A DNA stretch of 64,000 nt from Eledone cirrhosa. Its lineage: Eukaryota. Numbering within the stretch: the stretch's first letter is position 1; every line of letters starts with the position of its first letter. Below are positions 1-64,000 of this stretch, piece by piece. Made by a program: the position numbers and the translations under genes. The notes under the pieces are model-generated. The model saw only the letters and a program-made list of their open reading frames with translations. It searched no databases and had not been told where the DNA came from. Where the stretch lies: the NCBI GenBank assembly GCA_964016885.1, contig OZ024745.1, positions 79,360,001 to 79,424,000 on the forward strand, written 5' to 3'.

Positions 1-515
1 TTTTCCCCCCGTCCATGTAATCATCCAATTTTTTTACCTAGGACTACATTATTCAATGTCTTTTCAAATATGATATGAAGGAGATTTGGCTACAAATTTT
101 AGCAAGCCAAGCAACCAAATAGAGGATGACGAAAAAAAAGTTTCTATGTACAAATAAAAAAGGAAATAATCTTACCTGTAAGACATTTCAAAATTTGGGT
201 TTCACCTACAGAAAGAAGAAAACAAATAATTACATCTATTTTTTTGTAGTTTTAAAAATAATGAAGATCATTTCTTGTTTCTATTTTATTCCATTGCCAG
301 GTTCTTCAGATAACAACTGAAGAATTTCATAAACCAAAATTAGAGAAAAGGATATTAAGTTTTTAACCAAAATTGGAATATCATCATCATCACCGTTTTA
401 CATCCATTTTTCCATGCTAGCAGTTGTCCTGTTGTGGGCACTGCTTGGTCAGGTGACCATGTCTTGCACATACAGAACTGATTAATTTTTACAGCTGGTT
501 GCCCTTCCTAACGCC

Positions 516-960
516 AACCCTTCGGGTGGTTTTCCTGCTAGCATGTGTAGTGTGTATATTGATATTATACACATATTATATACATGTAGATATGATACAT
601 CAAATAAAATCGTAATTGACAATATACACAGAAATTGAACGAAGACTGCGTTACACTGTCTTATGTAATCAGTAAAGTAATCCATGATACATTAAAAAAA
701 GACGATATTATATTAGTGACAGAAAATTAGTATGTTTATTCAAGCGATCGCCAACCGGAAGTGTTGACATTTCAGAAATTTTAAAGAAGTGAATCTTTAA
801 ATAAACAAAATATATTTAATCAACAGCCACGAAATTTAGTAGATAAATTATGTAATATTCATTCATTATTTATTCAAAGTAATCCAACTTATTTTACTAA
901 TGGGATAAAAAATTATAAACCGTACGCAGTCCCGCGCTCCTCCCTTTATTATAGTTTAGA
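516..960 (-). mobile_element. Non-autonomous Helitron, copy 1 (3' end lost at the terminal hairpin)
   Basis: Reverse complement matches 10656-11095. On - it starts A|TCTAAACTATAA and ends at ...AAAACCACCCGAAGGGT, fused to an RTE-tail repeat. Confidence 0.75.
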
Positions 961-1261
961 TTGATTAATGGCTTCTTTTCTGTTTATACAATCTATGTTA
1001 TAAGAGCTGTTCCACTATAAAACAATAAAGTCCTTACATCTTCTGGCAGTGCATGTAAGCTATAGAAACCAACGTGTATTATTGGAACTTTATCATAACA
1101 ATCTAGCAATGACATTGACAGCCAAATGAAACTAAAAATCGCTAAATTACAAATGATTGATTTGTGAATATTGTTTTTGTAATCTTTCTGCAAATTCAGT
1201 TTAAGAGTAAGAAAAATGTATTCATAAAAATGTTTCTAGGAAATTAAACATAAAAGGCATG

Positions 1262-1367
1262 GCGAGGTTAACTTTGCCTTTCATCCTTACGGGATCGATA
1301 AAATAAAGTACCAGTAATACACTGAGATAATTGTTGGCCTTGTGCCAAAAGTAGAAACAATTATTAT
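1262..1367 (+). mobile_element. 5'-truncated tRNA-derived SINE
   Basis: Shares GGTTAACTTTGCCTTTCATCCTTACGGG..GATAAAATAAAGTACCAG and the GGCCTTGTGCCAAAAGTAGAAACAATTATTA tail with copies at 8555, 14600 and 43082. Confidence 0.75.
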
Positions 1368-1407
1368 AGAACACCTCACATTTTTTTCCTCGGTTATTTC
1401 GATATTT

Positions 1408-1664
1408 ATCTAACCTCCAAAATGCTGGCAGTCAACTTTTTCCCCCAGAGAACGGAGGGGGGGGGGGGTGATGCCACCCTCGGACTTTTCTCTGCGACTT
1501 TTTTTTTTGCCGAATGATAACAAATAGGGCCTCCAATCCGGTCGGTCGGAAATGACTAGATTCGTAGAAAAAATGGGAGAAAAGACCATCGGAGTTTCAC
1601 TGTTCTACACCTCTCGCGTTTGGTGAGGAAAAAAAGTTGATTACCAGCACCTTGGAGGTTAGAT
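1408..1664. mobile_element. MITE with ~35-bp terminal inverted repeats
   Basis: ATCTAACCTCCAAAATGCTGGCAGTCAACTTTTT ... AAAAAGTTGATTACCAGCACCTTGGAGGTTAGAT; no ORF. Confidence 0.7.
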
Positions 1665-2289
1665 TAGTTGATAGCACACGAAAAATAAAAACGAGGAAAA
1701 AGTTTTTCCCCACTGAAAACAAATGTGATACGCTATAAATTTACCATAGTATAAATAGTTATGTGCAAAAAAAAAAAAAAAAAAAGTTTAAATTCATGAA
1801 TATAGATAGCGAACTAAATAAGTTAAGTTTCTAGATGTGTATCCAGTTTAGAATAGGTACACCTTATTCATGGGTATGTGATAGGAAGGGCATCAGGCTG
1901 TAAAACATTACGCCAATTACCCATGCCAACATAAAATTGATGTACTGTGTTGCCTCTTTAGCTTTCCCTTTGTCCATTGCCATGTATTGTCAATATTTTG
2001 TATATCTTGGGATTGTTGAGATCTACAAAGTTCTACTCGTGAATAGTATACCTCCCACCACCAGATATAATTTGAGTTCCTGGGGAAAACCCACCATTAA
2101 ATAATTTCTGCCAATGTACCCATGAATACAGCCACACATCTCGACTCATTGAGACACACACTCAATTCATTTGCCATAAGTCAAACATTCCCACAGCATT
2201 TATATGGGAGAGAGCAATTGACAGAATCACCCATCAAGCCACACCACAATAAACAATAATAACAAACTCAAACCATCTCTCGCGCTACA

Positions 2290-2730
2290 TTTAAAATATA
2301 CATGTCTACAATACCATGTCGTCCACAAATTCCAACCGACTGATCCTGCCAGTCTCGATACCACTTCCAACCCGGCTGCGCATGTCAATACAGTTCATGA
2401 ATAGGCGAGGTGACAGAAGCTGTCCATCGATCACATACTTCTGCAGAACCTTCCAGAGCAGGTCCCGTAGAACGCGGCCGTATGCCTTTTCGGTGTCTAC
2501 GAAATAAGCATACACCTATGGGTAGTACTCCCACGATTTCTCAAAACCTATCGCTGTGTGAATATTTGGTCGGTTGTGCTGCGTCCGGGGTGAAAACCGC
2601 ACTGTTCAGCTAGCTTGAACTCGTCAATCTTCCTCAATCTCTTTGCCAGACTCTGAGCATAGACATTACCGGGGAAGCTTAACAAGGAGATTCCTCTATA
2701 GTTGGAGCAATTTCTCGTTTCCCTGTTTGA
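2290..2730 (-). mobile_element. RTE-clade LINE reverse transcriptase fragment (degenerate)
   Basis: YAYFVDTEKAYGRV (FVDxEKAYD motif) and LEFVDDMVL (YADD-like); frameshifted. Confidence 0.7.
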
Positions 2731-4034
2731 AAATTGTTAAAAATGTTCACTTTCAATAATGAAAGTAACGTGATTCGTGGAAATGTTAGTTCATAGGTGC
2801 TCTTTTTGGAAACGCTATCAACTTAATTCATATAATTATGCATAAACAACATTCTTATTTTAAGGAAAAAAAAACAATTTTAATATTAATCATTACGTAA
2901 AATTTTGTTTTAATCACGGGGATTTAGTCCTACCTACACTTTCTTTAAATGTAGAGAAGTTAACAGCTCTTGAATTGAAACTAAAACAAGTTGGGCTTGT
3001 CTCCATGGAGATCGATCTCTTAAAAACGATTCAATAGAAAACCATCAGGGGTGGGGAACTAAATTTGAAAATAGCATTCTACATTAAACATATTGACTGC
3101 TTTTAAGCTTCGAAACCAAAAAAATAACAATGGTGAACCTGCAATTACACAAAAATCGTGTGGTAGATTAGGCTAAAATATTCTACCGAGAAAATAAATA
3201 TAAAAGAGATACGGAAAGACTGAAAACTTTTTAATAATCATAAATGCATCAAGACAGCCAAAATTGTATTAGGTCAAAGTATCAAAAACACATTTTTCCT
3301 TCTAAACATACCTAAAACTTTTATGTTGATTATTTTTTCCTTTAAAAAAAAAATTCGATTTTAATGGATTTAAATGCATATATCATGACCGTTTTAAATT
3401 AAATACTTGACCAATTCTGCTTAATGTTGCATTCTTATTAACTTCTTCATTGTGTGAATAGACAATAGGTTGCTATTGTACGATAAACAACCAGATGAGT
3501 TTTGTCAGCAAAATGGGTTTCAATTCAGAGAATTAACACTGAAGATTAGTTTCGATTCGTTCTCCCAATTGAAAAAGATTTATTTGGTTATCTTTTTTAA
3601 ATCTGTAGCTACATTTATAAAAATCATTAATTCCTATTTATATATTTCTCAAGATGAACCTGATGATTTAAATGTATTTCCTCTTGAAGCCACTGGTAGT
3701 CATGTGAAACTTAATATGAATACTCAACTTCCACATGGTGTGTTGATTGCTTTTCTATCTACTGTACCCACAACTGTGTGCGTATAGTCTGCGATCGGGA
3801 TTTTACACCTGTCTCTCTATATATATATATATAGGAACGAGTAGGACCCCGACGACTGAGCTCAAGCCGTTTCGACTATTACCCACTCTACTACCCTAAG
3901 TATTGAGTACTTTGGTGCGTTATAGTCCACCTGGTTCCTTACCACATTTCCTTCGTTATCTATATATATACCTAACTCGTCCCATGGACTGAGTGCTCTA
4001 CCACCTACGGATATTACCTTCCAGTGTTCTACCA

Positions 4035-4085
<51 letters not shown>

Positions 4086-4819
4086 TATTCATGTGTCTTT
4101 AACTGTTTATACTAACTGAGCGAAAAGTTCAATACCTATTCGAGTACAAATAACTTATACAGTATTGATTAACAAGAAATCAGTAAAATAACTTTTAACG
4201 CTGGTGGACTATTAAATAGTCGCGAAATTCACCCTCGTGGATATATGAACATGAACACGATTTCACATATTCTTCGCGCTTATCTCCATTGTCAATGAAT
4301 CCATCCATGTGCGTTGCAAATTTGTACTATTATTTTATATAAAATCGAGTTAGTAATATATCATTCGGATAGTTACTATGTTGGGCGGTGTAAACTTAAA
4401 AGAAATACAGATATTTTTCGTCGTTTTAATCAAGTCGAGCTAACAAGTAACAACCAAGTACTATAGTCGTCCAAAATGTGGTCCGTCTGATTTTTCTGAT
4501 TTTATGGCAAATTAAAGAAATTATTATTATTTAGTAAAAAAAAAAATCATGCTACTAACACAAGCGCTTACCTGAAAAATTTGAATTTGTTCCAAAGAAA
4601 TAATTCCTTCCAGAGAGATAATATATACATAAAAGGATAAGACGTAAAATACTATCAAACGTGGATAGAATCAAACACTGCTGAGAAATCTGCTAGCCGG
4701 AACATTTATGTTGGTTGGTTAATTAGACATGTAACATGGTCTTAGCCAATAGAAATATATGTTTTATTTTCGTAGGATCCAATCAAATCTAGCGTTATAA
4801 AACTTTCCCTTCAACATAT

Positions 4820-5000
4820 AATTTGTCACAAAGCCAGCAATTTAAAGGGGCGGAGAAAGTCGATTAAATCGACCCCATAACGATTAAAGGCAAGCTAACC
4901 TCGGCTTGATTTGAACTCAGAACGCAAAGGGCCACAACTCTATATTGCTAAGCTAAGCATGTTGTCCGACGCTCTACCAATCCTGCCAATTCACCGCCCT
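4820..5000 (-). mobile_element. tRNA-derived SINE
   Basis: On -: GGCGGTGAATTGGCAGGATTGGTAGAGC (A box) ... GAGTTCAAATC (B box). Flanked by near-direct repeats CCTT(C/G)AACATATA. Confidence 0.7.
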
Positions 5001-6698
5001 TCCTTGAACATATATCATTTATTCCTTCACTTTAAATTTTATTAAATAAAAGTTCATTTTCGTTTTTCGTAAATTTAATTTTGACTATTCTCCGAATTAA
5101 AAAAAAATTTCATATTGTGTGGAACAATGAAAACATGTTTATTTTCCATGTTTGCATGGGTTAGATATTTTTCATGTACTGAGGCTAGATTAGTAAGTTG
5201 ATCACGTCAGGCTCACACACGGTTTTTTTTTTGGGGGGGGGGGGGCTTGGTTTCTACGGCTGGATGCCCTCCCTAACTCCAACCACTTTACAGCACGGAC
5301 TGGGTGCTTTCTTATAAAGTGTGGTGAGTGCGTTGTTATCGTGACACCCATATTGAGAAGCATTGATGGAAGATGGGAGGGAAGTTATAACACCAAGGGA
5401 GACTAAAGTGTTGAGTCATGGAGGTGGCTTTGAAGAGAGTGAGTTGTGTCAATATATTTACAAAATTGGTGCAAACTCTCTTCATCTCCACAGTGTGCAT
5501 AGAATTCCCAGAAAATTTGTGCCTGTATTTCAGACAGTTCTTAAATTGTGATCAACATTCTAACAACTCTGCCAATTCACTTAGATAGATACAAATACTA
5601 CAAGAATAAGTCATCATTATAATCATCATCATCAATATCATCACAGTTCAACATCTATTTTCCATGAATGCATATTATGGGCTGTCATGTTATAAGGCCA
5701 GAGGATTGTTCATACGTTTCATTTATGGCTTTATTTTCTATGGCTGGATGCCCTTCCGAATTCCAATCACTGTACAAGGAGCATTTTTCAAGGCACTAGC
5801 ATTATCTGTCTTTGCAGAGGTAGAACAACAACAACTTTGTTAGATTGATATTTTTAAAGACAGAATAACTTTGCGGATGATGTATAGGGTTAAAATCCAT
5901 TGTAGGTGTTTTGGTGAGTTTCATTGGGGGAAGTGCTTTATATAATATGAACTTAGCAAGCAAATTCTTTTTCGTTCTTTTTGCTCTCCATGGAACCCTC
6001 GTAACGGGAGATCTTTCCACACGGTTGCAAGCTTTGTTGTTCCTGTAGCAATTTTTATTAATGTAGGTAAGGTTGCTAACCTCAGGCTCCATCCATCCTC
6101 CCTTCTCAATACAGGCCATTCAAAGTCAGTTGAAGGGGATGGTAACCCTAGATAGGGACCCATCCGAGGTATTATCAGCTGGTGTCAGTTGACCCTGGGA
6201 CTCAAATCACTTATGTTTATTTTCAAACTTTACTACTCCCCCTAGCTTAACACAACGAACATTCAGTTGTCAAGAGAGGAGATTACTTCAATTACATCAA
6301 TTCAATTGATGTAAATAAAATGATCGAACTCTGTAGTATACCTTCCATTACCCTCAGAAATCAAAAGCAGATAGTTTTTTTAACTTTCTGGGCAGCGTTT
6401 GATAATTACAGAGTTAGCTACTTTATTCTCTATTCAATATAGTCCCACCTACTCGCTACCATGACCCCCACCCAGTTACATTGTTGATACTTGTACTAAA
6501 GAAACTAAAAAGCACATCTTTTGACCGGATATTTATTGTACACGGAACATTTTATTAGTGCTCTTTTGATTTTTCAACACCGTACACTTCAAAACAAGCG
6601 CGGCACATTAGAGCGGGAAATTTCTAACGACACGTCTTTGGTACTTACGGCGTCTTTGATCAATAAGCAAATTTTTAAACATCATTACCAGCAAAAAC

Positions 6699-6886
6699 AT
6701 GAGTGATCAAAGTAAAATAACCGACACAGACACATTCATTCCTTCCAACGATGCAGCAGCTGATACGGTTAACGATAAGCAGGTAGAAGAGAGCGGCGAC
6801 AAAATAAATACACAACCTAAACAGAAACGGTTTAAATTCTTAAAAGATGCATTAGACAAAGTGTTTGCCAAAGTTTCGGCTGGCCG
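6699..6886 (+). CDS. PMF1: PMF1/Nnf1 (MIS12 complex) exon 1
   Basis: ATG...KRFKFLKDALDKVFAKVSAG(R), donor CG|GTGAGT. The five exons splice in phase to a 215-aa protein resembling PMF1. Confidence 0.85.
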
Positions 6887-8554
6887 GTGAGTTCAATTTT
6901 TTGGTGAAGTTTCGCAATAAACATCCTACGTAAATGACTTTATTTATTTCCACGTTTTGAATCGGGGTGTTTACAACTTTTTAACAGTCACCCCAGTTTT
7001 CTCCCACCCAACATTTAGTTTTTTTAGTTTTTCGAAAAAACCTTTAAAATGATATATTTATTTATGGTAAATTTACAGAAAAACACCTCGCAGCCATTCG
7101 GTGGGAAATTGTTCTTGTTCCTATTATTTTCACTCCGTGTATTTTCAAATTAGTCGGAAACGTCTCATTTTTTAGGAAATGGAGTTAGTGAGGAACCTCG
7201 GAGGTTTAGGTATTTTCGTGTTTTCAACGAATCTGATCTTCAAATCTGTCGGAGAGTAATGATAAAATGGAATCATAAGATCATGTACAATATATTATGA
7301 ATGTTCGGCTATTTCTACATTAGTTTGTCGAACACTCAGGTACATATATATTTGTGTGTATTTCTCGTGTTTTTTAAATCTAATTGGGGATCCTTCGTCG
7401 TAAGTGTCTACGCGATGTAAACAATAGCTTTTTTTTTCATGTGCTGTCAGTTAAACTTACCCCCTAATGTAGTCCTAAGGACTATTGAAAACACACTTTC
7501 ATATTGCCCAAGGCTTCACACTCATTAGACACTGTACGACTTGATGTCAGCTGATAGGTTGCTTCATATCAGAAACAATTAAATAAGTGTGGTACTGAAC
7601 CTACAATCTTAGATATATACCTCCATATTCCACACGACAAAAGCTCCACGCCCAAAATGGTTCCCCTGTAGTTGTGCTGCAGCAGTTCAGATTAAAAAGA
7701 AAACAACGCCTATAATGCTAGAAGAAAGTTAAGGTATTTAGTCAATTTTTTTGACACAAGTATTTATTTTTTCAAGTCTGTTGTATATTTTATCAATCTT
7801 TATATATTGAACTGTTAAGTACATCACCGCCGTTTAGCATGAATTGCATGGGTTGTCCTGTTATGGGACAAGTTAGGGAGCATAAACAAGACACACATTC
7901 ACATGCATACATAAACATATGATGGGCTTCTGCACAGTTTCTGTCTGCCAAATTTCACTCACAAGGCACTTGAAGGTGCTAGTGAGTGAGATTGAACCTG
8001 AAACCAAGTGGTTGTGAAGCAACTTAACCACACAGCCAGCACTGCACCATTTAAGATGGTGTTGTTTTAGTTTCAATTTATTCATGATGAAAATGCTATT
8101 ATGCTATTACAAACTCTCTACCCACCCTTTACTGAGGAGTCTGAAATGTTTGATTCTTCACTCAGCAACTGGATGTATTGAACTCTTCTCTGAAGTAATT
8201 GTCAACAGAGACCATCATCAGTTTCTTCACATCATCCCACTGCACAATACTTCCCTGCCTATCAAACACACTGGTACTTAACACTTTTAATACCAAATCA
8301 CCTTAAACCACTTCTGATTCTGCAGTAAAAAACCTTCCATCGAAATATCATTTAAGAACATATGTTAAGTTGTACTCCACAAACCAGCTTAATAATGTGA
8401 AAATTGGTTATATTACTAAACCCACCCAAATTCTACATTATTTTCAAAATTATTTCAAAACCATAGGCATTATTTTTCATTAGAAATATGGGAACAAAAA
8501 GGTTAACGTCAGCCAAATGGTTGGACCATGCCAACTATTGGTAGCTAATATAAT

Positions 8555-8740
8555 TGTTTCGACTTTTGGCACAAGACCATCAATTACCCAGTACATTATT
8601 GGTACTTTATTTTATCAACCCCGTAAGGATGAAAGATAAAGTTAACCTCAACGGGATTTGAACTCAGACCGTAAAGGGACGTAACTATGCTGGAAAGCAT
8701 GGCGTCTGACCCTCTACCGATATTGCCAATTCACCGCCTT
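8555..8740 (-). mobile_element. Full-length tRNA-derived SINE with 17-bp TSD
   Basis: A/B boxes on -; TSD TTGGTAGCTAATATAAT at 8538-8554 and 8741-8757. Confidence 0.85.
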
Positions 8741-8859
8741 TTGGTAGCTAATATAATACATCTTATGCATCTAAATGCTTTCTCAGATTTCCAAAATAAT
8801 CTATAAACTTCCCTTTCATTGTTTCAATCAAAAGGGATCAGAGTAAAATTAGCAAATAC

Positions 8860-9250
8860 AGAAATTTTAGTGAGTAGGAAAGAAGACAGGAATTTAATCC
8901 CACCAGGCAAGTGGTTGTGCTCAATGTGTAAGAAAAAAAAAGAGTAAGTAAGAACTCTAACTGATGTACAAAATGTCAAATATAGGTACACAAGGGATCT
9001 AGTGGGATAACAAGTAGGCTAGTGGAAAAAGTAGACTTTGTATGTGGCAGATATACAGGGAAAGTTGGTAACAGGAAGCCCCCAAAAAAATTTTTTCAAT
9101 CCCAGGAAGTTACCATAGAAGTAATTGATAGTTTCTGTTACCTAAATGACCTATTTAGCAATGGAGGAGGTTGCTCTGAAAGCTTAGTTGTTAGAATAAG
9201 AAAAAAGTTCAAGGAGCTACTTCCCCTGTTGACAACAAAAGGTTTCCCCC
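8860..9250 (+). mobile_element. RTE-type LINE fragment (Cys-rich insert/RT end)
   Basis: DSFCYLNDLFSNGGGCSES..VRIRKKFKELLPLL, homologous to the 11268 and 34242 copies. Confidence 0.7.
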
Positions 9251-9719
9251 TATTTCTAAAACAATTTATTTTATTTAATACTAGTTTATTTTGTTTAATA
9301 CTACCAGAGGCTACAGTGTTGACAATCAAACTAAGACAATATTGGGTTTGAGAGGACTCATTCAGTCAGGATGAAGATAGGACAATTTCTCTTGTGTTGG
9401 TGCCATGATAGATTATAACCAATACATTCTATAAATTGGTAGTGCTGGGGCCACAAAAAAAAAAAATCACACCAAGCACCCAGTACACTCTGATGGTGTC
9501 ATGGAAAAATGCACCCAGAACCCCCTGTAAGATGGTTGGTGTTAAGAAAGGCATCTAGCTATAGAAACCATGCCAAATATGGAATGTATGACCAAGATGA
9601 AGTTGCTCTGACCGTGACAACCTGTCCAATTCATGCCAGCGTAGAAAGTGGATGTAAAAATGCTTACAATATGTATGTATATTCATTACATATTGTAAGC
9701 ATGTAAATGCTAATGTTAT

Positions 9720-9867
9720 TGTAGCCGGAGGCATTTGGAGTTACCATGCGTCTCTCTGGTCCACGTGGGGGTACTTTCTGCTTGCGTCTGTCTTCGCACG
9801 TCCATCACCTTCCCGGGCGTATAGCTAAGAGGCTCCTCACCCCCCTCTATCTCGCGGCAGTGCCACA
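9720..9867. mobile_element. Solo LTR (short variant) with 5-bp TSD GTTAT
   Basis: TGTAGCC...GCCACA termini; GTTAT at 9715-9719 and 9868-9872; homologous to the LTRs at 39660 and 40610. Confidence 0.85.
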
Positions 9868-10655
9868 GTTATGTTAGACACTTAAATGATATTTGGAAAA
9901 TCGTTGCCAACTCAAGATGAAAGGAATTCTATTTTCCAGCATTATCTGCTCTCAAATGTTATTAAATATTTATCTAATTGGAATTTTTTAACAATGGATT
10001 GACTTTGACAAACAGCATTCAATTGTTTGATAAACTGAACATCTAATTCATGAATTAATATGTAAATGGTTTAGTATTCCACAATTACCTGTACCCATAA
10101 AATAATTCTCAGGTTGAATCAGCGTGACACAATATCTGACAAGGCTAGACCTTTGAATTACTAGGAAAATCCATCTGATAGGTTCTCCACACAATTTTCT
10201 GTCTACTCAATTTCACTCATAGGGTTTGGGTTGGCCCTATGCTATGGTAAAGACACTTGCCGATAATCTCATGCTCTGGGATTCAACTTCATAATTGCTA
10301 AGCAAGCTTCTTAACCACTCAGCCATGCCTGTGTCCATATGTTTTTAGTATAGACCTGGTGTCGCACAGACTGCTGTTCTTGCATCATATGTAACTTTTT
10401 AACATTCCATATGCCAACTTTGAGTGAATTATAGTTATTACATATATTATATATGAAGTTATCTGTTTGCTAAACTTTTTTTAATTCCAAGCATGGAAAA
10501 CAGATGTTAAACAGTAATGATGATAGCAATTATCAAATATTTGGTCATTGCAAATTTAGAAAGTAGTTAATTTTTCCATGATGCTTTAACTTGGGTAAAT
10601 TGTTTAAAATATATTTTAAGATTTTGTTTTATTACTTTGAAAATATCTGCTAATA

Positions 10656-11109
10656 TCTAAACTATAATAGAGGAGTGTGGGACTGCGTCCAGAATATATT
10701 TTTTTATCCCATTTGTATTTTGGATTACTTTGAATAAATAATGAATGAATATTACATAATTTATCTACTAAATTCCATTATTCTTGATTAAATATAAATA
10801 ACTTTGTTGCTTATTTTAAGATCCACTTTTCCGGTTAGCGATCACTTAAATAAACATTCATATATTTCCGTCACTAATTTTCTCCTAATGGAGTTTATAT
10901 ATAATATCGTCTTTTTTTAATGTATCATGGATTACGTTACTGATTATGTAAGACAGTGTAATGCAGTCTTCGTTCAATTTCTGTGTATATTGTCAATTAC
11001 GATTCTATTTGATGTATCATATCTACATGCATATATACTTACGTATAATATCAATATGCACACTACACATGCTAACAGAAAACCACCCGAAGGGTGGTTT
11101 TTCTGCTAG
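10656..11109 (+). mobile_element. Non-autonomous Helitron, complete copy
   Basis: A|TC 5' end, 3' hairpin AAAACCACCC-GAA-GGGTGGTTTT, CTAG|T 3' end, no TSD. Second copy at 516-960. Confidence 0.85.
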
Positions 11110-11136
11110 TGATTATAATTTATCATTTCCATTCAG

Positions 11137-11242
11137 GTTGTCTTGGTACATAAAGCAGTTTCCAACTTTGCATCAACAGAACCCAAGCATCTTAAAAATT
11201 CTCCGAGAACAAGTTATTCATCAACTAGAGACAAGTATCAAA
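11137..11242 (+). CDS. PMF1: PMF1/Nnf1 exon 2
   Basis: Acceptor CCATTCAG|, LSWYIKQFPTLHQQNPSILKILREQVIHQLETSIK (cf. PMF1 FIAQLQTSIR), donor |GTAATT. Confidence 0.85.
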
Positions 11243-11267
11243 GTAATTTCATCATTATAATCTTTTT

Positions 11268-13050
11268 CATCATCATCATCATCATCATCATCACCGTTTT
11301 ACGTCCGTTCTTCCACGCTAGCATGGGTTAGACGGGTTGTCCTGTTGTGGGCAGTGTCTGGTCGGCTGACCATGCCTTGCTCATACAGGAACTGATTTGG
11401 CTTGATTTCTACAGCTGGATGCCCTTCCTAACACCAACCTCATTTACAGTGAGTGCTGGGTGCTTTTTCCGTGGCGCCTACACGTCCACTTTACAGTGTG
11501 GGCTGGGTGCTTTTTTGCAGTGGCACCTCCACGACCACCTTGCGGTGGGAGGTGTGGGGGCGTATTGTCTATATGCTTCAGCTTGTACCCATGGGAGGTT
11601 GGGTACTCTGTATTACTGCGTGACGCCAGAAGTCACGGTCGTGTGTAATTGGGTAAGGTCGGCTTTTATCACCTCATCCCAGGTCATCTTGGGTCTCCCC
11701 ACTCCGCGGTTTCCATCAACTTCTAGTGCTCTGCACCTTTTTATGCAGCTGTCATCCTTCATACGTATCACATGTCCATACCAGCGCAACCTCCTCTCCT
11801 GCACACAGCATTTGATTCCTCTTATGCTCAGTCTCTCTCTCAATTCATTTATGCTTTGTCGTTCACGTATATTACTGTTACACATCCATCGGAGCATGCA
11901 GGCTTCGTTTCTCTCTAATCTACGTAAGTCTTCCACCTTCAGCGCCCAGGTCTCACTACCATGCAACATTGCTGTTCGGATACACGCATCATACAGTCTG
12001 CCTTTCATTCTGAGGGAGAAGCCTTTTGCAGCTAGCAGTGGTAGTAGTTCCCTAAACTTCTTCCATCCCGTTCTTACCCTAGTTATTGTACTTTCTGAAC
12101 ACCTGCCTCCGCTGCTAATTCGGTCACCTAGGTAGCAGAAGCTGTCTACTGTTTCTACAGAGCCCTCCCAGAGATTGGTGGTACTTGTTTCCTGTGGCTG
12201 TTTGCTGTTTCAGCACAGCTGCTGCATGTGAAGCCTACATTCTTAATTAAGCTTCCTGAGATCCCGCTACATCTCTTGTGTACCCATTGTTTGCATTTGG
12301 GGCAGAGAATGGAGTTCCTACCTTCACCTTTCCTACATACTGAGCAAGGCCATTTCCCTGAGGGGATCTGGGTTCTGTTTTCTCGTCTACTTACAAGGAC
12401 CTTAGTCTTAGACCCTTTCTTTCTAGTCCCTGCTTCCAAGTTTGGAATTTATTCTCTAGTTCTACCATAGATTCAGCTATGAGTGCGAGGTAATCAGCAT
12501 ACAGGAGTTCCCATGGGCATCCGGTCTTAAACTCCTCCGTTATTGCCTGCAGGACTATGATGAACAGGAGGGGGCCAAGAACAGAGCCCTGGTGGACCCC
12601 AACCTGTACGCTATACTCATTGCTAATCCTAACTTTGCTGACTGCTCCCCTATACATGGCTTGTACCGCTTTCACAAGCCATTCATCTACTCCTAGTTTT
12701 CTAAGAGCCCACCAGATTACAGCACGTGGAACTTGTCAAAGGCTTTCTCAAGGTCGACAAATGCCAAGTAGAGTGGCTTACTTTTAGCTAGGTACTTTTC
12801 CTGTAATTGCCTCACAAGGAAGAGGGCATCAGTGGTGCCTCTTCCTGGTACAAACCCAAATTGCATCTCGTTTATTTTCACCCGGTCCCTAATCAACTGT
12901 GCTATAACTCTTTCTGTTACTTTCATGACCTGGTCCATCAACTTTATACCTCTATAGTTTCCTCTATCTAGTGCATCGCCTTTACCTTTGTAGCAGTTGA
13001 CAATGATGCTACTGCACCAATCTTTTGGTATGACACCTTCTAGTATTACA
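11268..13050 (-). mobile_element. 5'-truncated RTE-type LINE (RT + 3' UTR + (GAT)n tail), frameshifted
   Basis: NYRGIKL, QFGF, FVDLEKAFD, GVHQGSVLGP, LYAD, GSETW, LRWYGHV motifs; (CAT)n at the left end. Confidence 0.92.
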
Positions 13051-13609
13051 TTTGTATATTTGTTTTTTCTATGATGACATAAGTTAGACAGTTCTGTTCT
13101 ACTACAGTGTCTCACCAAATGTCATAGTCCTTCCTCTGATAAACAATATAGTAGGGAGAACTGCTAATATTTGTTATGTTGTTTTTATTTATGCCTGCTT
13201 GTGAAAGTAGCTGACCATTCCACAGATACGCATGAACTTAACATAGTCCTTAGAGAGATTTCATGTGACACAATGTATGATAAGGCTGGCCTCTTGAATT
13301 ACAGGCACAACTCATTTTTGCCAGCTAAGTTGACTGGAGCGACATGAAATACTGGTTTGCTCAAGGCCACAAGATCCCACAACCTTATGATCATGAACTG
13401 AACCTCTCTAACCACTAAGCACTTTTTTTAGTTCAAATATTGTCTGCCATTTCTTTTATTAACTTAACCTTTTTGATACCAGCTATCTGACCGACTGAAG
13501 CATAAACTGACGCACATTCACTCCTAGACAGAGATATGACTTTAGTTTCTTTCAACATTACAATGTCAATTACTGTTCCCATCATGATGCCTGCATAAGA
13601 ATTGTTATG

Positions 13610-14180
13610 TTACATGTAGAGGATATATGGATACTGGAGAGAAATGAAGTGAACATGTAATGTTAGTGTGCATGAATGATGGAACATGGATAAACTGATA
13701 GAAATGCTGGGTATAAGAGGAATCAGAAGTAGTGTGCAAGAAAGAAGACTGCTAATTTGGATATATTATATGTATGGATAAGGAACACTGGGTGAAAAAG
13801 TGCCAGATGGTGCTCATGGAAGGAAACTAGTAGAGGAAGACCAAAGAAAATGTGAGCTGAGGTGGTGAGAGCTGATCTTAAATTGCCTAAGCTCATAAAG
13901 AAAGAAAAGCTGGGTCCAAGAGGAATCAGATATTGTGTGCAAGAGAGATGACTATGCTGGCTTGGATGTGTGATGCGCATAATGAAGAATGCTGAGTGAA
14001 GAAGTGCCAGTGGAAAGAAACTGCTGTGATGGAAGACTGAGAAAAACCTGGGCAGAGATAGAGTTCATCTCAAAATGCTGGACCTCACAAAGAAGATGAT
14101 GAAGGAATGCTGCCATTGGAGGGAGATTGTGATGTCCATCTCATAGCAGCATGCAAAAATATATGTAAAATGGTAGTGAT
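13610..14180 (+). mobile_element. Old RTE-type LINE 3' fragments (two tandem pieces)
   Basis: Degenerate similarity to the CVQERRLRW/GRPKKTW region of the other copies. Confidence 0.55.
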
Positions 14181-14470
14181 AATCAAGGAAACTATCTTGT
14201 ACTTCCACCTCACTAGCTATAAACAATGCACAATTAAAACCCTGAAAACAGCTGTCAAATAATGAACCTGACTATTTCTAATGATTTAAACAGCATAACT
14301 ATCTTTCAAGATGACATAACCATCACAAGCTCCACTCTGTCATTCACTTTATAATTTGTTTCATCCTTTTTTCATCTGTGAGTGTTTGCTCTCTCTCTCT
14401 GTAAATGTTAGGTTTTGTGTCTATAAAAATATTGTTAGTGCTAATGTTTCTCCATTGTTATATAAACCAG

Positions 14471-14571
14471 GCAGAGATTGAAATAATGTTGAAAGAGGAA
14501 AACATAATGGAAATAATGCAAGATTTAGATCAAACACTCAAAACTTCCAAAGCCTCAAAAACTATAGCTTG
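14471..14571 (+). CDS. PMF1: PMF1/Nnf1 exon 3
   Basis: Acceptor AACCAG|, AEIEIMLKEENIMEIMQDLDQTLKTSKASKTIA(W), donor |GTAAGT. Confidence 0.85.
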
Positions 14572-14599
14572 GTAAGTAAAATTATGTAAAGTTTTCATT

Positions 14600-14781
14600 G
14601 GTGGATTGGTAGAGGGTCGGACGCCATGCTTTGCATCATAGAGTTATGGTCCTTTACCGTCTGAGTTCAAATACTACTACGGTTAACTTTGTCTTTCATC
14701 CTTACGGGGTCAATAAAATAAAGTACTAGTAATGCATTGGGATAATGGCTGGCCTTGTGCCAAAAGTAGAAACAATTATTA
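14600..14781 (+). mobile_element. tRNA-derived SINE
   Basis: GGTGGATTGGTAGAGGGTCGGACGCC...GAGTTCAAATAC...same body and tail as the 8555 and 43082 copies. Confidence 0.8.
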
Positions 14782-14825
14782 GAGGTACAGGAACAATATT
14801 TGGTCCTCTCTCTCTTATATATATA

Positions 14826-15166
14826 GAGTGGAACCTCAGTTCCTGAAAGTCGTTTATCACCCAAAATGTTCATAAACCGAAACTGTTTTTCCTATACAGT
14901 GAGAGAGAGAGACTGTGAAAGACAGATATATTTCTTTATTTATTGTTTATTCATTATTATTTATTCATTGTGAAAGGCAGATAGATATTATCATAGTAAC
15001 TAACTAGACAGCAAGTGACACTTTTCCACTGATACTCCAAGCTTTTTGCTAACTTGCGTGTTCATTACTTGAGACACTATTCGTTAACCAAGGCGTTTTA
15101 TGTTCTAAAAAGTTTTTTAACTGATTTGTTCACGATGAAAGGCATTTGTGAACTGAGGTTCCACTG
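14826..15166. mobile_element. Tc1/mariner (Tigger-like) MITE
   Basis: TIR AGTGGAACCTCAGTTC / GAACTGAGGTTCCACTG, flanked by TA on both sides. Confidence 0.8.
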
Positions 15167-16344
15167 TATATATATATGATAATAATAATAATAATAATAA
15201 TGAAAATTATTGTGTACAGTGCTCAGGTGCACTACAACCCATCAAAGGTCAGGAAAGTGAACAGTGTCTGAGTCATGATATGCATACACACACACACTGT
15301 GCAATCACAGACACGTAAGGCATACGAATGTACGTTGTATAATGCAGTCAGTGAGTGTACACTGTTTTGTAATTATACAGAAACGTGTTATAGATTGAAC
15401 ATAATAAATTTCTCCTTCTGTCCACTACTTCCTCCCTAGTTTTGTGTGTGTTTTACTAGACCATATTTATATGTTTCATTGGAGTTTTAGGAGTTTGTCT
15501 TGAAGCTGCTATTCCCAATAATAAATCGAATTCACATACAGTGAAAGATTTTTTAAATACGTGCACAACAAATTATCAAAACAAAGTAAACCTCTTGTTG
15601 AGTCAAAAACCACTATATGCTGAAACAGTCTGCGATAAGAGTTACTCTAACTCTTGAACTAGAATAAATGGAAATGATAACTCGTATACCTATATATATA
15701 TATACACACACACACATACACATATATCATCATCATTTTATAGGTTACAAAATGGGGAGTTTTATTGGCTATTAAGTGGTAGTACAGGTGCCACAAAAAA
15801 GTACCCACCTATAAAATCCAGGCTCCAGCAAGATATTCTTGCCTAGAAAATAAAGGGAGATAAATTAACACAGCCAGTCATTTTGTTGGCATTCAACTAT
15901 TTGCTGTTTTCTTATCTTAAATATTATACTTATATTAAAATTTATCTCATAATATTTTCATCATCATTTTACATCCACTCTTCCCTGCTTGCAAGTGTGG
16001 GACAGGTCCTATTCAGCACAGCATCTCTCCACTTGTCACGGTCCTTTGTCATCTCCTCCGTGAGCTTCAGCAATCTGAGGTCTGCTCTCACCACCTCCAC
16101 CCATGTTTTTTGTGATCTTCCTTCTACTGGGATTTATTAAATATATATATAATACATTTCTTTCACCCACTCTTCTGAATATTGATGTTAAAGAAATTGT
16201 TAGATGGGTAATCAGTCTTTGAGGCTAGACAGGCAATCAGATGACTGTCTTGTTCATACGTTCTATTCTGGCATGGTTTCTATGGCTGGATACCCTTTCT
16301 AATGCCAATCACTTCATGGCATGTACTATGTTCCTTTTCTTGTG

Positions 16345-16600
16345 GTTCCAACACTACCACTTTACAGTGTTGGGGTGGGTGTATTTTATCATGGCACCAG
16401 CATTACCACTTTCCAGTGTGGGATGGGTGCACTTTATCATGGCACCAGCACTACTACATTACAGTGTTGGGGTGAGTGCATTTTATCATGGCACCAGCAC
16501 TACCATTTTATAGTATGGGATGGGTGCACTTTATCATAGCATCAGCACTACCACATTATAGTGTGGGGTGGCTGTATTTTATCATGGTACCAGCACCACT
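16345..16600 (+). repeat. ~48-bp minisatellite (RTE 3'-UTR derived)
   Basis: Repeats of TTTATCATGGCACCAGCACTACCACTTTACAGTGTGGGATGGGTGCA; paralogous array at 18000-18250. Confidence 0.85.
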
Positions 16601-16679
16601 ATTCAGTCTAGAGGTCTTTTTTTATGATTTTGTTTTTCTCTATGGTAATCAAATTGAAACATTGATTAATTCTTCTCAG

Positions 16680-16878
16680 GCGCCCAACAGGGGATGTTGA
16701 TGATGATATCCGTTCACATTTGGTACCAGGAAAGATGAAATTACGAGACAATCTACAAAATATGCTGAGTAAATTAGAAGCAGAAAACCAACAGCTACAA
16801 AACATTGTATGCCAGAAACAGAAAACTATTCTGAAAATGCAACAAGATGTGGAAGACTATAATTCTTATTTTGAAAAA
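16680..16878 (+). CDS. PMF1: PMF1/Nnf1 exon 4
   Basis: Acceptor TTCTTCTCAG|, (W)RPTGDVDDDIRSHL...LEAENQQLQNIV, matching the PMF1 AWRPSG...EAENQQL motifs; donor |GTTAGT. Confidence 0.88.
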
Positions 16879-17384
16879 GTTAGTCAAAGTTTGAAAACTT
16901 GTTATTCTTTTATTTATTTATTTATCTTATTTCGTTTTTTCATTTTGTTTTGCAGTCGATGCCATAATAAAATGCACCCACTACACTCTGTAAAGTTAGT
17001 TGGCTTTAGGAAGATAATTAAGTTGTAGAAATCACATTTTTTAGTAAGATGTGGTCCTGTAACCTGTCTAGATGGGTAGTATCTCAATAAGAACTTACTC
17101 GTACTGTGACAACCCATCTACTCATGCCAGCATTGAGAGCAGATTTAAAAGGATGATGATAAGATATATATATATATTGTTTGGCACGTTTTTTATGGCA
17201 GGATGTCCCTCATGTCATCAACTACTTTACCAAGTGTATTGGGCATATTTATTGCGTTGATCACCAACATTAAGCAGGTGGCTACATCATTGACACAACT
17301 GAAGAGTCCTTCTGACTTTTTGATTATACTCTTCCTATCACCAACCACCTTACTGAGTGTACTGGGTGCATTTATCATATAGAC

Positions 17385-17564
17385 CAAGCATGTCAAACTG
17401 AGGGTCCCCCAGGAGCCACATGTGTCGCATGTGTTGTCTGAGTGCCACACACGACAACTAATTGCGTTCATTACAAGTAATTTTTTTATTTTATATTACG
17501 AAGATAAAACATGCTCGCACTATAAAAACCTTTGTGCAGGCTGAAGATGTGCTTGACATGCCTG
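17385..17564. mobile_element. hAT (Charlie-like) MITE with 8-bp TSD ATATAGAC
   Basis: CAAGCATGTCAAAC ... GCTTGACATGCCTG; ATATAGAC at 17377-17384 and 17565-17572. Confidence 0.85.
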
Positions 17565-17684
17565 ATATAGACTACCAACACTAGAGAATTTGTGCCCTTG
17601 TAGTAGAAAAAATATAACATAAAATCAAAGTAAAAACAAAACAGATATCTAATTTTTTCTTTTTCTTTTTATTTTTTTATCCAG

Positions 17685-17738
17685 ATATCTATGAATTCAG
17701 AAGTTATCAAAAGTTCATCTGATCTATACGAAATGTAA
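17685..17738 (+). CDS. PMF1: PMF1/Nnf1 exon 5 (terminal)
   Basis: Long polypyrimidine tract then CCAG|; in phase, ISMNSEVIKSSSDLYEM*. Confidence 0.7.
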   Translation: MSMNSEVIKSSSDLYEM

Positions 17739-17999
17739 TTATTCTCTCTCTACAATTTATCTTGATATTTTATATATATATATATTTCTTTCATCATTGA
17801 TGTAAAAGAAATTGTTAGATGGGTGATCAGGCTTTGAGGCTAGACAGGTAATCCGATGACTGTCTTGTTCGTACGTTCTATTCTGGCATGGTTTCTATGG
17901 CTGGATACCCTTCCTCATACCAATTATTTCACGATATGCACTGTGTTCTTTTTCTCTTGGCTCTACTACAACCACCTGATGGGGTGGGCTGGGTGCTTT

Positions 18000-18250
18000 T
18001 TTCGTGGCACCAACACTACCACTTTACAGTGTGGGATGGGTGCATTTTATCATGGCACCAGCATTCCCACTTTACAGTATCGGATGGGTGTATTTTATCA
18101 TGGCACCAGCATTCCCACTTTACAGTGTGGGATGGGTGTATTTTATCATGGCATCAGCACTACCACCTTACAGTGTGTATTTTATCACGGCACCAGCATT
18201 ACCACTTTACAGTGTGGGATGGGTGTATTTTGTCATGACACAAGCACCAC
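18000..18250 (+). repeat. ~48-bp minisatellite, duplicate of the 16345 array
   Basis: Same unit; lies within a larger ~540-bp direct duplication. Confidence 0.85.
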
Positions 18251-19359
18251 TATTCAGTCTAAAGTTCTTTTTTTATGCTTTTGTTTTTCTCTCTGATAAG
18301 CAAATTGATTAATTCTTCTGAGGCATATGTGTTCTTTTTCCTGTGGCTCCACCACAATGACCAGAAAATTTTTTAAAGATTTATCACATTAGTATACATG
18401 ACCACAAATCAATAGGGGTTGGAAATATAGTGAGCTTCTTTGTTCAACCCTGAAGGGGTGATGAAAAGTAAAGTCAACAACAGGTGGGTATGAACTGTGA
18501 GCATGCAAGAGGGGAACAGCTAATGAAAGGTATTTAGTCCAGAACCCAAATGCCTTTATATTCAGTAATACCATAATTACCCAAATATCATCATCATCAT
18601 TGAACATCCATTTTCTATGCTAGCATGGGTTAGATGGGTTGTCTCATTTTAGGCAAGTTGGGTCAGGTGACCGTGTCTTTCTCATATAGAACTGTTTCTG
18701 GTTTGGTTTCTACGGCTGGATGCCCTTCCTAATGCCAACCACATTTACTGTGTTTGCTGGATGCTTTTGGTCATGACTCCTACACGACCACTTTAATGTG
18801 GACTGGGTACTTTTTGTTGTGTTGCCATCACGACCACTTTACAGTGTGGGCTGGGGACTTTGGTTGGAGAGGTGGGTATTTTGGGCGTGTGTGAAGAGCA
18901 GTGTTGGGGTGGAGGTGGTGCACACTAGATGTATGCTTCAGCCTGTGCTCATAGGAGGTGTATGGAAGAGTGGGGTGGATGTGAGGGTGGTGCATATTAT
19001 ATGTATGTATGAATGCCATGGAAAATGGATGTAATATGATGATGCGTTTGTGTAAGAATATATGTAAATGTTCTGATATATGTATTCATACATCCAAACA
19101 CACATTCATATTACAGCTGACAAAGAGGGTGGTTAAAATAAAATATGATAAAAATTTATGTTGTATTCAAATGAATTATATTTTTATTTTATTTATTTAC
19201 AAAAATGATATTAAACTTTTTTTAAACTTATCCCTAATTTACTTTGTTGATTATGGATTTTTTGCTATGAACAATGCATGATCTTTTTTATATTTCTACA
19301 TGACTTGGCTAGATGAAGAAGGGCAGGTCCTCTGAGACTGGCAGGAAGATTGGATTAAG

Positions 19360-19917
19360 TTATCTGTATAAAAAAGTGCAGGGCGATAAAAATAGACGGT
19401 AGCCACGGAGTAGGCAAACCCAGAAAACCTGGGACGACTTGATAAATTCCGACCTCACACACTTACACCTCCCCAAGACAATGTCACTGGACCGAGATCT
19501 TTGGCGCTACACAGTAATACAGAAGACCCGCCTTGCCTAAGTACAAAGCGAAACCTACAGTCAATAGGCACCGCTAACAAAAATACACCCCCGTCCCACT
19601 ATCCCCACCCCATCCACACCACCCCCTTCAATGTGAAGTTATGTTGGTACCACAACATCCAGTCCGAAACAAATGAGGTCGTGTAGGTGTCACGACAAAA
19701 AAACGCAGTCCACGCTGTAATGTGGCCGTGTAGGTAACACGGTAAAAACCTCCCAGTCCACACTGTAAACATGGTTGGTGTTAGGAAGGGCATCCAGCCA
19801 TAGAAAACCCGCCAGACAGTCCTATACGAGCAAGACAACCAATCTTGCCTCAAGTGGCAAAACTCCCGTCCAAACCCATGCAAGCATGGAAGATGGACGT
19901 TAAACGATGATGATGAT
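19360..19917 (+). mobile_element. RTE-type LINE 3' end with (GAT)n tail
   Basis: Closely matches the reverse complement of 34242-34850; ends GGACGTTAAACGATGATGATGAT. Confidence 0.85.
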
Positions 19918-20749
19918 ATCTTCAGATCTTGTCTAAATGCTTACAACAGAGTAGACTCTGATGGTGGTGTTAAACTGGACTGAGGATTAAATGTGAAGAA
20001 CTAGATCAGTTCCTCCAACAGGTTTCTACATAGTTACTGTCTGTGAAATTTCATTTGCAAAGTTTTGGTTGAACTGAATCTTTGATAGAAGACACTTTTC
20101 TCCAAGACTCTTTTATATTGGGATTGAAACTGAAACTCCATAGTTATGAAAGTAAATTCTTAACCACACAGCCATGCCTGCAACTACAGCTGAAATAGTT
20201 ATTAAATTATTTCTGGAACAGGTTGTTATTTAATATAATTGTATCACCAACTCTGTTTCTTTCCCTAAACCTTAATTCTGTGGGACTAATTTCTATTATC
20301 TTCATCATCACTGTTTAACATCTACTTTGCATGGGTTAGATGGGTTGTCATGTTAGATTAGTCAAATGACCATGTTTTGCCCATACATTCCATTTTTGGC
20401 TTGTCATATAGTTGGATGCCTTTCCTAACACCAACCACTTTACAGCTTGTACTGGGAACATTTAATTGTGACTCCAGCACTATCACTTGACGTACATCAA
20501 CAAATAAATAGGACCTACAGTAAAATTCTCAGATAAATAGATATAGACACACGTATATATGTGTATATATATGTAAAATTATAAGTTTGAAGAATAATCA
20601 GACAAAATTTATCCAATTCTTCCTTCTTAGTCCGTAGAAATTAACTAGATAAATAATCATTTAAACGGTACTAAGATTAAAATGTAACTTTGTATTCATC
20701 TAGATATTTCTGTCACAGGCAAGTCTAAGGAGGAGGCCCAGTTCTTCAG

Positions 20750-20945
20750 TATCAACTCCTCGGAATACCTTTTATGTAGTTTTTCAGGTTGTAGGTTTGG
20801 TTGCACAGGTCCTCTGTGCTGTCACACACATCTGGGGACATCTTGATTATGGGGCGTATGATCATTGAGAGGAAGTAGGAAATCGTGTGGTTGCTGGCGA
20901 TGTTTGCTCTGCAGACAGGTCTTGTTGGTGGTCCTGCCACAGGAT
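20750..20945 (-). mobile_element. Penelope-like RT fragment
   Basis: GPPTRPVC..N..ISYFLSMIIRP....VCDSTEDL resembles the PLE RT P.RP...LS..L..I region. Confidence 0.5.
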
Positions 20946-21019
20946 CAGTGGTTATTTTATACCTGGATTAGCATTCAACCCAAGCTTGAATGAAGTACAA
21001 GCAACTATCATACAATTAT

Positions 21020-22000
21020 GCTCTTGATAAATATGGCATCCCACCTGAAATTTTCAAATATGGTTGTCAAAACCTGGTTCATAAGCTTCTTCAGCTATTT
21101 CTGGAAATCTGGAAGGTTGAATATGTCCCTCAAGACTTCAGAGATGCATCTATAGTCCATCTCTTTAAGAACAAAAGGAAAAAAATCTATCTGTTACAAC
21201 TCTTGTGGCATCTCCCTGTATTGCTGGCAAAGTACTTGCCTGTGTCATTCTCAACAGGATTACATCCAAACTAATTGATGATATCTACCCAAGGACAGCC
21301 ATGACATGGTAATCCCTATGTTCCCATCACTGTTAATGGCAAGGATCTTGGCAGCAAGGTGAGTAGCTGTACATCCCTGGATGATAAGATCATAAATCAC
21401 ATCGCTAAAGCAACTGATGCCTTTGGCAAACTACATCATCGTTTTTGGGCCGTCAGTTTCAGTTTATCATGCAGTGGTACTGACAACACTTATATGGCTC
21501 GAAGTTATGGACTCTTTATCACACCCACATTTGATGTTTTCCACAAACATTGTCTTTGTGCTATCTGTGGTTATGCAGACTCTCCAAAGTCAAACGCCAC
21601 ATGAAGTGTAACATTGGTGGGATTGAGTAATTTCTGATCCAATCCCAACTCCGATGGGCTGGTCATGTCCTACGGATGCATAAGGATCCCACATCCAAGA
21701 TACTGTTATACTGTCAACTTCATAATAGTGTATATAAAGTAGGCAGACCATTACATAGATACAAACCAAGGTGTGAACATATCTCTTACTTCTTTTGAAG
21801 CTCCAGCTACTGACCGTGGAAAATGGAGAACTGTATGCTATGAAGGTATAAAGAACTGAAAAATCTTGTCTGGCCTATCTTCGTGATATAAGACCTAACA
21901 TCAAGATCTGATCAAATATTCCATCCTGCTCTGCTCCAAATCCTGTCATCTGCACTAAATGTGGCTCGATGTGTAAATCAGCAGCTGGACAAAGGTGTCA
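21020..22000 (+). mobile_element. Degenerate RTE (BovB-like) LINE
   Basis: GIPPEIFKYG...LFLEIW..VPQDFRDASIVHLFK, SLDD.I..IAKA..AFGKL, QLRWAGHV. Confidence 0.75.
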
Positions 22001-22069
22001 TTTAAGGCATAACCTTGAACTGAGAAGACTACTGAATCTTCATACATCGATATATGGCAGGAGAGTTGA

Positions 22070-22395
22070 TTATATATATATGTATATATATATATGAGTG
22101 TATATATGTATGTATGTGTATATATATATATATATGTGTGTGTATATATATATATATGTGTGTGTATATATGTATGTATGTGTGTGTATATATATGTATG
22201 TGTGTATATATATATATGTATCATCATCTTCGTATAACGTCCATTTTCCACGCTAGTATGGGTTATACGTATATATATATGTATGGATATATATATATAT
22301 ATATATATGTATGGATATATATATATATTTGTATATATATATGTGTGTATATATGTATGTATATATATATATGTGTGTTTATATGTATGTATACA
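22070..22395. repeat. Compound (TA)/(TG) microsatellite
   Basis: Long low-complexity TATG/TA array; accounts for the spurious ORFs here. Confidence 0.95.
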
Positions 22396-22439
22396 CCTGG
22401 GCACTGTACACAATATTTCATTATTGTTATTATTATATC

Positions 22440-22562
22440 ATGACTCATACACTGTTTATTTTCCTGACATTTGTACATTGTTCTATGTACTATACATGCA
22501 CCTTTGATGAGTTGTAGTGCACCTGAGCACTGTACACAATAATTTCATTATTATTATTATAT
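22440..22562 (+). mobile_element. CR1-type LINE 3' tail
   Basis: Matches 47220-47334 (GTTGTAGTGCACCTGAGCACTGTACACAATAATTTCATTATTA). Another copy on - at ~15180-15247. Confidence 0.8.
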
Positions 22563-23239
22563 TATATATATATGTGTGTATATATATATATATATATAAA
22601 ACGTAATGTGGTTGGTGTTAGGAAGGGCATCCAGCCGTAGAAAGTCTGCCAGATAGTCCTATATGAACGAAACACTGTCACCCGACCAACCTTGCCTCAA
22701 GTGGCACAACTCCCATCTAACCCATGCTAGCATGGAAGATGGACGTTAAACGATGATGATGATGATTATATATATATAATCATCATCATCATCGTTTTAC
22801 GTCTGCTTTTCCCTGATTGCAAGGGTGGGACGGGAACTGATTCTGGCTTGATTTCTACAGCTGGATGCCCTTCCTAACACCAACCTCATTTACAGTGACC
22901 ATTTAATGTCTATTTTTCCATGCTTGCATGGTTTTAGACGGGTTGTCCATGTTGAGACGAATCTAGCCATTTGGCTGTGCTGTACTTTGTTCAAAAGGAA
23001 CTGTATTTCGGCTGGGGTTTCACAGCTGGATGCCCTTCCTAACACAAATCACATTTACAGTGTGGAACTGGGTGGTTCTGTTGTGAGGAGGCTCTAGCCA
23101 GTTGGCCACGCCTACCCTGCTCTTAGCAGAACTGTGTTTTGGGATATATATATATATCATGTATAAAGATGTGTATATAGAAGTCACTGATACTGATAAG
23201 AAAGCAGCATGAAATTATCATTATGAGAGACTGATGAAT

Positions 23240-24211
23240 GAACAAAATGTGTGAGAAGAAAGCCAGCAGTACAAGTTAGTAGCGATGTAGTAACTAAAGC
23301 AATTAAAGACATCAAAACAGCAGGGCTATCGGGAATAGTTGCTGGGCTGGTAGAGCACACCAGTATTATCGCCAACTGCTACATGGGCAAAGGTGATGCA
23401 CTAGACAGAGGGAACTATCATGGTATCAAACTGATGGATCAGGTCATGAAAGTTACAGAAAGAGTCATTGTACAACTGATTAGGGATCAACTTAACCTAG
23501 ATGAGGTGCTGTTTGGATTTGCACCAGAAAAAAGTACTAAGGATGCCCTCTTTCTTGTGAGGCAACTGCAGGAGAAATATCTAGTTAAAAGCAAACCCCT
23601 CAACTTAACATTTGTCGACCTAGAGAAATCTTTTGACAGGGTTCCCCATTCTGTAATCTGGTGGGCACTTAAGAAACTAGATTTTAAAACAGGATGCCCT
23701 TGGGAACTCCTATATGCTGATGATCTAACTCTCATAGCTGAATCTATGACAGAACAGAGAAAAAATTCCTGACCTGGAATCAAAAGGTCTTAAAGTGAAC
23801 TTGGCAAAAACCAAAGTTCTAGTAAGTAGTCAGGAAAATAAGGCCCTGATCCCTTCTGAGAAATGGCCTTGCTCAGTGTGTAAGAAAGGGGTGGGTAGAA
23901 ATTCCGTCCTCTGTCCCAAATGCAAGTTAAAGGAACACAGGAGATGTAGTGGAATCAGGTAGGTTCGCTAAGAACATAGGTTTTACTTGTAGCCATTGCA
24001 CAGGAGCAGTAAGTTACAAACACTAACAGGAAACAAGTGCTATCAAATTCTTGGAAGATTACATGGAAGCAGTTAAAAGCTTCTGCAACCTGGGTGACCA
24101 AATAAGCTGTGGAGGTGGGTGTAGCCAAAAATATGGTAGCCAGAGTGAGAACAGGATGGTAAAAGTTCAGGGAGCTACTATCACTGCTAGCCACAAAAGG
24201 TTTTTCCCTCA
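23240..24211 (+). mobile_element. RTE-type LINE RT fragment with internal deletions
   Basis: GNYHGIKLMDQVMK, FVDLEKSFDRV, LLYADDL. Confidence 0.88.
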
Positions 24212-25773
24212 AAATCCCACTGCCTTCTGACTGGAGTTGTGACAGGAAAATAGTATCAGTAGTGGAAGTTGTTCCATAATTCTGATCTAATCATTCCTTT
24301 CCTTTCACATTTTTAGTCTGTATTCCCCAATAAATTGGAGTTTTAATATATATATACTAATAAAGCAACAACAGAAGGCTGAACTGAAAAATTTACTTTA
24401 GAATTTTAATCCCTAGGAAGCACTATACATATTTTGATGACCCAGGTGTTATTTGCAGAATTATATAACAGGATTACATTGAATCCAAACAGAGAATAGA
24501 AAATATTTCTACCCACTGGTAAACAGCCTAACATAAATGGTATATATATAAATATAAAATGTAGGATCTTGATGTAAATCAGGTGACCACTGTCAAAAAA
24601 GGTACTCAATATGTTAGAGTATAGGGATATTCATTTTATTATAGAATGACTTCTACAGGACTAAAACTGTCTCATAAGAAATCAGCAGGAAAATCAGATA
24701 ATTTTTGTCAGCTTCAGTATTTAGTTTCCTTGGAATGGGTGTTGGCAGGAGAGATTAAAGGAGGGGGTTGATAGTGAGAGGATAGATAGATAGATGGGGA
24801 TGTGATGTAGTAGGAAATGGAGAAGATGGAGGAAATGAATAAGAAAGGGTAAGGGTGATTAAGAATATGTTTTGTAGTTTATGGAAAGCATTTAGGAAGC
24901 TAGGCCAAGCATGGTTGGGTTTTGGTGCTAATGGTCAAGTTGTTTACCAAAAAAAAAAAAAAAAATCTTTTCATATAAGTATATACATACACTTACACAT
25001 GAATATATATATATACATTCACACACACATACATACATATATATTGCACTCATTTGTACATATACACATATATATTTCTTCCTTTTTCCTTTTCTCCTCC
25101 TTTGTCTTCTCCATCGCCTACTACACCACATCTCAACAGAGTACTTGATACTTGGGATAGTAGAGTATGACTACATTAGAATGAGCCGAAGCCCAGACTC
25201 TTTCTAATATATATATTACTCCTAGTGGTAATACTAACAGAGTGCTTACTTTGAAGATGCAAATGAATTTTTCCAATAAATTCCTGCTTTTAGACAACAC
25301 AGTGGAGGTAGAGCAACTCATTTTGAAGCTGCTGGTGAATACCAGTATGACCAGTGCCTGAAAAAATATCTTACGTTTTCCCTATGTTATTTTCTGGACA
25401 GTACTCACCGAAGACATCTGCTGATTCCGGTTCTATGCAACTACTGTTGGAATATGCACTTATTCACGTACCTGATACTAACATTTTGGCATTGGTGAAA
25501 CTGATGCTTGTTTGGGTATATATAAATATTTTTCGATATTTTTGTTAATTGAATCAATTATCAATTGGTTGATATCAGTTGTATTAATTTTATTGATAAC
25601 CCTAATAAATTTGTTCAATATTGCCACTATACTCCTAAATCTGTATGAAAGTACTGTTGCCTGGATTCATTCCAATTAGCATTGAGTAGTGTGTGACACA
25701 GAGTTACAATGCCATGAGTGTGCAAAGCATCTTACGGTAGTGTGATTTTGTAAATTTATTAGTATATATATAT

Positions 25774-26050
25774 GAAGGCACGTAGCTTCGTGGTTAGGGT
25801 ATTCGGCTCAAAATCATATAGTCGTGAGTTCGATTACCAGCAGCACATTATGTCCTTGAATAAGACACTTTATTTCACGTTGCTTCAGTCCACTCAGCAG
25901 GCAAAAATGAGATGCACCTGTCACATTGAATCTCCCCCAAAAAATACGTTTAGGGTACACATGTCTGTGGAATGCTCAGGCACTTGCACGTCAATTTCAC
26001 GAGCAGGCTGTTCCATTGATTAGATCAATAGGAATACTCATTGTCGTAAC
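25774..26050 (+). mobile_element. tRNA-derived SINE (second family, CORE-like middle)
   Basis: GCTTCGTGGTTAGGG..GAGTTCGATT head and TGTCCTTGAATAAGACACTTTATTTCACGTTGC core. Related copies on - at ~13200-13420, 49835-49982 and 53170-53500. Confidence 0.7.
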
Positions 26051-26822
26051 CGATGGAGTGCCATCCATCTATATATATGAGTGCATTAGTGGCCTCGACA
26101 CTAATGTGCAAGTGACTGAGCAGTCTATAGATACATGTATCCTTAACACAATTTCTGAACTGAATCAGCATGATACAATATGTGACAAAGCTGCACCTTT
26201 GATTAACAGGTACAATTGATACAGACAAACAGACAATATATATGATGAGCTTCCAGAGTTTTCATCTACCCAATTCATTTATGTCTGAGTTCAAAAGAAA
26301 AGATATCTATATATATAGAGTGGTGAAATTTTCATCACTGCTCTAACAGATGTTAGTAATTAAATGTATAAAAAATATAAATTAAAAACCGTTGCAACTG
26401 GCTGAGTTGATGATGTTAAGCTACTAGTTCAAGGGTTAGCAGTTGATATGTCAACAGCACTGCATTGTGAATATGGCCATAGCGCTGTCCATTTTGCTGT
26501 AAACAGTAACCTGCAATGGCTCAGGGGTATCCATATTGGGGGTGGGTAGTGGGAGGCATCCAACAAAAGTATCACAGAATCTTCTATTCAATAGAGTTAC
26601 TGAGCATAGATTTCTCAAGTGCCCATCAAAAATCTTCTCCCAGGTCAAAATGCCTCTAAAACTCGAGTTTTAGAGGCATACAATCAAGGAGCTCGCCCTG
26701 TGCATCACCAAACCTCTGCATGCATAGGTAATTATAGCTGATGGAAACAGGAATGTTATATAATTAAAAACTATTTCCATAGTTTTCAATGCTAAGTTCA
26801 AATCATACTAGAGGTATAGCAT

Positions 26823-27421
26823 TGTAACGACGTGGTTAGTCAGTCTGGTTACTACTTCTGATCAGATCCGAGAATAGCCCTTAAAAGGATTGTTATCGCA
26901 TACGGTCTGATTGGATCTGAGGGTAGCCCTTAAAAGGACTGTTGTCTCATACGGTAAGGATGAACAGACGAAAGCACAAGTTGAAAGGACGAACAAGGCG
27001 AGAGATGTAGTTTCTGTCAGCTATTTATTTTCATACATGAAGCGACGATACAGAGGTACAAGGTATGTGTGAGTGACAAGCGTGGCAGAGGAGAGGAACA
27101 ACGATACACTAGTTGACCTTTGGCAGAGTCAGCTCGCGTATCGTTGTTCCTCTCCTCTGCCACGCTTGTCACTCACACACGCCTTGTACCTCTGTATCGT
27201 CGCTTCATGTATGAAAATAAATAGCTGACAGAAACTACATCTCTCGCCTTGTTCGTCCTTTCAACTTGTGCTTTCGTCTGTTCATCCTTACCGTATGAGA
27301 CAACAGTCCTTTTAAGGGCTACCCTCAGATCCGATCACACCGTATGCGATAATACCCTTTTAAGGGCTATTCTCGGATCTGATCAGAAGTAGTGACCAGA
27401 CTGACTAACCACGTCGCTACA
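26823..27421. repeat. Palindromic LTR-like terminus A (599 bp; ~285-bp arms, 30-nt centre)
   Basis: TGTAACGACGTGG...CCACGTCGCTACA; about 9 differences between arms by manual comparison; internal 49-bp tandem duplication; AATAAA on both strands. Confidence 0.95.
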
Positions 27422-27423
27422 AT

Positions 27424-27441
27424 TGGTGACCCCAACGTGAT
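27424..27441 (+). promoter_or_regulatory. Primer-binding site, tRNA-Trp (18 nt)
   Basis: TGGTGACCCCAACGTGAT, 17/18 complementary to the tRNA-Trp 3' end, 2 nt after the ...ACA terminus. Confidence 0.9.
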
Positions 27442-28227
27442 GTTTGACACTATGCTTAATAGGTCCATCCTTAAATACCGGGCGAGTGATGTCTGGGTAT
27501 TTCTGGAGAATGCCGTTGTAACACGAAGGCTCTGACTGGCAAATTACAGGGCTCACTGTGGATTGCGTGGTAAATATACCTCTCACAGTGAGGTTTGTGG
27601 TGGTGTCAATAAGCCTCCTGTTCTTCATGTCCACCAGAAAGTTGAAGTGGTGGAGAAAATCGGCTCCTAAGATAGGGGTCGGCAGGTCTGCCATGACGAA
27701 CACCCATTGAAAACGACGCCTCAGGCCTAAATTGAGGGTCAGTGATTTCTCCCCGAAAGTCGGAATTGACGATTGGTTCACTGCCTGCAGAAAGGACGGT
27801 GTTGGATGTCTTTTGCCCGAGACTAGTGAAACAGGAATAACACTAACCTGGGCTCCTGTATCCACAAGGTAACGGAAGCCTGTCGCTTGGTCGTTGATAA
27901 AAAATAGACTTTTCTTCTCAGTACCAGGGGTGAACGTTGTCGCTAGGCCCTGGGTGGTATTCTGGAAAGAGCACGGGTCTTTGCACTTAGATGCCTGTGC
28001 ACCGAATTCTGTGTGATACCAGCAGAGGTTGCCAGACACGATTTTGACTGGGACTTCTGTATCTTCGACTGAAAAGGCCTGGATCGACTGTTGCTGCGTC
28101 GTCGGTGTGTTTGAAAGGTCAGATTCTCTACTTGATTTGAGAGGGCTTTAATTTGACCAGCCCGCTCTCTGATCATAGCCCACAGCTCTGAAATCTCGAC
28201 CTCTGTCGTTGGTTGTGACATGTCCAT
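27442..28227 (-). pseudogene. Gag C-terminus (CHCC zinc box) + aspartic protease, truncated before RT
   Basis: RRRSNSRSR tract, CWYH-x9-C-x3-C, LVDTGAQVSVIP, ILGADFL; one frameshift near 28040; ends at KHSVKHH. Confidence 0.9.
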
Positions 28228-28253
28228 GTTGGTATCTTCTTAGGCTGCTGTCT

Positions 28254-28285
28254 GGTTGCGTGTTCGAATCACGTCGGGGTCACCA
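28254..28285 (-). promoter_or_regulatory. Extended primer-binding site, tRNA-Trp (32 nt)
   Basis: + strand GGTTGCGTGTTCGAATCACGTCGGGGTCACCA matches the mature tRNA-Trp 3' end including CCA; 2 nt from terminus B. Confidence 0.92.
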
Positions 28286-28287
28286 TT

Positions 28288-28684
28288 TATAACGAAGATT
28301 ACGTGTCGCTGGAGATATTATTAAATTTATCGATTCAGAAGGCAATGACAAAAACGACATAATCCGTTGTAACAAAAATTCCCTTTTATTTGTTGTACAA
28401 ATATGGAATCGAAAATAACAAGAGAAGGTTGATCAAGTCTTCACATCGTGTTGGCTGCATGGACGTCTTGATACTGGTTGTTCAGTGAACTCTCTCTGCC
28501 TGTCAGCCAACTGTGCCTCTGGTCCAAGTAGTCCCGCAACTTGTCTTGATCTTCTCTTGTTATTTTCGATTCCATATTTGTACAACAAATAAAAGGGAAT
28601 TTTTGTTATAACGGATTATGTCGTTTTTGTCATTGCCTTCTGAATCGATAAATTTAATATCTCCAGCACGTAATCTTCGTTATA
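28288..28684. repeat. Palindromic LTR-like terminus B (397 bp; ~140-150-bp arms, ~107-nt centre)
   Basis: TATAACGAAGATTACGTG...CACGTAATCTTCGTTATA; arms differ mainly by three short indels; AATAAA on both strands. Confidence 0.95.
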
Positions 28685-29115
28685 GCATGTAGAACATTGG
28701 TTTCCAAAGTGGGGGTCTACTGACAACTAAGGGATATTGAGATTATTTAATTGATGTTGAGATTATTAATGAAGACCTTCCTAAGGGATTTTTGGGTTTA
28801 TTGTTACACTTATGAAATTTATTATATTATTTTCAATAGAGCAATAGAGTCATGATATAAACACCCTCTGGGTAATGTTATTTAGGGTGAGGGGTCTCAC
28901 AGCAGGTGAAGGGTAAGTTTAGGAGTACCTGATGCAATGGTTTGGACTCTGGTGCTTATATACATTACATGAAAATGGAACCTTCAGTAATGTACCAACA
29001 ACTCAATAGTTTTTGTGACAGACCATCGCAACATTTAGTACTTAGTTTCTTTACTTTATATAGATTCATGAAACTGGGTCAAAAAACATGAGTTAGGTAT
29101 GTTTGTTGGTTAGTT

Positions 29116-30003
29116 TCAGTTCTTTTTATTTTCTAAAGTAGGGTTTTTAATCACAAAGTCGGAACCTTCAATTTTGACCTCTTCATAAAGCCAGGGTCGT
29201 TCACAGCGACATTCTGTACCACATTTTTCTGAGCCACATTTCAGACAAGGGAAGTGACAGCCGGGGCAGTCGATATCGAGACAGTCACACATGTCGATGC
29301 CTGTGGATATTAAACATCCAGACTCATCGTACATTTGCCATTCGTTGAATTTCTTCCGCCTCTTTTTTTTCTTCTTCCTCGCTTTGAAACGCACGGTGGA
29401 TTTCATTGTGGGTTTTAAAGTTGTTGATGTGATTGCCTTAGATGACGTGGTCACAGAATGACCGTTTCTACCACCTAATCTAGTGGTTACCGACAGGGTA
29501 TTCTCGCTTTTTACAGTTTCTTCTGCCTTCGTTACCGAAGTAGCATCAGTATTGATTTTATCAGTGGTTTTCACATCTGAGAAAAAACTTTTATTGTTTA
29601 TCGGAAAAGCTTCTTTTTTCCAATCATTTTTTTCTGTGGGTTTAATATCCTTAGTATCTGTCATTTTGCCCACTTCATCCGTTCTCGTTTCATCATCGTT
29701 ACTCTGTTTTTCTGTCGTTTCATTATTCCCGCCGTCAGCACCTTCTATTATATTGCCGTCTTGTTGTCGATATTGACGCCTTGAAGCCCTCGTTACCGCA
29801 ATTTTTCTTCTGGAGTTATCACCTTTATCGTTACCACTCTCATCACCATCATCATCATCATCATCACCCCCAGAATCACTTTCTAATTCTTCGCCGTCTT
29901 TCCTTTCTGAACTCGTATCTGCCGCCTTCATCGTGTAACTTCCGAACTGTTGTTGTTGCAAGTGTAGAACGTAAGTTGTACCCTTGGAGTACCTTATGTT
30001 CAT
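29116..30003 (-). CDS. ARL14EP: ARL14 effector protein-like (ARF7EP_C domain), single coding exon
   Basis: C-terminal YDESG...DMCDCLDIDCPGCHFPCLKCGSEKCGTECRCERPWLYEEVKIEG matches the ARL14EP Cys-rich domain. Basic NLS-like tract; acceptor-like TTTCTGTACAG just before the ATG. Confidence 0.9.
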   Translation of the reverse strand: MNIRYSKGTTYVLHLQQQQFGSYTMKAADTSSERKDGEELESDSGGDDDDDDGDESGNDKGDNSRRKIAVTRASRRQYRQQDGNIIEGADGGNNETTEKQSNDDETRTDEVGKMTDTKDIKPTEKNDWKKEAFPINNKSFFSDVKTTDKINTDATSVTKAEETVKSENTLSVTTRLGGRNGHSVTTSSKAITSTTLKPTMKSTVRFKARKKKKKRRKKFNEWQMYDESGCLISTGIDMCDCLDIDCPGCHFPCLKCGSEKCGTECRCERPWLYEEVKIEGSDFVIKNPTLENKKN

Positions 30004-31639
30004 TACTGTACAGAAATACTTAATAAATGTTAACCATTACAAATATCTTATTTTTCAACACTGAGAGAAGACTTCCAAACGATGTTTCAAAACATGTGCT
30101 ATTGTATTTATAATATTGTAAATAATCGCTTAATGCGTATTAATTGTAGTCAGTTTTCTTCAATTTTTTTTTAATGCTGTTGTTCCTTAAACTTGATTTG
30201 AGATTGTTTTTCGTTGCATTTGTATATACTGACAATAAAATGAATCGAACTGAATTATAAAATAACTTCAGTGTGCGTAGATGAAAGACGGAAATAATGA
30301 AACAGAAAGTATCAGTTTTAACTTTACAAGTTCAAAGTTTTTCTGAAAACATCGTCAACGGGTGGAACGTGGTAAATTAAAATAACGATTTCATCATCAA
30401 AGAAAAATATATAAACAACTTACAACTATCATTCCATAATGAAATGGTTAAAACGTCTCATTGGGTAGAACGTAGATGTAAATAATATATGTTTATATAT
30501 ATGTATGTGTAAGTATATTCCTCACGGATGCAATATCAAGTCCAATGTTTTCAACCAGGATTTCTTTTTTTTTTTTACTAATGTTTATGTAACTCTCCTC
30601 AGCATGGCGAAATGAGGTAAATTACTCCACACTCCCGTAGTTGTTGCTGTTGTGTAGCTCTTGGCTATCCTTTATTAAAACAGATCCAATGACATGTAGG
30701 TTGGTTAAACGACAAAATGCTGTCTACATCCTGTATAGAGGCTCGTTCGTTGTGTTCTGAGGATGTCGTTGTTTACACACAAGTCAGCCTTGATTGGACT
30801 ACGGACAAATGCCTCAAGTAGTAAAAGATAAATAAAATCTACTTTTAGTTTTTAATAGCTTACATTATGAAAGATAATTTACGCGATAAAGCATCGATAT
30901 TTCAAATTCTGTTTTATTTTTTACTCTACGGGTTTTTTGCCATATGGAGTTTTTGTCATGGACCCGCCCTGATCGAGCAGGCCAATGGTGAAAGGCCGTC
31001 CAGTCGTGACCAACTGTAGTTTTTGTAGTATTTAGGATTGCATGTAATGTATCGTTTCCGTATTTAAGACGACAGAGTGTGGTTTGAAGATTTGGTAGTT
31101 ATTTCTAGTAGGTCGAGTGTGATTGAATATGTAATGACAGGGATTCTGTGGATTAGAGTATACAGCAACACTATACAACATACATTGGTGTTGATGGAGC
31201 GCCCGTGGATGTTCTTCGAATGTTTGTACTTCATTTGATTTTTTTGTGTTTGTTTTTTCCTTCTACGTCTTCTATGTAGGGTGTGAATGTTGTAGGTATT
31301 TTTAATATCGTAGTAGGTCCACTGACTCCACAGGTCTTCATCGGTTGTCTTGTCGCCTGAATACTGGTCGCTTCGCTCACCCTACTGAGTTAAACCTAAT
31401 TATCAAGCGGGCCCTGGCTCGTGTCAATAGCCATCAATTCTGGAGACAGCTATTGACATGGGGAGAGATCAGCTGGCCTTACTCTTTGCCCTATTTCATT
31501 TGGGACGCCACAGTCAATGAAGCTTGCTCCTTGCCACATCCTAGATGGTGCGTTAAAGTCAGAGGGTCACTGGATCCGTAGCAGAATGGAACACAATTTT
31601 AAAATACCAGTAATTATTAGCAAACTATTTTTTCCAGCT

Positions 31640-33790
31640 TGTGGCATTCGAGACGTTTGAACTTAAAGCGAGTGAGCGACCATTGATCCTACTTCTGCTT
31701 ACATGACGTCACTCGTCCTAATTCCAGCAATGCTGTCCAGCCCGATGATTCATTGACTCTTATACTTCTGGTAAGGTCCCCAGCCCCCTAATTGACTTGC
31801 CTCAAAGATCAGCCCATCAGCTCCTCCTTTTATCACCTCCAGTAGTTTCACGTTTAATCAAAACCTCTTTAGGTAGCCTATGACTTCTGTTGTTGACACT
31901 GCGGTCTCGTCCACTAAAATGTCATCAATATAGAAATTGGTGGCCCTTTTCACCTTGTCCACTTTTCCCAGGATGGCCTTGACAATCGTTGCCATGATCC
32001 TCAGTGCTGAATTCTATTCAAACCCCAGCCTCGTCAGACAGTATGTCTGACCCTTATATCTTACTAGCTAATACTTTCATAGTTTTTCAGTCAAGTGTAA
32101 TTGCAGATAAGCCTACTTCATGTCAGATTGTGGAAGCCCCCATCATTTGTCTCCACTTTCACAAGGTTTCCCCACAGACATCTGTAACCTCATCACCCGT
32201 GTGGTATGATACATAGTTGTTTAACTCTCAAAGGTCCAGGACCAGCCTGGCCTTGTTTTTTTGTCGACTGCACCACTGCCATTAGCAGCAACATTCTGCT
32301 CTTTACCTCTCCTTCCAGGGGATTAAAATATCCTCCTGGATCCATCTTTCAACCTCACCCTCAAACTTGCTCCTGGCATCTCCTTTCAGGGTATGCTGAT
32401 AGTAGCTCACCTTATTACTCAATGTTGGGGATTCTCCCTTCCAGTACCACTCAACTGTCCACTGCTGACCATTGAACACAGTTTGAAAATCCTTGTCTTC
32501 AATGGTGTGCAACACTTGTTCCTTCAGGGATCTCCCAATTCTCCTATTGCATATTCATGGTGCATAGTGCCCTTGCACTACCAACTGTTACTCTGTCCTC
32601 TCTAACTGTAACACCTCCTAAATAGTTGATCATATCCATGCCTATCACTGCATCAACTCCATGCACTTCATGATTGATCCCAACTGTGTGCAACCCATAT
32701 CCACGAGAGTTCTTGACAGCCCCCCCCCTCCTGCCACCAGAGCCTCCACTATGGTCAGCGACTGCACGAGTGCTTCTATTTGCTTACAGGAGTATGTACT
32801 GGCATAATAGCCCCCCTTTGACCATTTCCCTGGCAGCAGGTGATGGTAATATGGCCTGCTCACTTACACAGGTAGCAATTGTCTCAACTCCTTGCAGTCC
32901 TTTGCCATGAGTCAACCCTGCCATCTAAAGCACTGATCTGTAAATAATCACAGCTGCTTCGCAGTTCTTCTTTCCTTGTCATTCATCAATCACCACTTAA
33001 CGCTGGCGGCTTCCATACCTGCTACCACCACAGTATTCTGTCTGGCATTTTGTGTTGATACATGACCATGAGTGATTAATCATTGTCTCGCAGTTTTTGT
33101 AGCCATTCATGAACACCAACAGCACTGCCTTTTTCAGGCCTTCCTCTGTAAATCCATAGAGTGGCTAAATTTCTGTCAAATACACTTCCATCTGCTCTCC
33201 CATCCACCTCGCCTTGGAAAATGCAATGTACGATCCTTCTGTGAACAATTCCTTTAGGTGCTCTTGAATCTTCTCCACATCCAATTAGTCTGTTTTGTCC
33301 ATCTCGAAGTACAACACCAACACATTTCCCTCCAAATACAGTACCAGGAGGCTTGCCACATCTTCAATGCCTTGCAACCTGGTCACCATCTTAATATTTG
33401 GAATCCAGGCGATTACATCTGCCTCACCACTTAAGGGTCAGCTGACATTGCTACCAATCCTTAACTTTGCCGACATATTGTTTGTGGGCCAGAATTGAGA
33501 GAGAAGAAAAAAAACCTGGCCGAAACAGCTTTTAAAGGGGTTAAAAACAGCTCACCTACAAACATCTATCCTTAGCTCACACAGCAAAAATATGTCCTCT
33601 GTGACCAACCGTCCAAAAGCGAGTGAGCAACTCTTGGTCTTACTTTTGCTTATGTGACATCATTCGCCCTTCTGCTTCCAATAAAGTCCTCTTACTTCTT
33701 GATGTCATTGGCCCTTATACTTCTGGTAAGGCCTCCAGCCCCACAGTTGGCTTGCCTTAAAAATCATTAGAGGAAGGCTCCAGCATCTCT
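31640..33790 (-). mobile_element. Old degenerate gypsy LTR retrotransposon (gag-pro-RT remnants)
   Basis: Diverged direct repeats AAAGCGAGTGAGC...CTTATACTTCTGGTAAGG at ~31665 and ~33615; LVDMGC protease-like motif, WTVEWYWK...EVERWI, FYIDDILV RT remnant. Confidence 0.7.
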
Positions 33791-34241
33791 TGTGGTGTGT
33801 GATTGAATGTGCTGGTCTTACCCCTTTTTTCTTCTTTCTTTCTAATATGTTCGTTGTCGCATATTTACATTGAGGGGCTCTACAAGTTTCACTGTGTACT
33901 AGAATTAAAAGGGTTGACACGGTTCAATTCCTTCTAATTGCTGTAGTTGTTAATATAGTGTGTCCCATAAACCCATTGTCTCTATGGAGGAACACAAGAA
34001 GATTTCATTTTAATGTAGTATATTTAGGGAAAATCGGCTTATATCCACCGAACCCCATGTAAGGAAGAACTTGTCTGAGATCTATCATTCCAAAGTACTT
34101 ACTTAGTGCTAGGAGGGCCAGCAATAATCATGTCTTGGCACTAGACATTGTAGCTACTCCCATAACAGAATGGATTGATATATGCTGAGAATCCAGCTGA
34201 CTTAGGTAACATGGGTTTGACAACGTGTAAATGGGGTTTCC

Positions 34242-36710
34242 CATCATCATCATCATTTAACGTCCATCTTCCACACTAGCATGGGTTAGATGGGCATTGT
34301 CCAACTTAAGGCAAGATTGGTCAGGTGAACGTATCTCGCTCATATAGGACTATCTGGCACGTTTTCTATGGCTGGATGCCCTTCGTAACACCAACCACAT
34401 TTACAGTGTGGACTGGGAACTTTTTACCGTGTTACCTACACAGCCACATTACAGCGTGGAATGTGTGTTTTTTTGTCGTGACACCTACATGATTTCGATC
34501 TCGATCTCATTTTCTCATTAGTTTGGACTGGATGTTGTGATACCAACATAATTTTACAGAGAAAGGGTGGTGTTGGTGGGAGTGGGAGGATAGAGTAGGG
34601 GTAGTGGATTGGGGTGTATATTTGGTGAATAGGTGCCTACTGATTGTTGGTTTCGCTGTGTACATAGGCAAGGCGGGTCTTCTGTATTACTGCGTGGCGC
34701 CAAAGATCTCGGTCCAGAGACATTGTCTTAGAAAGATGTAAGTATGTTAGGTCGTAATTTATCAAATCGTCCCAGGTTTTTCTTGGTCTACCTACTCCAT
34801 AACTTCCATCAATTTTGATCACCCTGCACTTTTTTATACAGCTGTCATCTTTCATGCGCATCATGTGACCATACCAACATAGTCTTCTCTCAAGTAAACA
34901 GCATCTGATCCCTCTTTATTCCTAATTTCTCAATTAGTTCATTTATGTTTTGCCGTTTGCGTATATTACTATTACACATCCAACGGAGCATGCATGCTTT
35001 GTTCCTTTCCAGCCTGCGCAGGTCCTCTGGACACATGTCTCACTGCCATGTAATATTGCTGATCGAATACAGGCATCATACAATCTGCCTTTCATTTTTA
35101 GCGAGAAACCTTTTGTGGCCAACAACGGTATAAGCTCTCTGAACTTTTTCCATCCCGTTCTGATTCGGGCTACTGTACTTTCAGAGCACCCTCCACCACT
35201 GCTGATTTTGTCACCCAGGTAACGGAAAGTGTCCACTATTTCTATAGAACCATCTGGGCAATAGAAAGAGCTAGCATCCTGTGGGCACTTGCTACTTATT
35301 GCACCTGAGCATTGGCCACATATAAAATCTACATTCTTAGATAGCTTACCTGTGATCCTACTACATCTTTTATGTACCCATAGTTTGCATTTGGGACATA
35401 AAATGAAATTTCTACCTACTCCTTTCCTACACACTGAACATGGCCATTTCCCAGAGTGACCTGTGCCCTATTTTCTTTTCTACATACTAAAACTTTAGTC
35501 TTAGATAAGTTAACTTTAAGACCTTTTGATTCTAGGCCAGGCTTCCATGTTTGGAATTTCTTCTCTAGTTCAACCACACTATGAGCGTTAGATCATCTGC
35601 ATATAGAAGTTCCCATGGGCAGCCAGTCTTAAACTCCTCTGTTATAGCCTGAAGTGCAATAATGAATAGGAGGGGGCTAAGGACAGAGCCTTGATGAACA
35701 CCAACTTTTATGCTAAATTCTTAACTATATTCATTGTTAATTTTAACCTTGCTGACTGTTTCTTTATACATGGTTTGTATAGCTCTCACAAGCCATTCAT
35801 CTACACCTAGTTTTCTAAGAGCCCACCAAATAATGGAGTGGGGGACTCTGTCAAAGGCTTTCTCCAAGTCAACAAAAGCCAAGTAGAGGGGTTTACTTTT
35901 AGCTAGATACTTCTTCTGTAGTTGTCGTACAAGGAAAAGAGCGCCTGTGGTACTTTTACCTGACACAAACCCAAACTGCATTTCATCTAGATCAATTCGA
36001 TCTCTGATTAGTTGCGCTATAACTTTTTCTGTGACATTCATGACCTGGACAACTAACTTAATGCCTCTATAGTTTTCCCTATCTAGAGCATCTCTTTACC
36101 CTTGTAACAGTTAATGATGATGCTGCTACGCCAGTCATTTGGTATATTTCCATTCTGTATTACTTGGTTTACTATACGGGTGACCATGGTATGTCCCACC
36201 ATTCCAGATGCTTTCAACATCTCAGCAACTATCTCCGAAGGCCCACCTGCCTTGCCTGTCTTCATATCTTTGATTGCCTTACTTATACAACCACTAACTT
36301 GCACCACTGGTCCCTCTATTGAATTGATGTTGGGCAGACTATCTTTTTCCCATTTATTCTCCTCATTTAGTAGTCTCTCATTGTGACACTTCCAAGCTAC
36401 CTTCTTATCAGTATCAGTGAGGGCAAGTACACCATCATCATTATGGACACACTTCTCCCTGACAATATCACGGTTTTCCTTGACACATTGTCTTGCAATC
36501 CTGAACACCTCATGTTGCTGGTCCTAGCGTTGTAGAACATGCTTGAACTTTCTATCCTCTGCTACCCTTCTTGCAAGGTACACTTGTCTCCTAGCTTCTC
36601 TCCTGGTCATTTGATAGTGTTCTCTACTTCCCCCATCTCATCATGCTTTCCAAGCCTGCTTTTTGGCCTTGATTGACTCCTCCACCTTACTGTTCCACCA
36701 CCAAGTTACT
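34242..36710 (-). mobile_element. 5'-truncated RTE-type LINE (longest copy), frameshifted
   Basis: KAGGPSEIVAEMLKA, QFGF, FVDLEKAFDRV, YADD, Cys-rich insert, GSET, GRPRKTW; (CAT)n tail. Confidence 0.92.
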
Positions 36711-39199
36711 TCCCCCAGCAATTATACAAGACCACAAGTATGATGTCACTAGTTAGTCCCCAATTTTTGCATCTGATTCTTTTTTCTTTTTTTTCATTAC
36801 TTATAAGTACAAAAAACAGTTAAAATAAAGACATGTGCTTTGTTATGGTCTTCACAAAATGATTTCTTCATTTGTTGAATGAACCAACACCAACCTCCAT
36901 AAACTTTGACTGTTGCAACCATTTAAATAATTTTAGGCAACTGGGACAAGTGTTGAATGATCAGGAGACCTGCCTGGTAAAACCATTTTTTGTTGAACAA
37001 ACCAACATGAACCTCCATAATTCTTGACTGCCGCAACATATTGGTTAATAATGCTGCCACTGTATCATCCACACTACTAAATCATCTTAAGATTTGCTGA
37101 AACAACCAACATCTCACCTTCAGGATTTACCTCAGGTTTCATATACAAAATAAACAACTAGAAGATATTCAAACTTAATGACTCTATCTGTTAACCAGAC
37201 ACTACGCTCTCTAACAAGTGTCCAGCCGAGATAACCCTTTTCCCATTCAAGAGAGATAAATCTCTCCCTTATAATGAACTGTTTTATTAAAAAAAAAATT
37301 CTATCTTGCTTTCAAAAGATTAATATATTTGGCACAGTTATTTTGTTTTATTTATATTTGATTACACATTGCTCTAGTTTGGGGCTTTGATTTTATCAAT
37401 ATTATAAAAAGGATTTTGTTAACATGGCAATTATGATTATGATAGTGTGACCATCGTTGCCTCACGAGTGAGTGTAAGTATAAATGAGTGGAGCAGGTGA
37501 AATGATTCTGAAGAATTGGATAAGAAACATTTATTTTCTTCATACAGGATCTATTATCAATGATGCCTAAAAGAGTATGAAATGAAATGAAAGGAGATTG
37601 ATCATGTGTTGCTGAGAAAACTTAGTTATTGTTTGGTTGAAGTTATTTGGGGGTAAATTGAGTTACATTCAAGAAGACGTAGTTAGCACATTGCAAACGT
37701 TCTTGGCAAAATTTAATTCCTTACCCATTATTTATGTTTTGATGCTTAGACTGACAAGAGCAAACAGAAAACGAATGCATCTGTTGGCCTAAAATAGAAT
37801 TATTTATTCCATCAAATATTGAATTTGAAACTATTTACAAATCTTGCATGAGTTGTGATGGCATATGTTGAGAGCCATGTAAACATGAAAGAGAGAGAGA
37901 GATGCTAAAGATGTGAGAGAGTAAGAGAACACAAATTGGCAGGTGATTGTGCTTCATTGGCCAAATGGCCACGGCAAGATTAAGAGTCTAATATCATGTG
38001 TGTGTGTACACACATATGTGTGTGTACACACATATTTGTGTGTAAAACTAAATGACTATATATATATATCTGCAAGTAAATTATCAAGAAAACAATATGC
38101 CAAACCAAAATACCTTGTGGTATTTATTCTACCTGAGATGCACAGACACTTCCTTACCCATCTCATCATTGGAAACCTATAAGTCATGACACAGTTATAC
38201 ACAAAAAAAACAAAAAAACAACAACAATAACATCACACATGATATCTATCCATCTATCATCATCCAGATGGAATTGAAGTCAGTATTATAAACTAATAAT
38301 ACACACATTGATTACACAGATGGTTCCAATAACCTGTATTCCCATCCGTATCATAGATATTTATTGTAGATGAACTTATGTGTCTTTTGGGTGGAGTTAT
38401 GAAATATAATAGAGAGGGAGAGAAAGATAGGTAGATATTTGATGGATAGATAGACAGACAAAGAGAGAGAAAGGGAGGTAAGTAGGTAGGCGGATTTAGA
38501 TAAATCCCATAAAATATTGATTATAAATAGCTTCTACTTATTAATTACCTATGTAGATCATCACTAGTTTTCTTGGATTCTATTGTTTACTTTAAAATCT
38601 GGTGCCCATAAGTGATGCCAAATGAAAGAATTCTACTCCCAGCAACTTATCTGAAAATATAGCAATGTCAAATTATTGGTATTAATAGTAGTTTTGAAGT
38701 TCAAAATAAAATATGCTTGAAAAATAACAATATTGGAATCACTATACTTTACTCTTAAACTGCACTATCCCACTAAACTTATGCCATATCCAATTATGCC
38801 TCAACACTATGCTCTCTTTATGGTCTTTACTAATTATAGTTTTTGATAGTCATACATCTTTCCTAATAATGATTTTTGATTGTTGTGTGTAGCCCAGTTT
38901 TTAGAATAGGTACATTGTATCCTTGCATGTTGTAAGAAGCGACAAAAAGGGTTGGTATCAGGAAAAGCATCCGGTTGTAAAACATTATCTCAAAACAATC
39001 TGTCCAACTGATGCCAGTATGGAAAAGTGGACATATAAATGATGGTGATGATATATATTTCGTTTTTACAGCTTTTCTAATTTGTCTTCAATTTTAAGCT
39101 TATTAGTTCTAACCTTAGCTTCTATGCTAATATTGTTGTTATAAGTTATTAGGTTTGCTCCCATATAATTTTGGACTACAGGTGAGCATAACCTCATTG

Positions 39200-42100
39200 A
39201 GGTTTGCCCTGTCTGTCTATGATGTAATAAATAAGATGCCAGTGTTTGGATCTAGGATGCATGCATGATGTCTTACATTTGTTCTTTTGCTTAAACAGGG
39301 TGTTGATGATTAGGTCACACTCTGCACACAGAGAAAGAAACCTGATTCCATTATTGTTAGTTTTCCACCTTCACCAGGTTCCCTATCACTTGTTCCCAGG
39401 TTTTCTGGTTCCTCTCTACTCTTGCATTAAATTTAAACAAGGAGATCCCTCTCTAATTGGAACAATCTCTCCTTTTGAAAATTGGGATTATCACTCCTGA
39501 TTGCCATTGCTTAGGTGCATTTCCAGAGATCCAGAGATCCAGGCTGCCTGGCTCACAAAAGTCAGCCAGAGAATACTTTCTCTATTTAAGGTTTTTAACA
39601 TCTTGGGCTGGATTTCATCTTCCCCAGTGGCCTTGCCACATTTGAGCTCTTTAACAGCTTGTAGCTGGAGGCATTTGGACTTACCTTGCGTCTCTCTGGT
39701 CCACGTGGGGTACTTTCTGGTTGCGTCTGTCTTCACACGTCCGTCACCTCGCAGGGCATATAGCTAAGAGGCCTCTGTTGACTGCCTGGTCCCTCGAGTC
39801 ACCCCTGTCCTCCTGCTTCCGGTCAGGCGTCCCCCAACTTCTGGCAATGCCCCCCCCCCCCCACTGATCTCAAGGATCAATCCCTTCCCCCATCACACTG
39901 CTCAATCTCAAAATCCGCCAAAACCTCGGTGGCGGCGGCTCTGTTGCGATCTCCGCACTGTTGGGGCGGCTCTTTCATTTTCCTCTTCCTCGGAGTCCGT
40001 CACCACAACGACTCTACGGACGTCCAAGACACGTTGTTTTGGGAATTTACGTTGGTTACCATTCCCTTTCCCCATTGAGATGTGCAACGTGCGTTCGGGG
40101 GCTTGACCCATACCTCTTCGCCCACTTGTACGAATGCGCTCTCTCTCCACCGGCTGCTGTGGTACCGTGCACGGGTGTCGCCATTCATATCTATATATTG
40201 CCCGGTGCGGCACCGACTCCTCGGTCTGTCCACCTGCGGAGACGTGTTGTAACAGAACACTGCCTCCATTGGCGAAATGTGTCTCCTTTCCGTCATGGCC
40301 TTGATCGTGAGATGATGTCTTTCCACGATTCCATTTCCACTCAGCCTGTATGCCGCTCTGAAGAAGCGGTTCACCTTCCACTTGTCAAGCATTTCCCTCA
40401 GCACCTCCGAGCGAAATGCCGTGCTATTGTCCATCAGCAGTTCATCCACAGGGCCCCGTTCCAAGTATATCTCTCTTAGCGTCCGCACGATTTCCTCCGC
40501 AGTCCCTGTCCACAATCGACCATTGAAAGAAAAAGGTGAACTAAAGGGCTGCCGTGCCGGGAGTAAGAATGCCGAAAGATGGGAAATTTCATTAAACGCT
40601 GAAATATCTTGTAGCCGGAGGCATTCGGAATTACCTTGCGTCTCTCTGGTCCACGTGGGGTACTTTCCGCTCACGTCTGTCTTCACACGTCCGCCACCTC
40701 GTAGGGCGTATAGCTAAGAGGCCTCTGTTGACTGCCTGGTCGCTCGAGTCACCCCTCGTCCTCCTGCTTCCGGCCAGGCGTCCCCCAACTTCCGGCAATG
40801 CCACTCCCACGGCAGCTATACACACCCCCTCTATCTTGCGGCAGCTCTACACCCCCCTCTTTCGCAGCAGCCCCACACAGCTCTTGTGACTTCAGCTTCT
40901 GAGAGATTAGTCACTGCTCCCACATGCACCTTGTGTACATCACAAGATGCTGTTGTGATTGGGTTTAGGAGATCAGCAAAGTACTCTCTCTGAAGAGAGA
41001 ACCCCAGACAAATTCCTGATAGGTATGGAGGTGGACGTCTTATTACGAAGTTGGCAGTTGGTCTGCCAGAACACTTTATTTGCTGATCTGAAGTGATTTC
41101 AGCTTAACCTTAAAGTCCTCCCACATCTTAACTTTGGATGCCTTTACTGTCTCTACAGTGATTTTTTGTGCCTGCTTGTACTGGAAATGCAAGAAGGAGG
41201 ACTTATTTCCAAACCAAGCTTTGGAGGCCTTTTTCTTTGCTTGGATAGTATCTTTGACCTCTTCATTGAACCATGGGGTCCTCTTGCTATCTGGTGCCAC
41301 AGCATTTAACAGCTGAAACAAATTGTTGAGCTGAACAATCTCCATTCTGTCTCAATGTCTCAGTTTGCTCAGTGAATTCTCTGAATTTGGATGCAATAGT
41401 ATTTGCATAACTGATCCTGACTTCCTTATCCATCAACACTTTTCACTTTATCCTGCAGGTTGCCCTGGACCTGCCAGTTTTGAGGGCTTCTGTGGATTTA
41501 GGTAGTCTCAAGCTGCTGATAAGTAGATGGTGATCAGTCGACAGCTCAACCCCTCTCTTAAAACGAACATCCAGTACAGAATCAAAGAGATCAGAAATAA
41601 TAACAAAATCAATTATTGATCTCTGGCCCTGATTCCCCTTATACCATATATATTTATGGATGTCTCTGTGCTGGAAGATGTTCATAACAGAGAGTCCATT
41701 GCTAGAAAAGAATGCTAATAAGGCCTCTCCATTCGTATTTAGATCAGGGTCGCTGTTCCTTCAAATCACCTTTTTCCATGTCAGGTGGTCAGTGCCAACA
41801 TGTGCATTGAAGTCTCCCATCAGGATATATGACTCGGTCTTTATATCTAACACTGCATTGACTTCATCAAAGAAGAATCTGTATTTGGACTCTTTGTTTG
41901 GTGCATAAACTTGCAGCACCCACAGAGATCTATTTTGCAGCCTAAGCTTCAAGAGGCAAATCCTCCCTCCTAACGGAATCCAGTCCATAACAAATTCTGA
42001 CAGCCCGGGGTTTGTGAGTATACCCACTCCCACCTGTGCAGTAATTTCTGGCATCAGACCTGAATAGTGGAGTTTCCATCCTCCATTCATAGAGCCATGG

Positions 42101-42300
42101 AACTTTGTTGAGGAAAACCCGACTATATATAGCTGGTAACATCTAGCCTCCTCCACTAGTTCCTGCTTCTTACCTGTAAGGGTTATGATGTTCCAGGTTC
42201 GAATTGTCAAGGTTTTCTCCCTTCCAAACCCACTTTGAAGTCTCAGAATACACAATCTTTGTGTGTCCATCACACGCCTCCCAGGACAGGTCGCAGGCCC
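39200..42300 (-). mobile_element. RTE (Rex3/Expander-like) LINE, APE endonuclease to RT start, interrupted by an LTR element
   Basis: TWNI..L, GVGIL, QVYAPN, MGDFNAHVG, SIIDF, LSTDHHL, TPWFNEEV, KATGEDEI. Confidence 0.85.
39660..40877 (-). mobile_element. Internally deleted gypsy LTR element (integrase remnant) with 5-bp TSD CAGCT
   Basis: LTRs start TGTAGC at 39660 and 40610; ...CCACA end at 40877; CAGCT at 39655-39659 and 40878-40882; integrase LSMVDCG...ELLMDN...NGIVER; PPT-like CCCTTCCCCC at ~39881. Confidence 0.88.
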
Positions 42301-42619
42301 ATCGTCAGTTTTTGTGCAACATGAAATGAAGACTGCAATACATTTTTCGAACAGGCCTGAATATGTCCATTGTTAACCGGCTCGAAGAACGATCCGGTAT
42401 GGTTCTTTTTCATTCCTCTCACAGATGGCCGTATCGTTATCCACCATTTACAACCCTTTCTGTAGCAGAACAGCTCTGCCGAGAATCATTGCCATGTATT
42501 TTTTTAATTCTGTGTATACATATTCGGTTCGTTGAAAGTGTACAAAGTTTTGATCATGAACATGAGCGTAAACATCACCTACAACTTGATTGTAGATTTC
42601 CTATCATTCACTTTCATTT

Positions 42620-42835
42620 TCTTATCTATTTCCTTTCGGCCAACTACATTTTCCAGTCTGTAGTGTTCGAGATGTTTGGGGGAGTCGGGCTACTGACTGC
42701 TAGATTCCTATCTTCACTGGCAGCTCGCCTAACAGAGATAATTGGTGAATCTCGCGAGGGCGCTTGGTTGTTCCAGCACATCAGCCTCGCCATCATCTGA
42801 GGTAACGCTGCGAGCGTGCTGGCTTGCCTCGAAAA
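42620..42835 (+). mobile_element. CRE-like non-LTR element, restriction-like endonuclease C-terminal fragment
   Basis: YIFQSVVFEMFGG...FLSSLAARL..IIGESRE.AWLFQHISLAII*GNAASVL matches the LxQRIS.AIQRGNA C-terminus. Confidence 0.65.
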
Positions 42836-43081
42836 TCATTAGAGAGGTTTCCCAGTGCTCCTCGCGATACTGTTATCTTTTACTCTGGTAGTGGCTCGCT
42901 TGTCCATCCTTTTCGCCTGCCCTTTGTTATATGTGGTCCCAGATGTGTGTGTGAATTTTTGTTGTTGTTGTTATTTTTCTTTTCTTTTCTTTTTTACTTT
43001 CTCATTTCCCTCTCCCTTTCCTCTATATTATATTTGTTTGTGCTTTCGTTCTGTAAGCATTGTATTATTATATCTCTTTCT

Positions 43082-43264
43082 GTGGATTGGCAGTATCGGT
43101 AGAGGGTCAGACGCCATGCTTTGCAGCAAAGAGTTACAGCCCTTTATGGTCTGAGTTCAAATCCCCCCGAGGTTGACTTTGCCTTTCATCCTTACGGGGT
43201 CGATAAAATAAAGTACCAGTAATACACTGGGATAATTGCTGGCCTTGTGCCTAAAGTAAAAATA
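43082..43264 (+). mobile_element. tRNA-derived SINE with 18-bp TSD
   Basis: TSD ATTATTATATCTCTTTCT at 43064-43081 and 43265-43282; B box GAGTTCAAATCC. Confidence 0.88.
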
Positions 43265-44691
43265 ATTATTATATCTCTTTCTATACAACAGTGAATAAAA
43301 TTTTGTCACAAAGACTTGTTATAAGATATGGGCTGATATCCTCTCAAATTGGCCAGCAGCAATATTCAACCGTATCAGTGAAAATTTAAAATTACTATCA
43401 ATTCTAGACTAAAAAAAAAAGAAGAGAAATAAATACACAAAACTAAAGAAGACAAATAATCTACTGCACTGGTGCTTCATTTCCCCAAAATATATTCGTC
43501 TCTACTGGTCTAAACGTAAATTCAGAATCAACCTCAACGGTCGTCAGATGGGACGCTGTCGTCGAAAAAGATACTAATTTTATTGATTTTAGGAATCGAA
43601 AAAAAAAAAAATAGCTCTATGCAATTCACAAGAATAATACGCATTTAAATCAATGTGCTAAAGGGAGATAATTCTAATCATTACTATACGTGACGACTGC
43701 AAATTATTATTCAGTTTCTATTCCATACACATGAACAGACGCTGAATGACAATCTCAGTTGAATTGTTACAGAAAATGCTATCGTGTCCCGGGATAACAT
43801 TTATTTTTCACTAGCCCGTAAACAGATGGAGGAAAAGATGAAATGATGAACAGCTCTCTTAACAGTTAACTGTGTTTCTTTAATTTTGAAATATATAATT
43901 ATGTTAACCATTCTTCAGTTTGTTACATCTCTATCTGGAATTATGAAAGAAATAATCCCCGCCCATTTAACATTTCTTTTTCTTATAGCGGGTGTGTGAC
44001 GTTAAAACAGCATTTCAGTCTATTCGTTTTCATTCATGTATACAGCTTTGCTCTATTGAACAGCATTCGCTTTCTCATTCCATGGAAGTGTAAGTAATAA
44101 ATTTATTTTATGATATTTATGACTGTTGTTGTTGTTCTTAGAATGTTATATTCTTCGGGTCTATGCCGTGTTTATCGTTTGGTGTACATCGGAAATTGAA
44201 ACACACACTCATACATCTATCCATAAACGTACAACAACACATGCATATAAACATAGGAGATCCATCGTCATAGGTATGGGTGATGTAAACACTGACTTCC
44301 ATAGTTTCTGGCTCTATACGTCCTTCTTTGTGGTCGCTAAACAGGCCACATACAATATATATTTCGAAAATATATTATCGGAGTATTGAGTTAATTGAAA
44401 TTCTTAGAAAATGTAGAAATCTCAAACGCAGAAAATAACTATATACAGTCAATTGGTGTAAATAATAGCTTAGAAAATCGGGTAAAAACCCCTATAGATG
44501 GAAAAAAAATGGTCAGCAGCTGCTACAGAGAATCGAGCTTAGTATCCCTTAAATTCCTGGTGAGCGATCTGTACAATTCAGCTAAACGATCAGCCTCTTT
44601 TTTTCCCGTTTATAGGGGTTTTTACTTGATTTTCTAAGCTATTATTTATAGCTATCAACTGAGATTTCTGCCTTATCTAAGAACATGTATG

Positions 44692-44738
<47 letters not shown>

Positions 44739-45270
44739 TCCCGTAACTCTTGAGGGAGTCGCAGGGTCGCCGTATTGACATACGGCGTTTCTAGAGAGTA
44801 TTTTTAAACCTGGCAACCTGGCAGAGCCCATCCCTCTACAAGTCTGAATACAGCAAATTTCTTCCGGTGAAAGAGAGAGAGAGAGAGATATAGAGGAAGT
44901 ATCAACTCCAGTGCTAGACTGATACTTGTTTTATCGACCTCAGATGGATGAAAAGCAAAGTTGACCTCGGTGGCATTTGAACTATTTCAAGCGTTAAACT
45001 AATATATTCCTTCCATATACTGTGCCCTTTGTTTTGTTATTTCTGTTTACCATTTACACACACATACATATATGTGTGTGTGTGTGTGTGTGTGTGTTCA
45101 GCAATTTCACTATGCCTACAAACATGTATGTCTCTTCTTAATTTTGATTTTTTTTTTACTGGCAACCTTCCCACCTGCAAGGTTCTAAAGAAAAGGAAAT
45201 CTGTATCGTCTCTTGTGTTACATTTTTCTCCGAGAATCCCAGTTCTGTCATACTTTGGTCCAGGCGGGTT

Positions 45271-45309
<39 letters not shown>

Positions 45310-45634
45310 TGTAGCTCCAATAATAATAGGTGTGAAACTGAACGTGTATTTTGGGGTATTGGATCTGCAAACTCTTCATCAATGGTCTGTAGATATCATC
45401 CTTCTCTTGTATATTTCATACTACATTGACATCTTGTGGGCAGCTAATTCTTTAACAGTGCATGTTTTTATTCTGTGGCCCCAAACAACAATATCAAACA
45501 GGTTGTCTTTTAATTTGGTGGTATTTTTATTTAGCGTTACATGCTAAACTCTACAATCTCTTTGTTGCTGGGAGCAGGACAATCTATCACAAGGTCTCTC
45601 TAAAAGTCTCTCTAAAAGTCAGGCTGCTTAAATT

Positions 45635-45960
45635 ATCGGGGGATTACTCTGTTCTCTATCATGGAAAAATCGTCAAGGATTCTGCTGAACAGACTGGTAC
45701 ACTACATTGCTGAAGAATACCTCTCAGAGAGCCAGTACGGCTTCAAAGCCAACAGGAACAATACATACATGGTGTTTGTTCTCAGGCAGCTCCATGAGAA
45801 GTGCCAGGAGCAAAACAAAGGGCTGTATGTAGCGTTCGTTGACCTGATTAAAGTGAGCAGAAAAGGAATGTAGATCATAGAATCACTCAGCTGTCCCCCA
45901 AAGTTCCCGAACAAGGTCATCCTAAACCATCATGGCCTGGTAAGACTTGGCAGTGACCTC
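45635..45960 (+). mobile_element. RTE (BovB-like) RT fragment
   Basis: RILLNRL..IAEEYLSESQYGF...LRQLHEKCQEQNKGLYVAFVDL. Confidence 0.8.
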
Positions 45961-46397
45961 CAAATATATCCTCATCATCATTTATTTAATGTTATGGTGT
46001 ATGGTAGATAGAGGAAGTATGTTATGGGTGTATGACAAGTGTGGTGGAATTTGACAAGGTGGTGAGTGGGAGGAGGTGATTTCCAATAGAGTAGGGGTTA
46101 CTGTGCTACTAAAGAATTATGAACGGAGTGTTAGGATTTAAGAGGGATTGAAATGATCCTGGATAGAGTTCGTGGTGGGTGAAGGTTGTACATACATACC
46201 AACACAAGAGCTAATTATATGCAAATTAGTATACCCATTTCAGATACATGTCTCCTTTGATTGTTTGGGTTATATACACACCTGATGAGGGTCCAATTAG
46301 ATCTGAATATCAATTCAAGGTGTTTATCATTTTTACAATTTATAGGGAAATTGTATTTTCTGGCATATTTACATGCTTATGTATATATATATGTGTG

Positions 46398-47334
46398 AGA
46401 TAAAAAGGACAGATCCTGAACATTATAGATCTTGCCTGCAATCTGACCTGGACACAATGCAACAATGGATCACGGACTGGCAACTCAAGCTGACTCTGGA
46501 CAAGTGTACCACCATGCATTTTGGGAGTAAAAACCTAGCATCCACATACTCCCTCCACAACATTAATATCAAGAATTCTTCTTGTGAACGTGACCTGGGC
46601 ATTACTGTCAGCAGCGATTTGCGTTGGACGAAGCATGTCTCTAAAATTCTCAAGAAGGCCGAGGGTGTCTTAGCATCACTCAGCAAGACCTTTGTCAGCC
46701 GCTCTCCAGCTATTTATTTAAAGTTGTATATAGCTATGGTGCGGCCACACTTAGAATTTGCATCACCAGTCTGGAACCCCTATCTTGCTCAGGACATTGA
46801 CCGCCTGGAAACTGTTCAGAGACGTGCAACCAAGCGAATACCCTCCATCAGTCATCTACCATACTCTGAACGCCTTGCTTCCCTGGGCATGGATACATTG
46901 AAGCTCCGACGTCTGGAAACTGACTTGGTGAACACCCACAAAATTATTAACCATCTTGCCAACAACAACCCTGAGTACCTTTTTGATTTCCATGTGTCTA
47001 ACAGTCGTGGGCATGCCAACAAAGTCAGAAAACAGCACAGCTCCCATGACTTTTGGAAACATCTTTTCACACTCAAAGTTGCTGAAGCATGGAACAAACT
47101 ACCTGCATCAGTTGTTAGCTGCCGAGACACTGCATCCTTTAAAACCTCCATGCTTCCTGAGATTTGCCAACACTACACCTAATATTCCCCCTCCATACAC
47201 ATGCATGCATGTATATCAGGACTCATACACTATTCACTTCCCTGACATTTGTATATTATTCTATGTGCTATACATGCACCTTTGATGAGTTGTAGTGCAC
47301 CTGAGCACTGTACACAATAATTTCATTATTATTA
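46398..47334 (+). mobile_element. 5'-truncated CR1-type LINE (open RT C-terminus + 3' UTR, (ATT)n tail)
   Basis: LQSDLD..W..WQL, ERDLGI, VRPHLEFASPVWNPY, LETVQRRATK, WNKLP. Confidence 0.9.
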
Positions 47335-47767
47335 TACACATTGGTGCAGTCTTAGTTACCCACTCTTTATATAAACAGATATAACTATATATATATTACA
47401 TCATCACCACTGTCGTTTTAACGTCTGCTTTTCCTGTTAGCAAGTAACAGACAATAAATTGGAAATGAAAAGTACCTACTTTTTTGTTGTAAATTTTTGT
47501 ATTTTGAATTTTTATAAATCATTAAACTGAAATATTTGTGTAAAATATTTTTGAATGAGTTATTTAGGAATTTTTTTATACCAATCTGTTTGACGCCTCA
47601 TAACAGACAGTCTGCAGTCAACTGTTTGATCACCAATTAATTAGCTTGACAAGGCGAGGCAGTTGTATATGAGTCTCAGGAAAGAAAGAATTTTGCTTAA
47701 TGCTGTAATGAGAATTGTATCTTTCATTCAATTTCATTTTATTGTCTGCTATTATATATATATATAT

Positions 47768-47806
<39 letters not shown>

Positions 47807-49601
47807 TACACATATATATATATATCATCCCCATCATTATCACCATTTAACATTAGTTTTCATTACTAGTAAAGGTTGGACAAGTTTTGACAAGACAAGT
47901 TAGTACTTAATTGGAGCTACAGACTTCTTAGACAGGCCTGAAGCACACATCTTGCTTACATACATTCCCACACTCTACTAAGTGTACTGTGTGCATTTTA
48001 TCATGGAACCAGCCCGAGAAAGCTTGTCATATCTTTAACACAACCCTTTGACTGGATGCCTTTCCTATCAACATCCACTTTACTGAGTGTGCTTGGAACA
48101 TTTATGATGTCACCAACATTATAGAAGTTTTCGTGCCCTTGACACAACTCAAGAACCTATGTTTTTCCAATTATTTCAAAAATAGTCAAACATTTGAAGG
48201 AATTTAGTAATATATTTAACTTTGTCATTAGTACATTGGTGTTTGGAGCATAACTTAACAAAGGTTCTTACATAAAATTTTGATGGAAGATTTTTAGATG
48301 ACTGTAAACACTTTGAAATAACTAGCTTTGTATCATAGAACCAGTGGTGGTTTCAGGCAGTTTAATATCAAAAGGTTTAAATGACTGTATATTAAAAACA
48401 ATTCTTAATTTTTTAAATAGTGACTAAATTATTCGTCACAGTATTGCAACACCCACAATACAAGCATTCAGTTTATTGGGCACCTAGTATCCTAATTTAT
48501 AAATAAATCAACAAGCAACATCCAATCAGAGGGTTCGTTTCATAATACCTGTACCTGACGTGATGATAGAAAGTATGCCTGTGTTTGCATGAATTTTTCC
48601 AATTTCTTTGAATCCAAATCAAAAAGATTTACAAGCACAAATATTTTTTTGAAAAAACAATTATTTTTGTTTTTTAAATCTGGTTCAGGAAACAAAAGTA
48701 AAGGCTCTGAAACATTCAGGAGCTCTACAACAGAGTCAGACTGGCCCTTCAGGCTTTTGGGCAATGCTTGGTAGGCTGATGGCAATTTTGTAATTTTTTA
48801 ACAAGCTGCATAACCAATCTAAAATCTAAGGACATTCTTTACATTTAATCCCTCATTGATATTTAAATCTATTTCTTTTACTTGTAATCTAAGCTGAATC
48901 ATTGTTGTATTTGTTGGTGTTTGAGAGAGAGAGGGAGACACACATGCTGATCTGTCTATCTATCTATCATATATGTATGTGTGTGTGTTGATTTATCTAT
49001 CTATCCATCCATTATACATATATATATAAATGTGAAAGCTCAAATAGAGAATCTTTTAAATGTTTTGCATATTTTCACTGTAACACTAATTGATTCAATT
49101 TGGAGGATCCAAATCATTTTGTTTGATTATATATATCAATATTCATTTGCATTATATTTTTTACCAAGGTGAAAACCAGTGACTAATTGGATGACAAATA
49201 CCTTTTGGATTGACAACAAAATTTCAGGATAAATGAAAACTTGAACTTCTCTGGAAAATTCTACGTATATCGACAGTCCTACAGATACATAGAAATTGCA
49301 GCGTAGCAATCATCTGATTCTGAACTATATAATTTAGTGAAATCCAAGTTTGCAACTTTTATATTCAAGATATTTGGTCATATAATCAAGTTGTCAATGA
49401 CATAAAGATACAAATGTGATTCAATAATTGAGGTAAGAGTATATATATACAGATATATGTGTGTGTGCATGTGTGTGTATGCATATGTGTGTATGTATCT
49501 ACACACAGACCCTTATATAAAATCTTAAACGGGTTTCTACTGGAAATAGTATTGCAATGACAAACTTAAAAACAAATGAATACATATATGTATCTTGATA
49601 T

Positions 49602-49810
49602 CATCATCATACGTCTGCTTTTCCCTGCTTGCAAGGGTGGGACGGGGACTGATTCTGGCTTGATTTCTACAGCTGGATGCCCTTCCTAACACCAACCTCA
49701 TTTACAGTGAGTGCTGGGTGCTTTTTTTGCCGTGGCACCTCCACGACCACTTTACAGTGTGGGCTGGGTGCTTTTTTTTGCCGTGGCACCTCCACAACCA
49801 CTTTGCAGTG
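49602..49810 (-). mobile_element. Short RTE-tail-derived non-autonomous repeat
   Basis: Near-identical to 22779-22897 and 51592-51750 (TTTTCCCTGCTTGCAAGGGTGGGACGGG..CTGGATGCCCTTCCTAACACCAACC). Confidence 0.75.
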
Positions 49811-50153
49811 GAATGATAGGGACCCCAGTCCGTATCATCTCATTTCTACAGCTGAGTAAACTGGAGCAATGTGAAATAAAGTGTCTTGCTCAAGGAAACA
49901 ACACATCACTTGGTCTGAGAATTGAACTCACAACCTTTCGATTGCAAGGCCAATGCTCTAACCACTAAGCCATGTGCCTCCATATATATATATACATTCA
50001 TTTATTTGAAGCTGAGGCTCCACTCCATCTTTTTTGTCATTCTTATTTAATAAATATTGGGAAACTTGAAGTAGTGACAAAATGAAGCCCCAACTTTACT
50101 GCATATATTTTCTTTCTTTTGTATATTAAAGCACATGCCCGTGTTTGTGTGTA

Positions 50154-50769
50154 TCTATATATAAAGTTGTAGTTCCTGTTTGTTTGTTTGTTTGTTCACG
50201 AACTACTCCTGTGGTTTTGGAGATAGACCCCCATAACCATATATATTCTGAAACTACATTGCTCAGGGTACTTGGATAAGTATATTTCATTTTAATTAAA
50301 GGGTTCCCCGGGGGCACAAACCCCCGCTGAAAATTTTTTCCCCTTCGATTTATATGAAATTTAAACCATAGGTACATGACAAGATATGATGCCTATTCAC
50401 AAAGTTTCAGCAAATTTCAATAATATTAAGACATCCTAATGGGGGTTAAACCCCCTATAGGGAAAATTTTGGAAGCCCATAACTTGAGTATTGGAATCTC
50501 TATTTTCACAGGGTTTTTCTATTAATTAAACGTAAATCAACAAAAAAAGCACCTCTCTTTTATAGTAAAATTTGGCTAATTTAAACATTTTATCTATGGC
50601 AAAACATCACTAGAATTATGACAACAAAAATGATTAGTTAATGCCTCTACTTTTTTAACATTTTCCCTTTATTTTTTCTCCATAAATTATATTACTGTTT
50701 TAAAATCAATCATCATTTTCTTCAAAAAAAAATGTGTGAAACACAGCAAGGCGCGGGTAATTCGGCTAG
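50154..50769 (+). mobile_element. Non-autonomous Helitron (second family)
   Basis: A|TCTATATATAAAG 5' end followed by (GTTT)n; 3' GCGCGGGTAATTCGGCTAG|T. Confidence 0.75.
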
Positions 50770-52374
50770 TATACATATATGCATATATCATCATAATTAT
50801 CATCACATTTTGTCTCTTTTCCATTTTGGTATGAGTTTGATGGGTTGTCATGTTCCGCGACAAGATGGGTCAGATAACCATGCCATGCTCACAGATTCCC
50901 TATATGGGTGCCACAGGAAAGAGACAGTGATTGATATCAGATAAGTCTCATATAGAGGTGATGGTAAGTGGTCTCATAGAGGAAGATGGAAGAGAGAGAA
51001 TGATGTGTATATATTCAGATGTCATGGCTTGGGGTGATGGTGAGAGAAAGAAAGATATGTATACAGTAGAAACAATTATTATTATTGTTGTTGTTGATTT
51101 ACAGAGTAAGTCAGTTAACTAGAAGTATCATTTCAGTCATCCATTTGGTTGTTTATTTACAGAGTAATTTAATTAACTGAAAGTATCATTTCAGTCATCC
51201 ATTCGGGTGTTTTATTTAAAGAATTTGCAGGTTTACTCGTGATCCATCTCTGCCTCATTCGTTACTTAAAAATGAACCATGCCTCACATTTTTAACAGTA
51301 CTCATGATCGAGGTGAGATCTGCGAGACCCAAAAAAGCAGAAAGATGTAAACAAATGGCTGCAGATAATTATTGAGCGATATAATCCAAAAAATAAGATG
51401 GATTTTTTTTATCATTATTGAAGCTTTTAGTAATATTTTTATGTTTTATTGGACTGATAATTATAAATAATAATAATATTGATGAATTTCAACGTTTTAT
51501 TTTTTTCTAATATCTGGAGTCAAATTACTGGGAGTGGAATTACCAGGAGTCAAATTACCAGCTACCTGTGTATATGTATATATGTATATGTATCATCATC
51601 ATCATCATCATTTCATTTTACGTCCGCTTTTCCCTGCTTGCAAGGGTGGGACGGGAACTGATTCTGGCTTGATTTCTACAGCTGGATGCCCTTCCTAACA
51701 CCAACCTCATTTACAGTGAGTGCTGGGTGCTTTTTTGCCGTGGCACCTATCGAAGCGAATGTATGTATATATGTATGTGTCTATATATATATATATGTGA
51801 GTTAGCTCCAACATAACTGTGTATATGAAATACGTGAATTTGTATATCTGGTGATATATGGTATGTTTATAAATAAACATTTTGAAAGCCTACAGCTATG
51901 AATTTGGAAACTGATGCCATAGCGTCATCTAGCATGTTCTAACAGAAGCTAAGGACAGGTAACTAGGGATAATGATGTCATCATTTCTGACTCTGGTGGT
52001 CGTTAGCAAGCTATTACTCCTAACCCCACTTGCTGCTGGAACTTAACATAAATGAAAACATATAGTTTAGAAGCCTATCTACATGGGCTGATAAGCCTCA
52101 TTTGCGTACAGAGCTGTCAGCTGGCTTGGCCGGAAGATAAAATAATGGTGTTAGCTCTAACATAGCTGTGTATATGAAATATGTGAATTTGTATATATCA
52201 ACATTTGGATGTGAGTCTACATGTGAGAACATATCTGAGGAGCTTTCGATTCCAGAGTCAGGAACAAACATAATTAATTGCTCCTCGAGCTGATTGGCAC
52301 TGAAACATGTAATATGTGATTAAATATGTATATGATGCAACACGGATTCTTTGTTCCCTAATTGTTATTATATA

Positions 52375-52424
<50 letters not shown>

Positions 52425-53091
52425 ATCCAGTCCAAATAAATGAGATAATGAGATCAAGATTGTGTAGGTGTCACGAGAAAACCTGCCAGATAGTCCTATA
52501 TGAGCGAGATACGGTCACCCGACCAACCTTGCCTCAAATGGGACAACTCCTGTCTAACCCATGCTAGCATGGAAAATGGACTTTAAACGATGATGATGAT
52601 GATGCTATTGTTGCAAATTCCACCCCCTCCCCCTTACCACTAATTGATTTGACATGTGTCAATAACCCATTGATACCTACAATTTTTTAGCCAGGGCCTG
52701 AGAATAGTCAGTCACTCCCATTTAGAAGAAATGAACCCTTCAAGAGTGTGGGCATTCATATGTATGTATGTATGTATGTGTACATGAATTTGAATATGAA
52801 CCTTGACTTTTATCTGTGTCCTTGTACTATTGTGTATATATCTAAGAATAGTTTTTTCAAAGAATCCCTGTTCTTTAAAATCTCTTGGCCAATGACCTCC
52901 ACCTACCCCCAAAATTACCACCTTCTCCAACCACCAGAAAACATATAAATACAACAGTTTTACAAGGAGACTCATCTTTCCTGTTGATTTCTAGTCCTGT
53001 AGAAGCGATTTCTATATTAAACTTGATGTTTACACTCTACTAATGTATTGAGTACCTTACTAACTGTGGTTACACCCGATTATACCCGGGA

Positions 53092-53134
<43 letters not shown>

Positions 53135-53505
53135 TGATGATGATAATGATATATATATATATATATAAAAAAGGGTAAAGACCCCCTTCGGTCATGAATA
53201 ACCATGGGATTTGAACCTAGAAAGTTCCCCCCCGAGGCACAAATCCGGGCAAGGTTGTTTGTGGAAGACCAGCAGTTGCCTATGCATACCAGCTTCCCCT
53301 CTCCATGCCCCTCTCCATGTTGTCCAAGGGAAAGGCAAAGGCCGATACAGCTTGGCACTAGTCACATTGCAACTCATTTCTACAGCTGAGTGAACTGGAG
53401 CAACGTGAAATAAAGTGTTTTGCTTAAGAACAAAACGCAAAGCCCGGTCTGAGAATCAAACTCACAACCTCACAATTGTAAGCCTGACACTCTAACCACT
53501 TATAC

Positions 53506-53536
<31 letters not shown>

Positions 53537-54084
53537 AAATACATACGTATAGGCAATACGTAAAGTATAGGCATGAAATGTGATGATGATGATGACATAA
53601 TGTTTTTGAGTTTTTCTAATTATCTTTTTAATGGCATTACCACAATATAGACAGAAAGTTTTGTCCACAGATATGCTCTGAAAGCCAAATTGATCTTCTT
53701 TATTTCAAATTTCACCTTTCAGAGCAGCTCATATTTCAGTTTTCATCTCAAGTGGAATGTCACCAGCTTTTCAAGTTTTTACGTCCTTATAATCAATGTC
53801 TGTTTCCTCTCTATCTGTCTGTCAGTCTCCCCCTCCTCTCTCAGCCACCTCTCTCTCTATATATATATACATATATATATATTTGTGCTTTGTTGTATTA
53901 TCTAGGGAGGTTAATGGTTGCTAATATATTAGTAAAAAAGAAAAAAAAAATGAAACTGGGACTTTTCAATTTATTCAGTGTATGAAGTTACACTGTTAAC
54001 CTTTTGACCTTATTCACTAATTTTAGGAAATATATTTTTTCCACAATATTCTGTGGCTAGTTATCTGTGTGTGTGTGTGTGTGC

Positions 54085-54450
54085 GTGGCGCCATTTTGTT
54101 AGGATGAATGATGAAAGACTGCTGAAAATTCTCACTTATGGCCGACTTCAGGCAGAAGTGTGTAATGTAGGAAAATCTCTTTTTAGATACAAGGATAAGC
54201 TGAAAGATGATATCAAACAAATTGGAATACATGCATCAGCATTTGAGTAATCTGTTGCTGACTGTAATATGTGGAGGAAAATATGTTGAAGAGGCATCAG
54301 GAGCCATATCAATACAAGGATTGAGTACCTAAGTGATCTAATGAAGGTCAAAAGAATGCAGTTTCTTTTCAACATTTTGTGTGTGAAGGATGCGGTCTGG
54401 TTTGCAAAAGCAGAGCAGGTTTAGTGTCTCACAGAAGACACAAACACTAA
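54085..54450 (+). mobile_element. RTE (BovB-like) 3' fragment
   Basis: HFVRMNDERLLKILTYG.L...RYKDKLK; C-terminal C2H2 remnant. Confidence 0.65.
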
Positions 54451-54629
54451 AATGTGGAGTGTTAAAGTAAAATATTTTGGCCCTCATGCATCAAAAACCA
54501 CAAGAGAGTCCATCATTTATATATACACCCACATGACTATGTTCAAGTATGACCTTTTTTATTAAGGAATTTTTATATTTCTTTATTACTACTCCTATTC
54601 ACCTGTCATATTGGATCAAAGCTTATACA

Positions 54630-55142
54630 CACAAAACTGTCATGCCAATGTGATGAGAAGTGGAGTAGATCTGAAGTGCCAATTCTGCAATGATGAGATT
54701 GAAACAGTGGACCACGTAATCTGTGAATGTAAAGTTTTAGCACCTGTAGAGTATAAATCAAGACATGACAGAGTTGGCTAATATCCACACTGGTTAATAT
54801 GTTGGCATTATGAAATCAAAACTTCTGACAAGAGATATAAACATCACCCTAAAGCTGTAACTGAGGGAGAAAAATGTAATGATTCTTTGGGACTTTCCTG
54901 TACATGTAGGCAGAACCATCAAAGCTAATAGACTCAGCAAATATAAAGATTTGCTGATTGAAATTTAAAAAATGTGGTATCTAAAGGAGGTGACAATACC
55001 AGTGATTGTAGGAGCACTAGGGATGATAAAAAAGAAACAAAATTATTTTGGAATGAGCCCTGGCTTACTATCACTGCAAGAAATACAAAAAATTGTTTTA
55101 ACTGGCATGGTACACATATTGAGAAGAGCACTATCACTGTGA
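54630..55142 (+). mobile_element. R4/Dong-like non-LTR element C-terminal (CCHC + RLE) remnant
   Basis: CQFCNDEIETVDHVICEC..LA..EYKSRHDRV, ILWDF, IKANR, IPVIVGALG, EIQKIVLTG. Confidence 0.7.
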
Positions 55143-57496
55143 GAATGATAATCCTCTATGTAGTTTTTTTGTTTCCATAACTTTATTTGTTTATATTCCA
55201 TAATTATGTAAGTTGTAAGTAATCAACACATTATCATTCTGTTGTAAATGTGATTTTAAACAGATAAAACAGATAACATGCATAAAGCAAATGATATACT
55301 TGGAACTGTAAAGTGTGTGACATGAACAATCTGGTGTGTTTATTTTTGAGACTTACCAATGTAGGTAGTGAGTTTCACTGCCCTAGCTGTTGGGAAGACA
55401 CTCGGAAAGAAATGGAAACAAAACTGAAAGAAGAGGAAAAACACAAATAATAATAATGATGATGATGATTTCCAGCCATAGTACAAGGCAACATTTGGAG
55501 GATAGTAGATTTGATGAAGTCAGCCCACTATTTGACTGATACTTATTTATCAAGCCAAGAAGAATAAAAATCAAAAGTGACCTCAGCAGAAATTGTACTC
55601 AGAATGTAACAGCAGCTTGTAACTTGACATATATTCTGACTCTCTTGTTGTTTCTATCAATTCACAGGATTTGAACCAAGAATGTCAAGGAACATAACTA
55701 AATATGGCAAAGTGCTTCTATTTTCTGGCATTCTCCCAATTCTGCCATTCAAAAAATTAATCTTTTTTTTTCTGACTGGAATATCTGAATGTAAACAATA
55801 GACAGGCACTAAAAAGTTGCCTTCTCCAAAGCAACTTTTTGAAAAATAGATTTTGAAAAAAATCAAACAAAACAACATAAGATTGTTTGTGATGTTTAAA
55901 ACATATTTTTATCTTGGTGAAATGAATCCTTGTTATTTTCAACTTTGAATAAACAAACAAGTGGCATTGGAAACATTCCTGAGCTACTGATATTTAGATT
56001 TGATTTAGTTTATGAATTGGCTGCTTTGGAATTTAGTCTCTTGTGTTGTTCAATCTTATATTCTCTTTGTGTGTATTGGCTAACCACCCACCAGTAAATC
56101 TATTTCCTATCTATTCTTTCAGTCTTTCAATTGTTTTCCTAATTTACCTTTCCAGCTCTTTCTTCCTCTTGTTTGGTTTTTCTCATTTCTAATTTAATGT
56201 CTCCTTTTTTATTATGAAAGTGTATGGGGGGGGGGGGGGGGGGGGGGGCAGTATCAGCAGAGCTTCTGACAAAATGCTTTGTGTTCTTTGGTTACAACTT
56301 TCTACATTCTGAGTTATGATCCTGTTGAGGACAACTTTGTCTTTCATTCTTCTAGTGTTGATAAAATAAAGTACCAGTTAAGTACTGGTGTCGATATAAT
56401 CAACTTTCTCCTTACCTCAAATTGCTGGCCTCGTGCCAGTGTTACAAAGAATTATGACTGTATTTTCACAATTATTCAGAAATTTTATTCTTTTTCATCA
56501 TCTCTCTGTCTGTCTCTGTTTGATTTCTTTTCTTCTTTCTTTCTAATTTGTACTTCAATGTTTTTCTTTTCTCCTTTAGTCTTTCTATTGCCCAATTTTA
56601 ATGTCAATCTCTTTTTCATTATGAAAGCATTATGATCAGGGCTGGCACTACCTTTAGTCAAAACAAGGCAGCCACCTAAGGTAGAGGCTTCAAAAGGATG
56701 CTTTAATGAACCTTAACATTTAAACTGGCTGTATCCGGCTAGAATTCTCTCACCTCTTTCTGTTTAAACCAGCTGTAACTGGCCTCGCATACTGATGTTA
56801 AGGTATTGTTCTCAAATTAAATAATATCAAAACCTCATAGCTTCAATATTATGTGAGATAATTATGTAAGATAAAGCCTTTACCATGAAAATACAATAGT
56901 AAATTTAGAGTAATGTAAATGCTAAAGGGTTAAAGGACCACAGTTTTATTCAAAATTGCATAATTAAATTAAATATAAAATAATTTCTTGTCATCAAAAG
57001 ATAAATCACTGAGCAACTGTGCCATGTGGCAGCATTGTGGAAATATCCAAAGCAGTTGAGATTGTTGCATGATGTTATGACTTGTAATCCTATTGTTGTA
57101 AATATGTAGATCGTAATATTTAAACAAGATATTTTGAAGTTGTTCCTTAAACTGATCTGTTCTCTCAATTGTTTATAAGCATAAAATGTTATTGTATAGA
57201 GCAATTTATTGTGTAAATGTGTAGATTGTATATATGAATTTATGTATTTTGAGTTTTGTTTTCATGAGTTTGCAAGTGTAAAATTTTATTGTGCAGATTG
57301 TAATCGAAAATTCTATTGTGTAGAGCACTCTGAATGTCATTTCCCACCCTTCCACCCCACCGGCAAAAGACAATGACTGGGTGGGTGGGTGTTGCCATTC
57401 TACTGAAAAAAAGCCACACTCCACCCTTCACCCACTATAGGGAATACTGCATCAGAGACATCAGAGACACATGAGTAGTCTAAGTCGGTTACAATG

Positions 57497-57910
57497 AACC
57501 TAGTGACTGGTGGTGATTACACCTAGTGGGCTGGTGCTGGCTACACCTAGTGGCTGGTGGTGGCTCCAGCTGGTACAGATGGTGGTGGTGGTGGTGGTGA
57601 CTACACCCAATGACTGGTGGTGGCTCTAGCTGGTACTAGTGGAGGTGGTGACTATACCTAGTGACTGGTGGGGGCTCCAGCTGATACCAGTATCGGTGGT
57701 GGAGGTGGCTCCAGATGGTACTGGTGGTGGTGGCTCCAGCTGATAGTGGTGGTGGTGGTGGCTCCAGCTGGTACTGGTGGTGGTAATGGTGGTGATGGTG
57801 GTGGTGACAACACCTAGTGACTGGTTGTTATTCTAGCTGGTATTGGTGGTAGTGGCGGCAACAACTAGTGAATGGTTGTGGCCCTAGCTGGTATTGGTGG
57901 TGACTACAAA
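57497..57910. repeat. Complex GT-rich minisatellite
   Basis: Interleaved ACACCTAGTGACTGG and GGCTCCAGCTGGTAC units separated by (GGT)n. Confidence 0.85.
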
Positions 57911-58194
57911 CATCTGAGTGACAAAACAATATAATACATGAAAGAACCATGCATGTGACCCCCTCCCCAATTATGACAAAACAGTCATGTAGTCCGCCTA
58001 CCCTTAAGCCCAGGAAAAAACAAAGACACTCATGCAACACCCTCTCCATCTAGTGCAGAATCTCAGATTTGTCACTAAAGATGATGTCAAACCCTTGCTA
58101 GCAGGGAAAGCGGATGTTAAAACAATGATGATAATGATGAATGAAAGGTTATTGTGGTGAAATTGTGGAGATGTTAGAGAGGAAACGAGTAGAT

Positions 58195-58545
58195 GTGTGC
58201 AAGAAGTATGGTGGAGGAATGTTTTGGCCAGATACATTACAGGCAGGGAACACTGGTACAAATTCTTCTGGGTGGGTAGCAATAACAGAGCAGGTGGAGT
58301 AGGTATACTGCTAGCTAAAATATGGGTGGACCAGATAATTGAAGTTGAAGTAGACAGTGTGTGTGATAGAATAATTAAACTGAAACTAGTCTTCAGCAAT
58401 ACAAGAGCTACTATATTATCTGTATATGTTCCACAAGCTGGACTTGCATATGAGCAGAAAAACCACTTTTAGGAAATGCTCCTGCTGACTACATCAATGA
58501 CAGATGACAGTAACCTCAGTATCGCAGCTGGCAACCTGAACGGAA
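58195..58545 (+). mobile_element. RTE-type LINE APE endonuclease fragment
   Basis: QEVWW, KFFWVG, GGVGIL, DRII.LKL, SVYVPQAG. Confidence 0.75.
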
Positions 58546-58546
58546 A

Positions 58547-58584
<38 letters not shown>

Positions 58585-58920
58585 GAATTATTGTTGGCAT
58601 TTTGCTTACATTAATTTTATTTTCATTTATATATATATATATATATATATAATAATAGAATTAGGATAATTGACAAAGAGAAGACAATGAATGAAAACAA
58701 GGAAGAAGGAAAAAAAATTTTAAAGGGGAAACATTAAAAAAGTTTTTTTTTAAATAAAAAGACACATGAAAGACAAAGAACTCCAAAGTCTTCAGCCATC
58801 GAGATGGACTCAGGCAGTTTCAACCAATGATATTACTGGTCCACCCGGGGCCACAGCATCTGACAAACAACCCAAAGCGCTGTCCTTGGAGTCAAAGACA
58901 GGACAAAATAATAAATTACA

Positions 58921-58992
<72 letters not shown>

Positions 58993-59158
58993 TACATATA
59001 TGAGAGAGAGAGAGATAGAGAGAATGTGTGTGTATGTGTAATTGTGGATAAGATCTTGAAGATGAATGTGGGATTAGATATATTGAAATGCAGCATAGAA
59101 TATTGAAACATTGGGAATTTTGCACTTACTATTTTATCTTTATTTGTCTAATATAGGA

Positions 59159-59839
59159 ATGGAACTTGGATTTATTTACCAAGCCATGTACATGGTTCTT
59201 ACTCTCTTTATTGGGATGGTCATTGCACGGCTCTACCGAAGACATCGATACAAACATTACGAAGTACGAGTACGTGATGTGAGCAAAGGTCATCGCTGGA
59301 TGATGGTCAGCATGTTTACCAACCCAACCTACTGTGTAGTAAGCCAGGACAGAATTAGTGATGGTGCACAGTGTCATTCATGTAGCATCTGTGTTGATGA
59401 TGCCAACATGAAGGAAGCCAATCAGAAAATCCCTTGCAAGCCCCTTTCAGTAACAGGAATGTTCACGCCACACCACTGGGGGCATGGCAACTTGCCCTTG
59501 TCTAGTATCTGTTACATTTGTAGGAAACCTTGCATCAATCAGATGCAACTCTCTGACTATGTCTGCTGTTGGTGTCAGCGCTGTGTCCACAGTGAATGTT
59601 TGCAGAACTGTGAAAATGAATGTGATCTTGGTCCGTACAAATCAGTGATTGTACCCCCACACTGTGTAACCCTTAAGTGGGTTGGCCTGAAAGGTAGACA
59701 GCACCTTATTGTGGAATCAGTCAGGAAACCAAATATTGCAAATTGGAGTCCTCTTATTGTAATAGCTAACCTAAGGAGTTGTAACAATGATACAGAGAGT
59801 GCACTGCAAGCATTTCGTTCCTATCTGAATCCTGCACAG
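59159..59839 (+). CDS. DGKE: Diacylglycerol kinase epsilon-like, first coding exon (TM helix, two C1 domains, start of catalytic domain)
   Basis: N-terminal hydrophobic helix; H.W...F..PTYC; HHWGHGNLP..CCWCQRCVH..C; CDLG; WSPLIVIAN; LNPAQ|GTAAGA. Confidence 0.9.
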
Positions 59840-60089
59840 GTAAGAAAATCTCTCATTTATTCCTTTAATTTCTGATATTAGCTTCAGTACAATATATCTG
59901 TTTCACTCTGGCATGTAATTTGTTGATCTCTGCTTATGATCTCTATGGTTGAGTTACCTCTAGATATAAAGGGATACAACTTGATGTATTGTTTTACTCC
60001 AATATAGGCACACATATGTGTGTGCATATTTACTACCAGAATTAAACTAAAGCCAACTACGAACTCAAGCAAATGTAAACCATACACCT

Positions 60090-60545
60090 TCATCATCATC
60101 ACTCGTCGACTACTGTCGAGATGATGGATCTCACTCTCATGCCCCAGAATCCCCTGTTCCCCATCGCTGCCCCCAGGTCCTGTCTGCTGATTCCCGTATC
60201 CCTAGAGATAACGTCAGGGAATGACAGCTTCCTACTCCTAGTCAGGCTGGAGTCAGGGTTCCAGAGCAAGAGAGCGGATATGATTTCATTGCTGGCACAG
60301 TGACAGTGGCCAGCAAATTGAGCTCTCCGGGATTTTAGAAGGGCAGAGGCTCGAGGGAGTTTGCCATAGATTTTAGACAAGGTGGGATGTCGTTTCCAGG
60401 ATAGGTTTTGCACTCTCATTAAGCGGCGGGTATATGTGCCATCCAATCTCCTCTCAAGTTGTGATGTTAGTGTCCAAGTTTCGGATCCATAAAGTAATAT
60501 GGGCTTAATGGTTGCTTGGAATATTTCCAGTTTTAGCTTGTTGGT
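60090..60545 (-). mobile_element. LINE 3' end (RTE-group) in DGKE intron
   Basis: ILLYGSETWTLT..RLDGTY...QFAGHC; (GAT)n tail. Confidence 0.8.
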
Positions 60546-60910
60546 ATACACATTAATCGATCTCAAACCATTCAAAGAAGAGTTAAAATACATATGTCCT
60601 CCTACCGATGTCCCCACCTCCCAGTAAATCAACCACTGACCTACACCATTTGTTGGTATGTGGATGACAACAAATGTCATCAAGCTGCAGCCGTCATATT
60701 ACATTGTTTCTATATAATAAAAACCTGCAGTCAATTATATCTTGAAAATGTGATGCCAAGCTGAGCCAAGTTGCTGTTATTGATACCAACTTATCATGTG
60801 AAAGATCTTGTGACCAGATTTTATGGGTTATTTTTTTTCTTATGCTTTATTCCATTTATTTTATTTTTATTCATTTACCACCACCACTACTACTACTTTT
60901 ACTCTTGTAG

Positions 60911-61054
60911 GTCATTGATATTTGTGATATTACACCAGAGCCTGCACTTGAATGGTGTCACTTGTTGCCCAATGCCATTATCCGGGTGCTGATCTGTGGT
61001 GGGGATGGCACAATAGGATGGGTTCTCAATGCTATAGAAAGACTCAAACTGGAG
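60911..61054 (+). CDS. DGKE: DGKE-like coding exon 2
   Basis: CTTGTAG| VIDIC...RVLICGGDGTIGWVL...LE |GTAAGA; ATP-binding GGDGT motif. Confidence 0.93.
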
Positions 61055-62922
61055 GTAAGAACATCTGATATATTTCTTTATTCAACTTTACTATTATTAT
61101 TGACTAGTGACTGAAAGATTATGATCACAAATACAAATGGCTGAAATGGGGTTCCTCTGAAGGGTCTTTAGAGTATCATTACTTAATAGGTTGTGTAGCT
61201 TGGAGAACAGGTAGTTGCTCCAGGTTGAGCTGCTACTTCATTAGAGTGTCCGAAGAAATGGTATTTGTTTTGACTCTTTACATTCTGAGTTAAAATCCTG
61301 CCAAAGTCAACTTCTAGGGGGTCAATGAAATAAAAGTACCTGTTAAGCATTGAAACTGATATAATTGACTTTACCATCCCCACAAAATTGATATTATTAA
61401 CTTTCTCATACCCCTAAACTGATAAAATTGACTTTCCCATCCCCTAAAATTGCTGGCATTGTACCTAAATTTGAAATTATTATCACTTTCATCGGGGCAG
61501 TGGTTTGGCAGAATCGTTAGAGCTTTGGTACTAATGCTTTACAGTATTTATTCTAGTTTTCTACATTCAGATTTTGAATCTCGCCAGGGTTAGCTTTGCC
61601 TTTCCCTTTTCTGGAGTCAATAAAATAAATTACTAATCGAGGGGTGGTGGGGTGGTGGGTGATATAAAGACCTAGGCATTTTGAACTCAATGCCCTAACA
61701 ACTCACTGCTTTGTGTGCAGTGTGAATTAAGATATAAAAAGCAGTTGGGCATCATCAAAGATTTTGATCAATGTGTGCAGGAATAATGTCAATGAAGAAG
61801 CATATGAAAAGCAAAATGATTTCTAATCCTTGACACACTCCTAAGCCTAGCTGCCATGGCCCCGGTTTCATTATATAAACTAAGCAAAGGATAAATCTCA
61901 TCTTGGCTACATTGTCTGTTTGTTACAGATTATTGAGGACTCTTCTGCTGTGTCAAAGACATGACAATCTCCTTATTGCTGGTGTCATGAAAAAATGCAC
62001 CTAGTGCATTCTGTAGAGTGTGAGAACATATGTAAGAGAGATGTGGGTTTCCAGTCTATCTCAGAGGTCAGTAGCCCTAATTAAGTACTGATCTGGTCTG
62101 TGGTCTAATCCTTACTAGCTGGGAAAATGGATGTTAAATGAGATGATGTTTTTGTTTATCCCAAGTCAACTCTGATTGAGCAGATCTATGATCTGTATCA
62201 CAACTGTGATCATTTCACCTCTCCTTTTATTTTTTTAAAGACTGTGGTGTGTGATTCGAAGGAGATTTGACTGGCTGCTATTTGTAGCAAGCTAAGCACC
62301 CATGTAGAGACCCTTTCATTGGCTCATTTGTCATATCTCCAGATGATCTGGTATCTATTCTCCAGCTGCTGTGTGATTTGAAGCAATGTGGAATAAAGTG
62401 TTCTATCACAAAACAGCAAAACATAAAGTGGTTAGCACTACGAAAGGCATGAAGCTGTAAAAAAACCTGCTGAAACTGGAGACCTGACCTGAATACTTGC
62501 AAAATGGTGGACTCCACAAAAGGCCTTGCAGTGGTGTTAAACCAGGGTATGGGTTATATCTATCACCAAAGTGAACACCAGCATAAAAAGCTGGGACAAA
62601 TTCTGCAAAGCTTCTCATTCAATGTCTAACAATTCTGTCAATCCACCGCTGGGGCTGGTACTTTATTTTATCAACCTTGAAAGAATTAAATGCAAAGTTG
62701 ACTTATTAAATTCCCTTAGCAAAAAACATGAACCTACCCTTTTCTTATAAATATGCAACTTAGGGCCCAGATAAAAAGGAAAGCTTCCAATCTGGAGTCT
62801 GAATAACAATATTTCTATTTGTATTTAATCTCATTAAACACATTAGCTATTGTATGTTTTATAAATGTCTTAATACATTCACTTATTTTCCTTTTTAATT
62901 TTATAAATATTTATTTCTTCAG

Positions 62923-63068
62923 CCTCGGCCACATATATGTATGTTACCAATGGGCACCGGGAATGATTTGTCTCAGGTTTTAGGTTGGGGAGACATACCC
63001 ACTGATAATATAGAAGTCCCTAAGATTCTTGACAAGATAAATCAAGCTGCTCTTGTTGAGCTAGACAG
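62923..63068 (+). CDS. DGKE: DGKE-like coding exon 3 (gene continues beyond window)
   Basis: TTCTTCAG| PRPHICMLPMGTGNDLSQVLGWG...VELD(R) |GTTAGT. Confidence 0.93.
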
Positions 63069-63179
63069 GTTAGTAGAAGTATACTTGTGTTATCATCATC
63101 CCCATTTAATGTTCATTTTCTCTTCTAGTAAGGGTTGGCCATGTCACCATGGCCAACCAATTTTCCAATTTTCGCAGGT

Positions 63180-64000
63180 CCTTTGCACACAGTGCATAGG
63201 CCTTGCTACCATGCAACATTGTCGTTTGTATACATGCATTATACAATCTGCTCTTCGTTTTGAGAGGAAAACTTTTAGTAGCTAGCAGCCGTAGTAGCTC
63301 CTTGAACTTTTTCCATTCTGTTCTCAGTCTGGCTACTGTATTTTCGGAACACCTACATCCACTGCTGATTTGGTCACCCAGGTAGCAGAGGCTGTCTACT
63401 GCTTCTATGGAACCCTCCAAGAATTTGATAGGGCTTGTTTCCTGTGGGTGTTTGGTGTTTACTACTCCTGGGCAACGATCACATATAACACCTGCATTCT
63501 TTACTAACCTACCTGAAGATCCCACTACATCTCTTGTGTATTCATATTTTGCATTCGAGACAGAGGATGGTATTTCTACCTACACCTTTCCTGCACACTG
63601 AGCAAGACCATTTCCCTGAGGGAATCAAGGCCTCATTTTCCCTTCTACTTACTAGGACTGTAGTCTTTGTCAGGTTGACTTAAAGACCCTTTGATTCTAG
63701 GTCATGCTTCCATCTTTGGAATTTTTTCTCTAGTTCCACCATAGATTCAGCTATAAGTGTAAGATCATCAGCATACCGAAGTTCCCATGGGCATCCGGTC
63801 TTAAACTCCTCTGTTATAGCCTTCAGGACGATAATAAACAGGAGAGGGTTAAGAACAGAGCCCTGATGAACACCCACCTGCATGCTAAATTCATTATAGT
63901 CATTGTTAATCCTAACTTTGCTGGCTGCTCCTCTATACATGGCTTGTACAGTCTTCACAAGACACTCATCTACTCTTAGTTTTCTCGGAGCCCACTAGAT
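63180..64000 (-). mobile_element. RTE-type LINE RT fragment (runs off window)
   Basis: GVHQGSVLNP, YADDL, YLGDQISSG. Confidence 0.88.

Follow-up and report, generated by a model that had tools for sequence, protein, structure and literature searches.

How does an insertion come to carry two unrelated, inverted LTR-like ends and two tRNA-Trp primer binding sites (PBSs) that face each other? The question is raised by an insert of ~1.9 kb in Eledone cirrhosa contig OZ024745.1, which lies at 26823..28684 of the window (the whole 64,000-nucleotide stretch analysed, positions 79,360,001 to 79,424,000 of the contig; all coordinates below are those of the window). A preliminary description of this DNA offered two answers: a chimeric cDNA made from two co-packaged families with palindromic LTRs, or a non-autonomous class in which fold-back ends permit tRNA priming from both sides. 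We find that the insert is very probably a chimeric dead-end cDNA, integrated once, whose two U5 ends come from different families, A and B.

Anatomy of the insert

The coordinates of the preliminary description all hold, and the features are collected in Table 1. As had been described, palindrome A (26823-27421, 599 bp; identical to its reverse complement in 572 of 601 columns) is followed by 2 nt and a tRNA-Trp PBS on the plus strand. The other end likewise consists of a minus-strand tRNA-Trp PBS, 2 nt and an unrelated 397-bp unit B (28288-28684), but B is not the full palindrome it was taken for, with arms of ~134 bp that enclose a loop of ~123 nt. Comparison of A with B by blastn gives no significant match (best E=1.2). 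The gag-CHCC/protease remnant reported between them is confirmed by a minus-strand ORF with a CX2HX9CX3C box and a retroviral aspartyl protease domain (PF00077, E=4e-6). No purine tract adjoins either end of the insert, in agreement with the earlier remark that a polypurine tract (PPT) is missing beside both termini. In place of the two direct, near-identical U3-R-U5 LTRs and the one PBS and one PPT of a canonical LTR retrotransposon, the unit has inverted ends and two PBSs, and it contains no U3 promoter, PPT, RT or integrase. Positions on the parent LTRs are given on rulers, each of which is a single natural copy (L095 for family A, L099 for family B).

Table 1 Features of the insert and its target site.
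Feature	Position	Strand	Remarks
Left TSD GCAT	26819..26822	+	4-bp TSD rule of families A and B
Palindrome A, outer (short) arm	26823..27117	-	Inverted copy of family-A U5 with most of R; ruler L095 487->193
Palindrome A, inner (long) arm	27107..27421	+	Family-A R-U5 in sense orientation; ruler 172->487; no U3
2-nt spacer AT	27422..27423	+	As in family-A parents
PBS1	27424..27441	+	Complementary over 18 nt to the 3' end of tRNA-Trp, apart from one G-to-A change
Family-A internal piece	27437..28198	-	Gag end, CHCC, protease, linker toward RT
Protease of internal piece	27644-27883		Within minus-strand family-A piece
CHCC box of internal piece	27971-28024		Within minus-strand gag end
Family-A leader/start of gag	28193..28267	-	Ruler 583-1142 absent
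PBS2 region	28257..28285	-	Family-A extended tRNA-Trp match, 29 nt; family-A leader/family-B U5 chimeric junction
PBS2 proper (18 nt)	28268-28285	-
2-nt spacer (AA in element sense)	28286..28287	-	As in family-B parents
B, inner (long) arm	28288..28551	-	Family-B R-U5; ruler L099 115->425; no U3
B, outer (short) arm	28552..28684	+	Ruler 287->425; ends with family-B U5 terminus TTATA
Right TSD GCAT	28685..28688	+

Elsewhere in the window, a host ORF with an ARF7EP_C domain (29116-30036, minus strand; PF14949, E=4e-26) ends ~430 bp from the insert. AATAAA motifs at 28823 and 28802 precede the insert, so that no effect on this gene is evident. Inspection by eye also picked out a second LTR-element remnant with an integrase-like ORF (40000-40713, minus strand), RT-like LINE fragments near 11.6-13.1, 23.2, 34.9-36.5, 41.8, 46.3, 60.1 and 63.1 kb, and a C1-domain/lipid-kinase-like exon at 59099-59875.

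The parents are ordinary gypsy elements

Families A and B both consist of ordinary gypsy elements of the CHCC/tRNA-Trp type. Both palindromes are multicopy, with 640 first-look candidates for A and 70 for B, and among the best 40 scored in each case all other copies match a single arm, beyond which their sequence differs. All seven full-length A copies fetched have direct LTRs of ~487 bp (TG..CA), one PBS and a PPT-like purine-rich tract; four of them are flanked by distinct 4-bp target site duplications (TSDs; GATC, AGGT, GCTT and CATG) and three lie in TA repeats. Among the 6 family-A solo-type LTRs for which both ends could be called, 4 are flanked by a 4-bp TSD. In the intact B copy, L099, the LTRs measure 425 bp and terminate in TTATA; this copy carries one PBS and a PPT and is flanked by the TSD ACAG. 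Parent elements are ~5.3-5.9 kb long and encode PR-RT-RNaseH-integrase in gypsy order, with a CHCC box in 7 of the 12 parent regions scanned (4 A, 3 B) and a pol protein identity between the two families of 56% over 564 aa. Both PBSs match host tRNA-Trp(CCA) genes: a PBS2-derived pattern matches 12 places in the genome, and ARAGORN calls tRNA-Trp in all 10 loci scanned. The hallmarks of CsRn1-type elements that had been named for this locus (a tRNA-Trp PBS, a CHCC gag box and a 4-bp TSD) are all present in the parent families.

The preliminary description had taken the parents to be families with palindromic LTRs, and had raised the question of a second PBS at the 3' end of full-length copies. 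The seven A copies and L099 have neither feature, each carrying ordinary direct LTRs with one PBS and a PPT. Moreover, the R-U5 palindrome of the window is absent from all 28 other A LTR loci and all 28 other B LTR loci drawn from the best-40-scored searches, and these loci continue into U3. Naturally palindromic LTRs in the two parents are thus refuted for the sampled copies; nothing was found in their favour, and we regard their probability as negligible.

Three side observations concern the parents and their primer. A gag-deleted family-A subfamily, in which ruler 583-1142 is missing, was found at 4 of 10 5'-LTR loci and in the window, and would need Gag in trans. The LTRs of family B, and of a further family C, run TG...TA and not TG...CA, yet have clean 4-bp TSDs. 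A tRNA-Trp(CCA) gene cluster with one tRNA-Leu lies at G000:C4:277.40-277.44 Mb (L181-L187).

One target site and a probably valid assembly

GCAT abuts both outer ends of the insert, as first reported, although the boundary was at that time ambiguous. A scan of 19 apparent solo B loci yielded 15 LTRs for which both ends could be called, and in 11 of them a 4-bp TSD directly follows the terminal ..TTATA. This places the right terminus of the insert at 28684 and makes the TSD GCAT. The alternative of an 8-bp TSD was rejected, its TATA belonging to the B terminus. A TSD of the family length at both exact family termini is the mark of a single integrase event and supports the proposal that the insert was integrated as one molecule. 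No empty-site joint with a single GCAT was seen in 4 runs, of which the other-species run was without depth over most of the flanks.

An assembly artefact is unlikely, because the arms have diverged and three junctions are bridged by contigs from public runs. The arms of palindrome A differ by 9 substitutions and 2 gaps (3.2%), within the range of parent LTR pairs (2.9-5.2%, n=7), and those of B by 1 substitution and 2 gaps in 134 bp. The flank/A junction is bridged by contigs of runs X2 and X3, the chimeric junction at PBS2 by a contig of X1 (record 7) with no differences, and the B/flank junction by contigs of X1, X2 and X3; these runs may derive from the assembled sample. Palindromes are artefact-prone, and no contig among the matches listed bridges the PBS1/pol junction or spans the whole element. 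Nonetheless, the A-arm divergence, the TSD and the three bridged junctions make an assembly or library fold-back artefact extremely improbable. At 26827 a contig of run X3 has G and the assembly A; G is the letter of the partner arm, and the difference is possibly an allele or an arm-to-arm conversion.

Each end is a predicted inverted R-U5

At each end of the insert, only the predicted R-U5 half of a parent LTR is present, as an inverted duplication. Palindrome A runs through ruler 487->193 inverted, then 172->487 and into its PBS, such that the left terminus of the insert is the U5 end of the outer arm. B carries ruler 115-425 beside its PBS and repeats 287-425 outside. The family-A LTR has a TATA box at 145 and an Inr-like A at 176; the inner arm of A starts ~27-31 nt downstream of this TATA box, and the turn-back lies at ruler 172-176. 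In the family-B LTR, two CCAAT boxes (82 and 96) precede an Inr-like A (111), and B turns back at ruler 115, 4 nt after that A. With the transcription starts of both families taken from motif predictions, the arms are predicted to equal R-U5 and to turn back at those starts.

The break in B joins breaks at ruler 107-118 in three other B loci; 5 of 20 B breakpoints fall in this interval. The corresponding p value is 2e-4 for a fixed window that was chosen partly post hoc, 0.025 after scan correction and 0.17 with one break per locus. The clustering of B breakpoints is accordingly modest.

Further information comes from the letters of the arms. Both A arms carry one letter that is seen in just 1 of 56 family copies, and the differences between the arms are mostly private, which shows that the arms derive from one template lineage; the arm alleles do not separate an intramolecular from an intermolecular route. 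In DNA folding of B, the extreme 3' end of the minus strand pairs with a site of 7 bp that lies 4 nt from the junction with the outer arm, and two rare changes in the window's B copy make the 7-bp pairing at the fold point perfect. This modelled pairing suggests that the two sites at the fold point were once paired, and it favours none of the routes discussed below over the others.

Internal piece and PBS junctions

The internal 0.86 kb belongs to family A, being 91-95% identical to other A copies, and specifically to the gag-deleted subfamily. It meets B U5 exactly at PBS2, and the switch between families lies within the PBS. PBS2 matches tRNA-Trp over 29 nt; the tRNA match of PBS1 stops at 18 nt, as it does in an independent family-C product (L100, see below). 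The last 8 nt of PBS1 overlap antisense family-A pol by microhomology, or 7 of 8 with the tRNA base restored. A stop at m1A58 of the tRNA sets an 18-nt limit to a tRNA-copied PBS, and this length is found both at PBS1 and in L100. The end of PBS1 is consistent with an m1A58 stop without proving it, as it overlaps the microhomology.

These junctions also bear on a chromosomal origin, in which one A and one B insertion occurred independently and were later brought together by deletion and fold-back DNA repair. Nested insertions, and deletions that postdate insertion, are frequent among the fetched loci, and fold-back repair can produce palindromes. Such a history would, however, require identical 4-mers to flank the insert by chance (~0.005), as well as the loss of both U3s exactly at the predicted starts, a family switch within the PBS and an 18-nt PBS limit, three features at which chromosomal repair would not aim. 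We consider it very unlikely.

Search for sister copies

No second A...B unit was found by four tests based on exact patterns or on the best 40 candidates, a scope in which old diverged sisters could be missed. A pattern search places the A fold-back centre at 1 locus, and all 397 bp of B are matched only by the window (best 40 of 70 candidates). The B-U5/PBS/A-leader pattern occurs at 2 places, namely the window and an unrelated C-like LTR. A pattern of A U5, PBS and the non-native base gave 4 matches, comprising the window, two mapped normal elements (L085 and L123) and a fourth that coincides with a normal internal match of family A and is apparently a normal copy. Short head-to-head PBS motifs are not enriched (25 matches, compared with 32 for a control pattern), and 1 of the 25 is visibly a PBS/PBS junction.

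A non-autonomous LTR family of the TRIM/LARD-like kind is defined by multiple copies of one unit at different sites, and neither the exact patterns nor the best 40 candidates yielded such copies. The earlier suggestion to look for A...B units with different TSDs led to none in this scope. A non-autonomous, self-propagating class whose members have fold-back ends and a pair of PBSs facing inwards would account for the symmetric structure, for two integrase-competent ends and for the clean TSD; it is highly improbable given the missing sisters in the four tests, the absence of U3 from both ends and the head-to-head motif counts. Priming from both sides as the habit of a class thus finds no support in an A fold-back centre at 1 locus and a full-length B confined, among the best 40 candidates scored, to the window.

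Of the other initial proposal, the chimera of two families is supported and the palindromic-LTR parents are not. A unique junction together with ordinary PBS+PPT parents, the outcome that the preliminary description would have read as a one-off chimera, is what we observe. The insert is most likely a one-off copying accident, in a setting where family B leaves similar inverted products fairly often.

Other inverted integrants and inter-family joins

Inverted LTR junctions are present in 8 of the 45 distinct family-B insertions mapped, counted after merging paired LTRs and with the window included, and in 5 of the 32 family-B insertions from the search with an ordinary B LTR. They occur in 0 of 57 other family-A loci, some of which are two ends of one element. 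Four family-B integrants have exact 4-bp TSDs at their outer ends (chance ~0.005 each): L101 (CCTT), L125 (AGCT) and L167 (GGTC) end in U3/U3, and L166 (CAGT) ends in U5/U3. PBS fold-back junctions were seen in L101 and L118. In L097 and L098, antisense R-U5 runs into plus-sense internal sequence, and both look like cross-priming products. No TSD was located at L118, L097 or L098, which are counted as inverted. Left out of the counts were L120 (family A, where the LTR breaks off at ruler 184 and 3' internal sequence follows) and the ambiguous L119 (family B, with an internal inversion), since later deletion or inversion explains them equally well.

Family C provides a further inverted product at L100:2391-3384, where an inverted full LTR is followed by a ~115-nt antisense PPT-side spacer, an LTR and an 18-nt PBS, after which the sequence jumps back to the U3 end; the TSD AGTT is exact. 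L100 fits simple fold-back priming with natural ends.

Several other features of these families were recorded. Family C gave 1830 first-look candidates and includes small non-autonomous elements, seen as several pairs of direct LTRs separated by only 1.5-1.8 kb. Two more family-C loci were read: L193 lies in a TA repeat and has once more the inverted U3/U3 form, and L194 has a C-like LTR, ~26 nt of tRNA-Trp complement and then a second partial PBS, an arrangement that is possibly a read-through along the tRNA. At L122:4229-9252, an LTR of a family D is joined at the PBS to a family-A internal region, and family-D pieces abut B sequence in L097, a further inter-family chimera.

A proposed mechanism for the chimeric cDNA

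We propose that the insert arose by aberrant reverse transcription when RNAs, or early cDNAs, from two gypsy families primed by tRNA-Trp co-occurred. Co-packaging of A and B is an assumption of this account, and their pol is only 56% identical in protein. First, tRNA-Trp would prime minus-strand strong-stop DNA (R-U5) on A and B RNA. To judge from the anatomy of the ends, the strong-stop DNA would then skip its transfer to the RNA 3' end, giving for each family an inverted R-U5 duplex that ends in an 18-nt PBS copied from the tRNA. The junction observed at PBS1 would mark the third step, in which the 3' end of the A-side PBS misprimes on family-A pol RNA by microhomology and copying proceeds backwards through protease, gag and leader to the PBS. 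There the B-side PBS would anneal, much as in normal second strand transfer, to leave the junction observed at PBS2 and a duplex with an A U5 end on one side and a B U5 end on the other. Finally, both ends were joined to one target site, as the TSD shows, by what would be a gypsy integrase.

Three routes to the inverted duplexes were weighed. Simple self-priming with strand displacement would put the long arm outside, with the loop antisense on the strand that ends in the PBS. Both ends of the window's insert have the reverse arrangement, with the long arm inside and the TSS-proximal loop in sense orientation on the strand that enters the PBS; L100 has the expected orientation, with the long arm outside. 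The reversed loops point to cross-priming between strong-stop DNAs or to integrase nicking of hairpin-capped DNA.

In route (a), a stalled strong-stop DNA would prime on the 3' end of a second, complete one, a reading that we hold tentatively, at somewhat below an even chance. RTs have been described to clamp 3' ends with a 2-nt overlap in vitro (PMC3035444), an activity that offers a precedent. Against this route, it needs two A and two B templates, four in all; a paper on the Ty3 capsid assumes two genomes per particle (PMC6525542). In route (b), a dumbbell with closed self-primed hairpins at both ends would be nicked by integrase at U5/PBS and joined to one target, and host replication or repair would open the hairpins, as in replicative (cointegrate-type) transposition. 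The reversed loops at both ends would follow from this route, for which a single template of each family is enough, but we find it doubtful. A precedent is the cleavage by integrase of an internal palindromic 2-LTR junction (PMC1905944), shown there for U5-U3 and not for nicking at U5/PBS. Under either route the B junction falls 3-4 nt short of expectation, and the A junction zone has three mismatches from both candidate sources. Route (c), simple self-priming followed by later flips of the loops, is unlikely.

Implications

Strong-stop mispriming products seem here to have been integrated and inherited, beyond the dead ends seen in vitro. Two U5 ends from families 56% alike in pol imply shared particles or compartments and a tolerant integrase. 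With ~1/6 of sampled family-B insertions inverted, the genome preserves errors of strand transfer, and RNA ends as well as error rates could be deduced from this natural record. Such inserts could also pass for palindromic-LTR families or MITEs. If route (b) is true, a gypsy integrase would be able to act on internal, hairpin-capped LTR ends of two families, and family B would be a readable fossil series of hairpin-capped intermediates.

Comparison with known systems

CsRn1-like Ty3/gypsy elements such as PwRn1 and AgCR are described with a tRNA-Trp PBS, a CHCC box and a 4-bp TSD (PMC2582038), and the CsRN1 clade occurs in cephalopods (PMC6238403). The parent families share the PBS, the CX2HX9CX3C box and the TSD length with those elements, along with a length of ~5.3-5.9 kb and the PR-RT-RH-IN order (PMC2582038). 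This likeness is one of hallmarks, and the LTRs of family B end in TA, not CA. The insert itself departs from the CsRn1-like plan in its two different ends and in having no U3, PPT or RT/IN.

The nearest parallels to its ends and junctions come from errors of reverse transcription. In HIV-1, strong-stop DNA can self-prime to give an R-U5 hairpin in place of transfer (PMC6088434, section 5.1), a product described there as an in vitro dead end that is undetected in endogenous reactions. The inverted R-U5 ends of the insert resemble such a hairpin, but the insert is integrated in the germ line and its loop orientation is reversed relative to simple self-priming. Defective HIV-1 proviruses that arise from aberrant first or second strand transfer at short homology also integrate (PMC12657518), and their junctions at the R 5' end and at the PBS/tRNA copy resemble those found here. 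Those defects are deletions within one virus, and the main text of that report does not use the word 'inversion'; the insert has inverted ends from two families. Complex LTR insertions attributed to template switching in Triticeae (PMC1950507) share the fusion of two parents and the one flanking TSD, but they carry three LTRs in the same orientation, belong to one family and end in U3 and U5. In the literature covered, a scope that mostly leaves out subscription journals and older retrovirology, we found no description of a U5/U5 integrant from two families. The insert is best read as an integrated strand-transfer error of a known kind, unusual in having two U5 ends from two families.

Follow-up and report, generated by a model that had tools for sequence, protein, structure and literature searches.

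Introduction

MITE and foldback DNA transposons are characterised by a long inverted repeat, which extends from the termini to the centre, and by a short target-site duplication (TSD). The CsRn1 clade of gypsy elements (CsRn1, PwRn1 and AgCR) is distinguished, in the portions of PMC2582038 and PMC3630058 available to us, by its PBS motif, a CHCC motif, a GPY motif and a 4-bp TSD. For the Triticeae, the accessible sections of Sabot and Schulman (2007, PMC1950507) describe template-switch complexes in which co-packaged RNAs were fused during reverse transcription and a single TSD surrounds the whole; these complexes consist of closely related elements arranged as direct tandems with three LTRs, and they are still expressible. 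The minus strong-stop DNA of HIV-1 self-primes by means of a hairpin that the 5' end of R forms, giving inverted R-U5, a product presented in the available text of PMC6088434 as an in vitro dead end that is suppressed by nucleocapsid and undetected in endogenous virion reactions. Asymmetric and inverted HIV-1 proviruses are attributed in the accessible part of PMC9278108 to intermolecular transfer at the PBS, with inversions surviving integration.

Here, we describe a 599-bp hairpin (positions 26823-27421) within a 64-kb stretch of DNA from Eledone cirrhosa, referred to as the window. The hairpin forms the left end of a 1,862-bp composite (26823-28684) with GCAT at each flank. This composite is a single dead insertion rather than a novel type of retrotransposon terminus. 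It is probably a one-off faulty cDNA, generated by a reverse-transcription accident in a VLP that would have contained RNAs of two CsRn1-type gypsy families (A and B), with self- or cross-primed strong-stop DNA and approximately four template switches, and integrated by integrase.

Like the Triticeae complexes, the composite is surrounded by a single TSD (GCAT/GCAT); unlike those complexes, as far as the accessible sections of PMC1950507 describe them, it is inverted, possesses two U5 ends, unites families with unrelated LTRs (~64% identity in pol patches) and lacks similar outer LTRs, an internal LTR and two complete cores. A product of the layout described for HIV-1 self-priming in the available text of PMC6088434 is here found in a germ-line genome. 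The proposed switching at the PBS resembles the intermolecular transfer of the proviruses in the accessible part of PMC9278108, which involve one virus on both templates and no double-U5 hairpin. Both donor families share the tRNA-Trp-type PBS, CHCC, GPY and 4-bp TSDs with the CsRn1 clade; however, relative to that clade as portrayed in the available portions of PMC2582038 and PMC3630058, the composite lacks U3, PPT, RT and integrase, its terminal repeats are inverted rather than direct, and the LTRs of family B end in TATA instead of TACA. In contrast to MITE and foldback elements, the hairpin is single copy, its arms are LTR R-U5, and a PBS and gag are attached to it. A literature search of limited coverage (without most subscription journals and Repbase) returned no integrated strong-stop hairpin and no palindromic-LTR family.

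Structure of the hairpin and of the composite

A preliminary description of this stretch had reported a hairpin with TGT..ACA ends and arms of about 97% identity, a 49-bp tandem unit in each arm, a partly pairing centre and AATAAA on both strands, all of which were recovered by alignment and folding. The termini are located at 26823 and 27421, and when the two halves are aligned 15 of 300 columns differ, i.e., nine in the 285-bp arms (96.8% identity) and six in the centre, which consists of an imperfect 7-bp stem around a 10-nt spacer. The predicted RNA fold has an MFE of -557.4 kcal/mol (z -57.8), and none of 100 shuffles folded as well. The motif CCCTTAAAAGG is present at 26878 and 26927, 49 nt apart, and recurs as the reverse complement at 27308 and 27356, 48 nt apart; the two 49-bp units are identical at 38 of 49 positions, and one unit is absent from the family A loci L115, L119, L125 and L133. 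AATAAA is found at 27216 (+) and 27024 (- strand).

Three features were missing from that description, namely a second hairpin (28288-28684), an opposing PBS (28268-28285) and the GCAT duplication around the 1,862 bp (Table 1). Both outer ends of the composite are intact U5 ends, derived from two different families, and instead of two direct LTRs, U3 or PPT the composite contains inverted R-U5 pieces of these families; no host DNA was found inside 26823-28684. Its gag piece is a short form, 540 bp less than that of L061, which is common to 16 of 29 other examined loci. Since it lacks U3, PPT and pol, the composite is unable to copy itself and is not mobile; without read-through by host transcription it remains an inert inverted repeat. 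The suggestion that the hairpin carries a symmetric promoter fails since U3, with its TATA box, is missing from it.

Table 1. Features of the composite, in positions of the window
Feature	Position	Strand	Evidence
Left target-site duplication, GCAT	26819..26822	+	Flank match, chance of the two flank 4-mers matching 0.006; joint bridged by an X1 Logan contig over 26100-26880
Left arm, inverted family A R-U5 that begins at +25 and reaches the intact U5 terminus; left integrase end	26823..27110	-	Match to family A LTR 193-487
Two 49-bp U5 units, mirrored in the right arm; an ordinary family A feature	26867..26964	+	38/49 identical
Right arm, family A R-U5 extending from the transcription start predicted by motifs as far as the end of U5, without U3	27111..27421	+	TATAAATAG spacing in normal copies
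Imperfect 7-bp stem with 10-nt spacer, at the 5' end of R, where the fold-back joint lies	27111..27134	+
18-nt PBS of CsRn1/tRNA-Trp type; last 5 nt overlap the inverted pol sequence	27424..27441	+	Motif as given in the available part of PMC2582038
Family A internal piece comprising short-form gag (CHCC) and protease, truncated close to the RT start	27437..28267	-	ORF; RVP 4.8e-6
Second PBS; point where family B U5 crosses over to family A interior	28268..28285	-	1 genome match
Family B LTR, 3' part (L066 LTR positions 94-365), U5 ending TATA	28288..28551	-	Sequence match
Terminal ~134 bp of family B U5 in inverted copy; right integrase end	28552..28684	+	98.5% to its partner
Right target-site duplication, GCAT	28685..28688	+	Flank match

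Donor families

Family A is represented by three intact copies with direct 487-bp LTRs, PBS, PPT and 4-bp TSDs, and its LTR is an ordinary CsRn1-type gypsy LTR with U3 and TATA present. The TSDs of the four intact copies L061-L064 are 4 bp in every case (GATC, ACCT, AAGC and CTGT). The PBS, TGGTGA(G/C)CCCG(T/A), is of tRNA-Trp type by motif and was identified in 40 LTR+PBS matches; no tRNA gene was found within the 64-kb window. The Gag motif CX2HX9CX3C (CHCC) occurs in the window ORF and in all four of L061-L064, which likewise all possess GPY in the integrase C-terminus, and the domain order of L063 is RT, RH and IN zinc finger. By PBS motif, CHCC, GPY and 4-bp TSD, the donor families are CsRn1-like.

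Family B also generates 4-bp TSDs, and normal family B elements continue with their own sequence after the PBS. The LTRs of families A and B are unrelated (best local match 15 nt), and their interiors show 63-65% identity in three patches. At the family B loci L031-L058 the LTRs start with TGTAGT and end with GTTATA, the U5 end thus being TA where CA is usual. Many of the family A insertions among L002-L083 lie within (TA)n or (CA)n microsatellites, which hints at a target preference. In L061, a single TSD-flanked element, the two LTRs (547-1033 and 5976-6462) are asymmetric, differing at several positions of R in which of the common family alleles they carry.

Position of the joints

In normal family A copies where the distance was measurable, TATAAATAG precedes the first base of the right arm by 31 nt in 35 of 44 and by 30 nt in a further 7. 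The usual TATA spacing places the transcription start about this distance downstream, which makes the first base of the right arm (27111) the predicted +1 and the arm itself a putative R-U5. The arm start agrees with a TATA/initiator prediction derived solely from motifs, and with the start so predicted the right arm has the extent of minus strong-stop DNA. Along the minus strand of the window, the order is PBS complement, U5', R' to +1, one A (+25), R from +26, and U5. The imperfect 7-bp stem at the start of R allows the antisense to pair at its 3' end, although among decayed copies this end is paired in the MFE structure in only 12 of 48.

Plus-strand synthesis ordinarily copies 18 nt of tRNA, and the switch from PBS to pol occurs between nt 14 and 18. 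The family pol harbours a PBS-like site with five exact terminal nt and a loose 9/11-nt homology to the PBS; three copies (L105, L109 and L118) possess a G after the PBS, which would stretch the microhomology to nt 20. The crossover between families B and A is located inside the shared PBS. Breaks in the family B LTR cluster at 86-97 in the window, L065, L066 and L067, with some ten breakpoints seen. No TATA box was found in the family B LTR, and its start site is uncertain. No U3 remains at either end of the composite.

Copy number of the hairpin

The 3.0-Gb genome was searched for both families, and 40 of 644 candidates were scored for family A and 40 of 70 for family B. All 39 other scored family A places (best 40 of 644) match one arm only, over ~312 bp, and a normal U3 is present upstream of the matching part in each of 55 distinct other copies, 54 of which met the motif while the last is a variant on inspection. 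Furthermore, the LTR bears U3 in all 29 other examined LTR+PBS loci, and the family B LTR is likewise non-palindromic elsewhere (best 40 of 70 candidates). The exact palindromic centre of the hairpin occurs at one place in the genome, i.e., this locus, which is also the only match to a genome-wide pattern for any palindrome around the centre with a 10-40 nt gap, to the PBS-pol joint and to the junction of family B U5 with family A interior.

The LTR origin proposed in the preliminary description was borne out in that the hairpin is LTR-derived, adjoins a PBS and gypsy internal sequence, and belongs to a family with 4-bp TSDs; the hairpin is, however, not the LTR of that family. A palindromic-LTR family was largely ruled out, given that the other copies scored are one-armed, that those examined have a normal U3 and that the centre is single. 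Solo hairpin copies that could be mistaken for MITEs, a possibility raised in the preliminary description, were not found, and the centre is present at one genome place. A mobile chimeric family with family B LTRs and family A internal sequence was also ruled out by the single genome match.

Relationship between the two arms

The arms are 96.5% identical (3.5% divergence) and differ at 11 columns, four of which are CpG-type transitions. This identity resembles that of the LTR pairs of intact copies (95.9-96.5%) and fits arms that were identical at insertion. The arms share two rare alleles that are not due to CpG decay (present in 2 and 5 of 55 copies, respectively) and that no other copy carries together; at least two rare alleles are shared by 17 of 1485 other copy pairs. 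In a free tree of copies the arms were joined in 0% of 200 bootstraps, rising to 20% upon removal of CpG columns (AU test neutral, p 0.54), and the CpG-masked tree with the arms held together was 1.5 log-likelihood units higher. The arms also differ at +25 by an allele that is common in family A (A in 17 of 55 copies), a difference which simple self-copying leaves unaccounted for, unless it represents a non-templated base or a later mutation, and which, like the free tree, counts against the reading preferred below.

Rearrangements at other loci

Thirty of the 40 LTR+PBS matches of family A were examined, of which 28 continue normally; in the window and in L132/L135 the break falls close to PBS nt 18. 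In L135 (2412-6080, G000:C8), the PBS-gag region is replaced by an inverted piece of U5 (80 bp) and PBS, with the joint at PBS nt 17-19. For family B, L067 2359-2883 (G000:C1:31254858-31255382) represents a 525-bp inverted product that has U3 at both ends and a duplication of CCTT, and is composed of a full LTR, a PBS-to-PBS joint, a short inverted U5 and inverted U3 1-97. L068 contains a PBS and inverted U5 but no second end, and the pattern of a PBS followed by inverted U5 was found at two places for family B and none for family A. L066, L069, L070 and L085 are also rearranged and, together with L068, display an inverted LTR piece in the interior, PBS plus inverted U5, or LTR-PBS-U5-end mini forms. 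No matching TSD was seen in L135, L068, L069 or L070. The family B element of L068 adjoins a 44-bp tandem array of ~1.8 kb (3055-4877).

L065 (4528-8203, family B) harbours duplications of 1.2 kb (inverted) and 500 bp (direct), host flank included, with 400 bp of flank duplicated and breaks at LTR 90-94. Since host flank is duplicated, this event is DNA-level, indicating that the family B 90-94 site can break outside reverse transcription. The rearranged loci were drawn from similarity-ranked lists and thus provide no genome-wide rate.

Read support

The read check covered 26100-27135 only. Within this region, the Logan contig of run X1 joins the left flank to 58 nt of inverted U5, while a second sample, X4, reaches 13 nt into the element, which is below the 31-nt rule. 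The two runs come from the same study, and the source sample may itself be X1. Two RAD-seq runs contributed 10 and 14 reads only, and no RNA run was among the runs listed as containing the flank sequence.

Origin of the composite

The joint positions, the U5 ends, the 4-bp duplication and the uniqueness of the composite are seen directly; in what order the switches occurred, where transcription started and how the ends were cleaned are proposals drawn from the sequence. Under the favoured reading, family A minus strong-stop DNA would not have been transferred to the 3' R and would instead have self-primed, or cross-primed with a sister strong-stop molecule, via the 7-bp stem at the start of R. 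The arm layout is that expected of a self-primed product, and strong-stop fold-back, which the preliminary description had raised, is the probable source of the hairpin. The complementary strand would then have copied 18 nt of the tRNA primer, and its PBS end may have mis-annealed to the PBS-like site in family A pol RNA. From there, RT would have continued back across protease and gag as far as the PBS, where it would have changed to a family B template that shares this PBS; near the presumed 5' end of family B it would have jumped onto antisense family B U5 and terminated at the U5 end, with integrase finally accepting the two U5 ends. The coincidence of the joints with landmarks of reverse-transcription intermediates (predicted +1, PBS nt 18, the PBS and exact U5 ends) supports an accident of this kind, as do the similar types of joint in the independent copies L135 and L067, and the GCAT duplication, being of the family TSD length, supports insertion by integrase. 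Blunt U5 ends without tRNA-copied overhangs are left unaccounted for by this reading, and the DNA-level break of L065 at family B 90-94 also counts against it, together with the G after the PBS in three copies, the few copies with a paired antisense 3' end and the lack of a matching TSD in L135, L068, L069 and L070. In a search for an empty site, matches to paralogues of the left flank stopped ~100 bp short of the joint.

An unlikely alternative is that nested or adjacent family A and B elements were deleted and inverted after insertion, by fold-back repair or microhomology template switching, GCAT/GCAT being due to chance or a leftover. L065 exemplifies such an event in family B with the same break site, all inner joints exhibit short microhomology, the 7-bp stem could equally prime fold-back at a chromosome break, and TATAGCAT on both sides would permit capture at a break via microhomology. 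These observations are opposed by the lack of host DNA inside the composite and of U3 at its ends, by ends that stop exactly at the U5 termini of two different families, and by joints that coincide with the predicted +1, PBS nt 18 and the PBS.

An assembly or library artefact arising from fold-back chimeric long reads is very improbable: the locus is indeed a single copy with two fold-backs in 2 kb, and none of the 13 contig pieces listed, of 118 in all, crosses the hairpin centre, but the CpG-type transitions among the differing arm columns resemble natural decay, the duplication has the family TSD length, and the joint between left flank and inverted U5 is bridged by a contig. Least credible of all is a family or subfamily in which a palindromic LTR was propagated as such. 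The two hairpin LTR pieces at this locus speak for it, as does a scoring that covered 40 of 644 and 40 of 70 candidates, whereas no other scored place matches both arms, exact genome-wide patterns of the centre and of the PBS-pol and B/A joints are matched at this locus alone, and the other examined LTR+PBS loci bear U3.

If the reverse-transcription reading is correct, the composite would constitute in vivo germ-line evidence that strong-stop fold-back can be completed and integrated, that integrase takes two U5 ends from different families, and that gypsy families are packaged together and recombine via a common PBS even though their LTRs are unrelated. It would also serve as an annotation warning, such hairpins being accidents and not palindromic-LTR or MITE families. 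The composite is a single dead insertion, and its significance is mechanistic. It is conceivable, though somewhat doubtful, that CsRn1-type elements in this genome repeatedly convert strong-stop intermediates, which are dead ends in HIV, into integrase-competent fold-backs with two like ends (U5/U5 here, U3/U3 in L067), across co-packaged families with unrelated LTRs. Were this so, long genomic hairpins, and possibly dsRNA with them, would arise from a continuing source, and the insertions would form a fossil record from which RNA start sites and RT errors in vivo could be mapped.

Genomic neighbourhood

An open frame of 306 aa, which resembles ARL14EP and contains an ARF7EP_C domain (Pfam E 4e-26), occupies 29116-30036 (-), and the gene ends at 29116. 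Its AATAAA signals at 28797 and 28818 lie ~115-135 bp before the composite, and only read-through transcripts are predicted to carry the hairpins. Elsewhere in the window, 577-887 and 10720-11035, ~10 kb apart, contain inverted repeats measuring 137 bp (96%) and 77 bp (92%), which may represent a TIR element or SINEs in opposite orientation, while 48-bp tandem arrays are present at 16323-16647 and 17984-18245 inside a dispersed SINE-like repeat family.
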